Part shown: positions 1 to 64,000 of the stretch, one piece after another
Layout: the number at the start of each line of letters is the position of its first letter
How positions within the stretch are numbered: position 1 is the stretch's first letter
Assembly (NCBI GenBank): GCA_965644495.1
Contig: CBFFSA010000009.1
Location: 1-64,000, forward strand
Source of the DNA: Perkinsela sp. CCAP 1560/9
Lineage: Eukaryota > Protista > Euglenozoa: Kinetoplastea
Direction of reading: 5' to 3'
Length of the DNA: 64,000 nucleotides
Position numbers and translations under genes: made by a program
Notes under the pieces: generated by a model
Told to the model about the DNA's origin: nothing
The model's database searches: none
Seen by the model: the letters and a program-made list of their open reading frames with translations, nothing else

Positions 1-264
1 CCCCTGGACCCCCCCCTGGACCCCCCCCCTGGACCCCCCCCCTGGACCCCCCCCCTGGACCCCCCCCCTGGACCCCCCCCCTGGACCCCCCCCCTGGACC
101 CCCCATTTTTTTCAAATTTTTTTTTCAGTTTTGGACCACCGGAGCCCCCTTTTATATTTTTTTCTTCTATTATATTACTGTGTTCCCCTTTATATTTTCA
201 CTGTTTTTGTTCACTTTTTTTTCAATAATCGAGTGTAGAGCGGTAGTTTTACAACCACCGCAAT
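1..264 (+). mobile_element. 3' part of hairpin-ended element (family H), with expanded C7-8TGGA tandem array at 1-105
   Basis: Matches 52305-52507. Confidence 0.9.
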
Positions 265-277
265 AATGATAATGGTA

Positions 278-1344
278 CAGTAAACGTCACTATTCTGAGA
301 GTCGCTAAAAATGAGAATTGGGCTGTCAACGTACAACTGGCTAAAATGAGGATGCACCTTGAAAAATGAGAATGGAGCTTCGGTCATGTGTCAACGTTCA
401 ATTCAATTTTACACTCAAAAATGAGAATTGAAAAAAGCGCCTTCGTTCTCTCAATGATTAACTCACCGCTTCATCTTCACTCACTGGAGAGTATGCGAGA
501 GATAAGTGGAGATCACTGGGGATACTATATATCCCCCCACAGTAATAGAATCGATTTTGGACCCAAATGGCCAAATCTCTGTTACTGGGGGGGTATGCTT
601 TTTTGGTGGGAAAACCTTTTTTACTCATGAGTTCGTTAATTTTCTGCCCTGACAACCCCGCAACTACGCCATTCGCTCCCGCGCAACCACCCTCACCCAG
701 CCCAGCGACCCCCACCCGCCCCAACACCCCCTCCCCCCTCCCACCACCATCCCGAGCTAAATCTCTGTTACTGGGGGTCAGCCGAAAAATCGTCCAATCT
801 CTGTTGCGGGGGGGTCTATTACTGGGGGGGGGGGGTATCATATACCGTGGGTGGCATACACCCCCCAGTAACAAGGATTTGTCCTTTATAGTCCAAAATC
901 GATTCCATTACTGAGGGAGTATAGGTAGGTGGAGATAGATGGGGTCACAGGGAATCACATGAGATCAATTTTATCGTTGTCCCATTCAGGTGGCTACGAG
1001 TAATGAAACTTTGTTTTTCTGAAAACAAAGCGCTATTACACAAAAGGAAACTGGCGCTGTTCGACCGCGGTGTTCTACTGATAGAGCGGCAACTCCGTAA
1101 ACCGAGGAGACAGTTGGAGATCTCTGGGGGTCATTTTTGTGCACCCAAAGCGGCCAGTTGCTCCGCTGCTAACGTTTTCCTTGCGAAACGTTTTCTTTTT
1201 TAAAAATGAGAATTGGGATTTGACCTCATAAAAAAGTGCCTGTCAACGTTCAACAGACTAATTCTGAGAATAGTGACGAAAAACGACAAAAAAGCCGTTT
1301 TTTCTGTGTCAAAGTACAACTGAGCATTCTGAAATAATTTACTG
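278..1344. mobile_element. TA-flanked non-autonomous element
   Basis: Short TIR CAGTAAA / TTTACTG; repeated AAAATGAGAATTG and TGTCAACGT(A/T)CAA near both ends. Confidence 0.6.
532..919. mobile_element. Stowaway-like MITE nested in 278..1344
   Basis: Inverted CAGTAAT(A/G)GAATCGATTTTGGAC, right end reads TA-CTCCCTC; related end at 41155-41220. Confidence 0.72.
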
Positions 1345-1431
1345 TAATAATAATATCAAAGAAATTATCATTCTTCAGGATTATCATTATGATTATTAAT
1401 GACAGGCGGAATGGACCCCCTAAACAAGTTA

Positions 1432-1577
1432 CTGATACCCCTCTTTATACTTCAGGCTGTGAAACCCCTTTATAAGCCATAAAAGAAATTTCAAAAGTTC
1501 AGGTTCCGCGCTTCAAAATCTTCTAAACGTGTTGTTCTAAAAGTCTGAAACCGGCGGAAGTATAAAAGTTCACAGTA
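1432..1577. mobile_element. Small MITE related to the 22162 pogo-like ends
   Basis: TTTATACTTC / CGGAAGTATAAA ends with TA flanks. Confidence 0.55.
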
Positions 1578-1735
1578 ATTTGAGGGGCTGCAGGTGAAAC
1601 CTAGTGAAATCTCGCCACCGCAACCCCTCATTTGTTTATAGGAAATCTATATTTCATGAAATAGCTCCTAACTACTCTACTGGTGCACTGTAAAATCTAA
1701 GAAAATCTGAACGTTGTTTACAGATTATCGTTTTC

Positions 1736-2551
1736 ATGCTCCGGAGAACTGTTTGCGCGGACGTCTCACGTGGGGCTAAGGTAAGGAACACCTTGTTGCC
1801 CCCTCATGTGCAACTTCTTTGTTTCTTAAAGCACGTGACGAATCCGCATTCTACGTGGAAGGAATCCACCCCATTAACCGAGTGGGAAGGAGTAAAATTA
1901 AACGAAGACAGAAGACCCAGATATATTGAGTTCACTACCCAACGGTTAAAAGGCGAACTGCGCTGGGAGCTTCTCCCCGACACGATCAAAACTTGTATTA
2001 TTTACGGTACGGAGCTGATCGGAACGATTCCATGGGGCTCACTGCCACGTGCTCTGACTTGTCTTGAGTTGCAACACTGTAAATTCTCTGGTGCTCTTCC
2101 CACAGGACTGAATCCACTTCCTGAGAGTGTCTCCACACTTAGGCTCGACGAGAACCATTTTTCAGGTCCTATAGAACTAGAGGCGTTATCCCAAAAACTC
2201 GAAATGCTCTCCATTTCAAACAATTTATTAGCCGGGGAATTCGACCTCACTCGACTTCCACGTACCCTTCAAATGGTTTGGGCCAATGAGAGCGGCTTTA
2301 CGGGCCCTTTGGTGCTTACGTCGCTCCCACCCACGCTGGAGTCTTTGCTCCTTCGTGGCAACGCGTTCTCCGGATCCATCGATTTAACGAAGCTCCCGAA
2401 AACTATGTACAGCTTGGATCTCAGCTGCAATGAACTTTCCGGAGTTGTGCGATGGGGGAATTTACCGCATGGCTTTGTGATTTTTCGGTTGATGGCAAAC
2501 CGTTTCAGTTCGTATGATCCACCGCAGACCCCGGATATCATGCTTATTTGA
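1736..2551 (+). CDS. LRR protein (paralog 1), 271 aa
   Basis: N-cap (RGAKV..LPP..W..STPLTEWEGV) followed by ~23-aa repeats of type LDLTxLPxxLxxLxLxxNxFSG; no intron. Confidence 0.9.
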   Translation: MLRRTVCADVSRGAKVRNTLLPPHVQLLCFLKHVTNPHSTWKESTPLTEWEGVKLNEDRRPRYIEFTTQRLKGELRWELLPDTIKTCIIYGTELIGTIPWGSLPRALTCLELQHCKFSGALPTGLNPLPESVSTLRLDENHFSGPIELEALSQKLEMLSISNNLLAGEFDLTRLPRTLQMVWANESGFTGPLVLTSLPPTLESLLLRGNAFSGSIDLTKLPKTMYSLDLSCNELSGVVRWGNLPHGFVIFRLMANRFSSYDPPQTPDIMLI

Positions 2552-2673
2552 ATAGCCGATGCTCTCAGGGTAGGATATAGAAGAAAGAGTGTACGAAAGA
2601 GTGTAATGCATTGCGAAGATTTATGGAGGAGAATTTGAACTTGGGGTCATAGATTCATACGTTCATTATTCGA

Positions 2674-2801
2674 GGGGCTGCGGGTATGATCTCGTGTGAT
2701 CTCATGTGATCTCGCATGATCTCGTTTTGGCGCCGCCCAACCACCTTTCTGAGACAAATCCGCTGCCGCGAGATCTCGTTTTGGGCCTCACCCGCAGCCC
2801 A
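2674..2801. mobile_element. Tourist-like MITE; a shorter relative lies at 1584-1628
   Basis: TIR GGGCTGCGGGT / ACCCGCAGCCC, internal TGATCTC repeats, NNA/TAA-type flanks. Confidence 0.55.
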
Positions 2802-3810
2802 TAACTTTATTCTAAGAGGAAAGGTACGTAAATTTATTGTCCGAGGTCCGTTTATGTCTGAGGAAAGGTACGTATGTCAGCCTTGAAAAGAGATTGATTT
2901 TTCGATACGTTACTTGTCCAGATACGCTATTTATCCCAAAACTGTTGATTTTGGGAGTCAAAAAGCAGAATGAGTGAAGAGGGAAGTAGAGGTATCTTTC
3001 TAACCTTCTAAACCTGCTCATTTTTGGCAATATTTGCCAGAAGGCACCAGGATCGGTTAAACCTCTAAAAAGCGATTCGGCCGACCGTGCCACGACAGGA
3101 ATCATTCCGGATGAGTTCCCACCTCCACCTTTGAAGGAAGAATTCGTGCTGCAAGTTCCGACAAAAAACAATTTCCTGCGATGCTTCATGAATCTTAGTT
3201 TGGATCTGAACACGCCCATTACCTGAGGGCATAAATATTGGTAGAAAATGTTGGCGAACGGGCGTTTCGATTAAGTGTGTTCTCCAAACGATCGGAAAGC
3301 TACGCCTTCCTGCATTGCTTCCTAGAGCATGCCTTCGATACAGGGCTTTCATTTTGTTCCGATACAGGCGACAAGCTGGTCACTCGTCATAGTTTTATTC
3401 CTTGGTCATTTTTTGTAGGATCGAGGATGTGCTTAGCGTGAGTTTGACATTTGTGTTGGTCATCGAGTGTATTGGCGTTAGGGGTTCCGCTCTCACGATG
3501 TATGTGCCTCCGTAAGGGGGTTGCTGGGACATAATAGAAGGTTCCGGCTTGCTTTTCTTCGCAATTTCATATCGACGAACTCTAGAAGAGTCTTTTGAAA
3601 AGAAAATTCCGGCGCCCGTGCTACACCACAACGACAAAAAGAGTAAAGGCAAGAGACTCCCCAAGGGAACATCTTGTCAGTGGTATTTAGGTCCATGTTG
3701 GAGTGATACCTTTCGGTCAACCCAATTACGTTTTTCGGCCGTTTTTCAAAGACATCTTTCGTTCATTTTTGTAAAATTCAGACTGTCCCTTTTATTCTTA
3801 TGTTACTGGA

Positions 3811-4322
3811 CACTATGCAGTTGTCCACTGCCATCCAGTGCGATGCGCTGCCATCCAGTGCCATCCAAAACAGAGGGAACCGAGCGAGGACCCAAGCGTG
3901 CCATGTCCGCCGGATGAGTGTAGGGCAAGTGATGGTCAAGATATGAAAAAGAAAACAAAAAGTATTCTTTTTTGTGCAAATTCAAATCGATTAATACATT
4001 AATTTACATTATGTAGTGTGTGTCAGTGTTGCGCTCTCACAGTATGTATGTCAAATTAGTTCAGTGAACACATAAAAAATGGCAGCGTTTCGAAGACAGA
4101 TAGAAAATTTCAAGACAGTACTTCGTATATGGGATCTGTAGTGAGATAAAAATTAAGCTTTCTCCAAAAAATGAAGTATGAGATACTGGAATTTTGAGGA
4201 TAAAATAGAGAGCAAAAAGAATTATTATATAAAAAACAGAGGTATCAACAAAGGCATTACATATAAAAATTAGTCTTCCAGTGCCATGCGTTGCCATCCA
4301 GTGCCATCTAATTTTTATAGTG
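3811..4322. repeat. Dispersed repeat starting CACTATG (possibly Transib-like); second copy about 48829-49145
   Basis: Both copies begin CACTATG and share ~320 bp; this copy ends TATAGTG; no matching TSD. Confidence 0.5.
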
Positions 4323-4529
4323 TCCACTGTTACCCCACCCCCTTTACACTTCGCCCATTTTGAGCAGTAACGAAGCATAAAGTGGGGGGTCTGAATTTTT
4401 TCCCCGCTACAAAAAAAAGCCGCGCCGCTTCGCGGCGCGGCTCATCCAATTTTTCTGTCTTTCCTTTTATATCACCTTCAATTTCTAGAAGGGAAGGCTT
4501 AGAACGTTCTTGTTTTTTCTGAAGTGAAC

Positions 4530-4900
4530 CATTATCTCTTCCACGAATCCTGTTGAGGCGAACATCGAAACTCAAAACAGTTTTATCAATCATTTTTTGT
4601 GGCAAACGAGACCACGCATTCGGTCGTGTGCATCGGATGAGTGAAGATTTATCTGGAGTCTGCTCGTTCACTACCTCTTGGACCATAGACCAGACTTTTT
4701 CTATGGGAGAAAGGTTTGGTGAATTGGGGGGCAAATTTTTCAGTACATCTTTCATTCTATTCGTAATAGAAGAGGAGTAAAGCACGGACGTGATTAGAGA
4801 GTGTGTTGCAAATAGTTGCATGAGTGTATCTTTTCCCGTCTCCCGCAACAAAACTAACGAATCAGTATACATCCGACTACTAACGAATCAAGAAAACTAG
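4530..4900 (-). pseudogene. Tc1-like transposase C-terminal remnant
   Basis: PPNSPNLSPIEKVWSMVQE, related to 21182..21427. Confidence 0.75.
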
Positions 4901-5099
4901 GACCACATTCCACCATCTTCACATACTATGACCCCCCCTTTAATATGGACAGGGGGTATCCCCCCCCTTTATTATGGACAAATCCGACCGGGCGCCGCGC
5001 AGCGGCGCCAATTTTTTTTTTGGCGTACCCTTTTTTTTGTCTCCTTTTTTCTGTTTTTTAAGGTATCTGTAGCTAGGTAATTTTGTCAGCTTTCACATA

Positions 5100-6658
5100 C
5101 AGGGGTGAAAATCCCATGGTGGGGGGGGTCTAAAATTCGTAAAATTTGTCCAATTTTGGAAAATAATAGCGCGTTCGAGAGCTCTCGCAGAGTTGTATGT
5201 TTTAAGATAGGCAGTTTGCGGGGGTTAGGGGGGTACCCCCCTTTGATGGAAGAGTCAAAAACACGATTTGCAAATTTGAAAAACTGTAAAAAATGGTCAA
5301 AAATTACCCTTAATACCCACAGGAAGACCCGTTTCGCTCAATAACGATGCGACAACGCTTGCGGAAACTGCTCATCGTGTTAATACATTCTTGCCTGCGT
5401 TCTGATTGTAATCTTTCGAACGCTGTCTCAATAGCCGATACTAATTCAGCCCGATTCTTGGGTCGAAGATCATTTTTGATCCTGTCCATGGTCCCCCAAA
5501 GGTTTTCAATGGTATTTAAATCGGGGGATTTTGCAGGCCAAGAGAGTACATTAATACCTTCGTTGCGAAAGGTTGTTCGCGCAGAATTATGAACAGGACA
5601 ATTATCCATTGCAACGACCCCAGATGGGTGGCGCCTCAAATAATTTAAAAGTCCTTTGCGCTTCTTCATGGCGTCATTGAAAACATCCCCTGTTACAGTT
5701 ACTTTTCGGCCGGAAGGGTCGTGGGAGGGAAAAATGTGTAGATGAAATCCATGATTTAAACTGACCCCCATCCACACCATGACGCCGTTCCCTCCATACC
5801 AAGGTTCTAGCTCTCCCTGCTGTTCCTTGGCGGGGTCAGTCTTCCGGCAAAGGTAAGTAATTTTGTTTCGTCCCCTACCGCAAGTGAACTTCTTCTCATC
5901 GCAGAAAACAATTTGTCTCAGTTGGATATCTGACCAAGTGAGCATCTCAGAACAAAAATGCACTCGTTTCCTCTTGTGTTCATCGGTCAGTGCGGGCTTT
6001 CTTTTTAAAGTTCGCATGATCATACCATGGCTCTTCATAGCGTTAACCAAAGTTGGTCTTGAACACTGAAATCCAAGAGAAAGAACAACTCTATGGAGTG
6101 CACACCAGTTCTCAATCCCGTACGGGAGGTCACGGTATCCCTCATCAATGAGGCGGATAGCTGCTTCGTGCAGCGCAGGGGTACTGACAGGAGATGGGCG
6201 TGAAATAGGAGAGCTTTCCACGTCTCCAGTGTTCTCATAGCGTATCACAAGACGTTTTACTGTATTTTCGTGGACGCCGAAGTTTTGGGCTGTCCGAGAA
6301 TAGGACCCTGTCTCAAGATAATCTGAGACAAGAAGCATACGGTGACTTGGTAACACCCGTGCGGGGGAGGAATAGGACCTGTCGCTGAGTACACCACGTG
6401 AGGTTCGGGAACGAATCCGTTTCTGGGGCATATAGTGCTAATATTGACTGAAAAACAGCTAAAAACTGAAAAAACGTAAATTTGGGCAAGAAAAAAAATC
6501 ATGATTTTTTTTGTCTCATCGTTTCATGTTGAGTCACAGGCCGCAAATAGTGCTAAAACATACAACTCTGTGAGAGCTCTCGAATGCGCTATTACTTTCC
6601 AAAATTGGATAATTTTTACGAATTTTAGGCCCCCCCCACCACGAGGTTTTCACCCCTG
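5100..6658 (-). mobile_element. Full-length Tc1/IS630-like transposon
   Basis: ~100-bp imperfect TIRs starting CAGGGGTGAAAA, TA on both sides, intact transposase ORF. Confidence 0.95.
5310..6431 (-). CDS. Tc1-like transposase, 373 aa, DD32E
   Basis: N-terminal HTH, KP.LT..H...R..F, FCDEK, VMVW, MDN, WPAKSPDLNTIENLW. Confidence 0.95.
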   Translation of the reverse strand: MPQKRIRSRTSRGVLSDRSYSSPARVLPSHRMLLVSDYLETGSYSRTAQNFGVHENTVKRLVIRYENTGDVESSPISRPSPVSTPALHEAAIRLIDEGYRDLPYGIENWCALHRVVLSLGFQCSRPTLVNAMKSHGMIMRTLKRKPALTDEHKRKRVHFCSEMLTWSDIQLRQIVFCDEKKFTCGRGRNKITYLCRKTDPAKEQQGELEPWYGGNGVMVWMGVSLNHGFHLHIFPSHDPSGRKVTVTGDVFNDAMKKRKGLLNYLRRHPSGVVAMDNCPVHNSARTTFRNEGINVLSWPAKSPDLNTIENLWGTMDRIKNDLRPKNRAELVSAIETAFERLQSERRQECINTMSSFRKRCRIVIERNGSSCGY

Positions 6659-8061
6659 TATGTAGTTCGTCATGTTCATATAATTCAGTCATTTTTCAAC
6701 CTAATGAATTCCGTGGAAGGATCCTTAACCTCTTGGATTAAGGCAACACCCCCAAAGCCACAGGTAGGTAATCCAACAATGTTGATTACAAATGAGCGCA
6801 ATGTCCACGCTTCTTTAGATATCCACGTAAAGGAGAAAAGAGGACGAACTGAGCTTAATATATACGAGAAGCGCGAAATCTGCCGATCGACTCTCTCGGT
6901 AAAAAGAATCCGAGAAAGATACGGAATTTCGCGAAGCGAAGTATATTAAATCCGTAGCCACGGTATGAGCTACTTTCAAAAACTCATTGATCGTTCCATG
7001 TGGAACAACCACAGGAATCGTGCTTTTAACGTTCGAGGAGGCGACTACAATGATCCCGAAGCAGTCTGCTACAATAAGTGTGAGGCAATGGAACTGGTAC
7101 ACCGCTCCATGTGGACACAGAGGGGTGGGATCAGTCAGTAGCGTATGATGATACTTTTGAATTGTAAAAGGGCTGTTATTTTATTTTGTTATGATAAGTT
7201 TACGTGGTTTTTTTTCCGTGAGCCCTTAGCGTTGGTCTTGTTTTTTCCCGTCGTGAACGTAAGTTCTTTCTTTCCACCTTTAGTTCATTTGTGTGAAACT
7301 TTGTATGAGTAGGAAGTTTGGGCTCGATTTTTACGTTAGAACATCTACAATTTAACTGAATGGAACCTTTATAGCTACACGGAATATAGAGCTGAATGTG
7401 AGCATGCATGATTTTTTGCTTGTTATTAATTTTTTATTCCTAATTATAGTGTACATCAATAATGTATATCCTCCATGTACCCTTCACCCTTATGAAGAAG
7501 TGCCCTTCACCCCTCATTGACGCCCTCCTCCCCCGCCCTCTTCCTCTGCTCTCTTCGCCCTCTCTCCTGGACATAGATTTTACAATTTTGATTTTTGTCA
7601 TATTATAAATAAAAAAGGCGCCGCGAAGCGGCGCCAAATTTTTTTTCACACCTCTTTCATCGCCCCCCCCCCCCCCTTTATTATGGACAAAAGCCGAAAA
7701 AGTGTCCATATTAAAGGGGGGGTCACAGTACTTGGACGACAAAACATCTCGACTTGAGGCTGCGGAACTACTTCTCCTTTCCATAGTCGGCAATGTACTG
7801 ACCAGAGAATTTATGTGATTGAGAGATCCAGCTAGAGTGGATGGATCTCGGATGCCTGTCTCGAATTTCCTTGTGCTGTCTAGCAAGATCCCCAATTGTT
7901 TCGTCCTTTGACGTGGGGCCCGTGACGAGGTGCGGCGAATTAATATTTGATAAGGTCCTTTTTTCCCACATAAAAAGTCGTTTTACCCGTGAAACACAAC
8001 CTGGAATTGTACTTATTTACATTACTTCAAGACTAGTCTTTCTAAAACATTGATTATTGCT

Positions 8062-8784
8062 ATGCTTTGCTCTATGCTTTCGGCGGATGTAACGGAACCG
8101 TTAAGAAAGGAAGCCCATAGAGAAACGAACTCTTCCGAGACGACGCCTTCAACGAGTAGTTCTAATGTTACACGCACATCTCGTCCATCCAAAGTCAGTG
8201 CCGTGTCGTTACCTGTGGAGTACGATTTGATGAGACTCGTAGAAAACCCTCCACGCTCGTGGTCCACCGATACTCCGGGATGTAGATGGGATGGGGTCAC
8301 ATGTAACGACAAGGGCGATGTGCTTGAGATAAACTGGAGTGTCAGGATGGGCGAGGACACTAGGGAGAAACTACAAGGTCAGTTCAATGTAAAATATTTG
8401 CCGTGCGAATTGGAAACTTTACAACTAGCCTCCAATTCTCTATCGGGTGAGTTTCCCTTCAATCAGTTGCCTCCGGAATTGAAAGACATTACCATATCCA
8501 ACAACAAGTTCACGGGCACTCCAGATTTTCGTCACTTGCCCCCCTTTCTAGTCTATCTTAATATGTGTGACAATAAATTGTCTGGTCATATTGAATTCGA
8601 TTTCGTGCACGAAAACTTGCGTAACATGAGCTTAGCTTTTAATGCAGAACTTGAAGGCTTCCTAAAAATCAGAGACGAGTTAAAAAATCTGTATTATACT
8701 GTAGCGCACACAAAGATTACGGTAAGCAATGGTAAGGTGACACGCTACAGACCGAGGAGGAATACGTGGACGATGGTGAGTTAA
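8062..8784 (+). CDS. LRR protein (paralog 2)
   Basis: ORF track 8050..8784, first ATG at 8062; N-cap LPVEYDL..W..TPGCRWDGVTC plus LRRs. Confidence 0.88.
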   Translation: MLCSMLSADVTEPLRKEAHRETNSSETTPSTSSSNVTRTSRPSKVSAVSLPVEYDLMRLVENPPRSWSTDTPGCRWDGVTCNDKGDVLEINWSVRMGEDTREKLQGQFNVKYLPCELETLQLASNSLSGEFPFNQLPPELKDITISNNKFTGTPDFRHLPPFLVYLNMCDNKLSGHIEFDFVHENLRNMSLAFNAELEGFLKIRDELKNLYYTVAHTKITVSNGKVTRYRPRRNTWTMVS

Positions 8785-11700
8785 TACCTGTAATGGGAAA
8801 TAGACACGACGAACCTCAGCATACAAAAAATAATTGACAAATAAATAGTTGATGCTGCGCTGGGATATAATTCAAATTGGGAGTTAAATATTATAGAATT
8901 AGACGGTCTAATTTATGTACTATAGTGTTAGTGTGAATAATATAGTGTTCGGAGAGTTTTGTTTCTGAGAATGTTGTACAGTTACTATTTTGTCAGGGCG
9001 CGCAATAACATCTACTCTAATATACGGATATTTTCTGGTTTTTTTTCATGCTTTGCCTCATACTTTTTAGGACCATTAGAGCTACACATTTTCCCCACAC
9101 TTAAATTTGACTTGTATTATTCCAACGCGCGATATTTTGTTCTTTCCCATACAGTAATAGTCAGCACCATAAGCTTAAAATATCGGCGTGCTAGCTGCTT
9201 CGTTAAAAAGCGGTGGTTGTTGTTAAACGGGGCTTCGCAAATTGCTTCCCACTAACGACGTCGCGTATGACTCAGGCCCGCTCGCGCTGGCCCTCGCCAT
9301 ACCACCCCCTTGGGCTTCGCAAATTGCATCCCACTACCGACGTTCGTGCTGCATGTAGTTTCTGCAAAAACTACGAGTAGCAGGACTCTTTATATTTTCA
9401 CCGTTTTTGTTCACTTTTTTTTTCAATAATCGAGGGTAGAGCGGTAGTTATACAACCACCGCAATTAATAATTATTGTCATAAAAACCATTACAGCAGTT
9501 ATGCACTGCTTACAGGTTTCCACACAACTCCGGTGCCATTAGCCGTGAGGATGATAGAGTAACCTTTGCGATCGACGTTCATCAGACTTATCATCTCGAG
9601 AAAGTTCCGGACCCGCTCGTCGGCATCTGTCGGAACGAGTTGAGCGCAACCGCTTACACGGCGGCGACAAACGTTCGCGCTTGTGTAAAGTCATATTGAA
9701 ATTTTGTGAAAAAATGCTGACCCCCCCACTTAAGAGTCCGGAAAATTGTGACCCCCCTACTTAAGAGTCCAAATGCCCAAAATCGGCGGACTCTTAAGTA
9801 GGGGGGACCGTACGATATTCTAGAGTAGGTCAAATTACTGCTTGTGTACATCTCATACCACTCGTTGCAGAGATCGATTGCCATGATGTAGTGCTTTAGA
9901 TTAAAGATAAATACGCACGGGGGCCATCGGCTCAAGAGAGTATCCTCATAGGACAACCGACACCGATGCATGAATTGCATCGATAAGTTAGTCCTAGTAC
10001 CAGAACAACGTCCTGACGAGTGAAGCCAAGATGTGTTCCTTCAGGACTCCATCCAACGGCACGATTTTGCCCTCCACACTCACACTGGCACTTCGACTCC
10101 AAAAATTTATGGAGGGCCCCAAAGAACAAAGCGAGATAAGAAATAAGTTTCTGCATGAGGAAGAAGTTTGTCGTCTGGACTGCAAAATATTCGATATGTA
10201 GGCGCAAGGGGTTGTTTGTTCATACAGGGCAGTACCTGTAGAGATAATTAGGTCGAGCAGGGGTAAACGCAATCAATGTTCCTTGCTGGACCCTTTCGCC
10301 TCCCGAGGCAACACGGAAAAGCGCGGGATATCCTCCCCAGGAAAGCGAAAAGAGACGGCCTCATCGAGATAAGGTGTTCCCAGATGTTCAGTAAGCGCAA
10401 TGCTCCAGGGAAGACATACGGATTCGTGGGACACGGATGGTATTCCCATCGTACATGCTACAAATGACTTCCATGGTTCATGATACAACATGGTCAGGGC
10501 CATGGATGCATGCTGACAAATGGAGTCATGATTCATGATGTATCATGGGCATCGGGGTCCCAGAGAATCCGCCACGGCTGGTGAGCAAGAGAGGCGCACG
10601 GAACATCCTCTAGAACACACATACAACGTGTTTGCTCGCCGTGTGGGAGATTTTCGGTATATGGAAGCCTTCTACGCGCAGAAGTACCGGTGTCGCCGGA
10701 TAGTGAAGGCACGCCGCGTGGTCCCGTAGTAGGGTCCTGCAGCGCATGAGGACTCGGAACCGTGTTCCGAGCGGGGTGGTGGGAGATAAGGGAAGGGAGG
10801 CGCACCCCTACTTTGCGACAAGAGGGACAGTTCCTCTCCTAGCGCCATCCGGAAATGGGCATTGAGATTGTGAAAATATGCCCGTTTCCGGGAGAGAGAA
10901 GATGAGCTAGGAGAAAAAGTACAACAAGTTGTGTCGCGCGATAGAGGCAGCAAAGCGAATCTGACGTAATTACGATTCAGGAAAAATGCCCCAATGACCT
11001 CTGTCGTCTCGTAAGGATAGAAGTTTCTTACATTTTGTACATGGAGTATTATCACTGTCTGTCTCATTCATCACCGGCAAGCAACCGAGACAGATCTTTT
11101 CCAGATAGGGAGCGATAGCATTTTAATTCTCCCACCTGCTCCTTATAATCAATAATCCTTTGCGCGGCCTCATCAACTTTCTTTTGCAAGTTGGGAGAAA
11201 GATAATTTTGCTTCATGAGTTCACGGCGGAGTTGCACAAGTTTATTCTCTATATCTTGAACCAAGGCTTCTTGTGCCTTTCGAACGTTAATAGATGCCTC
11301 GTCCTCGCCGTGCTCAGTATTGTCCTCGAGATCAGATTCAATAACATAGGCATAGAGACAGAGATCAAGTTGACGAAATACATTGTCGCTAATTCCTTAT
11401 TTTTTCAATGACCCATATTTTCTATAAGCCAAAAAGTCAAATGACAAGTGTATTTTGTGTTGACATTATGTTAAAGAAGAAATTGACAGGAGGTTTTCAA
11501 TATGTTGACGTTATGTTATCGTTAGCATAGTATGTTGCTGACAATGTTGTGGGTGGACATCTTCCCCCAGTGATTAATTTTGATAAATGGACTTTTTCGC
11601 CTATAAAACGTTTCGTCAGGCTAAAGTGCACGAGGGAGATGCTAAAGGTACCTTTGGCAAACCACCACAAAAGTAGAACATTATCTCTCGTTAACGATTT

Positions 11701-12397
11701 TTTTGACACATCAGATTGCTTTACAAACCGGGAGATACCATTCCAATTTTGTGGTATTTTGCCAAAGGCGCCATTAGTATCTCCCTCGCCCACTTTAACC
11801 TGGGTTACATTACTCCTTACAGCACTCTCTAGTACTTCTTACAGCTTCCCACGCGAGGAAGTCGTCGTCACCACGGGAAAAAGACAAAAGGCTCCGCCTT
11901 CTGCCTTTTTCTTCTCCTTCCTCTGCGGCCTTCCTCTGCGGCTTCCAGTTGAATTTTGGCCTTTACGCGTATATCAGGTCCCAAACTCTCACGAAACGGC
12001 CTGGGAGTTGATTTGGGATTTTTTTAAACTTCTCCCATAATTTTTCAGTTTTTTAGCACAGAAAAACAAGGTCTGGGTTCATTGGCCTGACAGGCCCTTC
12101 CGTGCGTTTCGGCCTCTCATATTCGCCAATACAACTACCACCTTCCCGCAATTTATCAGGGGTCGCTCACGACCCCTGCTACAGAAGGTGGTAGCTGTGG
12201 GGTATGGAGGCCTCTCGCAACTCCATGAGCAGAAACAATTGTTCATGTTATTTTTAAACCACTTTTATTGCGGTGGTGGTTTAAAAAATTACCCCTCAAC
12301 TAGTTCGACCGCCCGTCAAGAAGCACTAAAAAGACTCACTTTGTTAAGCTTGCAGTGCACCATCATTCACTCTTTTTGTATTTATTTTAGTTTTTGT

Positions 12398-13219
12398 ATG
12401 CTGCTGACTGCACGTTTACGCGACACTTTGGAGTCCCCCGTGAAGCGTCGAAAAATTATGCCTTTAGTCAATTCTGCTGTACGTCAAGAAATTGCACAAG
12501 TAACGCCCATACGCGGAGCACGTGGAGGAAGAGTGAGCATGAATCTCCCACAAGAATACGAACTTGCACAACTTGTTCGCAATGTTGGAAATCCGCATTC
12601 CTCGTGGAATACACCAACCCCGGCTTGCGAGTGGGACGGCGTGATTTGTAATAAAGCGAATGAGACTACGGTTATAAATTGGAACGGATTTTCAAATAAG
12701 TCATACAAACAACTCACAGGCTCGTTGAATTTTGGTTATCTCCCAAAGACCGTACACAAGTTCCATGTTTTTATTACCAAAGTTTCAGGCGAAGTGCCAC
12801 TGAACGTTTTGTCTTGCAAGTTGGTTTCTTTAGGTCTTCGGGACAATGAGCTTAGTGGACCATTGGACTTAACAGCTCTCCCTCCGAATATGCGCGATCT
12901 GGACCTCTCTGCTAACCGATTTACCGGTGAAATTTGCTTAACCGAATTACCTTCAGACTTGCAATATCTCTCTCTCGACCGTAATCAGCTATCAGGAAAA
13001 GTGTGTTTGCGTGATCTCCCAAACTTATGCCGCCTTCGACTATACACAAATAGGTTTTCCGGCAAAATTGACGTAAGAAGCCTTCCAAGTACATTGCACC
13101 AGCTCGATTTGTCAAATAACGTAAAGCTGCATGGCGAGATCGAAAAGCGTTTGCTTCCCGACAAGGTTGGGTTTTATCTTAACATTAGAAACACGAAAAT
13201 TGCACTTGTGTCACCGTAG
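12398..13219 (+). CDS. LRR protein (paralog 3) with NLS-like SPVKRRKI
   Basis: ORF 12188..13219; likely ATG 12398 after a T-rich tract and AG; LPQEYEL..TPACEWDGVIC cap plus LRRs. Confidence 0.9.
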   Translation: MLLTARLRDTLESPVKRRKIMPLVNSAVRQEIAQVTPIRGARGGRVSMNLPQEYELAQLVRNVGNPHSSWNTPTPACEWDGVICNKANETTVINWNGFSNKSYKQLTGSLNFGYLPKTVHKFHVFITKVSGEVPLNVLSCKLVSLGLRDNELSGPLDLTALPPNMRDLDLSANRFTGEICLTELPSDLQYLSLDRNQLSGKVCLRDLPNLCRLRLYTNRFSGKIDVRSLPSTLHQLDLSNNVKLHGEIEKRLLPDKVGFYLNIRNTKIALVSP

Positions 13220-13592
13220 TGTTGTGAGACCGTATGAAAGATAGACGAAATGATTTGAAATCTTTGAATAGTTCTTTGAATAGTTGTTCACGATTAGGCT
13301 ATTTGTGCATTAAAAGATAGAGTTCCATCTAGTTAGGCTAGTAATTATGCCGAGATTTTAAAAACGGTAAAAACATTTCTTTGGGGAAAGTAGATCAGAT
13401 CATTTTATCATAGTTGAAATCGAATGCTGGGGTCTAAAGCTTGAAATATTTTCCAAATTTCGGAAAATATTAGCGCATTGAAGATCTCTCTGATTACTGT
13501 GCCTATAAAATCCTTTTAAACCTTAATTCTATACACTTAATTCTTTTGCTGTTGAAGCATATCCCTTGTATTTTCGCTTTTACAACTACAGT

Positions 13593-14237
13593 ATGTCAGA
13601 AAGTGTGGCGCATCGAGTTCGTAGTGCAGGTTTACCACAGGAGTACTCTCTTGCTCTTTTCATTAATGACATTCCGATCCCTAGAAAATCATGGTCCACG
13701 CACATGCCTGCATGTGACTGGGAGGGTGTGACTTGTGATGAAACGCATAATGTAGTAGAGCTAGAATGGAAAGGATTCGGACTTTCTGGCGCCTTCCAGT
13801 GGTCTAGTTTGCCGAATTCATTATTACTCTTGAATTTGAGCTCCGCCTACAATAGAGATGTCGACGGACTCTACAAGTACAAAAAAGGCGAGATTCCTTA
13901 CGTTAGGTTTTCGTTATTACCACGAGCTCTATTAGAGTTACTGCTTATTGATCTGGGTATCAGTGGGTCCCTTGAAGTGAATGACCTTCCTCCTACGCTG
14001 CGCGTGTTAGACCTCAGCGAGAACAACCTACAAGGCAGTGTAAATTTTACTGGTCTTCCAGGAACCATGGGTTCGATCCGTTTGAATGACAATCCTATTG
14101 AAGGTGTTCCTGATTTTTCGAAACTTCCGCACAGCTTACACACACTCACGCTCTATAACACAAAAGTAACGTTTCCTATGGGAGAGATCCCTTCTTGTGT
14201 TGAAGTGTGGGATCCTGCAGAATCTCCCTTCCCTTGA
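13593..14237 (+). CDS. LRR protein (paralog 4)
   Basis: ATG 13593 after pyrimidine tract and AG; LPQEYSL..MPACDWEGVTC cap plus LRRs. Confidence 0.88.
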   Translation: MSESVAHRVRSAGLPQEYSLALFINDIPIPRKSWSTHMPACDWEGVTCDETHNVVELEWKGFGLSGAFQWSSLPNSLLLLNLSSAYNRDVDGLYKYKKGEIPYVRFSLLPRALLELLLIDLGISGSLEVNDLPPTLRVLDLSENNLQGSVNFTGLPGTMGSIRLNDNPIEGVPDFSKLPHSLHTLTLYNTKVTFPMGEIPSCVEVWDPAESPFP

Positions 14238-14519
14238 TCGGTAGCAGATTCCGTAAAGTCCAGAATGCTAACAATAAATTGCTAATTTGTTTGATTGTTT
14301 TCGAATAGATCCTGGTGCTATAGGAGCGCTTGGGTGAATGAAATGGCATTATAGTGGTGGCGATAAAGAATCCCATTTTCACGGAATCTGGAAACACGCT
14401 TCTGGCCAATGAAAAATGGGGACGTCTTAAAAGATAAAATTGGGGAGTATCCCTGTGAAATGGATATTACATTTATATACATGTGTATGTACATATACAT
14501 ACAAAGATATATACAAAGT

Positions 14520-14548
14520 AAAGATACAGTTTCTGTACCTTGTTGGTA
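14520..14548 (+). other. Spliced-leader (mini-exon) relic
   Basis: AAAGATACAGTTTCTGTACCTTGTTG|GTA versus the conserved kinetoplastid SL 3' part GATACAGTTTCTGTACT(T/A)TATTG|GTA. Confidence 0.75.
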
Positions 14549-15081
14549 CTTTTTCCTTAGTTAATCCTTTCTTTCCCCGGCAACGGGCATACTCTTACTG
14601 TATTTTTATGCCCGTTGCCGGCCGGCACTAAGGTCGGAACTGTCCCTCTTGTCGCTGAAGCAGGGGACGCGCTTTCACCCCTTCACGCCTCCCCGACTCA
14701 CTCCCCTGGAGTGAGTGTGCTTCCCCCTCTCGGCTTTTTTCGACTTGTCTTTTTCCTCTCCGAGAGGGCCATGCGTCACGGTGGCCTCCCTTGAGGACCA
14801 CTAGACGTGTCCTCCGCCGACGAGTCTCGGTTCTCTGCACCTGGCGGTCGCCCAGCTCTCCGCACCCCGGCTTTGTCGCAGCTCTCTGCACCCGGATTGC
14901 CCCCGAAACTCTAATATGGGGATTACGCATCCGGCTCTCTGCACCTGCACATGACAACCGAGCTCTCTGCACCTGGGACCCCAGCTCTCCGCACCCGCAC
15001 ACCTCCGGCGAGGACGAAACCTCACATGATCCACCCGTCGTATGCGGGAAAGGACTTTGTGAGCATAATCTCTGCACTATA

Positions 15082-16022
15082 CAGGGGTGCGAATCTAAAG
15101 GTGGGGGGGGTCTAAAATTCGTAAAAGTTGTCCAATTTTGGAAAATAATAGCGCATTGGATAGCTCTCACAGAGTTGTATGTTTTAGGACAGGTAGCTTC
15201 CGGGGTTTGGGGGGTACCCCCCTTTCATGTAAGGGTCAAAAACACATATTGCAATACTTTAGTGGTGTCAATAATTTCTGTAATTTGGATTGCAAAAGAC
15301 AATTAGTAACCACAGTGCCCCCCGTTCCGACTAATAACAATTTCACAACGCTTCCTGAAACTCTTCAACGTTTTCTGAACCGTTGCAGAGTGGGTCTGTT
15401 CCAATTTAAGGAAAGACCCCTCAATAGCGGCTTCCAGTTGCTGTCGATTTCGGGGTCCAAGAAGATTTTTGTCTGTGTCCATCACAGACCAGAAGATCGC
15501 TCCAGCTCTCTACGCCGTAAACAAGGTTATACCCCTCGTCGACAAGCTTAAGAGCCACATCCAGGAACGCAGGGGCAACCACCGTCGAAACACGCTCTCG
15601 GGATGCCGTTAACACGTCACCCGTAAGGGTAAAACGTTCAACCCAACGTTTTACAGTGTTCTCATGAACGCTAAAGTGCTGTGCCGTAGCGGAGTACGAT
15701 CCTGTGCGCTCGTATTCCGCCACCAAAAGCATGCGGTGGCTCTCTTTGACGGGGGCGGGGGAAGAATACGATCTATCGCTCAGTACTCCACGGGAAGTCC
15801 TCGAGCGAGCGCGCTTTTGGGGCATTTTCTAGTAAAAAATGTAATTTCTGCAAGGGAAAAAAGCGAAATATGGTATCAAAAAATATGTACGTTAAAATCG
15901 CAGGATTTTAATGCGCCTAAAACATACAACTCTGTGAGAGCTATCCAATGCGCTATTATTTTCCAAAATTCGACAACTTTTACGAATTTTAGACCCCCCC
16001 CACCTTTAGACCCGCACCCCTG
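15082..16022 (-). mobile_element. Internally deleted Tc1-like element of the same family
   Basis: TIRs CAGGGGTGCG, TA flanks; N-terminal MPQKRARSR (15421..15825) joined to C-terminal GHCGY (15303..15485), catalytic core missing. Confidence 0.9.
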
Positions 16023-16055
16023 TAAGTGCATGATAATACAATGTAAATACATGCA

Positions 16056-17480
16056 CAGGGGGGATCAGCTAATGCTGGGGGGGTCTCAAATTTGCAAATG
16101 TTTCGTCAATTTTGGAAATTAATAGCGCATTCGAGAGCTCTTACACAACCCTCCTGTGAAGGATATATTGTTTCCCGGATAAATACCATTTTTTGTAAAA
16201 TGGTAGGTGGCTCAAAAACGTCAATTGCAAGTTTTTCTAGAAATTTGCAAAAAAGTGAAATGACAAACCTAGTACCCACAGTGCCCCCCTTCCCTCTCTA
16301 TAACAATACGTATTCTGTTTGGCACACTCTTTAGAGTGCGTTCCACGAAACCGACTTCATTAAGCAGCTCATTCTAAGAAGCTGGGATGGATTCTTTTAA
16401 GAATTCACGGTTCAGTAAGTATTTTATGGCATCTATCGTTGACCATAAATTCTCAATAGGTGTCACGTCTGGAGATTTGGGCGCCAATCCAGCATTTTGA
16501 TCCCGCTCTCCCTAAAATGAGGACGTGTTGTTTTGTGGACAGTCGCGTTGTCCATCACAACAACAGCTGCAGGATGGCGCCTAAGAAAATAAAAAAAATC
16601 ATTCCCTTTCAGAGATGAATCTTCTTCGAAAATGTGGACGAACCCCCCATACTTGTCGATGTCGCTTTCGCGATCAATAAACATTCGATTCCCGCGGCAA
16701 CCGCACCGAAAGAACTTCTCATGACACCAAATGATGTGAGCAGCTCTTGTTGAGTCCAAGTTACCAACTCTTTGGCGAAGTCTAAACGTTTGAGTTTATG
16801 CCTCGCCGAGAGAAAGGGTTTTTTACTGAACGTACGGGCGGCAAGACCATGTAGCATGTTGTTGTTGTCGTCACGTCATGTTCCCTTAGAGCTGGTTGCG
16901 AGCACTGGAACCCCGCCTTGTGAACATCTCTGAGAATGAAATTCCAGGATGGGCATGAATGGTCAAGATTTTCGTAAACTTGCAAGGCTGTTTACAGCAA
17001 AGCATCTGTATGTACGGTGCGAGGTCTCTTCTCTCGTACGTTTTGAACATCACCCGTCGTCTTGTGCCGTTCTTGACAGTGTCTTCACGCACACTAAAAT
17101 TACGAGAAGTTTCGGAAAACGAGCCCGTTTTCTAATCATCAACTAACAACATTCTATGAGTTAGTTTTGTATGCCCTGGGGGTGAGCAACGGCTCTCAGA
17201 TAAATTCCCGGGAAAAGAACGTGAAGGTACTCGTCTTTGAGGCATGAATGATGAATAAAAGGGGGAAAACCGGAGAAAACCCATAAAAAGGCGAAAAAAA
17301 TGCAAAAAATGCAAGTCGAGAAAACGCATTTTTACTCTAAAATGCGTCGTGTGTAAAAGCACGGGAAACGATATATGCTCCACAGGAGGGTGATGTGAGA
17401 GCTCTCAAATGCGCTAATAATTTCCAAAATTGGCCAAGTTTTACAAATTTGAGACCCCCAGCATTAGCTGGTCCCCCTTG
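16056..17480 (-). mobile_element. Decayed Tc1-like element
   Basis: TIRs CAGGGGGGATCAGCTAATGCTGGGGG; frameshifted pieces MPQRRVPSRS, KPFLS..H...R, VVMDNATVH. Confidence 0.85.
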
Positions 17481-18080
17481 TACATAAGGACATGTATAAG
17501 TGGAAGCCACAGCAATAACAAATGCTATTCGCTGCGCTCATGACAATGATTTTCAATTAGTTGTAATAGCTAATAATAATGCGGCTGCGTGCCACTCTTT
17601 TGTGAAAGGATATTCCCCGTTAGATACACCGGATCACACAGTAAAAGGGTGTGAGGGTTTCAAAGGAAAGCTAAATTAGCTATATACTAGACTAGTATAT
17701 AGCTCTAGTATTTAGCATTAGCCTAATGCTCGGTGACATACCCAGCGAAGATAACATGGCTGATGTTGGGACGCGACCAGAGAAAGTGTACACTGAATCA
17801 GAATACAACTATAGAAAGCTACAGTCGTGGAATCGACTCTGCCGCACGTGAGACCATTACAAAAGGTTTGGTACGACATTCGCCAGCCGTGAAGAATGAA
17901 TTGAACCATTAAATGATTTAATAGTTTAAAAATGCTCGTAGATTCTGCATATTCATTAATCTTATCCCCGCTACTAACTTACGTACTAAATAATACGTAT
18001 GTAAAACAAAACTAAAAAACACACACGCAACGTACGCTCTCTACCTTTAGAAATTACATGTATAATATTCATACTATTTA

Positions 18081-18230
18081 CTATCCCCACCTATCCTAGC
18101 GTTGCCTCGGTACCCCCCTCATTAGCGTTGCTTTTTAGACTGTCTCTTGTCGCGAAGCGGCGATTTTTTTGACCCCCTCCTAGCGTTGCTTTTTCCGAAA
18201 ACCAGGCAAAGCTAGAATAGGGGGCGATAG
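18081..18230. mobile_element. Small MITE
   Basis: TACTATC..CCTAT.CTAGC inverted ends, internal TAGCGTTGC repeats. Confidence 0.55.
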
Positions 18231-18282
18231 TATGAATTTGGTAAAAATGCTAGGCTCGTGCTTGATCAGGAACTTGTTTACA

Positions 18283-19782
18283 CTATTTCAAAGTTAGTCT
18301 TTTTAAAACATTGATTATTGCTATGCTTTGTTCTATGCTTTCGGCGGATGTAACGGAACCGTTAAGGAAGGAAGCCCACAGTGAAACGAATTCTTCCGAC
18401 ACGACGCTTTCAACGAGCAGTTCTAATGTGACTGGAACATCTCGTCCATCCAAAGTCAGTGCCGTGTCGTTACCTGTGGAGTACGATTTGATGAGACTCG
18501 TAGAAAACCCTCCACGCTCGTGGTCCACCGATACCCCGGGATGTAGATGGGATCGAGTCAGATGTAACGACAAGGGCGACGTGATTTGGATAACCTGGGG
18601 TCACATGATGGGCTCTAGCGAGAAACTACAAGGCCAGTTCAATGTAAAATATTTGCCGTACGAATTGGAAATTTTACGGCTAACGTTCAATTCTCTATCG
18701 GGTGAGTTTCCCTTTGATCAGTTGCCTCCGAAATTGAAAGACATTAACATATCCAACAACCAGTTCACGGGCACTCCAGATTTTCGTCACCTGCCACCCT
18801 TTCTAGTCTATCTTAATATGTGTGACAATAAATTGTCTGGTCATATTGAATTCGATTTCGTGCACGAAAACTTGCGTGACATGAGCTTAGCTTTTAATGC
18901 AGAACTTGAAGGCTTCCTAAAAATCAGAGACGAGTTAAAGAATCTGTATTATACTGTAGCGCGAACAAAGATTACGGTAAGCAATGGTGAGATGACACGG
19001 CACAGACCGAGCCGGGCCGCTTGTGGAATACGTGGACGATGGTGAGTTAGTACCTGTAATGGGAAACACGACGAACCTCAGCATACAAAAAATAATTGAC
19101 AAATAAATAGTTGATGTTGCGCTGGGATATAATTCAAATTGGGAGTTAAATATTATAGAATTAGACGGCCTAATTTATATACTATAGTGTTAGTGTGAAT
19201 AATATAGTGTTCGGAGAATTTTGTTTCTGAGAATGTTGTACAGTTACTATTTTGTCAGGGCGCGCAATAACATCTACTCTAGTATACGGATATTTTCTGG
19301 TTTTTTTTCATGCTTTGCCTCATACTTTTTAGGACCATTAGAGCTACACATTTTCCCCACACTTAAATTTGACTTGTATTATTCCAACGCGCGATATTTT
19401 GTTCTTTCCCATACAGTAATAGTCAGCACCATAAGCTTAAAATATCGGCGTGCTAGCTGCTTCGTTAAAAAGCGGTGGTTGTTGTTAAACGGGGCTTCGC
19501 AAATTGCTTCCCACTAACGACGTCGCGTATGACTCAGGCCCGCTCACGCTGGCCCTCGCCATACCACCCCCTTGGGCTTCGCAAATTGCATCCCACTACC
19601 GACGTTCGTGCTGCATGTTTTTTCTGCAAAAACTACGAGTAGCAGGACTCTTTATATTTTCACCGTTTTTTGGTCACTTTTTTTTCAATAATCGAGGGTA
19701 GAGCGGTAGTTATACAACCACCGCAATTAATAATTATTGTCATAAAAACCATTACAGCAGTTATGCACTGCTTACAGGTTTC
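18283..19782 (+). repeat. Segmental duplicate of 8022-9521 (LRR gene, 3' flank and a mini family-H element); extra partial copy at 19985-20228
   Basis: Direct alignment by eye. Confidence 0.93.
18323..19045 (+). CDS. LRR protein (paralog 5), recent duplicate of paralog 2
   Basis: ORF 18311..19045; near-identical to 8050..8784 except clustered changes. Confidence 0.88.
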   Translation: MLCSMLSADVTEPLRKEAHSETNSSDTTLSTSSSNVTGTSRPSKVSAVSLPVEYDLMRLVENPPRSWSTDTPGCRWDRVRCNDKGDVIWITWGHMMGSSEKLQGQFNVKYLPYELEILRLTFNSLSGEFPFDQLPPKLKDINISNNQFTGTPDFRHLPPFLVYLNMCDNKLSGHIEFDFVHENLRDMSLAFNAELEGFLKIRDELKNLYYTVARTKITVSNGEMTRHRPSRAACGIRGRW

Positions 19783-20404
19783 CGTACAGTGTAGTGTTAA
19801 TTTATATATTATGGTGTTATTCATAAATAGTAGTTACATACTAATATATGATAGTATTCACATATTCAGAAAATTAGTAATGCAAACGTTTGAACGGCGG
19901 CCACTCATGTATTGGCCACTTTGCTCTTGCATAACTTCCGCATGCCACCTTTTCTTCATCATCCTTTTCATTGGAATAAATTATTGTTCGGAGAATATTT
20001 TTTTCTGAGAATGTTTTACAGTTACTATTTTGTCAGGGCGCGCAATAACATCTACTCTGATATTTATACGGATATTTTCTGTTTTTTTTTCCATGCTTTG
20101 TCTCATACTTTTTAGGACCATTAGAGCTACACTTTTTCCCCACACTTGAATTTAACTTGTATTATTCCAACGCGCGATATTTTGTTCTTTCCCATACAGT
20201 AATAGTCAACTTGCATAAGCTTAAAATATAATAATGACTAGTACAGCGATAATTTTCCTTATATTTTAAGAAATTTTGTTAATCCGTCAGGGCCCGCGAA
20301 AACTTTTTAAAAACTCAAAAGAAAGCTTTTTCAGATCGTTGAAAGTGCCATAGCTGCAGGATTATTAATAATTCAGTTCGGTAATAATAATAATTATTAA
20401 TAGG

Positions 20405-22054
20405 TTTTAGGCTCTTCGTTAAACGCGGTGTTAGTTTTCAACTTCGAAGTCACTCGCTGCGCTCTTCGCATTGAAAACTACCACCACGTTTAAAGAAGAG
20501 CCTAAAAAAGAAGATTTGGCCTGGAAAGCTGAAGAAAACAGAAAGACTGTAGCCAAAAACAGCCGATTTTCGGGTAAAAATGGGGTGATTTTTGCGTATT
20601 TTTGCTCTCAGAGCACTAAATCCGACATTTTCGTGTGGGAAATCACTCGTAAGCATGAATCAAACCCTACTGAACTCTCAAAATACAATAGGGGAAACGA
20701 TTTTGAAAAAATATTTTTTTCGTCATTTTTTTCGCCAAGTTGAAATTTTTTGCAATTTTTTTTTCTGAAAACATCCGAACTTGGCGGATCCGTCCTGAGG
20801 ATACGCGGGGGGGTCACCCCCGGGTAGCGGGGTGGAAAATACGCCCCAAGACCCGGGCTACCGCTTCTGCGTTTTTTTTTTCGAAAACTAATTTTTTCAA
20901 AAAAAAATTCGTGCGGTATGCCCCCCCTTAGACCCCCCCCATGGACCCCCGCCTAGACCCCCATTTTTTTCAATTTTTTTAATTTTGGACCACCGGAGCC
21001 CCCTTTTATAAATTTTTCTTCTATTATAAACCCCCGCTCACGAAAAGTGACCCCCCTCTTTTTTTTCGTACAAATGTCCGTTTGAGCTGTTTTTTGTTGC
21101 ATTTTGCAGATCTCAACACAAGGACTTTGCGCGTGCAGAAATGAGACAAAAAGAAACGAATACGCACAATTTAGAGAAGAATTACCATTTTGTCACTTTT
21201 TCGCCCTTCAATCTTATACACTCCTTAAGTCGAGAATCAAAACTTAATACTGTTTTGTCGATCACTTTTCGAGTTAAAGAAGACCATGCTTTACGTACAC
21301 ATCGGATAAGTGAAGGTTTGTCCGATGGGGTTTGTTCGTCTACCGCCTCTTGGACCATAGACCAGACGTTTTCTATGGGGGAAAGGTCGAGCGAGTTGGG
21401 GGGCCAGTTTCTTAGAACATCACTCATTCAATTCTCAATATACTCTTTGGAGGCACGGGCAGTATGTGCCGTTGCCCCATCCTGTTGAAATACACTATTA
21501 GGGGGGAAATCTACCTGTTTTAATGTTTCTATGTACGTCTCACTTGTAATAGATGTGTCATTGTAGATGTCTCACTTGTAATAGATGGTCACAGGACTCA
21601 AAGTGTATTCCCCGCTAGATTTTTTTTCGTTCAGATATTTTTTGATTATCCTTCTAGAGACGTTAAAATCACGGGATAATTGTTTTATCGGAACACCTTC
21701 TGCCTGTCTCATCTTCAAAAGAACCTTACCACTATCCCTAAGCCCCCCTTTTGGGAGCCGATATGGTGATTTGGTCATTTTTGGGAAAAAAAGTTGAAAA
21801 ACCAATTATGTTTTTTGACTAAATTTTAAAATTTTAAAATGAGCTAAAAACAGCGGGAACGTACAGATCTCGAAATTTTGAACGAAAAAGTGATATGATC
21901 ACCCACCGACGCCCCCCCTGTGCTAAAAATAAGGGGGGGTCACTTATTCGTGAGCGGGGGTTTATTACTGTGTTCCTCTTTATATTTTCACTGTTTTTGT
22001 TCACTTTTTTTTCAATAATCGAGGGTACAGCGGTAGTTATACAACCACCGCAAT
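20405..22054 (+). mobile_element. Family H element, internally deleted, interrupted by a Tc1 derivative
   Basis: 5' palindrome and 3' GCGGTAGTT..AACCACCGCAAT present. Confidence 0.85.
21029..21962 (-). mobile_element. Tc1-like deletion derivative inserted into a hairpin-ended element
   Basis: TIR AACCCCCGCTCACGAA..GTGACCCCCC, TA TSD; empty site TTCTATTATATTACTGTG is seen in other copies of the host repeat; WPPNSLDLSPIENVW fragment. Confidence 0.88.
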
Positions 22055-22879
22055 TATTAATATATTATTACTGTCCCCTCCATAAGTAATTATAAGTATA
22101 AATTATAAGTTTTTTGAACTTATAATTATAATTGTAGTTATTAAGTATAATTATAGTTATGCTGTCACCCCCCCCCCCCTTTATACTTCCGCCGGTTTCA
22201 GTACTTTTGGAAGTACTGAAGGGGGGAACCTGACTTTCGGAAGTATAAAGGGGGGGGGGGGGGCTGAATTTTTGTTTTTTGAAAAATGGACGAAAAAAAA
22301 TATTTTTTTGTTTCGCGGCGCTCGTCGTATAGAGCAAACCCAATCTTCTAATCTCAAAAAAGTCGGAGGGCTGAGATGTTCGCAGTGGAAGGATTCTCGC
22401 ATTTACAGAAACGGTATCTTTATTTACTTGCACAAAGTGCCATGGATCTTTCGCTTTAATATATCCAATCCTCGCGCAACGTACTTCAAAAACAGCACAA
22501 TACATTTTGTTCACTACATAAAGAGCACAGCTTAATTGCAGAAATAAGATGGTAGAGAAGTTATGAGAGCACAAGTTTTTTTTTGAAGAGCAACGAGTAC
22601 AGAATATAAACTGAATATTCGAGAATTAAAAAGATGTTAGCACAAACAAGAAAAACACGTGGGCGGTAAGCATAAAACCATACCGCATGAGCAATATCCT
22701 TTTAACATATTTTGTTAAAGTTTTTAACAAAACTATTGTTTTCGAGGAAAGCATTCTTTAGAAATTTGCTTGCGAGTGATCACAATGCTTTTCGTCTCAC
22801 GCAACGCATTATTTAGATTGTTGATGACATGCAGGGCACAATCTTTGTTGCCGGGTTCCTGTTGTAGACAACCAACATA

Positions 22880-24790
22880 CAGGGGGGGGGGGCACGAAAA
22901 CTGACAAGGTCCGCGTCTTAGCGTCCTGAGGCCGTTTGAGCTGATTTTTGTTGCAAACGAGAGATCTCGTTCTGAATCTCGTGTCTACGCTATTTGGAGC
23001 CCATTTCCGCTAATCAAAAAAATATAAACCACCGTCCGGGTTATTATACCTAGGAGGTATAATAAGTGTCCCTAGGTATAATAAGTGTCCCTAGGTATAA
23101 TAACTTTGCTTTGCAAAAAGGATAAAAAAAATTTCGCGCCGCTTCGCGGCGCGTTCTTCTTCACATTGCCCACAACAAGTTATGATCCATTTGTAAGTTC
23201 CCCTCTCGCGCCTGGGGAAACGTGTGCGAGTGGGGGGGTAAGATTGTTTTCTGGGGGGTCAGGGGTAAAAGAATATGAAATGCCACGAATACATGTATTT
23301 TCGTGGTTACTATACCCCAACTGATCAAAAATCTTGACAATGGATGTAATGCAAACAGATAGTGGCAGACGGTGACAGATGGTGGCAGACAAAACCATAC
23401 ACTTCTGCAGTACATCCAATGTCAATCTGATTTCTTGGTAAGTTTCCCTCATCAAACGCAACATTGAAATTTACGCGCAGTGAGTGGAAAAGATTGCTGC
23501 GACAACAAAGAGCATGCACCAGCATGCTTTTACGTGTCCAGGAGATGAATTAACCCTTTCGGAGTGTTTATGTTTGGGCGATCGTCCGTAATCCCGTCTT
23601 TGTGGCATAAATCAGGGGGGGATCAGAAAAATTGTAAAAAATGCAAGATTTTGTCTACCCAAAAACAATGTGATCTATGTGCATTCGAAAATCCAAACGC
23701 AGATTACGTGCCTGCACGTTCATGAGCCCTGTTCGAGTGCTCTCGAATGCGCTATAACTTTCCAAAATGGGCCAAGTTTTACAAATTTTAGTCCCCTCCC
23801 ACATCAAAGTTTACTGTCCTGTAAGTTCTGCACCCGCCTCTGAAGGTAGGGGGGGGAGGTATAATAAGGACCCTAGGGACACTTATTATACCTAGGAGGT
23901 ACAATAGGTGTTCCTAGGTATAATAACCCGGACGGTGGTTTATATTTACAAAATATTGAATTTTTGGGCAAAATATTTTGCAAAAAGTATCGAAAAACGT
24001 AAAAAAGGCTATTTTTTCTTCTTTTTACCTTACTATGGGCAAAAGGAATAGACTAAACCGTCGCCAGCTATCACCAGAACAGTGTTCATATCCTGTGCGC
24101 ATTGTCTGCGCACACGAAAGACACCGTGGGACATCTATTCCGGATACGGCACGTATGATGAACTGTTCAGAGAGCTCTGTCTCTCGGTACAAAGCGCGTT
24201 TCGATGAGTCAGGTGACGTGGCACGTGCACCCTACTCGCGCGATAACGGCGTTGGTACGGATGAGTTCCGAGCCATGCTCTATGCTATTGTTGATGCTGA
24301 GCGAGACACACAATTCGGGTGTCCGGGGTTTAAATGGGTACATAAGAGAGTGGATAAAGTACTTTATCCATGTAGTCCACAGAATCGAAAAGAATCGAAA
24401 AGAATTACAAGCGGCTATTCCAAAGGCCAAGGAATATTTGTTGAACGAATGTCACGAGGCGTATGTGAATACGCTAAAGAGTCTTCCCACGCGCCTCGCT
24501 ATACTACGTGAGCGTGGAGGTGGGAATACTGGCTATTAAGACCTACTTTCTGGGTGCTTTTTGGGCCGCGGTACGTAAACATTACGAATTTTAGACCCGT
24601 TTTTCAATTTGCAAAATCTTTAAATTTCACTTTTGTAACTCATTGGAAATGTTTTCCGGCGAACGTTTTTGTATTTTAAATAGCGTAGACACGATATTCA
24701 GAACGAGATCTCTCGTTTGCAACAAAAATCAGCTCAAACGGCCTCAGGACGCTAAAATGCGGACCTTGTCAGTTTTCGTGGCCCCCCCTG
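22880..24790 (+). mobile_element. Tc1-like element, internally deleted, nested in a pogo-like element
   Basis: ~115-bp TIRs CAGGGGGGG..CACGAAAACTGACAAGGTCCGC, TA TSD; HTH ORF 23978..24511 and C-terminal GGNTGY. Confidence 0.9.
23027..23940. mobile_element. Non-autonomous TIR element nested in 22880..24790
   Basis: TIR AACCACCGTCCGGGTTATTATACCTAGGA at both ends, TATA flanks, subterminal CCTAGGTATAATAA repeats. Confidence 0.85.
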
Positions 24791-27700
24791 TATACTAGTT
24801 GGTACGTATTGGGACGATCTACCAGCAGAACCTTCATGAGACAGTTTTTAAAACGATCTACATTCGCCTTTGCAGCAGCGGGCCTTTGCAAGCGCTGACT
24901 GTCATGTACGGCGATAATGTGGCCCCCGACTTCTATGAGTACATAGCGATACTCATAGCGGAGAGAAGCATAAATGCGAGTAGCATGATTTACATTTTTC
25001 GGAAGTATCCCTCTAGCTAACATATTCTGTGTCACCCAGATGTTCCAGTAGACAATGTTAGACTCTTTGGATTCGGACAAATACAATTCCAAAACCCTTG
25101 TGCAGAAGGTGTCCAAAACGAGAGAAGAAATCATTACGTTACCACGGCGAAAGCGCTTCCAGTCGTCTGGTGTACTGTCTTCTTCAGAATCTTCATCAAG
25201 AAGTAGGGTTAAAGGTGTCGGGAGAGCGCTATGTAGGTTGATAGAATTTTGGAGAAAATTTCCTCTTGCATTCAACCGGACTCGGTTACGCGAACGTAAA
25301 TTTTCCCAAAATTATTTTCAACGCTCTTGAGGTCCTTTAATATGCGGGAATTTTCTTCCTTCGTCGAAGATTGAAAAATGACTATTGGAGGTAGCGGGAG
25401 CGCCTTTTTCGCACACACATCATATATCCCAGCCAGAAAAACAGTTACATTTTCTTTCTCATTGGTGCCCTTCACTCGCACGTTCAGAGCACCAATGGGA
25501 GCAACGCTCACACCTGTGGTTGGCCCGTCAATAGAGAGCGAAGTTCGTCCCCGAACAACACATAATTATATTTTCGAACCGTGTGCTGCACGTAAAAATT
25601 TTTTGCCCACACCTTGATTCGATTATCGATGTCTTTGGGGGAAATACATTGAGCTTTTCCAAACTTTCTATTCGTCCATCCGAAAACGTACTTGAATCGA
25701 TGGTACGTTTCCTCTTTCGCCTTCTCATACAGGTCAGATCGAAAAACACCACGTTCCTCCATCAAATGTAGAACGGTATGTTTCGTGATCGGTCGCATGC
25801 CATCGAGTTCGCCAAGGAGGATTTCATTTATCTTTTCCATTTCGACATGCCTGTCCTTGTTGAAACCCCTTTCACGCTTGCGACTACGGCCGCCTAGATT
25901 TGCCTTTTTCTGGTAAAATCCGGCACCATTTTTTCGGATGGATCGGATGCTTCGCGACGAAATGCCGTATTTGTCACTAAGTTGTTGTGCACTATTACTG
26001 GAGTGACACACAACTTCTCCTTCAACTTCTCCTGCATCGTGAGGTTCTTCCTTCCCTGAGGTGAACCGACGGACAATGGCAAAGTCGCCGGCTCGGGGCT
26101 CGAAACTGTTAGTTCGTTGGGGAGTCCAACGCGAGGAAGAGGGGGACGAAGCTTAACCCACTGTGTGAGTAATGGCATGTTAAAAAATATCGCAAATAAT
26201 TTTTTATATAGCAATATCTCTATGCATCTCCAATTTTTTTACGAAAACATGTAAAAAAAATGTTCAAAAAAAAGCTTTTTCTTGGGCGGAAGTATAAAGG
26301 GGGGGTACTAATTTTTCGGTTTCATAAAAACGGAAGTATAAAGGGGGGGTGACAGTAATTACTTATGGATGTAAAACTGGTGAACCTGGAGGAGAGTACA
26401 AGTTGTTATCTTAGATACCTGCCATCAAAATTTCACAAATAAGCGCTTCAAATAGATAATCGTTCTAATCCTACGTCAGTAAGGTTATCAAGCTCATGAG
26501 GCATGTATGTTTTAGTGATTCTTCGGAACGTATATTGTTGATCACTTTGCCAAAGTGAGTTTCTAGAGCGCCTATAATTGTTTGACGTAGAACGCATTCG
26601 TGCTCAAAAACGAGTTCATTGAACTTAAGAGTTTCATCCAGAGCGTGATCTCGGTCACTTTCACTCATTTCGAAAATGAAGCGAAAGCAGAGAAGTTTTT
26701 TCTCAACCCACCTTTTTGATGATCTAACAACAACCGAAGTAAAGTCCACTAGAAAAATGGCCATTGTGGCTTGCACAAGTTGTCACTGGCTTGCAGTGGC
26801 AGTACACATGAGGTCCATTAAGTAGTGTCAGGAAAGTAGTGAGGATTTTTTTCCTAAAAAATATTGATCGAATCGGTCGAAGTTGCATTTATAATTACTT
26901 ATGAAAGACATAGGAATTATAAGAGGGTTGAAACCTGTTAAGTTTTTCCGGGTTTTGCCAGGACACCTATTTTGGTGGGCATCATCTTGGGAGATGTGTC
27001 ACGACTTAAAGAAGGGGTATCTTGTGAAAAAAACGTCATAGAAAGATAGTACAGGTCCCAAACTCTCAAACTACTATACAAGTAAGTAATTTGGTTTTGA
27101 AAAACTATTTTTTAAGCCATGTTTTTCGCCAAGTTGACTTTTTTTTCAATTTTCTTTTCAGAAAAAACCGAACTTGACGGCCCCGTCCTGTTGATACCAG
27201 GGGGAAAATGTGCGCCAAGACCTCGGCTACCCTTTCTGGGGGTTTATTTCGAGTTTTTCAAAATTTTCGTTTTTTGTGGCGCAAAAATTGTTTTGCAGCG
27301 CAGGATGATGACCAAGTATGTTATTCACTAATTTTGACGAAGTACATTTCTTCGCCACGTCAATGAGGAATATGCGGGTTTTGCCAGGTTTTGCCTTTCA
27401 TAGATTTCAACACTCTTATTATTACAAATATTATTATTTCAGCTATGGAAGGTGCTTTAAAAGTGCTTTTCGAGCTTTTTTTAGTTTTCGAGCTTTCGAG
27501 CACATGTGTAGACCTTTACCCTGCGGATGCACTTATGTAAATGAGCATGTAGTGTGTGCATCCGTGGAATGCCGAATGAAAATGTGAGCCATACTTACGC
27601 GTGAAACGTTGTCGTAGAAATTTGGCCTAAAGAAGTAATATAGCTTTGAAATGTAATATCGATAATATGGGAAGTCTTTGTGAAGAACACATTTAAGGGT

Positions 27701-29154
27701 GTTAAGGCAAAGCTATTTAGTCTTAAAAGCGTGAAAATAATAATAAATCCGCTGAATCTTTGACATGCTACAATTTATTGCATTTTTACAATAAAAAATC
27801 AAGACAAAAAAGCAATATGAAAAAGCATATGAATTCCTTTTTCAGAAAAATTCCCAAATGTGACTGCATAAGAAACATGGGCATGGGGATAATCCACGAC
27901 AATTTTTGTTCCGAAATATTGGATCTTCAAAAGCGGCACGTGGAATAGAGTACTTTCCAATCCACAACGTCTTGCGCTTGCGTGCTTACGTGGAGTGTCG
28001 GATTTTGTCTTCTCTCGGCATGTCTTTCTTCACGCCACACTTCAAATTTTATGGAATGCTTTTTAAGATACTGCAGTGCCGCTTGATAGGAAGACGACAT
28101 GCCTCGTGCAATCATGAATGTCTTTCTTTCCCCTTCCGGACAAGCCTTGTAAATGTAGGTTCCTGTGTCGGGGGATGCTCCACCATCGGGGTCAGAGGTA
28201 CGTCCAAAATATTCTAAACAGAAAGTTCCTTGGGTCAAGTTGCTGTCACTCGTTATAGAATAAGAATTAGCGGTAAAATAATTATCTTGAAAAAAAGCTT
28301 TTAAAAGCTCCAAACTAAAATTGAAAGCGCTTTAAAAGTGCTTTTTCGAAGGTTTAAAAGTTTCCGCGGGCCCTGTAATCCGTGCATTTAAAACAATTCA
28401 ATGCTGAAACACGCGACCCCTTCCCTCACAGCCTTCATATCTGCTTCAATCTAACCGAAAAGGGCAGATTGATTCTGTTCAACGTTCTGCAGGTGTCAGT
28501 GCTTATGGAACATCCAAGGAAGTACATGAAAGCCAAAATAGGGTAGTGACCCACTGCATGTGAAAGCCGAAACATATGGTGATGAAACAGTGACGCGAGC
28601 TCCGAGACCCGCAATGTTTCCGCTTCAATTTCCGGTCCCGCAATGTTCAAAGCTTCATGATGAGTGTAATTTCTTGATCAGATTCATCTGGAGAGAAGTT
28701 TTCCGAGTCTGACGCATTTATCAGACTATGGTTTCTTCTCTCCTGCACCTTGTTGAAATTTTCAAATTTTCCTCCCTTTTAATCACCACATGCTTTTCTT
28801 CTACCAGAAAGGGCAGGATACTCACCGGGCGTCGCAGGACTCTTCTAAGAGACCAAGCAACGTGACTAGCCGAAAATCCAAGTTGTACCCGAATGGCGTC
28901 CCCACAGACAGAGCAGGAAAATCTGCCACTCAAACCGCTATTGCACGCGACCCCACAAACTACCCTACTGATTTTCTACCCTACTTTCTACCCTACGAAC
29001 TTATCCTACTGATTTTAGAGGGGTTTTATTCGTGTCGAGGGGTTTATACGTCACATCATACTACGGCAGAAGATGTAGTAATGTTCAATTCAAATGTAGT
29101 ATTTTACTACACCAATTACTCATGTAGTAAATTACTACAAATTCCATCCAGGGT

Positions 29155-29592
29155 GTGACAAAAAGTAGCGATCCTCCTACCAGCAACACAACAACACCAC
29201 CGCTAGCTCCATGCAAACATAAGTGTAAGGACAGATATATCTGCTGGCATCCCTGTTGCAAGAAAGGACTTTTCGAGCCACCGCTTCCACCCACAACTGT
29301 ACCCCATGCCGCGCCTACACCCCCTGATGCACAACAAACCGCCCCGGAATGTAAACATCGGTGCAAAGACAAAGCGCAATGTGAACACCCTTGTTGTAAA
29401 CGCCACCTCATATTCCAAGAAACGTTAGATCCGCAAACCTCTATACGAAGTAACCCACCAGAAAGTGTAAATCAAGATATGAAAATGTCGACGGCGGGAA
29501 CTATGAGGCCGTCACAACGTAGCACACCTTGTAAACATAACTGCAAAAGCAAAGTGACCTGGGGACACCCATGCTGCAAACGCGCATCCTAA
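29155..29592 (+). CDS. Hypothetical ORF with three C-x-H-x-C-K-x4-C-x-H-P-C-C-K modules
   Basis: CKHKCKDRYICWHPCCK, CKHRCKDKAQCEHPCCK, CKHNCKSKVTWGHPCCK; no ATG at the ORF start, may be a fragment. Confidence 0.55.
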   Translation: MTKSSDPPTSNTTTPPLAPCKHKCKDRYICWHPCCKKGLFEPPLPPTTVPHAAPTPPDAQQTAPECKHRCKDKAQCEHPCCKRHLIFQETLDPQTSIRSNPPESVNQDMKMSTAGTMRPSQRSTPCKHNCKSKVTWGHPCCKRAS

Positions 29593-32500
29593 GACCATAC
29601 TCTGGGGCATCACGAAGTTCACGGATGAGATCACGAATGCGGAAGCCGCCGTCATCAACTGCGTTGATCCATGGTCCAAACTTAGTAGGCTATTACGGAT
29701 CCAGAGCATTTGGAACTAGTAGTGCGCTACCGGTGCCATCTGGATTGTTAGAGACGAATGTCAGTGCCCCAGATGGGGTAGACCTCCCTCCCATGAGATC
29801 TAGCATGCCTCCCCCGCCTTGCTCCGGAGGACCTTGTGTAGTCATGGCGGGGTACTCTCTTCTGCTCCATAACGTTGACCTCGAAATAGTCTAACTCAGG
29901 ATGGGGGAAAAGATATTCTTTCGACGGCTTGTCCTCCCGTATCCCCCACAAATACAACCCTTCCTTCCGTATTGCCATACAGTGTTTGCTTTTCCAAATT
30001 TACGTGGTCTTTACGCCGAAACGTCTCCTGGACGTCAATCGACGGGTTATCCCCTTCTTTGGTTAGTAACTTTTCTCTAATCACAGAACACAGAATGCTC
30101 GTCTCCTCCTGTATTAACGGCTCGGTAGCCGCGAGCGGTTGCACCGGTGAAGAACTACGCGACGAACGTAACGTGCGGGTCGATGGTCCGTCGATTACTG
30201 ACATGAAAACTTTAACTGTTGCGAATCACAAGTGAAACAAAGTCTTGAATTTATAATCAGCCATAAGAAAATCCGTTATAATCGTACATGCACACGGGGT
30301 TACATTTGGGGGGTGTATATTAATTCAGTTGAATTCTTAAAAATAGGCACAATGCCCCTCGGCCATCACCAACTACAAAAGGGTATAACAAACATAATTA
30401 ATTTAATTGCCCAATTCTCACCGTAAACTATAAGTATGGTGTTCCCGAGAGCATCATCACTACGCTGATTTTCATATCGCGTTCGAACGTACGTAAAATC
30501 CGCTCCACGATAAACGCCTTGTCTTATTCGCAATTTGTCTAACAGTTGTTGCCCTATACTTATTTGGTGTGGGCCTTCTGCTTCAATTCCTCCTCGACGA
30601 GCCGCATCATGCATCCACTCCTTAAAAAGGCTTCACAGGAAAGCGACCTCTTCTGTCATTATTGCTGGAAGCTCTAAATCGATTCGAATACGGTGTTCAA
30701 GCATGTCTGTCTCGCACCCTCTCGCACCCGGAACACAGCAAGGCAAAACTCTATTTTCATCTCCGCGCTCGAAATTGCGAACGTGGCTAGACAACATATC
30801 GGAAAGTGCTTAATCACGGAAGAGTGATGAATCAAACGCTAATAATATTATCGTTGCTTTTGAACAGCCCATCCTGTGGCGAAGCGGCATTTTTTTGTCA
30901 TTCATTTTTTTGCCAAAATACATACGTTGTGGTTCCATGGAACACGGAACACCTCAATGTTCCTCAATGTCTCCATGTTATGCAAAAATCTTCTGTTGAG
31001 TGACTATCTCTGAAATGAAAGACGAAGAGTTATCATAGTATATGGGGGTTATGTAGCGGTATGTGCCATCACAAGTAGACTGAGGACGCACTCATTCACC
31101 AGCGATCCCAAAGGGACGACCAGTGCCCTGAACGGGCCTCGTTATTTAGCGCTTTGTTTTGCGAGCGCCGGCCTTAGCTCGGGAGGCTGGGATCGCGAAG
31201 TCCCATCATCCGGCGTGAATCGGACGCCCTGACCACGAGGCGAGGAGCGCAGACGAGGAGGTCGGGCGAGGAGGGCGGCAAGAAAGGCGGCAAGGGAAGG
31301 GGGGAAAGGAGGGCGCAAGGGGGACGGAAGGGGCGCATTCGGAAGGGGGGTCAAAGGGGCACATTCGACTTGTGGAGTGGGAAGGTTTACATCGCTCTCC
31401 AAATCTCGGCCTTCTTGAAGTTCTGGAAACGGGCAAGACTCAGATGCCGAATTTTGTGGATCTTTCCGAGGTTGAATGACTTCTAAAACTTCGACTTCAA
31501 TGTACTTTAACATAGGATGTGGGAAAGTATACTTTTGACGGGTAAACGCTCCATACTGCCTTATTATTCGCATTCGGTGCATTCATGCGAAAGAAATGTA
31601 AGGAAAAGCGTTCCCTAGGTATGCTTACAGCTTCCCACGAGAGGAAGTCGTGATCGCTGCGGCAAAAAGTCAGAACGCTCCGCCTTCTGCTTTTGGCCTT
31701 GCGCCTCCTCCCTTTTCTACGGCGCTTGGTCACACACTTCCAGTCAAAAGAATGGGACAATTAGTATCTAAATTGCGCAAAAAAATTTTTTTTTCCTAAA
31801 ATTATTCTCGAATTCATCGTGCTTCTCGTTATATGACTACATCTCTCTTTTAATAACTTCCTCCACATTTGCTTATTGCACCACCTTTGCTTATTGCATC
31901 ACCACAGATTCACAAAAGAGTCGGATGTCTGCCAAAATAAGTCGAAATCTAGACCCGCCGTTTACTTTCAACTTTCCGTTCACGCACTCCGTGAAGAATT
32001 TCATCCCTCTCTTCACCTTACTCGTACAAGACTCATTTTTTTGCATATAATTGACGGTTCCTCCTGCATTAAGCCAACGCATATCGTGAGCTTGTGACAC
32101 TTCAATCGGATATAAAATAGACAAAAAATCCAAAAACCAAAAATTATGCGAATAATAAGTGTATTTGCGAAGAATAAACGTATTGCGAATAATAAAAAAT
32201 GCGAATAATATCCGTACAGTTGGTTTAGTGGCGCAGTAAATAATGCTATCGGCAGGGTTTTGCGGACGGATCCATTTTGCTCGTATTACGACTCGTCGAT
32301 CTTGATCACCTATCTTCTCAGTAATTTGAGTACACGTCGCCTCCAATTGGTTGTCATCGAGAGTTCTTTGAAATGAGTCTTGATCGGAAAAATTCTTAGT
32401 TGAATTGTTCTGAGTGTTACGTGTCATCGATCGAGTCGTCGGAGGCATTCAAGCTCGCCAAGAAGATTATACAAAAGTATCCAACAAAAGTAGTACAAAA

Positions 32501-32628
32501 GTATCCAACAATAGTTACAAATATCCGACAGAAACAGTGTCTTTATCGTTAAAACAGCAGCTATGGAACGCGTACATCGCGCGTGCGAGCGATCTTTTCC
32601 CCCCTCTACTTCATATAGGTGGGATGTA

Positions 32629-33509
32629 CTGTACCCCCCCTAGTTATCTGTCGCTACTTTTCGGGAAAAGGTGACAGATAACTAGGGGGGGGTAAGGGTG
32701 CGACAGATAACTAGGGGGGTCAAAGTGCGACACATAACTAGGGGGGTCCGTCGCCAAAAAAGCGAGGGAATGAAATGTTACAGAAACAGTATCTTTATTG
32801 CCTAGGAAGATTCCTTTCTACCCCAATGGGGTACTACAAGCTGAAGATATGCGTCTACAGGTTAAAAGAAGCCCAGAGAATAATTCACGCACATTTTATA
32901 GAGTTAAAACATTAATTATGTTACATCCATGGGTTAAAGTAAAACATCGTGAGCTATCGGAGTCCAATTTTCACAAAGGTCACGACAGGAAACAATGTCT
33001 ATATCACGGATATACATGTTATACATACATATTATTTACATACATAATACATATTATACATACATATTATTTACATACATAATACATATTATTTACCATG
33101 TGAATTGCACAACTGTTTACACCAGGACCTTGCTGCGGACAACACATTGGTATTGGTCCAATGACTAGTCCATTGGCACTAGTCCGTTTTCAAATGTTCA
33201 CATAGAGGATCTTTAAATTTCTTTATATTATCATTGAAAATTTGAGACGCGTACCCATTGAAACTCATAAATATCTAATCTTAGATGATGGAGGGGATAA
33301 CGAGCTCCGACTCCTGTTTTCTAATTTTTACCGTAGAACGCCACGCAAAACCATTACCCTAAAAGCAGAACAGAAAAAAAAGTGAACTTTTGCTTCTCAT
33401 TTTATACGTTTTTCATTTTGTTTAGAAAGGCGACAGATAACTAGGGGCGGTAGTCGACGTAAAATAATATTCGAAGGGCCGAAAAGACAGATAACTAGGG
33501 GGGGTACAG
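32629..33509. mobile_element. TA-flanked MITE
   Basis: TIR CTGTACCCCCCCTAGTTATCTGTC, internal GACAGATAACTAGGGG repeats. Confidence 0.88.
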
Positions 33510-33841
33510 TATTTTATTGAATTAGAAAAAGAGGCCCCGCGAAGCGGCGCAGATTTTTTTTCGTGATTCGGATTCTCATTTCATCGCCCCCTTTAATAGA
33601 GGCAAAACACGAAATTGTATCTACATTAAAGCGGGGGTCACGGTATATCACTAGTGCTTTCAGCATCATCCCATGCATGTTATCACTAGCACAAGAGTAT
33701 TTCTTCGCAGTACAGTTGAACTTTCTTTAGAGTCTATTCGTTGTAGAGTCCTCTGCGCTTGTCTTTGTATTCGTTTTTGTTCTAACTAGAAAAGATCAAA
33801 GTAGGAATTCAATACTTTGTTCTGTTTTGAATTAGTGAGTT

Positions 33842-34744
33842 ATGGACGACGGATCGGACCTTCGATGTGGAAGAGTACGTCGGGAGTTATTACCACAGGA
33901 ACATGTGCTCGAAGAATTTCTAAGGGGAGCAACAGTGCGAGATCGTACATGGATTACAGAAAAAAGAAGATTGTTCGGGGGTATGAAGAAAGTTTCTCCA
34001 TGCACATGGAAAGGCGTTTCCTGCAATGCAGATCAGAATATAGTAAGCATCACCAGTAGCAAAGGAATTCCTCAACTGGAAGGAAATCTTAGTTGGGGTG
34101 CTCTACCTTCAACACTTACCAGCGTGGGGCTGAGGAGTTATCCCAATCTGTGGGGTGAAATAAATCTTGACTACTTGCCGGCGCGTATGCAACATTTTTG
34201 CCTGTCCGGCACCTCAATGTCGGGTACTTTATCACTTCAGAATCTTCCGCCAAAGTTGGAGACGTTGAAACTCGAAAGAAATCGCTTCTCTGGAAATCTT
34301 GATCTATCGACTATGACGGCAGAGTGCTTGAAGGAGTTAGGATTGCGTGAAAATAAACTTACGGGCAGTATAATACTTTCGGCACTCCCGCGAGGGCTCC
34401 GAACCCTTGATCTATCATCGAATGACTTTACAGGTCCCATCGATCTCCGAGCACTGCCGCGGAACTTGCACCAGTTTAACCTCTCGATAAATAAACTGAG
34501 TGGAACTTTGGTATTCCCAGCGGATATTCCTTCATCTATTTTCTTCATGAACTTGTCACACAATCGTTTTTCTGGGTACCTTGATCTTAGTCCCTTGCGC
34601 CAGCATCAACTTGTGAAACGACGTTTCGTGTCGGATTTTCGTTGTAACTTGTACCTCACCGGCAACGGCTTCAGTGATTGGGGTCCCAAAGATGAATATA
34701 ACGGAGCCACGCCCCCAGGTGTGAGTTTGGATCCTTTTCCTTGA
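33842..34744 (+). CDS. LRR protein (paralog 6), 300 aa
   Basis: RCGRV..LPQEHVL..PCTWKGVSC cap plus LRRs. Confidence 0.9.
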   Translation: MDDGSDLRCGRVRRELLPQEHVLEEFLRGATVRDRTWITEKRRLFGGMKKVSPCTWKGVSCNADQNIVSITSSKGIPQLEGNLSWGALPSTLTSVGLRSYPNLWGEINLDYLPARMQHFCLSGTSMSGTLSLQNLPPKLETLKLERNRFSGNLDLSTMTAECLKELGLRENKLTGSIILSALPRGLRTLDLSSNDFTGPIDLRALPRNLHQFNLSINKLSGTLVFPADIPSSIFFMNLSHNRFSGYLDLSPLRQHQLVKRRFVSDFRCNLYLTGNGFSDWGPKDEYNGATPPGVSLDPFP

Positions 34745-34928
34745 GAAAACAATTTGCGTACTAAAGTCGGCGCATAAAGATCTGAGTGAAAAGGTAAATA
34801 GAGTGAACCCCGTGCCTGGGGTTCTAACAAAAAACCAGTAAAAGCAAGTCACCTGTAAATTTTAGATGTTGACAGGATCCATGTGTGCAAGAGCACTTTC
34901 AATACCAATTTTTTTTCGGCCCAAGCTA

Positions 34929-35705
34929 CAGTGGTTTCAGTTGATCTTGCCCCCCCCTCGGAATTTTGATTTTTTTTATCCATTTTTTCTGATCTTTGCA
35001 GCATTGGAGAGATCTTGTTCCCCTAGCGAAGAGCTTTGCCGCCTCTTTTTCATAGAGACCCCCTGGTGCCCCCTGGGTGACCCGAAAGTTGACCAAAAAA
35101 AAATGAAAGTTTTTTACCATATCAAAAATGAAACAAAAAAGGGAATTTGTGTCCAAAAGTTAACTCTGAAGGAAAAGAACTAGTATCCGGAATGGTCTCC
35201 ATTGTTTTGCAACACTTTTTGAAGTCTATTTGGGACTGAATCAATTGTGTTGCACACTTTATGTTTTTCTTGAGGACTTTGTGGGATATTGTGGGGTTGT
35301 CTTCTCTTTTGTCATTCCATCCTTGTACGTACTCCCCCTGTTTGGGGTTAGAGGGTCTGGTCTGCATAATGTAGAGGTGTTGACTATATTAAATAGCTAA
35401 AGCGATAGGGATTGTACTAGACATGGAGCTTTCAAATTATCAATTTAGAACACTATTACTCGTACTTACATGTGTAAAATGTACAGAAAATCGGGAAAAT
35501 GTAGCAAAAAATGGTTGTGTACACAGAAAGCGTCCAAAAAAACAGTGTTTTTTTTGACCCAGGGGTCACCAGGGGGTCGGTATGAAAAAAAGGCGGCAAA
35601 GCTCTTCGCTAGGGGAACAAGATCTCTGCAATGCTGCAAAGATGAGCAAAAACGGATAAAAAAAATCAAAATTCCGAGGGGGGGCAAGATCAACTGAAAC
35701 CACTG
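34929..35705. mobile_element. TA-flanked non-autonomous element with ~155-bp TIRs
   Basis: CAGTGGTTTCAGTTGATCTTGCCCCCCCTCGGAATTTTG inverted at both ends. Confidence 0.92.
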
Positions 35706-35793
35706 TATGTTTGTTTCCCCATTGTTTACACTCCATTTTTCCCTGTTGTTTACACTCTTTTCTTCTACTGAACACTACTTCGGTATTTTCTCA

Positions 35794-36621
35794 ATGATCC
35801 TCTCTGTACGCTTGTCAGATACGGAAACGGGGCCGTCGCAACGCCACAAAATAAGTAGCCCGAAGGAATTATCTCAGGAGGAATCATCTCTTCCGAACGC
35901 TCATCCAACACCCATGGCAAGCGCCACGCGGAGGGGTAAAGTCAGCGGTGCCACCTTTCCTCAAGAATATGCTTTGGAAAAAATGGTACGCGGACTAAAG
36001 AGGAAACCAAAACGGTGGACCTCGGAGACACCCGCGTGTGCGTGGCGTGGAATTCACTGCGATGAAAGTGGAGACGTTGAAAATATACTTTGGTCCTATG
36101 AAGATCTAGAAGGCTCAGTAGACCTCAAACATATTCCTGCAACCGCTATGAGATTCTGCGCAAGCGGTAATGGTATATCAGGAACTGTGAATTTAGAGAG
36201 TTTTTCCCCAGGAAGTTGCCTTCACTGCTTAAGGCTCGACGATAATGCTCTAAGTGGCTCTTTGGACTTGACATCCCTCCCTCGAAGAATAGGGGTAGTC
36301 AATTTTTCCCTCAATCATCTATCAGGCAGCCTGAGTCTTATAAATTTGCCTCCGGACCTAATCGAGTTGAAGCTAGGACACAACTACTTTTCAGGACCCT
36401 TGACATTGACTGAGCTTCCTCCGAATCTTCAGTGGTTTTTCTTAGATCACAATAACTTTGAAGGAAGCGTAGACCTGCATAGCCTCCCACATCGGATGAA
36501 ACTTATCTATTTGCATGGAAACAAGTTATTGAGCGGAAGCGTAAGAGTGGAAAAACTTCCTGTAGCTGTGCATGCCAATCTTGCGAAAATATGGATGGGC
36601 ACGAAAATATCTCTTGAGTGA
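35794..36621 (+). CDS. LRR protein (paralog 7)
   Basis: ORF 35707..36621; the upstream ATG is created at a MITE junction so 35794 is the likelier start; RRGKV..FPQEYAL..TPACAWRGIHC cap plus LRRs. Confidence 0.88.
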   Translation: MILSVRLSDTETGPSQRHKISSPKELSQEESSLPNAHPTPMASATRRGKVSGATFPQEYALEKMVRGLKRKPKRWTSETPACAWRGIHCDESGDVENILWSYEDLEGSVDLKHIPATAMRFCASGNGISGTVNLESFSPGSCLHCLRLDDNALSGSLDLTSLPRRIGVVNFSLNHLSGSLSLINLPPDLIELKLGHNYFSGPLTLTELPPNLQWFFLDHNNFEGSVDLHSLPHRMKLIYLHGNKLLSGSVRVEKLPVAVHANLAKIWMGTKISLE

Positions 36622-37689
36622 AGTGATTCGATCGTTTTTATAAAGTAGGCTCCTGATGTGAGTCTGACAACAATAATATAATCTTCTACTATATTACTGT
36701 GTTCCTGTGTTTTCTATCGTTTTTGAATCATAAAAAATATTTATAGGGCCGTTAGGGTAATTTCCAAGGATGTTTATTTTGGGCGTGGAATTTTTTTTTC
36801 ACGTTTAAAGGGTGCGAAAGAGCAGTTTTGGATGAAGGCTTACTGAATCAACTGTATGTAGACCGTGACCCCCCCTTAGTTATCTGACATTTTAGATCCA
36901 AAATCGGGTTTTTTGGGTAGCGTACTTATCGAAAAAACTACACAAAGGGCTGACTTATCCAAAAATCTTATCTGACTTAGCTGACTTATCCAAAAAAAAA
37001 GCTTCAGAGTAAGTGTCTTCAGCACGAAACAGAGTAAATGTCTTCAGCACGTAGTGCATGAACTACGAAACGAGTAATCTTTTTCCGTTTGCTGGTTGGC
37101 GAAGCTCGCTCTGCAGTCCACGCCACGCTGAAAAGTTCTCGCGATCCTGGTGCTTGAACTGCCAGTTGACTGACACATCCATAATTTGAACAAGGGAAGT
37201 GCAACCGGAAGGAACAAACAGACAACGCACTTCAAGTCCGCGACGGAAAGAGAGAACTTCCTCGAAACGATGCGCTGCGTTTTGAAACGATCGACTACGA
37301 GCAGCGTCTTCCGTGGTGGATAAGTGTTGTGGTCTAGCAAATTCTCTTTCAACCAAGCCAGAAAAGAATCGCCACTCACACATTGACAATGCATAGTTAC
37401 TGCACACTGATAATGCCTATAGCACATTTATACTGCATATAGCACATTGATAATGCAAGTCTTTGCCACTGAGTCTAACCACAGAAATCTCAGAAACGAG
37501 GAGAGAAAAGAAATGAAGCGGAGCTGTGGAGGCGTTTTTTGCAGGTGGTTATTGATCAGAGGTCTAATATCTTGGACGATTATTACGATCATCGTGTTGT
37601 TGGAAATAACGAAGAATAGCCCAAAAAAAGCAATCAAGAATGCTGCTCTTTTCTGCTCTTTTCTGCTCTTTTCTTTCTGATTCTTCCGA

Positions 37690-38240
37690 CGTGTCTACTA
37701 ATAACCCGCTACGTACCTTTGGAGCAATGTTACCTCGAGTGTTTTCGTCAAGCTCCTTTGGGCTGCTGTTCTGGAGAATTTCCTTAGGTCGTTGGTTAAT
37801 GGAATCACACACCGAGTCCAGAGTGGCTTGATAAATGTCAGTGAAAACAACCCACTTCGGATAGAAATGGCGCACCAGACCATTGAAAAGTTCTACCCCG
37901 CCCTTTTCCCAACTTGCGTAGGGCTTGCAAAAGAAGGTAAACAAAAGCTTGCGAAAGAAGGCAAAGAAGGCTTGCAAAAGAGGATAAACAGCCTAACGCT
38001 CCATTCACTGCTTCGTGCTTCGCAAATTCGGAGCCGTTTTCGTAGGTCAAAGTACGAACATGATAACCTCGCAGTGCTTGGATAATTTCCTGCGCAACGA
38101 GATTCGACCTTTTGCAAGACAGCTTGCGAAGGATGCCACCCGGATTTTCCATCTACAATGCTGAGAAAAAAGCCACTGTGCTTCGTCCCTTCAATTTTAA
38201 AAATGTAGGTCGCATTCCCAGTCTCCATACCGGGACCGAC
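37690..38240 (-). pseudogene. Decayed IS30-family transposase (C-terminal half)
   Basis: TLTYENGSEFAKH, KPYASWEKGGVELFNGLVRHFYPK, INQRPKEIL; frameshifts and a small internal duplication. Confidence 0.9.
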
Positions 38241-38306
38241 AGTTCACTGAATCGGGAAGAATTCTGAAGGTCAAATAAAAAACTCGTATGAGCTATCAAT
38301 GGATTG

Positions 38307-38428
38307 TATGCATTATCAATGTGCTATATGCATTATCAGTGTGCTATACGCATCATCAATGTGCCGCTTAGTATGCATTATCAATGTGCTATATTCTTAA
38401 TCAGTGTGCTATATGCACTATCAATGTA
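38307..38428. repeat. ~20-bp minisatellite TATGCATTATCAATGTGCTA; inverted array at 37378-37458, diverged array at 44420-44562
   Basis: Direct reading. Confidence 0.85.
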
Positions 38429-38823
38429 CGGGCGCCATCACCTGTAGCCCAGCCGGGCACTGCGGTAGTAGCAGTGCAACTGTACTTGGCAGCTGTACAA
38501 ATATTTTTGCATAAGCCGATTTTTTGGATAAGTAGCGTACTTGGATAACTAAGGGGGGGGGGTAACGGTATACACAAAAGCTGCCGGGTGCCCGACGTGT
38601 GGCGTAGGGACAAACATAAAATTTGCGAAAAATCCGGTAGATTAAATGAACCATGGACCTCTTGGCACTTACTCTTCTAGCGATTTAACATCTTACATAC
38701 CCATAGAGGGCTTAGAGTTGATCAAACAAATGCGTGAGAGGACTTTGAGTAGTGTAACCTGTACAATGGATGAACAGTAATGACCCCTCCATATTTTCGT
38801 ACCCACCCCTGTATAATGAAGAA

Positions 38824-39706
38824 ATTGCAGTGGTTGTAAAACTACCGCTCTACACTCGATTATTGAAAAAAAAGTGAACAAAAACAGTGAAAATATAAAG
38901 AGGAACACAGTAATATAATAGAAGAAAAAAATATAAAAGGGGGCTCCGGTGGTCCAAAACTGAAAAAAAAATTTGAAAAAAATGGGGGGTCCATGGGGGG
39001 GGTCCAGGGGGGTCATGGTCGAGCAAATTTTTTCGAAAAAATTAGTTTTCGAAAAAAAACCGTAGAAGGGGTAGCCGGGGTCTTGGCGCGCATTTTCCAC
39101 CCCCCTACGCCGGGGTGACCCCCCGCGTATCCGCAGGACGGGTCCGCCAAGTTCGGATTTTTTCGGAAATTTTTTTTGAAAAATAACTCAAATTGGCGAA
39201 AAATACAGCTTAAAAAATCGTTCTTCAAAATAGTTTCACCTATTGCATTTTGATAGTTTGGGACCTACACTAGCTTTCTCCGCAGTTGTTTTCGCAAGGT
39301 ATCCCTTCTTCGAACTGTGGTGCGCCCCTCAAAATGACCCATTTTTGACTCAAAAAGGTGAAAAAGTATTTTTCGGACCCCAAGGGGCATTTTTGTGTCG
39401 AAAGAATGGTATGGTTGGAGTCGCATTCTCTACCAAATACGTTCGGTAGGCTTCCATTCATGCCTACGAGTGATTTCCCATGCGCAAATGTCGGATTTAG
39501 TGCTCTGAGAGCAAAAATACGCGAAAATCACCCCATTTTTACCCGAAATTCGGCTATTTTTGGCTATAATCTTTTCCAGGCTAAATTTTCTTTTTTAGGC
39601 TCTTCGTTAAACGCGGTGGTAGTTTTCAACGCGAAGCGCTCAGCATGAGTGACTTCTAAGTTGAAAACAACCACCGCGTTTAACGAAGAGCCTAAAAAAG
39701 AAATTA
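38824..39706 (-). mobile_element. Family H element
   Basis: Reverse complement of 51602..52507 with small indels. Confidence 0.92.
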
Positions 39707-40050
39707 AGGGGGGGGGTACATTCGCTCACCGTTATTCCGGGTGGGGGGTATAAGAGGGCTGAAACCAGTAAAACGCAAACCCAGGCAAACCCAGGCAAAC
39801 CAAGTCAGGTCCCAAGAGAAACCAATGGGAAAGGCACTTGGCGTTTTTTCGGCTATGGAGTTCGCTGGAGGATCCGGGTGGGGGTTCCCGGGGGTGGAAG
39901 GCGGGTTCAGGTGGGGGGTGCAGGGAGACTAGTTCGAGGTCCATGTAAATCGTACGAAATTATCATTACTTTCAGTGTCAACTACTCCTCTTCTAATAAA
40001 TTTTTACAAATATAAATATAAAGCATTTGCATTTATATTTATAATTATAA

Positions 40051-40960
40051 TTTGCGGTGGTTGTAAAACTACCGCTCTACACTCGATTATTGAAAAAAAA
40101 GTGAACAAAAACAGTGAAAATATAAAGGGGAACACAGTAATATAATAGAAGAAAAAAATATAAAAGGGGGCTCCGGTGGTCCAAAACTGAAAAAAAAATT
40201 TGAAAAAAATGGGGGGTCCATGGGGGGGGTCCAGGGGGGGGGGTCCAGGGGGGGGGGGCATGGTCGAGCAAATTTTTTCGAAAAAATTAGTTTTCGAAAA
40301 AAAACCGCAGAAAGGGTAGCCGGGGTCTTGGCGCGCATTTTCCACCCCCCTACCCGGGGGTGACCCCCCCGCGTATCCGCAGGACGGGTCCGCCAAGTTC
40401 GGATTTTTTCGGAAAAAAAAATTTGAAAAAAATTTCAACTTGGCGAAACAAATGACAAAAAAAATATTTTTCCAAAATCGTTTCCCCTATTGTATTTTGA
40501 TAGTTTGGGACCTACACTAGCTTTCTCCGCAGTTGCTTTCGCAAGGTATCACTTCTTCGAACTGTGGTGCGCCCCCCAAAATGACCCATTTTTGACTAAA
40601 AAAGGTGAAAAAGTATTTTTCGGACCTAAAGGGGCATTTTTGTGTCGAAAGAATGGTATGGTTGGAGTCGCATTCTCTACCCAATACGTTCGGTAGGCTT
40701 TCATTCATGCCTGCGAGTGATTTCCCACGCGCAAATGTCGGATTTAGTGCTCTGAGAGCAAAAATACGCGAAAATCACCCCATTTTTACCCGAAATTCGG
40801 CTATTTTTGGCCATAATCTTTCCGTTTTCCAGGCTAAATTTTCTTTTTTAGGCTCTTCGTTAAACGCGGAGGTAGTTTTCAACGCGAAGCGCGCAGCATG
40901 AGTGACTTCTAAGTTGAAAACAACCACCGCGTTTAACGAAGAGCCTAAAAAAGAAAATTA
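40051..40960 (-). mobile_element. Family H element
   Basis: Near-identical reverse complement of 51602..52507. Confidence 0.93.
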
Positions 40961-41527
40961 TAAAAATTTATTAGAAGAGGGTACGTTGGGTAAAAACTAA
41001 AATTGGTGAAAAGGTCAAGGATAGATTGGATCGCAGGTACCGGTGAAAAGGTGCATGGGTGAATCGAAGCAGGGGTGAAGGCCATAAGGGATCGGATTAC
41101 GTGTGTCACTATTGATAACCTTTTTAAAATATACGTATTAAGGAAATAGAATCCATCCCCCAGTAGTAGAATCTATTTTGGACCAAAGTGGCGAAATCCT
41201 TGTTACTGGGGGGTATGCTTTTTGGGTGTGGAAATACCTTATTAAGAAAAATTCTTGTTACCACCGCGTTTAATGAAGAGCCTAAAATATTATATTATTA
41301 CGCTTTTAAGGCTATGTTTGGCTAAAATTAATCTTAATTAAATTAACCGTAATATCATCCACTCGTAAATTAATAATTTGTAAACGCACTTTTTGAGTAA
41401 CTTTTAAACCATTATCCTTCAACGAATTCTGTTGTCCATCAAAAACACTAAAGTGTATCACTGTCAGTCTTGGTTGGGGCCCACAATAAATGAAGGAAAA
41501 AACCACTTTGAATTCTACCCGAGCGTA

Positions 41528-42480
41528 CTACTGCGAATCCTGTGAGCTGTCCATCAAAATACGAGGACGAAGCATAGGAGGGGCGATAACCTTGATATTT
41601 TCGATCAATTCAGTAGGCGAATTGTTCTCCAGGACATCTTTTGGTCGTTCGTTAATGGCTGCAGATGTCGTATCAAGCGCTGATTGCATGATATGTGTGA
41701 ACGATGTTCGCTTAGGGTAGAAATCACGAACAAGACCATTGAAATTTTCAACGCCGCCTTTCTCCCAACTTGCGTAGGACTGACAAAAGAATGATTGACA
41801 GCCCAATGAAGCGTTCTCTAGTTCGTGTTTCGCGAATTCGGTTCCATTGTCGTACGTGATACTGAAAACTTGGAACCCCTGCAGAGGACGAGTGACCTCC
41901 TCGGCCACAATTTCTGATTTCTTGTTCTCCAACTTCCGAAGAACTCCGTAGCGGCTTTTTCTCTCCACTAAACTGAGAAAATAGCCACCATGTTGCGCGC
42001 CTTCAATCAAGTCGCACTCCTAATCTCCATACCTGGAGCGAGTATTGACGAAACCTGGGCGCTCACTTATGTGAGTTCAATTTGGTATTTTCAGGCGATT
42101 TGTGCCCCGGCGCCTTCTACCGCGACCTCCCCCCGGCACAGGAACTGAACTAAATTCCCTGCTCTGTCTTCCCGTTTGACGAATCCATAAACTGCTACAC
42201 GAGAAATCTTTACCCCATCTTACTTAAAGAGAGTTCTAGAGATTTGCTGTGGGCTAAATCTCTTCCGCAGCAAAGTAATCACCTTCTCTTGAACCACACC
42301 TTGTATTTTCTGGTGCTTGTGTTTCCGCCAGGAAATGGATGTGTTTGCCGCTCGTTGCGCGCGCTTCGCATTATACTCCCCGTTACGCATACCTCGCGTG
42401 AGCTCGCGGCTCAGCGTTGACTGATTTAATGACAATTTTGCGGCTATTTCCTCCTGAGAGAAGCCTTACTGGTTGTATAC
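41528..42480 (-). pseudogene. Decayed IS30-family transposase
   Basis: STLSRELTR, FSPQQIS, GD*ECDLIEG, ITYDNGTEF, SWEKGGVENFNGLVR; stops and frameshifts. Confidence 0.92.
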
Positions 42481-42760
42481 TCCTCCTCTCTTTAATTTCT
42501 ATAAAGATAATTATAACAAAAAAGAAAATTCATATTTATATTTATAGAAATGAATGAGAGTGGTTTGGCAAAAAGTCCTGATAAATGATGCTGCCTGATG
42601 GAAATGTTTTTTCTGCGATAAACTATCGCATTTCTGCTATTTTTCTGCGATAAGCTATGGCGGAACGTGAGATCCAAGGCCCTTGCCGGAAGTGAGGGTC
42701 AAATTTTTCTGCGGTTCCACCAGCGAACCAAGCGAACCACTTTTTATGCTAAACAGTACC

Positions 42761-44180
42761 CGGATGTTCAACTCCAGTGCACCACCCCATTGTCAACTCC
42801 AGCGCACCACTTTTTTCACCATAGTCGACCGTCATTCCTTTTTTCTGCGCCTCACCATAGTTGAACATCGTTCCTTTTTCCTTTCAACATAAAAACTTAT
42901 CCAGAGTATTTAAAGAAAGTGTAATACAAGTGTAAGACCTGAGTAAGAAACTTTATTAGACAAGAATTTCTTCACCTTTACAAAATGCTTAAATTTAATG
43001 TCATTAAATTTCCAACACTAGCAGACTAACTTTACAAGCTTTCTCACGTACCTTTGCTTACTTAGCTTCTTTTACTTACGCAGTTCATTCACAAAATCCA
43101 TTGGAGAACGATAATTTAATAATTTCCGAGGACGAGTGTTCAATTCCAATGCTGTTTTGTTTAATTCACTTTGGTTCAAATTCTCAAAAGATTCGGTTTT
43201 CTGATGGAATTGTCGGATCAAACCGTTTGCATGTTCCACAGACCCTTTCTCCCACGAATGATATGGAGCGCAAAAGAAAGACTTGCATTTTAATTTTTTG
43301 TTTACTTCTTCATGGTGCCAGAATTCTGTTCCGTTGTCGTATGTGATTGTTTGAACCTTGTAATTCTTTAACCCGTCTACAATTTGTTTGCTTACCCCCT
43401 TCGCGTGCTTAGATTCCAACTTGCGAAGAACAAGGAAGCGACTCTTACGCTCGCACAGGGTAAGAATATATCCGGTATGTCCTCGACCCTCGACCAAGTC
43501 TGCTTCCCAATCGCCGTAGCGCCGACGCTTATTAACAATTTCTGGTCGATTTTCAAGTGGCGTTCGGTTGGGAATCGCGCTGCGATCAGGTCTGGTGCGA
43601 CGACGGTATGGCCTCTTTCGCCGGATCCGCAAATGGGTGTACAACTTGCCGCCTAAGGACGCGTTGCGACGAATATGGCGATATATGGTAGAAGTCGAGG
43701 CGGTACGACAGCTACGGATCGTATTTGCAATCTGTTCCGGGCTGTGCTTCTTTTGAAGTCGAGAGCTGACTTCCTCTTCCAAAAGGCCTTGTATCTTGTG
43801 AGGCTTGACCTTTTTACACGAGAGGCGTCTTTTCGAAATGCGCTGTGCCCTCGTCCCCTCATAGCGCTGACCCCTTCTTGCATTACGCGCCAACTCGCGA
43901 CAAACAGTGCTGTGACTTTTGCCAATTATGCGAGCTATGCTTCGCCGACTCTCGCCAGATGTAAAGAGTGATTGAATACGATTACGATCGTAATGACTGA
44001 GTCTTGAATAACGGCGCATTTGTAGTGTAGATCCGAAGGATATTATAAAATAATTCTTCTTTGAATAATTGATGGTGCATTGGAAATGAGAATACAGTTT
44101 TTAAGAAAAAGTGGTGCACTGGAAATGACAAGAAAATTATTTTTTGGGAAAAAAAGTGGTGCGTTGGTGTTGACAATCCG
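42761..44180 (-). mobile_element. Intact IS30-family element, 1420 bp
   Basis: IRs CGGATGTTCAACTCCAGTGCACCAC / CGGATTGTCAACACCAACGCACCAC (20 of 25 match), CC dinucleotide on both flanks, intact transposase. Confidence 0.9.
43072..44019 (-). CDS. IS30-family transposase, 315 aa, DD33E
   Basis: HTH (IARIIGKSHSTVCRELARN), HSPEQIA, STIYR, GDWEADLV, TITYDNGTEF, PYHSWEKGSVEHANGLIRQF, LNTRPRKLLNYRSP. Confidence 0.97.
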   Translation of the reverse strand: MRRYSRLSHYDRNRIQSLFTSGESRRSIARIIGKSHSTVCRELARNARRGQRYEGTRAQRISKRRLSCKKVKPHKIQGLLEEEVSSRLQKKHSPEQIANTIRSCRTASTSTIYRHIRRNASLGGKLYTHLRIRRKRPYRRRTRPDRSAIPNRTPLENRPEIVNKRRRYGDWEADLVEGRGHTGYILTLCERKSRFLVLRKLESKHAKGVSKQIVDGLKNYKVQTITYDNGTEFWHHEEVNKKLKCKSFFCAPYHSWEKGSVEHANGLIRQFHQKTESFENLNQSELNKTALELNTRPRKLLNYRSPMDFVNELRK

Positions 44181-44562
44181 CCGTACCACACAGTAGAAGT
44201 TTTTTACTCGATGTTACAGAGCAATATACAACATACATACAGTTAGTATTTTTTTCCTTATGTATTTAGGGTAATTCATCATGGAATAATCGTTAGGATG
44301 TAAACAATTTCATCTTTCTATCCAAAATATAATTTTCTTATGGATCGAAGACGTGTTATATGATATAACTTACATGTATATCACAGGAAGGGGTTCCAGA
44401 AATGCCGCTTACATATAGCCTATATGCATGTGAATGTGCTTAGTATGTATTATCAATGTGCAGTAAATATGCATTTGAATGTGCTATACGCATCTGAATG
44501 TGCTGTTATGCGTGTTAATGTGCTGTTATGCACCTGAATGTGCTAATATGCATCATGTGCTA

Positions 44563-45396
44563 TTAAGGATCTTCGTTAAACGCGGTGGTTGTTTTCAACT
44601 TAGGAGTCACTCATGCTGTGCGCTTCGCGTTGAAAACTACCACCGCGTTTAACGAAGAGCCTAAAAAAGAAAAATTGGTCTTGAAAGATTAAGAAAATGT
44701 CATGAATGAAAGCCTACCAAACGTATCGGGTAAAGAATGCGACCCCAGCCACACCATTCTTTCGACACAAAAATTCCCCTTGGGGTCCGAAAAATACCTT
44801 TTGTCATTTTTTAGTCAAAAGTGGGCCATTTTGGATGGCCCAACACGTCTACAAGAAGAGGTCTCTTGCGAAAGCAACGGTGTGGAAAGCTAGTACAGCT
44901 TCGATAGTATAAACTATCGAAATACAATAGGGCAAAGGAATTGGAAAAATATTTTTTTTTGCCATTTTTTTCGCCAAGTTGAATTTTTTTCCTAAAACAT
45001 TTTCCGAAAAAACCCGAACTTGGCGGACCCCTCCTGCGGATACGCGGGGGAGTCGCCCCCGGTTAGGGGGGGGGGAATGCGCGCCAAATGCAAGAACCCG
45101 GCTACCCTTTCTAAGTTTTTTTTTCGCAAAATAATTTTTTCAAAAAATAAATCGTGCGGTATGCCGCCTCCTGCCCCGCCCCCTGCCCCCCCTTGGACCC
45201 CCCCCCTGGACCCCCCCCCCCCCATAGACCCCCCATTTTTTATTAAATTTCAATTTCAGTTTTGGACCACCGGAGGCCCCTTTTATATTTTTTTCTTCTA
45301 TTATATTACTGTGTTTCTCTTTATATTTTCACTGTTTTTGTTCTCTTTTTTTTTGAATAATCAAGGGTAGAGCGGTAGTTACAAAACCACCGCAAT
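44563..45396 (+). mobile_element. Family H element, diverged
   Basis: Both termini present, internal deletion. Confidence 0.88.
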
Positions 45397-47033
45397 ATGC
45401 ATTATAAATGTCCCGCTTAGTATGCTTTATAAAATGCTTGGGACAGGTAACAAGCGTGTTTATGAAGTCCGTGATAACGTGTGTTACAAGCACTACAAGG
45501 AGTGCTGCTCGAAATCTCAAGACTTGAGTGAAGACTCTGCGGAGACAACGAACCCAAAGTCTTTAGAAGAGTATATCTCTAAAGCCCTTCCATGATTTGC
45601 CGCACAAAGTAATCTATCTACCGAGGGGTTCCTGGGTTGTGTTCGACGAAGAGACTCAGAACGCTGAGTCCGAGACCGCACCGAATCCCCACCCGCAGCC
45701 CCTTAAATGTGGTGGCGGCGAGCTCTCGAATGCGGTGCTACTTTCCAAAATTGGCCAAGTTATAGAAATTTGGAAACCCCCACATTTTCGTGCCCAAGTG
45801 AATAACTGCGGAATGAATAACTGCGGAATAAGTAAACTGCGAATAAATAACCGTACCTCGGGGTAATCATGCAACTAACCTGTAGAGATTAGTCGGCCAA
45901 ATAGCCTGTGTGATTAAGACAAATCGTCAGAAAGACTAACATCCATAGGGGTCCGGTCTGTGCGTTCCCGATTTAGGTAAAACTCCCTCTGCAGGCTCTC
46001 GTTACCAAGTGTTGACGACACTCTTCCATTTTACGCGCTCAACCTTGGAGACTTCCGCGCGCCGCAATCTATAGACTGCGGGGCATTAGATATGTGTGAG
46101 GATGAGTTTTCTTTCGCGTATGCCACAAGGGGGTTGTATTTCAACAATTTTAGCTCATGCAAGGCCTGCATGTTCTCCTCCTATGGGCAAGTTAGTTGAA
46201 CTATCTTAGTTCAATAATGAACTCTTTTCCGTCTCTGAACGTCACCAATGAGGCCAACAATAACGTAGCATACCGTCATTGTCGGCAAGTCAGTTTAGAG
46301 GGCGTCGCATGCCACGTAAGTCGAATCACACAAAGCACCCGCCTTTCAATTCTTTGAGTAGTTGTTTACGATTATGTTATTTGTGAATTAACAGATAGTC
46401 TATCTGTTAATCTATCATAGACTCTACCATGATAGACATACATGTGTATCATGATATCATGTATATCATGATAGACGTACATGTATATCATGATAGACTC
46501 TATCATAGAGTTCCATCCAATTATCACCGATCGTGCCTACAGAATCATGGCTAGCTTTGAAAAACAGTAAGGACATTTTTGTGAAAGTAAATCACACTCA
46601 TTTTATCATGGGGGATTTGGACCGGTAACAAATGAGCTTTTACCGGTGGCTAGGGGTGCCATTTAGAAGGTAAATGCCCCGGTAGTGGAGGTGGCGGTAC
46701 AGGATTGGTACCCGGCGAGGTGCGCTAGCATGGGACTACGGGTTTTGGGGGAGTAATTGTTTATACCATTATGACCTCATCTTTCGGAACGAACCGATTC
46801 GAATGAGAAAGAGGTTTGTTTCGGGACGATTGGGGCGAAAAACTGTGGTATGCGAAAAACATTCCCAGATCTATCGTTCTCTCTTTCGAAATTTCACTAT
46901 TTTCCTTTGCTAGGTAACCAAATATGCGACCTGTAGGGGGCGTAGGGCGATTTAAGAGCGTAAGAATAAGACTGCTCCTTTCCCTTCCTTACTATTTTTA
47001 GGCACCATACTGTATATTCCTTGTATTTAACAC

Positions 47034-48632
47034 ATGAATCACATTACGGAGACGCATGATGAACTGTCACCCCCTGTTAAACGTAGGAAAGTGCATCGAG
47101 ATGTCCCACCTAGCATGGCACCTTATCCATCTACTCGCCCCGGGAAAGTACACGGGTCTGTTCTACCGCAAGAATATGAGCTGGAACGAGTCATTGCGGA
47201 CGTATTGCATCCTGACCCATCCTGGACGACATCCACAGCTGCGTGCAATTGGGCTGGAGTAGTGTGTAATGAACATGGAGAGGTCACGGAACTTCTGTGG
47301 GACAGTGACTCAGAACTTGTAACCATATACGGGCCGTTTTTGGGCACATTGCATTTAGAACATCTTCCCAGAACCGTTTTGCGAGTATCCGCCACAGGAA
47401 ACGATTTTTCTGGATCCGTTTTTTTGGACAATTTGCCACCGAACCTGACGTACCTTAGCCTCAGTTCGAACAAATTTACTGGTACAGTAAACTTTCCGCT
47501 TTTCCCACCAACGTTGCAAGTAATTAATTTAGGATTTAACTTGTTTGAAGGTGGCATTGATTTGGGTAGCCTCCCAGCAGAGTTGAGGATATTGAAATTG
47601 GGCGAAAATCGTTTTTTCTCAGGCACCAATCAGTGTGAACAGGACATGGATCTTGGTGCACTTCCGGTTCACATGGAAATATTCAATGCTCAACAAAACA
47701 AGTTTTCAGGTAAGCTACACCTGAGTAATTTGCCCCGAACGCTTAAATACTTGAATATAGCGAGCAACGAACTTACTGGGACGCTTAATTTGCAAGGTCT
47801 GCCATCAACACTTGCGCTTGTCCTTCTATCAGACAACCAATTTTATGGTTCTCTACAGTTTGACTCCCTTCCTGAGAAACTTACCTCATTTGTCGCATCC
47901 GGCAACAAGTTTACGGGCGTGTCGAGTCTAGATAAGTTACCGAACGGACTGTCGAGTTTGGATCTCTCCAAAAATGCACTGACCGGGACGTTAGACTTGC
48001 GGCACTTACCAGAGGAGCTTGATGACCTTGATCTTTCGCGTAACGCGTTCACGGGAGGGATTGATCTTCGATTCCTACCTCCTGGGTTAAATTACCTCCT
48101 TTTGTACCGTAACAAGCTATCTGGGTCACTAGATCTCAATGAATTACCCGAAGATTTGAATGTACTGGACATCAGCAATAATGAGCTCGTGGGTTCTTTT
48201 GAATTAGACACACTTCCACCTTCACTCGAAAATTTAATAATCAAACGTAATCAATTTACGGGCAATCTTCACCTCAGCGACTTGCCTGAGTCCTGTGTTG
48301 TTTTTGTCGCTAGCCATAATAAATTTTCAGGAGCCCTAGATTTTCAGGATATACCGGCCGAGCTTCAAACTCTGAAACTTGACCACAATTGTTTTAGCGG
48401 TGTCCCTGCTTTTACAGATCTTTCTGTAAACCTTGAAACGCTTTTACTTAACAATAACTGCCTGGAAGGAAATATCCAACTCTATGTGTTACCCGAAACG
48501 CTATCCGTCTTGTCTTTACACGACAATCCAGAGCTCCATGGATATATCAGTCACAAGGTACAGGAAGGTAGAAATATTACGTTTGACAGGGCTCATATTT
48601 CGTGCTGTGCGTGTCGAAAACACAGTAAGTAA
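47034..48632 (+). CDS. Long LRR protein (paralog 8), 532 aa, NLS-like PPVKRRKV
   Basis: RPGKV..LPQEYEL..AACNWAGVVC cap plus about 18 tandem ~23-aa LRRs. Confidence 0.93.
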   Translation: MNHITETHDELSPPVKRRKVHRDVPPSMAPYPSTRPGKVHGSVLPQEYELERVIADVLHPDPSWTTSTAACNWAGVVCNEHGEVTELLWDSDSELVTIYGPFLGTLHLEHLPRTVLRVSATGNDFSGSVFLDNLPPNLTYLSLSSNKFTGTVNFPLFPPTLQVINLGFNLFEGGIDLGSLPAELRILKLGENRFFSGTNQCEQDMDLGALPVHMEIFNAQQNKFSGKLHLSNLPRTLKYLNIASNELTGTLNLQGLPSTLALVLLSDNQFYGSLQFDSLPEKLTSFVASGNKFTGVSSLDKLPNGLSSLDLSKNALTGTLDLRHLPEELDDLDLSRNAFTGGIDLRFLPPGLNYLLLYRNKLSGSLDLNELPEDLNVLDISNNELVGSFELDTLPPSLENLIIKRNQFTGNLHLSDLPESCVVFVASHNKFSGALDFQDIPAELQTLKLDHNCFSGVPAFTDLSVNLETLLLNNNCLEGNIQLYVLPETLSVLSLHDNPELHGYISHKVQEGRNITFDRAHISCCACRKHSK

Positions 48633-50221
48633 GTAGCGCAGTGGGACGCTGCTGTTACGCTCAGTGTGAGCGTGAATACAGAAAACGAGAATGTAGTCGT
48701 GTCATATTAGACAAGCGAAAGTCATGTATATAAAAGGATACCTTCACGTAATATAGACAGAAATGTAAATACACAGAAATGTATAGATATAAACTTTAAA
48801 AATGACCAAGACCTGTAGTGACAATGGTCACTATGGAGTTGTCCACTGCCATCGAGTCACATACAGTACGTGTCATCCAGTGTCATCCAAAACAGAGTTA
48901 TGGGAATCGAGCGAGGACCCAAGCGTACCATGTGCTCCCGATGAGTGTAGGGCAAGTGATGGCCATGATAAGCAATTCCTATTTTCTAAGGAATTATAAA
49001 GTCAAGCCAATTAACACAGTAATTTACATTATGTAGTGTATGTCAGCGTGATGATTTTGCAGTATGTACGTCATTTTCGCAGCATGTATTGAGTTCAATA
49101 AATATATAAAAAGTAGCAGCGTTTCGGTCAGAAGGTTCGAAATTCTGTCTCTTTCTTCTTTGCGTTCGTCAATGTTTTCTCGTGTATACGATCCCCACAT
49201 GTTTCGGAGCGGCAGAGCAGTGGGGCGAACATCACGAGGGTTCAGTGCAACTTTAAAGTGCTGAGAGACAAGGAGACGTGCCGAACGTATGTACCTTTCG
49301 TGCCCTGAGCTCTTCGTACAAGCTTTGATCTGAAGAAGAACTTGTACTCTGTCGTCTGGAAGAAGACGCTTCCCAAAAACTCTGCTTCACGAATAAGCAA
49401 CCCACATTCTGGTCCTTTACGGGATCTAGCCCACACAAAGAAACTTTTGCCTCTGTGAGCCAGATAGATCTTCAAGGCTCTGTGGGAAGCAACACCAATG
49501 ACATATCTTTACCAAGGTCGGGACATTAGCGTAGTTATGGTTGAAGCACTGTCTACTTCAACAGCTTCATTAGAAGTGTCAATAGGGGTTTCGCACTAAT
49601 ACAACGCTGCGGCGAAAAGATGCTAAATTGTTTTCTTTTCGCAAACCGAGCAAAATGAATAAGACGGCTAAGTGATCGGCTCCGGCTTGTACAGCGTTTT
49701 GAAGTTTCATGCTAATCTGTAATGCGATAAAAATTAGCGCACAAAAATAAGCGCTATCGCAAGCTTCGGATGAGCACTGGACAGTGCACGACTGGGCTCC
49801 AGTTGTGCGCGTCGTGTGCCTGTGCAAGTCCATAAGTTCCTCAGTGAAGATGCAAACAGTATTTGTCGGTACCCGTGCCGCATTTCAATGAATTTGCGGG
49901 GTGGGGCCTCACATATTCCGTACAGCATTATCCAACTTTCTTTTGCTGTTCTTTGCTGCCGTTTGTTAAAAAATGGACCGTTTTCCCCATACTCGGCTCG
50001 TCAATTATGTCCGCTACCACATTCCCGAAAGTAGCCCCCATGAAAACAATGCATCCCTTCTGCGTGACATCTTGCACGTGACATCTTGCATTCCCTTCTT
50101 GCACGTGACATCTTGAACACCAAGTTGTGCTTCTATTATTAAGAGATCTTCTGGTTGAAGAGTTAACCATGACACTATCCTCTTCGCTCAAAAGGGTAAT
50201 GTCTCCAAGAAAAAGGAAGAG

Positions 50222-50833
50222 ATGACGATGCGACACAGAGCTTGTAATTGGGATGGCGTGGATTGTAACAAAGCGAATGAGATTACGTCTATATATTGGA
50301 ACGGGTATTTAAGTAAGTCATACAAAGATCTCACTGGATCGTTGAATTTTGGTTATCTCCCAAATACAGTACACACGTTCTGCTTTTTTCTTACTAAACT
50401 TTCGTGGGAAGTTCCACTGAGCACATTGCCCTGCAAGTTAGGTGTTTTGATTCTAGCTTACAATGATTTTAGTGGACCATTGGACTTGACAACTCTCCCT
50501 CCGAATATGAACAAGCTGAACCTCTCCGGTAACCGATTTACAGGTGAAATTTGCTTAGATAAATTGTCTCCTGGGTTGAAATATCTCAGTCTTGACTGTA
50601 ATCAGTTATCAGGAAACCTTTGTCTACGTGATCTCCCAAACTTGTACGATCTTCGACTATTCACGAATAGGTTTTCCGGCAAAATTGACGTAAGAAGCCT
50701 TCCAAGTACATTGCACCATCTCGATTTGTCAAACAACGTAAATCTGCATGGCGAGATAGAAAAGCGCCTGCTTCCCAATATGGCTGGCTTTAATCTCAAC
50801 ATTAGAAACACGAATATTACTTTACTTTTCTAA
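50222..50833 (+). pseudogene. 5'-truncated LRR gene (paralog 9), close to paralogs 3 and 10
   Basis: Similarity starts abruptly at ACNWDGVDC; lacks the LPQEY cap segment; remainder is open. Confidence 0.75.
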
Positions 50834-51601
50834 TAACTTGTCGGGTCATTGTTAGTTCCTAGCATCTTGCCTTACATTTAATATTACAGTTGTATTACCA
50901 TAGTGCCTCAGACCGTATGAAGGATATGCAAATAATTGTGTTTTTTGAATATGTCTTTTGAATCGCTGGTCACGGTTAGGATATATCCAGTTAAGATCAA
51001 AATTATGAACAAGAAGATGATTAGATTCTAAAAAGAGTTTAAGGAACAGTAGATCCTTTTGACTAAGGACCTGAATTTTTCATACAGTGGTGCAAATCTG
51101 CAGCTGTACTTTAAAACTTGTGCTCTTAATGTTGGAAAATATTAGAGCACTGGGGAGCTATCGCAAAGCTACGTGCCGGTAAGTATCAAACGCGGCATTA
51201 ACCAAACGTTATATTCCAACTGATATGAATCAAACTAGCAAACCTTTTTGATTGCATATAATTGGGGGGAATACTATTGAGTATAACGGTTTTATCAACT
51301 TTTGGAACACTTTCGTACACTTTTCACACTTAACCCTTCACCGTACTTACTCCCCGCTTTTCAAACCTCCGCTCCCACCCCGTTAGCCGTATCCGATACT
51401 TTAGGTTGCTGTACGAGCGTGGGAGACGTAGAGGCCACGAAGCGCAAAGCCGCCGTCACGCCAAGGGGGAAAAGTGGCAAGCGAGACATAGCGGGACGGA
51501 CACGGAGGCGATATATGAATGGCAGGTAGTCACCCAAGCCAAAAATTATTATCGCTAAAATTCATAATACAAAAATTATTCAATAATTTTAAGTACTGCG
51601 T

Positions 51602-52507
51602 TAATTTCTTTTTTAGGCTCTTCGTTAAACGCGGTGGTTGCTTTCAACTTAGAAGTCACTCATGCTGCGCGCTTCGCGTTGAAAACTACCGCCGCGTTTA
51701 ACGAAGAGCCTAAAAAAGAAAATTTAGCCTGGAAAACGGAAAGATTATAGCCAAAAATAGCCGAATTTCGGGTAAAAATGGGGTCATTTTCGCATATTTT
51801 TGCTCTCAGAGCACTAAATCCGACATTTGCGCGTGGGAAATCACTCGCAGGCATGAATGAAAGCCTACCGAACGTATTGGGTAGAGAATGCGACTCCAAC
51901 CATACCATTCTTTCGACACAAAAATGCCCCTTTAGGTCCGAAAAATACTTTTTCACCTTTTTTAGTCAAAAATGGGTCATTTTGGGGGGCGCACCACAGT
52001 TCGAAGAAGGGATACCTTGCGAAAACAACTGCGGAGAAAGCTAGTGTAGGTCCCAAACTACCAAAATACAACAGGGGAAACGATTTTGGAAAAATATTTT
52101 TTTTGTCATTTTTTTCGCCAAGTTGAAATTTTTTTCAAAATTTTTTTTCCGAAAAAATCCGAACTTGGCGGACCCGTCCTGCGGATACGCGGGGGGGTCA
52201 CCCCCGGGTAGGGGGGTGGAAAATGCGCGCCAAGACCCCGGCTACCCTTTCTGCGGTTTTTTTTCGAAAACTAATTTTTTCGAAAAAATTTGCTCGACCA
52301 TGCCCCCCCCCTGGACCCCCCCCCTGGACCCCCCCCATGGACCCCCCATTTTTTTCAAATTTTTTTTTCAGTTTTGGACCACCGGAGCCCCCTTTTATAT
52401 TTTTTTCTTCTATTATATTACTGTGTTCCCCTTTATATTTTCACTGTTTTTGTTCACTTTTTTTTCAATAATCGAGTGTAGAGCGGTAGTTTTACAACCA
52501 CCGCAAT
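51602..52507 (+). mobile_element. Family H element, full length ~906 bp, non-coding
   Basis: 5' palindrome of ~122 bp, CnTGGA tandem, 3' short hairpin, no TSD. Confidence 0.93.
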
Positions 52508-52745
52508 TAGTAGTTATACAATCACCGCAACGACCACTTAATAACCTGACCTTCTCAACATATTTGACAAGATTAGAGAGACGTAACTTATTTCTCTTCT
52601 TGTTCAACACGATTTCAAATCTTTTGGTGAAAACCTACTTTCTTTCTTTTAAAAACTCTTGAATCTTTTTGGGAGAAAAAGTCCCTTTCGACACAATTTC
52701 CTGAGGGTTTTTCCGACCCTCTTCTAAGTTCTTCTCTTTGTCGAT

Positions 52746-52985
52746 ATGTACGCATTTTTGCAAACAATTATAAATTTTTTAACTAAAAGTTGCATCGTTT
52801 CGTCAAGAATTGAAAACTCAACAATATTAGTCGGCGGTGCATTCTTTTTTGAGTTCCCTGACAAGGATGAAAATGGAAACAAGCAAACTGTTAACTCGCC
52901 AAATTTTATGACAGCACTGAGAAGAAACAAAAGATTTTTCAACTTTCTAAAACGCCATCAAGGGGCAAGTGTTATCATGGATGGC
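52746..52985 (+). pseudogene. Tc1-like transposase internal fragment
   Basis: FPDKDENGNKQTVNS..LKRHQGASVIMD resembles the core of the intact transposases. Confidence 0.7.
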
Positions 52986-53305
52986 GACAGGTGTATGTCC
53001 ATTTCCGGTTGAATTCCGGAAACTCTTCTTTCCGTTGAAGAGGGGCCGCCGCTTCGCACACCCGTGCAGCGCGTCAGACGCGCCGAGTGGTCCCGCTGGA
53101 TGAACGCCGGGGAGAGCCTCTCAACGACGCTATGTAGCCGAAAGGTTTCTTGCAGGCTCTCAACGACGCCTCCCGCAGTGGAAGTCCTGTATAGGCCGAA
53201 TCCCTGCGTTCGACCGGCGTTGAAGGCGCCGCAATGGCCGTTGATAGCCGTCGTCGTACGTCAGGCGCTCACTCTGCAGGTTTTGCTCTGCATGAAATAT
53301 AAATA

Positions 53306-54877
53306 CAGGGGTGAAAACTTCCATCTGGGGGGGGTCTAAAATTTGTAAAAACTTTTCAATTTTGTAAAATAATAGCGCATTCGAGAGCTCTCGCAGAGTT
53401 GTATGTCTTCGTACTGGTAGCTTTTAACATATCAAAGTGGAACTACAAATGCCGAATAGGTCAAAAACTCGAATTGTCACTTGAAAAATGATACAAAAAA
53501 GTTAAAAAATAACGTTTTTCCCCCCAAGAAAATTGTTAGTAACCCCTGTTAGTATCCGCAATGTGCACCGTTCTTTTCTACAATGATTCTACAACGCTTT
53601 CTGAAGCTTTTTAGCGTATTCTCAAATTTAGATATTTGTTCTGTCTTAAGTTTATCATAGGAATCATGAATTGCGGAGAGTAATTGTTGTTGATTTTTGG
53701 GTTGAATTTGGTCCTTTGTCCCGTCCATTATTGACCAAAGATTTTCTATGGGGTTTAGATCAGGGGATCGTGCTGGCCATCGGAGCCAAGAATAACCCTT
53801 TTCTTGGGCCGCGGCACGAGCCTTATTATGTGCCGGGCAATTGTCCATCACTATTGTGGCCCGATGTCTCCTTAAATATTGGAACAGACCCCCCCTTTTT
53901 TTCATGGCTTCATAAAAATTTTGTTCCTTTACAATTACTTTGTTTCCTTGAGAATCATGGGTAGTAAAGACGTGTAAATGAAACCCATTCTTTAAGCTCA
54001 CCCCCATCCAAACCATAATGCCTTCTCCACCATGATAGGGTTCTAATTCCCCTGTCTGTTCTTTGGGGGGGTCAAATTTTCGGCAAAGGTACGTGGGTCG
54101 GGTGGATCTTTTGCACGTAAATGTTTTTTCGTCGCAGAAAATAATATTTTCCAGCGCAGCGTCGCTCCACTGTAGCATTTCAGTGGCAAATTGCACTCTG
54201 CGCTCCTTATGATTATTAGATAAGAAAGGGGTCTTTAAAGCTGTTCTGAGCACAATTTTTTCTTTTGAGTTTTTCAACATGTTCCTTAGGGATGTTATTG
54301 AACATGTGAAGCCACGTCGCTTTACCTCTCTCCAGAGCTCGCTCCAAGTGGAGATACCATAAGGAAGGTCACGATAAGCGTCATCAATAAGCTTTAAAGA
54401 TACTTTCATAAGATCAGAGGTGGTGACCCTAGGTTGACGCGTAGGGGATGGACTGGCCACGTCGTCAGTGCAATTAAATCTTTCCACCCAGAGTTTCACA
54501 GTTCCCTCGTGGACACCAAAATTTTGGGCAGTCCGGGAATAAGACTCTGTTTTCTCAAAGTCCGCCACAAGAAGCATCCTGTGACTTTCCTTAATCTTCC
54601 CTGGTGAGGCATAGGAGCGTGCGCTCAAAACACCACGGGAAGTCCTTGAGCGAACTCGCTTTTGAGGCATAAAATGGGGAAAAACAAAAAACTGCCATAT
54701 TTTCACAGGAAGAAAAAATTATTTTTTTGTCATCAGATTAAATCTTTCAAGTCGAGCGTTCCGAATACGCCAAAGACATACAACTCTGCGAGAGCTCTCC
54801 AATGCGCTATTATTTTACAAAATTGAGCAAATTTTACAAAATTTAGCCCCCCCCCCAGATGGAAGTTTTCACCCCTG
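53306..54877 (-). mobile_element. Full-length Tc1/IS630-like transposon (second subfamily)
   Basis: ~105-bp TIRs CAGGGGTGAAAACTTCCATCTGGGG, TA on both sides. Confidence 0.95.
53549..54670 (-). CDS. Tc1-like transposase, DD32E
   Basis: ORF 53549..54706, start MPQKRVRSR by homology; FCDEK, MDN, WPARSPDLNPIENLW. Confidence 0.95.
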   Translation of the reverse strand: MPQKRVRSRTSRGVLSARSYASPGKIKESHRMLLVADFEKTESYSRTAQNFGVHEGTVKLWVERFNCTDDVASPSPTRQPRVTTSDLMKVSLKLIDDAYRDLPYGISTWSELWREVKRRGFTCSITSLRNMLKNSKEKIVLRTALKTPFLSNNHKERRVQFATEMLQWSDAALENIIFCDEKTFTCKRSTRPTYLCRKFDPPKEQTGELEPYHGGEGIMVWMGVSLKNGFHLHVFTTHDSQGNKVIVKEQNFYEAMKKRGGLFQYLRRHRATIVMDNCPAHNKARAAAQEKGYSWLRWPARSPDLNPIENLWSIMDGTKDQIQPKNQQQLLSAIHDSYDKLKTEQISKFENTLKSFRKRCRIIVEKNGAHCGY

Positions 54878-55534
54878 TATGTGCCTTGTTGATACTTTTT
54901 TCCTATCTCATCCTTCCTTTTCCCGGAAACGGGAATATTCTGTACCGTTTTATGTTTGTCCGTTTCCGGCCGGCTCTAGGGACGGAAACATATCTTTCTG
55001 TTAAAGTCGGAGATCCGCAACCTCACAAGACTTCTTGCAGTCTCTCAACGATGCCGTGTGGGTGCGTCCTCTTGCAGCCACTCATTGATGCTCGAAAATG
55101 CCACCAATTGACGCAGCGAAAATCTAGTGCCCCTCATGCGCTACAAGACCGCCCTTGAGGACCACGTTGGCGTGGCTCTGCGCCGAACCCTCCGTGCGAC
55201 TTGCGTTATTGCGCTCTCGTCGCAAGGAGAAATTTTCTCTGCAGTTTTTCGCCCTGCATCGATAAAACCTAGCGAGGCAATGCCGACCGCAGTGGAACGC
55301 TAGACGTTTCGGGACCATTGAAGATTTCGTTTTATGATATTGAAGGTACAAAAATTTCCGTAAGAAATGGGAACTCTGCTGCCTCCAATCAAGTTTCGTA
55401 CAATAAGGATTCTATCATTAGACTAATATATTTTTACTCGTAATATCTAACTAGGAGATACCACCGGTATTGTGGTGTCATGCAAGACGAATTTATTCAA
55501 AACTTTCTACACATTATTCTGCATTGGTTGTTTT

Positions 55535-56221
55535 ATGCTTTTTATCGTTTCCGCTGCGGATATTACAGAATCCCACGCAACACGAAGAGCAGGTAGAGTC
55601 AGCAAGGCGAATCTCCCACAAGAATACGAACTTGCACAACTCGTACAGAATATTGAAAATCCACATCCCTCGTGGAATGCGTCAACCCCTGCTTGCGAGT
55701 GGGACGGCGTGGATTGTGATGTAGCGAGTGAGATTAAGTCTATAAAGTGGAACGTTTATTCAGGGAAGTCATACCAAGAACTCACTGGGTCGTTGAGTTT
55801 TGTTTATCTCCCAAAGACAGTGCGAATTTTTGATGTTTTTCTCACTAAACTTTCTGGCGAAGTTCCACTGAACACTTTGCCCTTCAAGTTGGAGTCTATG
55901 AATCTTCGGAACAATGATCTTAGTGGACCATTGGACTTGACAGCTCTCCCTCCGATTTTCAACAAGCTGGTCCTCTCCGGTAACCGATTTACAGGTGAAA
56001 TTTGCTTAGATAAATTGCCTTCGGGGTTGAAATATCTCTGGCTTGACTGCAATCAGTTATCAGGAAAAGTGTGCTTATGTAATCTTCCAAGTGCATTGTA
56101 CCTGCTCGATTTGTCAAGCAACGTAAATCTGCATGGTGAGGTAGAAAAGCGTTTGCTTCGAGACATGGCTGGATTAAATCTCAAGATTAGAAACACGAGC
56201 ATTACACGTGTGGGACCGTAG
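55535..56221 (+). CDS. LRR protein (paralog 10), close to paralog 3 but one LRR shorter
   Basis: ORF 55472..56221, ATG 55535; RAGRV..LPQEYEL..TPACEWDGVDC cap. Confidence 0.9.
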   Translation: MLFIVSAADITESHATRRAGRVSKANLPQEYELAQLVQNIENPHPSWNASTPACEWDGVDCDVASEIKSIKWNVYSGKSYQELTGSLSFVYLPKTVRIFDVFLTKLSGEVPLNTLPFKLESMNLRNNDLSGPLDLTALPPIFNKLVLSGNRFTGEICLDKLPSGLKYLWLDCNQLSGKVCLCNLPSALYLLDLSSNVNLHGEVEKRLLRDMAGLNLKIRNTSITRVGP

Positions 56222-56693
56222 TCTTGTGAGACCGTATGAAAGACATACAAATAATTGCATGCACAAATTGTAATTGTACGAATAATTGGGTTCAAAGCCG
56301 GTGAAAGTGTAACCTTTTTTTAAAAAGAACTATTTTTTTGTTTCAACATTTTCATTTCTAGAACCCTTTTTTGTCATTTTAAGATATTTTAAGCCCTTTT
56401 AACGAGGTTTCGATAGAGAATACTACGTTGTAAAGTAATTTTCATGGTAAGTATACATGCTTCTGAAAGTCAAAAATGGACCTTTTCCTAAAAATATTCC
56501 CTTTTTGTAAATGTCCAACCTGGGAAAGTATTAAAACATCTCTTGCAGAGAAATAAGGCTGCTCAAGAACCGAATTTATTGGCTCCACCCGCATTTCACG
56601 CATTAAAACAAAGTACTTGTGCTTACATCGTGCACCTCCCCGTCCATTAGGGCATAAGCATCGACCGCCCGACCTTCCGATATGTACGATATA

Positions 56694-58843
56694 CATACCC
56701 TTGCGGGTCCGACGGGTCCGGATCCATGTGGGTCCATGGACCCTGGTCCGTGCTGGTCCGGACCCAGGTCCGGGACCCCCCGGACCCACTTGGATGGTCA
56801 GCCTCAAGTTTCAATTTAAATCGCTGGTATTAGAAAACTAGCACAGTGAAGGTCATATTTACTTCACAGACAGTTCGCTCTGGTTGTTGCATACCTTCCG
56901 GGCTAAGAGGGGGGCAACGCGCCTGCAGTTTCATCGTACAAACGTGTAGCATTGGTACAATATTACGTACTTAACATCAAAAATCTTTTGGTAATAACAA
57001 CTTTGGATACATGCAGTGCACCTACAATCTTACACAAGGGCAAACGTTTCTTCCTCTTTTCCTTTCCTACTCTCTATCTCTCTCCCCGGCTCTCGCCATC
57101 GACCCGCTTCAAACGCGGCAGCCGGCTTCACAAGGATTCCAGTCATGGGACAACCCCATCTACCTCGGCCCCTAGAGGACAATCTTCCTCCCCTCTACGT
57201 CGAGCAAATAGCTCCCACGCCAATGACGGCGTCGCGGAGCTACACCATCTCCGTCGAAGAACTGAAGAGAGCCGCCCGGACCTAGATGTCCGCCCTAAAC
57301 AGTTGTTCTCACGGGAATGCGATTTTTGTGGTGCTCTTTTTTCTGCAGAGAGGCGTGACATGCGCTACTGCCACAACTGCCCGAACCTCCGATCACAGCA
57401 GAGAGACGACTCCAATGGCCGTAACCCGGACGGAGAAACTACTTCCACCGGAACGTCACCTCGGGGGCGCGAACGAAGCTCCTCTCGGGCTAGGCACCGG
57501 TCCGCTAGCAGGCACGACCAGCAGGAGGGGAATCCTTCACCCATCCTGAGGAAGTCTGCTCACGTTACCTTCGCACCCCCCCCCCCAACACGGAACCTCC
57601 CGCCGCTCCTCCGCGAATGTTATAGGCAAGACGGCGGGGGGAAACAGCAACCCAGGCGGATCACTCCTACCGACCGCGACACAACCGAAATCGATGAGGA
57701 CCTTGACAAACTCCCCACCAGGTCTCAACAATTTAGGACCCTCGAAGAGGTGCGCCAAAGGCTCCTCCCTGACCCCATGAATCTGCGCCGGGGGACAGAA
57801 GGTCCGAGCCGATGCCTGTTTGCTTGGAGGCTGGCGGCAGCCATGCGTCAAGTGTACGCCGTTACCTCCCTCATGGAACAGGAGGCACTCACGAGAAGGG
57901 CACTCACTTTGGACTCACTCTGGGGCCTCTTCGAGGTTCAAAAAGCTATTGAGGAACGCTCTGCCCCCCGGGCACACGTGTGTGCCGAGAGCCACACATC
58001 ACCACCTCATAGGCCTGCAGGCCCACATCCTGAACGGGAATGCCCCGAAGCGCACGCGGAAAGCATCGTACGAACCTTTGAGAAGTCATGCCGGGGCGAC
58101 CACGACCTCAAACGAGAACGCTGGTCGGAGTTCCCGAGCCTTTTCAAAGAATGTTTCTCCGTGGCAGCGCAATTCTCTACAGCAGGATTCCCCACTCTCG
58201 AAGGAAATCCTCCATGGCCTCATCTTGCTGTACCTCCACAGCACCATTTCCACACCCCTGCCTACTGCTATAGAATTTCTTGCTATTCTACTGCTCACTC
58301 AATGGCAAAGAAGCGATTGAAGCGTCAAGGGAGCGTTTTGGGAAGGAAATCAGGTAGACAGAGTGCAAGCAATCGCCGAGAAGTGCAACGGGAGCCTCCG
58401 CAAGCATGGAGGGGAATCTATGGTCAGTAGAACAGAAGACTCATTGACACGAAAGGCCTTGCATGCTCGTAGAACAATTTTAGGTCCACCATTACAACTC
58501 CACTTAGGTGCACCATTACAACTCCCTTTTGCGTTTCTGAAAAAAGGTTGCCTGTAACTGCGTCCGCGCGGTCAACCGCTACCTACGATGCTAGTCTAAG
58601 GAAAAACTTAGAAACGATGAATAACCTACGCTATTACCACCACCCGCTTATTACATTGATTACATGACCCAGGTATACTTGTATTGCTCTTATTTTAAAT
58701 CTGGCGGTATTTTTACAAAGTTTTTTATTATGGCCCTAAGGATATTTCCTACGTGGGTCCGTGGGTCCGAAGTAGGTCCGTGGGGTCCGGGACCTGGGTC
58801 CGGACCCACGACCCAAAAAAGGTATGGCATAAGTAAGTATATC
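56694..58843. mobile_element. Insertion with GGGTCC/GGACCC-rich inverted ends splitting a SWIM-finger sequence
   Basis: CATACC / GGTATG ends, GGGTCC arrays at 56704-56790 and 58754-58815, ATATAC duplicated at 56689-56694 and 58844-58849. Confidence 0.7.
56952..58430 (+). CDS. Hypothetical ORF with CxxC-x12-CxxC and R/S/P-rich region, possibly retroelement ORF1-like; C-terminal part may be out of frame
   Basis: 492 open codons, GC-rich, CDFC..CHNC; start uncertain. Confidence 0.4.
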   Translation: MVQYYVLNIKNLLVITTLDTCSAPTILHKGKRFFLFSFPTLYLSPRLSPSTRFKRGSRLHKDSSHGTTPSTSAPRGQSSSPLRRANSSHANDGVAELHHLRRRTEESRPDLDVRPKQLFSRECDFCGALFSAERRDMRYCHNCPNLRSQQRDDSNGRNPDGETTSTGTSPRGRERSSSRARHRSASRHDQQEGNPSPILRKSAHVTFAPPPPTRNLPPLLRECYRQDGGGKQQPRRITPTDRDTTEIDEDLDKLPTRSQQFRTLEEVRQRLLPDPMNLRRGTEGPSRCLFAWRLAAAMRQVYAVTSLMEQEALTRRALTLDSLWGLFEVQKAIEERSAPRAHVCAESHTSPPHRPAGPHPERECPEAHAESIVRTFEKSCRGDHDLKRERWSEFPSLFKECFSVAAQFSTAGFPTLEGNPPWPHLAVPPQHHFHTPAYCYRISCYSTAHSMAKKRLKRQGSVLGRKSGRQSASNRREVQREPPQAWRGIYGQ

Positions 58844-59075
58844 ATATACTTACGGTCTGTCTGACCTTTTACCTTATACTTGTACTCCTCGCTATTTGTG
58901 ACACCATAACGGCGCCTAAGAGTAATATGCTCTGTGATGGCTCTCCCTAAACGTGGGTGAAGGTCATTTCTTTCTTCTTGAACCTGAATTTGAACGTCAG
59001 TCTCAAATTCGTTTTCCAGCTTGCTGTTTTTTGAAGAGTGGCGTCAAAGAATAATCATGAGTTTCTGAACGCGGT

Positions 59076-59450
59076 TTACAAGCGGTTTTTTAATTTTTTT
59101 TTACATAAAAATCCAGCTCTTGAATTGCACCGCCCAATCACTCTTCTCCACGTATGGAATGACTTTCTGCACCGACGCTTAATCACTGAATGAGCTGATT
59201 CTGCGTTGTTCGTGTGTACTGTTAGCTCGGGGGAATGTTCTCTCGAAAAATCGTCAGCATGACATATGGTATGGTATGAGGCCGACAAAACCTTTCGATA
59301 CCCTGATACGGTCTCCATTCATCCGTCGGAACCAGGGAGTTTCGACCAGCAATTGCAGATCGAACGAAATCATGGCACACCTGCTTGTTACGATGATATA
59401 CGGCCTTCCAATGAGTTTGAATAGACTTACCTTGAATAGTAGTCTACAGG
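59076..59450 (-). pseudogene. Merlin / IS1595-like transposase remnant
   Basis: TDEWRPY (other frame), HTICHADDF, VHTNNAESAHSVIKR. Confidence 0.8.
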
Positions 59451-60924
59451 TAAGAACCCTCCTACAGTAGAAGGGTTAACCTCAGTGGCGGTCGTAAACC
59501 AGAATTCGCGACGTTATTCTCGATGTCCACGGTTGTGCAATCTTTGGAGGGGTGGTGAAGTAAGGAGGGTGTCAGATTTTTCCCCAGACAACTTATCACC
59601 TCTTTACACAGCCGGAGGGGTGCACTGCAACCGACTGTTGCATCGGGGTAAGGCGAGGTAGAGCCACGCCCAGTGCTCTTCAAAGGGGGGGACACAGATG
59701 GCGGACAAAGATCGATGCACAAGGGTTCTTGGTGCAACTTTCTTGGTGAAGACGACGCCATCATACCTGGATTTTAAACCACAGTCCGGTTTAACGTTCC
59801 GAGGGGGAATGTTAACGGCTACAGGAATGCTACTTAGCTGCAGGAATGATGACTTTTGAAGAATGTCTTGGGTTCGTCGACGCAACGGGTTGGTAGCAGC
59901 ACGTTGTTCCCGCCTTGTACTAACGAAAACAGGTAGAGGACTTCGGCCTCGAAACTTCCAAATCTATCTGTGAAGGGTCTGGCTTGCCAATGACCGATCG
60001 GAGCAATCCGGAATGACTTAGATTCGTTAAACCATTTCTAATTCAGAACGGTTTTCTTCCATGTGAGTTTTATCATCGCTTTGATCATAAAGTTGCGCCA
60101 CAGCGTCTTGTAGTTCTAAAATATAAATTGGTGTTCAATAGGTTATGTTCTGCGACATCATTTAAATTTTACGATGTAAGAAATTTTCATGGGGGGAAAG
60201 TTAAAAACGCATGGGACATCGTACACAAGTCAAAAGAAACATAAAATATAGAATGCAACACGAGGTATTACAACACTCAAGAAAAGGAAATTATGCTCTA
60301 TAAATTGATCGAACTTTGAATCACTTATTCACCCCCCTTACTTCACCACAAAGTACGGGTTTTGGACCAAAAAGTGGTGGCTAAGTAAGGGGGGGTAACG
60401 GTACCACTTTTTGAATGATATTTTGCCGTAAAACAGTGTTTATTCGTAATTTTAAATCTCTCCACCTCCTAGGGTCAGACCCTAAAGTAAAAGTACTACT
60501 CCTCATCTCATTCATTTTTATAAATATAAATTATAAAAAGAAAGAAAATTTAGATTTAGATTTATAATTATAAAAATCAATGAGAATGCTTTCCAAAGAT
60601 ACCGGAGACCCGCCAGTAAGAGACCCCCGGTAAGAGAGATTGGCTCGGGAGGCTGGCTGGTTGGCGGGGCTGAGCGGGCGGGGGTTGTTGGACGGGTAAG
60701 GGTGGGTGAGCGGGGTGAGGGTGATTGGGAGGGTTGTGATGGCTGTGATACGAAGTTGTCTTTTCTTCTTTCCGCGAAGACAAAGCTTCGAGTTTTATTC
60801 CTAGACTGATGACCGGTTCACGATCTGATACCTACCTAAGGTTTTCTTATTCAGAGCCTGCTTGGCCTGCTTACCCATGTAGGCAGAAATGGATTAAGAG
60901 GAGAAAGACCAAAGCTTAACTTTG

Positions 60925-61304
60925 CAGTGCCGGGCTTTATTACGGGACGGATTAATTAAGGAACACCCCCCCATCAAGACCAAAGTGTCCCGTAATTAAC
61001 CGTCCCTCAATTCTCCATTTTTTTCCAAGGCTCTACTACCTATACCTTTTTCTTTCAATTACCTTCCTCTATTTGTGACAAATAGAGGACAAAAGGAGAC
61101 AAATTGTCTCCTTTTCGTTCCCTCATCTTACAAATATATTTTTAGAATAATTAAAAAATATAATTTTAGATAACTTACGCGCTCTGTGACTTGGGCGCTA
61201 CTTGTAGTTGTTTTGACCCATTCCAAAAGCGTGACCCCACCCCCACATTGTCCCTTAAATACCGATCCCGTAATTAAACCGTCCCGTAATAACACCACGC
61301 ACTG
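60925..61304. mobile_element. MITE
   Basis: CAGTGC..TTATTACGGGACGG.TTAATTA.GGGA inverted at both ends. Confidence 0.7.
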
Positions 61305-62532
61305 TAATCTTACTTTCTATTTTCATATTTTATTTTTCTGTGTTCCTATCTGCTCCTTCCCCCACCCCTTTTTTGGGGTCAACTGCAGTCGAAATGTACC
61401 CTAAATGGTTTTCTAAAAACTGTATATTTCTATCACATGTGTTCTTTTTTTGTTTTTACGCAATTTTTCACATAAATAAGACGATTTACCGATAATTTCT
61501 GCCTCGTCTACAATTCTATAGGTCTTCTGATGAAAATTCCGATGTTACTATATCCCCCCTCGGCGTACTGTGCGTAAGTAATGTAATAAATACTGTGCCC
61601 CCCCACTTATTTATCGTAGTCCCACCCCCCCACTTAATTGTCCTTTTTGACGAGACTGGGCAGGAGGCGCCGCGAAGCGGCGCCGGATTTTTTTTTTTTG
61701 GGGGGGGGGCAATTTTTCCCTACGAACCTCATACAGTGTATCAGAACCCGACGTCAGTAAGTAGTGTTGTTTGTATATACTTTCTACTTCATGTTTTTCA
61801 TATCACAATACGCTATACCTAGCTACGTTTTTTTTCTTTGAAACTTTGTCCACCTCTTCCACAGAGTTTTGACGCGTCTGTGGCAGTATAAAGAGTTACT
61901 CCTGTTGTGCGCGGTTCGCTGGCTTGGTTCCAGGTTCGGTCTATGGCCAGTCGGAAAATATCCGATTTTCCAGTGTTCCATTGCAAGAGAAGTACGCTAG
62001 ATAATCTTGAATCCCAATTATGGGATTCATTGGCATGCCCCTGACTTGTACATTCGAAGAGGAGTTCCATAGCATAATCCACTTCATATAGCGGTTTGCG
62101 TGCGATTCTGAGTACCTAAAGGAGCCGTGCAATCCAGCGTACTGCCGTACAAACAGTAAAGTCATCATAAGTAGACTTTGGTGTCAGACTGTGGTGAGAC
62201 CGTTTCACTATGAACTCGCCAAAAAAGAATGTCCTTCCATTCGTATTCAACTCCCGAAAAATTGGCCTTCAGACTTTCGCAGAATGGTTTTGGTTCTTTC
62301 CAGTACGCCTGTAAAATTTTGGAATCCTCCCTCGAACAACCATTCCCCACCACCACCACTCCCTTCTTCCCTCACTGCGAACAGTCATTTCCCACCACCA
62401 TCCCGGTCGTCTCGCCCATGGCTCCTTGATGCTTGGGTTACAATATGGCCTCCTGCCCCACGAGTCGGTGCTCTATCAAACCCCATACCTTATAGCGGTT
62501 TGACAAAAGAAACTACTACAACTATAAACTTT

Positions 62533-63440
62533 ATTGCGGTGGTGGTAAAACTACCGCTCTACACTCGATTATTGAAAAAAAAGTGAACAAAGACTGAACA
62601 AAAACAGTGAAAATATAAAGAGGAACACAGTAATATAATAGAAGAAAAAAATATAAAAGGGGGCTCCGGTGGTCCAAAACTGAAAATTTTTTTTGAAAAA
62701 AATGGGGGGTCCAGGGGGGGGGGTCCAGGGGGGAGGGCATGGTCGAGCAAATTTTTTCGAAAAAATTAGTTTTCGAAAAAAAAACCGCAGAAAGGGTAGC
62801 CGGGGTCTTGGCGCGCATTTTCCACCCCCCTACCCGGGGGTGACCCCCCCGCGTATCCGCAGGACGGGTCCGCCAAGTTCGGATTTTTTCGGAAATTTTT
62901 TTTTGAAAAAAATTTCAACTTGGCGAAAAAAATGACAAAAAAAATATTTTTCCAAAATCGTTTCCCCTATTGTATTTTGATAGTTTGGGACCTACACTAG
63001 CTTTCTACGCAGTTGTTTTCGCAAGGTATCACTTCTTCGAACCGTGGTGCGCCCCTCAAAATGACCCATTTTTGACTAAAAAAGGTGAAAAAGTATTTTT
63101 CGGACCTAAAGGGGCATTTTTGTGTCGAAAGAATGGTATTGTTGGAGTCGCATTCTCTACCCAATACGTTCGGTAGGCTTCCATTCATGCCTACGAGTGA
63201 TTTCCCACGCGCAAATGTCGGATTTAGTGCTCTGAGAGCAAAAATACGCGAAAATCACCCCATTTTTACCCGAAATTAGGCTATTTTTGGCTATAATCTT
63301 TCCGTTTTCCAGGCTAAATTTTCTTTTTTAGGCTCTTCGTTAAACGCGGCGGTAGTTTTCAACGCGAAGCGCGCAGCATGAGTGACTTCTAAGTTGAAAG
63401 CAACCACCGCGTTTAACGAAGAGCCTAAAAAAGAAAATTA
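62533..63440 (-). mobile_element. Family H element
   Basis: Near-identical reverse complement of 51602..52507. Confidence 0.93.
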
Positions 63441-64000
63441 GTACGGGAAAGGTAGAAAAACTACTCATACGATAAAGATACCGTTTCTGTAAAGCCAACT
63501 TTATCCAAACGCTTTGGAGATTCCTAAAATAATGAAAAAAGCCTCTTCCTAAAATAATGAAATGAATCCGTCTTGCACTACTCTAATTAAGTGCGTAAAA
63601 AAGTTTTTAATAATATTCTTGAATCTGATCGTACTGTTTTAAGTTTCAACAGATGCCTCAAAGTTTGCAAAAAAAAATGGTGGCGAAAAAGTGAAAAAAT
63701 GGTAATACTAAATTCATATTTTATTGGTTCCCAGTTTTATTCTCTATATGATATGCGCAAACAAGCGTCACCGAGATTTGCAAAATGCAACAAAAATTAG
63801 CCCAAACGAAGACTTTACACAAATTTTAGAGGGGGTGACTTATCGTGTCCCTAGGTTTATACACAAAAAAAAATATTTTTTTGACAAAATGCGTTTGAAG
63901 TAAAAATGCGGGAAACAATATGTATTCCACTCGAGTGCGCTATTATATGTAAGAAAGTGGTAGTAGTAAATTCATATTTTATTGGTTCCCAGTTTTATTC

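Follow-up and report, generated by a model that had tools for sequence, protein, structure and literature searches.

Insertion sequences (ISs) of the IS30 family are defined by a transposase with an N-terminal helix-turn-helix (HTH) and a D-(54-61)-D-(33)-E core (PMC2516522), and they move by a copy-out/paste-in route via circles or dimers, whose junction between two inverted repeats (IR-IR junction) then integrates (PMC9333248). Published lists of the ISs that have a counterpart in eukaryotes (PMC10045372, PMC5718144) do not include this family, in agreement with a remark of the initial annotation of this DNA that IS30 is not a recognised eukaryotic superfamily. Among described systems, IS481EU of parabasalids (PMC10045372) is also a prokaryotic IS-type DDE element found in protists and was proposed as a eukaryotic superfamily, but it has TG..CA ends and target site duplications (TSDs) of 4, 15 or 25 bp, whereas the element described here has GG-type ends and a 3-bp TSD; it differs from IS481EU and IS3EU alike in transposase type, ends and TSD. 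The Merlin transposon of Perkinsela sp. CCAP 1560/4 and Bodo saltans (PMC8101967) is likewise a DNA transposon of IS-like ancestry in basal kinetoplastids, but it is of the IS1595 type, inactive and devoid of TIRs and TSDs, whereas our element is intact at both ends, is flanked by TSDs and exists in near-identical copies, and carries neither the DDE_Tnp_IS1595 domain nor the 8-9-bp TSD of Merlin. Trypanosomatids are reported to be without DNA transposons, the kinetoplastid Merlin example being inactive (PMC12278014, PMC8101967). A bacterial IS was also transferred to a eukaryote in the case of IS5 in bdelloid rotifers (cited in PMC10045372), but that IS belongs to another family, and the lineage described here has given rise to many families, the ends of which were remodelled. 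Neither the Perkinsela genome paper nor its supplements (PMC5601477) mention IS30. Our search of a mostly open-access literature found no paper on natural IS30 elements in eukaryotes, a prior record being possible. Szabo et al. are said to have engineered IS30 transposition in zebrafish in 2003 (as listed in PMC2831304); although artificial, such a system suggests that eukaryotic cells can support the activity of an IS30 transposase.

The element that we describe here lies in a window of 64,000 nucleotides (the whole stretch of DNA that was analysed), which is the start of contig C9 in a 21.0-Mb, 110-contig assembly (G000). It is a full-length IS30-family element of 1424 bp (42759-44182, minus strand), assigned to family A of clade I, and its ends are common to seven full copies. 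As initially annotated, its transposase gene (43072-44019, minus strand) is an uninterrupted open reading frame (ORF) of 315 amino acids with IS30 hallmarks: residues 3-46 correspond to an N-terminal HTH_38 domain, a SPEQ motif is present, and the catalytic triad consists of D174, D228 and E262, the second D and the E being separated by the announced 33 residues. D174 and D228 are 54 positions apart (53 between), a distance that is ungapped in the alignment with bacterial IS30 proteins, to which the whole catalytic core aligns without insertions. Profile searches gave 245.3 bits against the transpos_IS30 model NF033563 (cut-off 80), only 58 bits against the IS481 model NF033577 (cut-off 224) and a score far under the cut-off for the IS21 model; the transposase has no sequence match among solved structures. 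A contig from run X1 skips 216 bases over the start of this gene (window 43936-44153) and represents either another deletion derivative or an allele.

Both ends carry the imperfect IRs of some 25 bp that were noticed initially (the family norm being about 26 bp), and these match at 17 of 24 positions. The left one (44158-44182, minus strand) starts with GGCGGATT, as bacterial relatives do, and the right one (42759-42783, plus strand) starts with CC, which mismatches the GG of the left end. Read in transposase orientation, family A elements thus finish in GG on either side, and the inversion does not extend to the outermost two bases. The initial annotation had drawn the element at 42761-44180, with CC on both flanks. 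A fixed GG/CC target duplication is ruled out by empty sites and by a variable duplication further out: the CC is common to all seven full copies and missing from paralogous empty sites, and a differing 3-bp duplication sits outside it at every full copy. The element is thus 2 bp longer on each side than first drawn and is flanked by a duplicated GTA (42756-42758 and 44183-44185, plus strand), a length within the 2-3 bp expected of the family.

In all these respects it resembles prokaryotic IS30 elements (IS30, IS1655, ISLxc3), which also have a single ORF with an HTH and a D-D-33-E core, imperfect IRs of about 25 bp, the same left-end start, a 3-bp (sometimes 4-bp) TSD and tolerated mismatches at the terminal bases, the latter being common among its bacterial relatives. 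In contrast to them, it has a nuclear eukaryotic host, a greater length, two or three IR cores or whole arrays per end, many non-autonomous and decayed copies, and about nine coexisting families. By protein, IR and TSD, it is a member of IS30; by host and ends, it is a new form of that family.

A protein search with the transposase gave 127 matches on more than 20 contigs of the 21-Mb assembly, and a search with the IS30 model gave 96, of which 55 were above the cut-off; the terminal-IR pattern of clade I found 45 ends and a control pattern none. As the initial annotation had proposed, copies, IRs and TSDs could be collected: seven full family A copies sit on C2 (two), C3, C4, C7, C9 and C10 in unrelated flanks, and each (7/7) has its own 3-bp direct repeat (CTT, GGA, TAC, GAT, GAC, CCT and TTT, TAC being that of the window copy, GTA on the plus strand). 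Five of them differ mutually by 3-8 of 1424 bases, and the other two by 26-45, showing a very recent burst of transposition. One C2 copy (L001) lies within a host repeat, other members of which read through with a single CTT and no GG, so that these paralogous empty sites fix both the boundary and the TSD. Both ends were available for 21 clade I elements, of which 16 carry a duplication of 3 bp and 2 one of 4 bp, the other 3 having no clean one. Of five deletion derivatives of family A, which measure 731-1356 bp, four are flanked by separate 3-bp duplications; with their intact ends, such derivatives most likely moved in trans, a later deletion being possible for any single one. Clade II elements are also flanked by 3-bp duplications, as seen at L020 and L021 (CAT, GTC) and at window positions 37371-38436 (ATC). 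Two clade I copies on C1 and C18 (L010 and L011) have a left end that begins with TG instead of GG and a 4-bp duplication in both cases; their close GG-ended relatives L023 and L080 have 3-bp duplications. L011 has lost two of its three left cores, yet its duplication is clean.

The ends of these elements are remodelled. Inside the left end, the window element has two extra copies of the IR core (44067-44131, minus strand; spacing 45 and 39 bp), and its right end contains a second one (42787-42808, plus strand), giving three cores on the left and two on the right for family A, compared with three and three for family C. From their match to the terminal IR, these cores are putative transposase binding sites. 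In clade II, where ends were read from 1.5-kb flanks and ENA contigs, they consist of inverted arrays of an approximately 20-bp unit, which reach 24 copies at the left end of L020 and are delimited by short termini that are conserved and by 3-bp duplications. A single core per end (1+1) is present in about 22 relatives, bacterial or metagenomic, whose ends are credible; the automatic IR finder gives chance pairs at many loci, and only relatives with family-type ends were counted. The usual IS30 architecture of one core per end was not encountered in our element (3+2, and up to 24 units in clade II), the end architecture of which was not seen in these bacterial relatives. Multiplied cores are a derived state, the single core being outside the formal definition of IS30. 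Clade I elements are 1.4 kb and complete clade II elements 2.3-2.5 kb long, compared with 1.07-1.22 kb for bacterial relatives.

Besides family A, there are about eight other families, and the transposases of the genome as a whole fall into two clades (clade I: families of L003, L009, L014, L010 and L015; clade II: L017/L019, L020/L022, L021/L028, L024, L026, L144 and others). Amino acid identity is about 50-80% between families within a clade and about 36-45% between clades, the overall figure for the other families being 40-60%. Sister families gave dN/dS values of 0.12 and 0.10, and dS was saturated for deeper pairs. Most pairs within families were near neutral (dN/dS 0.17-0.89, with few changes), as expected of copies after insertion. 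ORFs are kept in several families of both clades and dozens of copies are decayed; GC3 is 0.42-0.54 in the IS30 families, 0.43-0.52 in host leucine-rich repeat (LRR) genes and 0.70-0.74 in two bacterial relatives. These sequence comparisons point to a long history of selection for transposition within the host genome. A tandem array at G000:C20:102500-109500 (L075) consists of nine units of about 560 bp, each made of a clade II left end and about 90 N-terminal codons, and is a satellite born from an IS30 end.

We then considered where these copies reside. That they would come from a culture bacterium, whose IS30 was stitched into eukaryotic contigs by chimeric assembly, gains some weight from the mixed sample behind the assembly, which contains two 18S genes, one on the small contig C58 (32767-34872) that we take to be amoebozoan-type and one on C11 that we take to be kinetoplastid-type; amoeba host sequence is thus present in part of the assembly. 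It gains a little more from the bacteria that Paramoeba cultures carry (PMC5601477) and from the short Logan contigs examined, which gave no long-read bridge. These contigs, which may come from the source sample, show that each of four runs belonging to a single study has the element; two contigs cross element junctions, but with only 25 and 30 letters inside, so that none bridges a junction above our bar of 31 letters. However, each site has a different 3-bp duplication, empty paralogous sites lie inside host repeats, the copies are mutually nested with pogo, Tc1, retroelement and SL-like sequences, and dozens of them are decayed. The same sites also recur in a second assembly, ENA ERZ24900291 (L006=L031; L014=L032 at 99.9% over 3.7 kb), and the near-identical bacterial copy that the initial annotation had asked about was looked for, with no relative outside the organism exceeding 50% amino acid identity. 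We consequently consider contamination to be highly improbable. A location of the copies in the genome of a Paramoeba-like amoeba host, instead of its kinetoplastid endosymbiont, was judged just as improbable and is largely refuted: the amoebozoan-type 18S and the Discosea labels among the clusters nearest to the window LRR protein (an intronless gene whose nearest clusters are Euglenozoa/Discosea) would fit it, but it is C11, with the kinetoplastid-type 18S, that also bears IS30 copies. Around copy L144 (ENA ERZ24900291), eukaryotic genes without introns are clustered on one strand (Myb, Mago nashi, helicase, kinesin, PIG-P, HSP90, Vps53, uS17); searches with Mago nashi and with a CobW gene gave only hits labelled Eukaryota and hits without a name, respectively, but the uS17 protein, encoded about 4 kb from the copy, matches uS17m proteins of about 310 amino acids with E values of 1e-104 to 1e-108 (next: 1e-14). 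The entries concerned (PDB 7aor, 6hiv, 6sga and 7ane) are, we assume, trypanosomatid mitoribosomes. Outside the element, the window itself has a spliced-leader (SL)-like motif at 14523-14538 (plus strand; 0 expected by chance), which presumably resembles the kinetoplastid SL, and three weaker copies elsewhere. Intronless window genes and SL-like motifs again speak against the amoeba, whose genes are intron-rich (PMC5601477). The published traits of Perkinsela sp., the Paramoeba endosymbiont, include leucine-rich genes numbering in the hundreds, dispersed fragments of the SL and genes that lack introns (PMC5601477). We identify the host as a kinetoplastid that is very probably similar to Perkinsela. 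Altogether, these data support the amplification, diversification and decay of an IS30 lineage in the nuclear genome of a kinetoplastid, and we hold it to be very likely that this lineage resides and transposes within the eukaryote. All eukaryote-type copies belong to a single organism, represented by G000 and by ENA ERZ24900291, which may be one and the same sample; this includes 7/7 of the in-clade database proteins that were traced, which came from ENA ERZ24900291. At G000:C12:81929-81955 (L019), an SL-like motif starts exactly where a clade II gene is broken near its 3' end by an insert of about 1.2 kb.

Concerning the origin of this lineage, the best matches outside the organism have 45-50% amino acid identity; named relatives are mostly from Verrucomicrobiota metagenome-assembled genomes (MAGs; 41-44%), the nearest prokaryotic IS30s (43-49%) being in such MAGs and in metagenomes. 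Scans of metagenomes, viruses, plasmids and prokaryotic genomes gave only relatives at 46% or less, with no sign of a viral vector in the viral and plasmid scans. The transposases nest in bacterial IS30 diversity, in a 45-row group with Verrucomicrobiota-type IS30s (FastTree support 92). The initial annotation had proposed that one lineage moved into the protist, amplified and decayed there: the 127 matches, near-identical copies with TSDs and saturated dS bear out the amplification and the decay, while the evidence on one or two entries is divided. Two independent acquisitions from related bacteria, giving rise to clades I and II and fitting either mechanism of movement discussed below, would explain why between-clade identity is not above the best outside match of each clade, and the end architectures of the clades do differ. 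The grouping of the clades in trees, about which the initial annotation had asked, differs between analyses: a FastTree of 181 rows unites them with a support of only 18 and an AU test did not reject clade I with the outside proteins P0002/P0003/P0008 (p-AU 0.165), but a PMSF mixture-model tree of 41 rows (without L135, the branch of which is very long, three rows that nearly duplicate genome copies, and 20 rows of bacterial type) places both in one group (97/91) and a quick tree of 65 rows unites them at 80, long-branch attraction being possible. Multiplied end cores are also found in both clades and in none of the bacterial relatives. We therefore regard two acquisitions as a serious but distinctly less probable explanation, and a single acquisition is favoured. 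Concerning movement, the main rival is that the resident element switched to a eukaryote-style cut-and-paste, with a paired complex on multiplied sites and host repair. Eukaryotic cut-and-paste elements have multi-site ends and long subterminal arrays, which the ends described here resemble, and non-autonomous derivatives exist here too. No clade I IR-IR junction (dimer) was found in the assembly using a strict pattern that includes neighbouring IR bases, but a consensus assembly without dimers says little about transient circles. Moreover, the catalytic core has no insertions relative to bacterial IS30, left-end start and TSD length are unchanged, and the terminal dinucleotide mismatch seen in most families is ordinary for this IS30 subgroup (PMC2516522), making such a switch unlikely.

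The whole account that we propose, with a probability of roughly 0.6, is that a bacterial IS30 became a long-resident, autonomous nuclear transposon, which likely moves by copy-out/paste-in. An IS30-family DDE transposon would have been acquired from a bacterium, followed by long nuclear residence in a Perkinsela-like kinetoplastid; there, it inserts at varied sites through a staggered cut of 3 bp, or of 4 bp in one of its subfamilies, and its families diverged under purifying selection as their ends gained IR-core copies. The transposase may be translated from host-type polycistronic, trans-spliced RNA, and its HTH domain may bind the repeated IR cores; after a nick, one end would be linked to a position immediately beyond the other, host replication or repair would resolve the joined ends into a circle, and the IR-IR junction would integrate, with the extra cores probably raising binding and end pairing in the nucleus. 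Since the core, the left-end start and the TSD length are the same as in bacterial relatives, of which the multi-copy ones show the same left-end start and 3-bp duplications (4-bp in one family), copy-out/paste-in is the most likely route and, once residence is granted, we consider a circle route reasonably probable. The element had no match in the RNA runs searched. A near-identical 20-mer found at 16 sites (on C1, C2, C3, C8, C9, C11, C12, C14, C15, C18 and C82) resembles the end of the right IR followed by a spacer and by the beginning of the left IR; it was considered as an IR-IR junction but fails the stricter pattern and was therefore assigned to another repeat.

We thus see in these elements a candidate eukaryotic DNA transposon group of IS30 origin, from one organism. 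The broader claim, namely an undescribed eukaryotic IS30-derived group with a nuclear circle route, non-autonomous derivatives, and eukaryote-like multi-site and array ends that evolved from a single-site bacterial IR within a kinetoplastid endosymbiont, which would be the first recently active kinetoplastid DNA transposon, is put forward tentatively, at slightly less than even odds. With bacterial relatives at 45-49%, this genome offers a shallow and still readable case of an IS turning into a eukaryotic transposon, and the gradation of its ends (a single core, then two or three cores, then long arrays) makes the origin of subterminal repeats testable. The same is true of copy-out/paste-in with eukaryotic replication and repair, and of the expression of a promoterless element where transcription is polycistronic and RNA is trans-spliced. 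Another question to which this case is relevant is how the genome of an obligate eukaryotic endosymbiont changes in size, the assembly being 21 Mb (including some amoeba sequence) compared with 9.5 Mb published.

The two decayed IS30 relatives reported initially near the intact element are indeed present in the window. One is a clade II copy with a frameshift and stops (41470-42480, minus strand), whose DNA is 94% identical to copy L144 and whose protein is 87-92% identical to P0123. On the other side of the intact element, an array of approximately 20-bp units (44423-44556, minus strand) shows 92% identity with the array at the left end of L144. Since gene and array both match L144, the intact element appears to be nested in an older IS30 copy: the array is most likely the displaced left end of that copy, into the 5' part of which we infer that the intact element jumped, approximately 400 bp of additional inserted DNA now surrounding it. 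The other relative is an internally deleted clade II element of 1066 bp with inverted arrays of approximately 20-bp units at both ends (37371-38436, minus strand), flanked by its ATC duplication (37368-37370 and 38437-38439). As described initially, it is hosted by a decayed pogo-like element (36863-38568, minus strand) with DDE_1 remnants, whose TIRs at about 36863 and 38568 flank it, the DDE_1 matches being weak (E 0.0017 and 0.039, under the Pfam curated cut-off).

LRR genes in the window are all on the plus strand, and nearly all transposase remnants are on the minus strand: three IS30, Tc1-like ones at 5310-6431, 15421-15825 and 53549-54706, and pogo-like ones at 25508-26011 and 37044-37427. 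These remnants are antisense to the presumed polycistronic unit; elsewhere, copies L031 and L032 are antisense to their neighbours and L144 is sense. Two of the Tc1-like regions (5310-6431 and 53549-54706) are open Tc1/IS630-like transposases of 373 and 385 amino acids with DDE_3 and HTH_Tnp_Tc3_2 domains, a type without report from kinetoplastids in the literature examined. ENA ERZ24900291 also contains an open Merlin-type transposase (L234:152-1111; DDE_Tnp_IS1595, 319 amino acids) and an open DDE_Tnp_4 transposase of the Harbinger/ISL2EU-like type (L146:3832-4902; 356 amino acids), and the genome holds at least five types of DNA transposons. A hairpin repeat of about 100-130 bp with arms of 37-47 bp was found at window positions 39573-39703, 40826-40959 and 44563-44665; it has an extreme depth in Logan contigs and often lies beside or inside IS30 ends.
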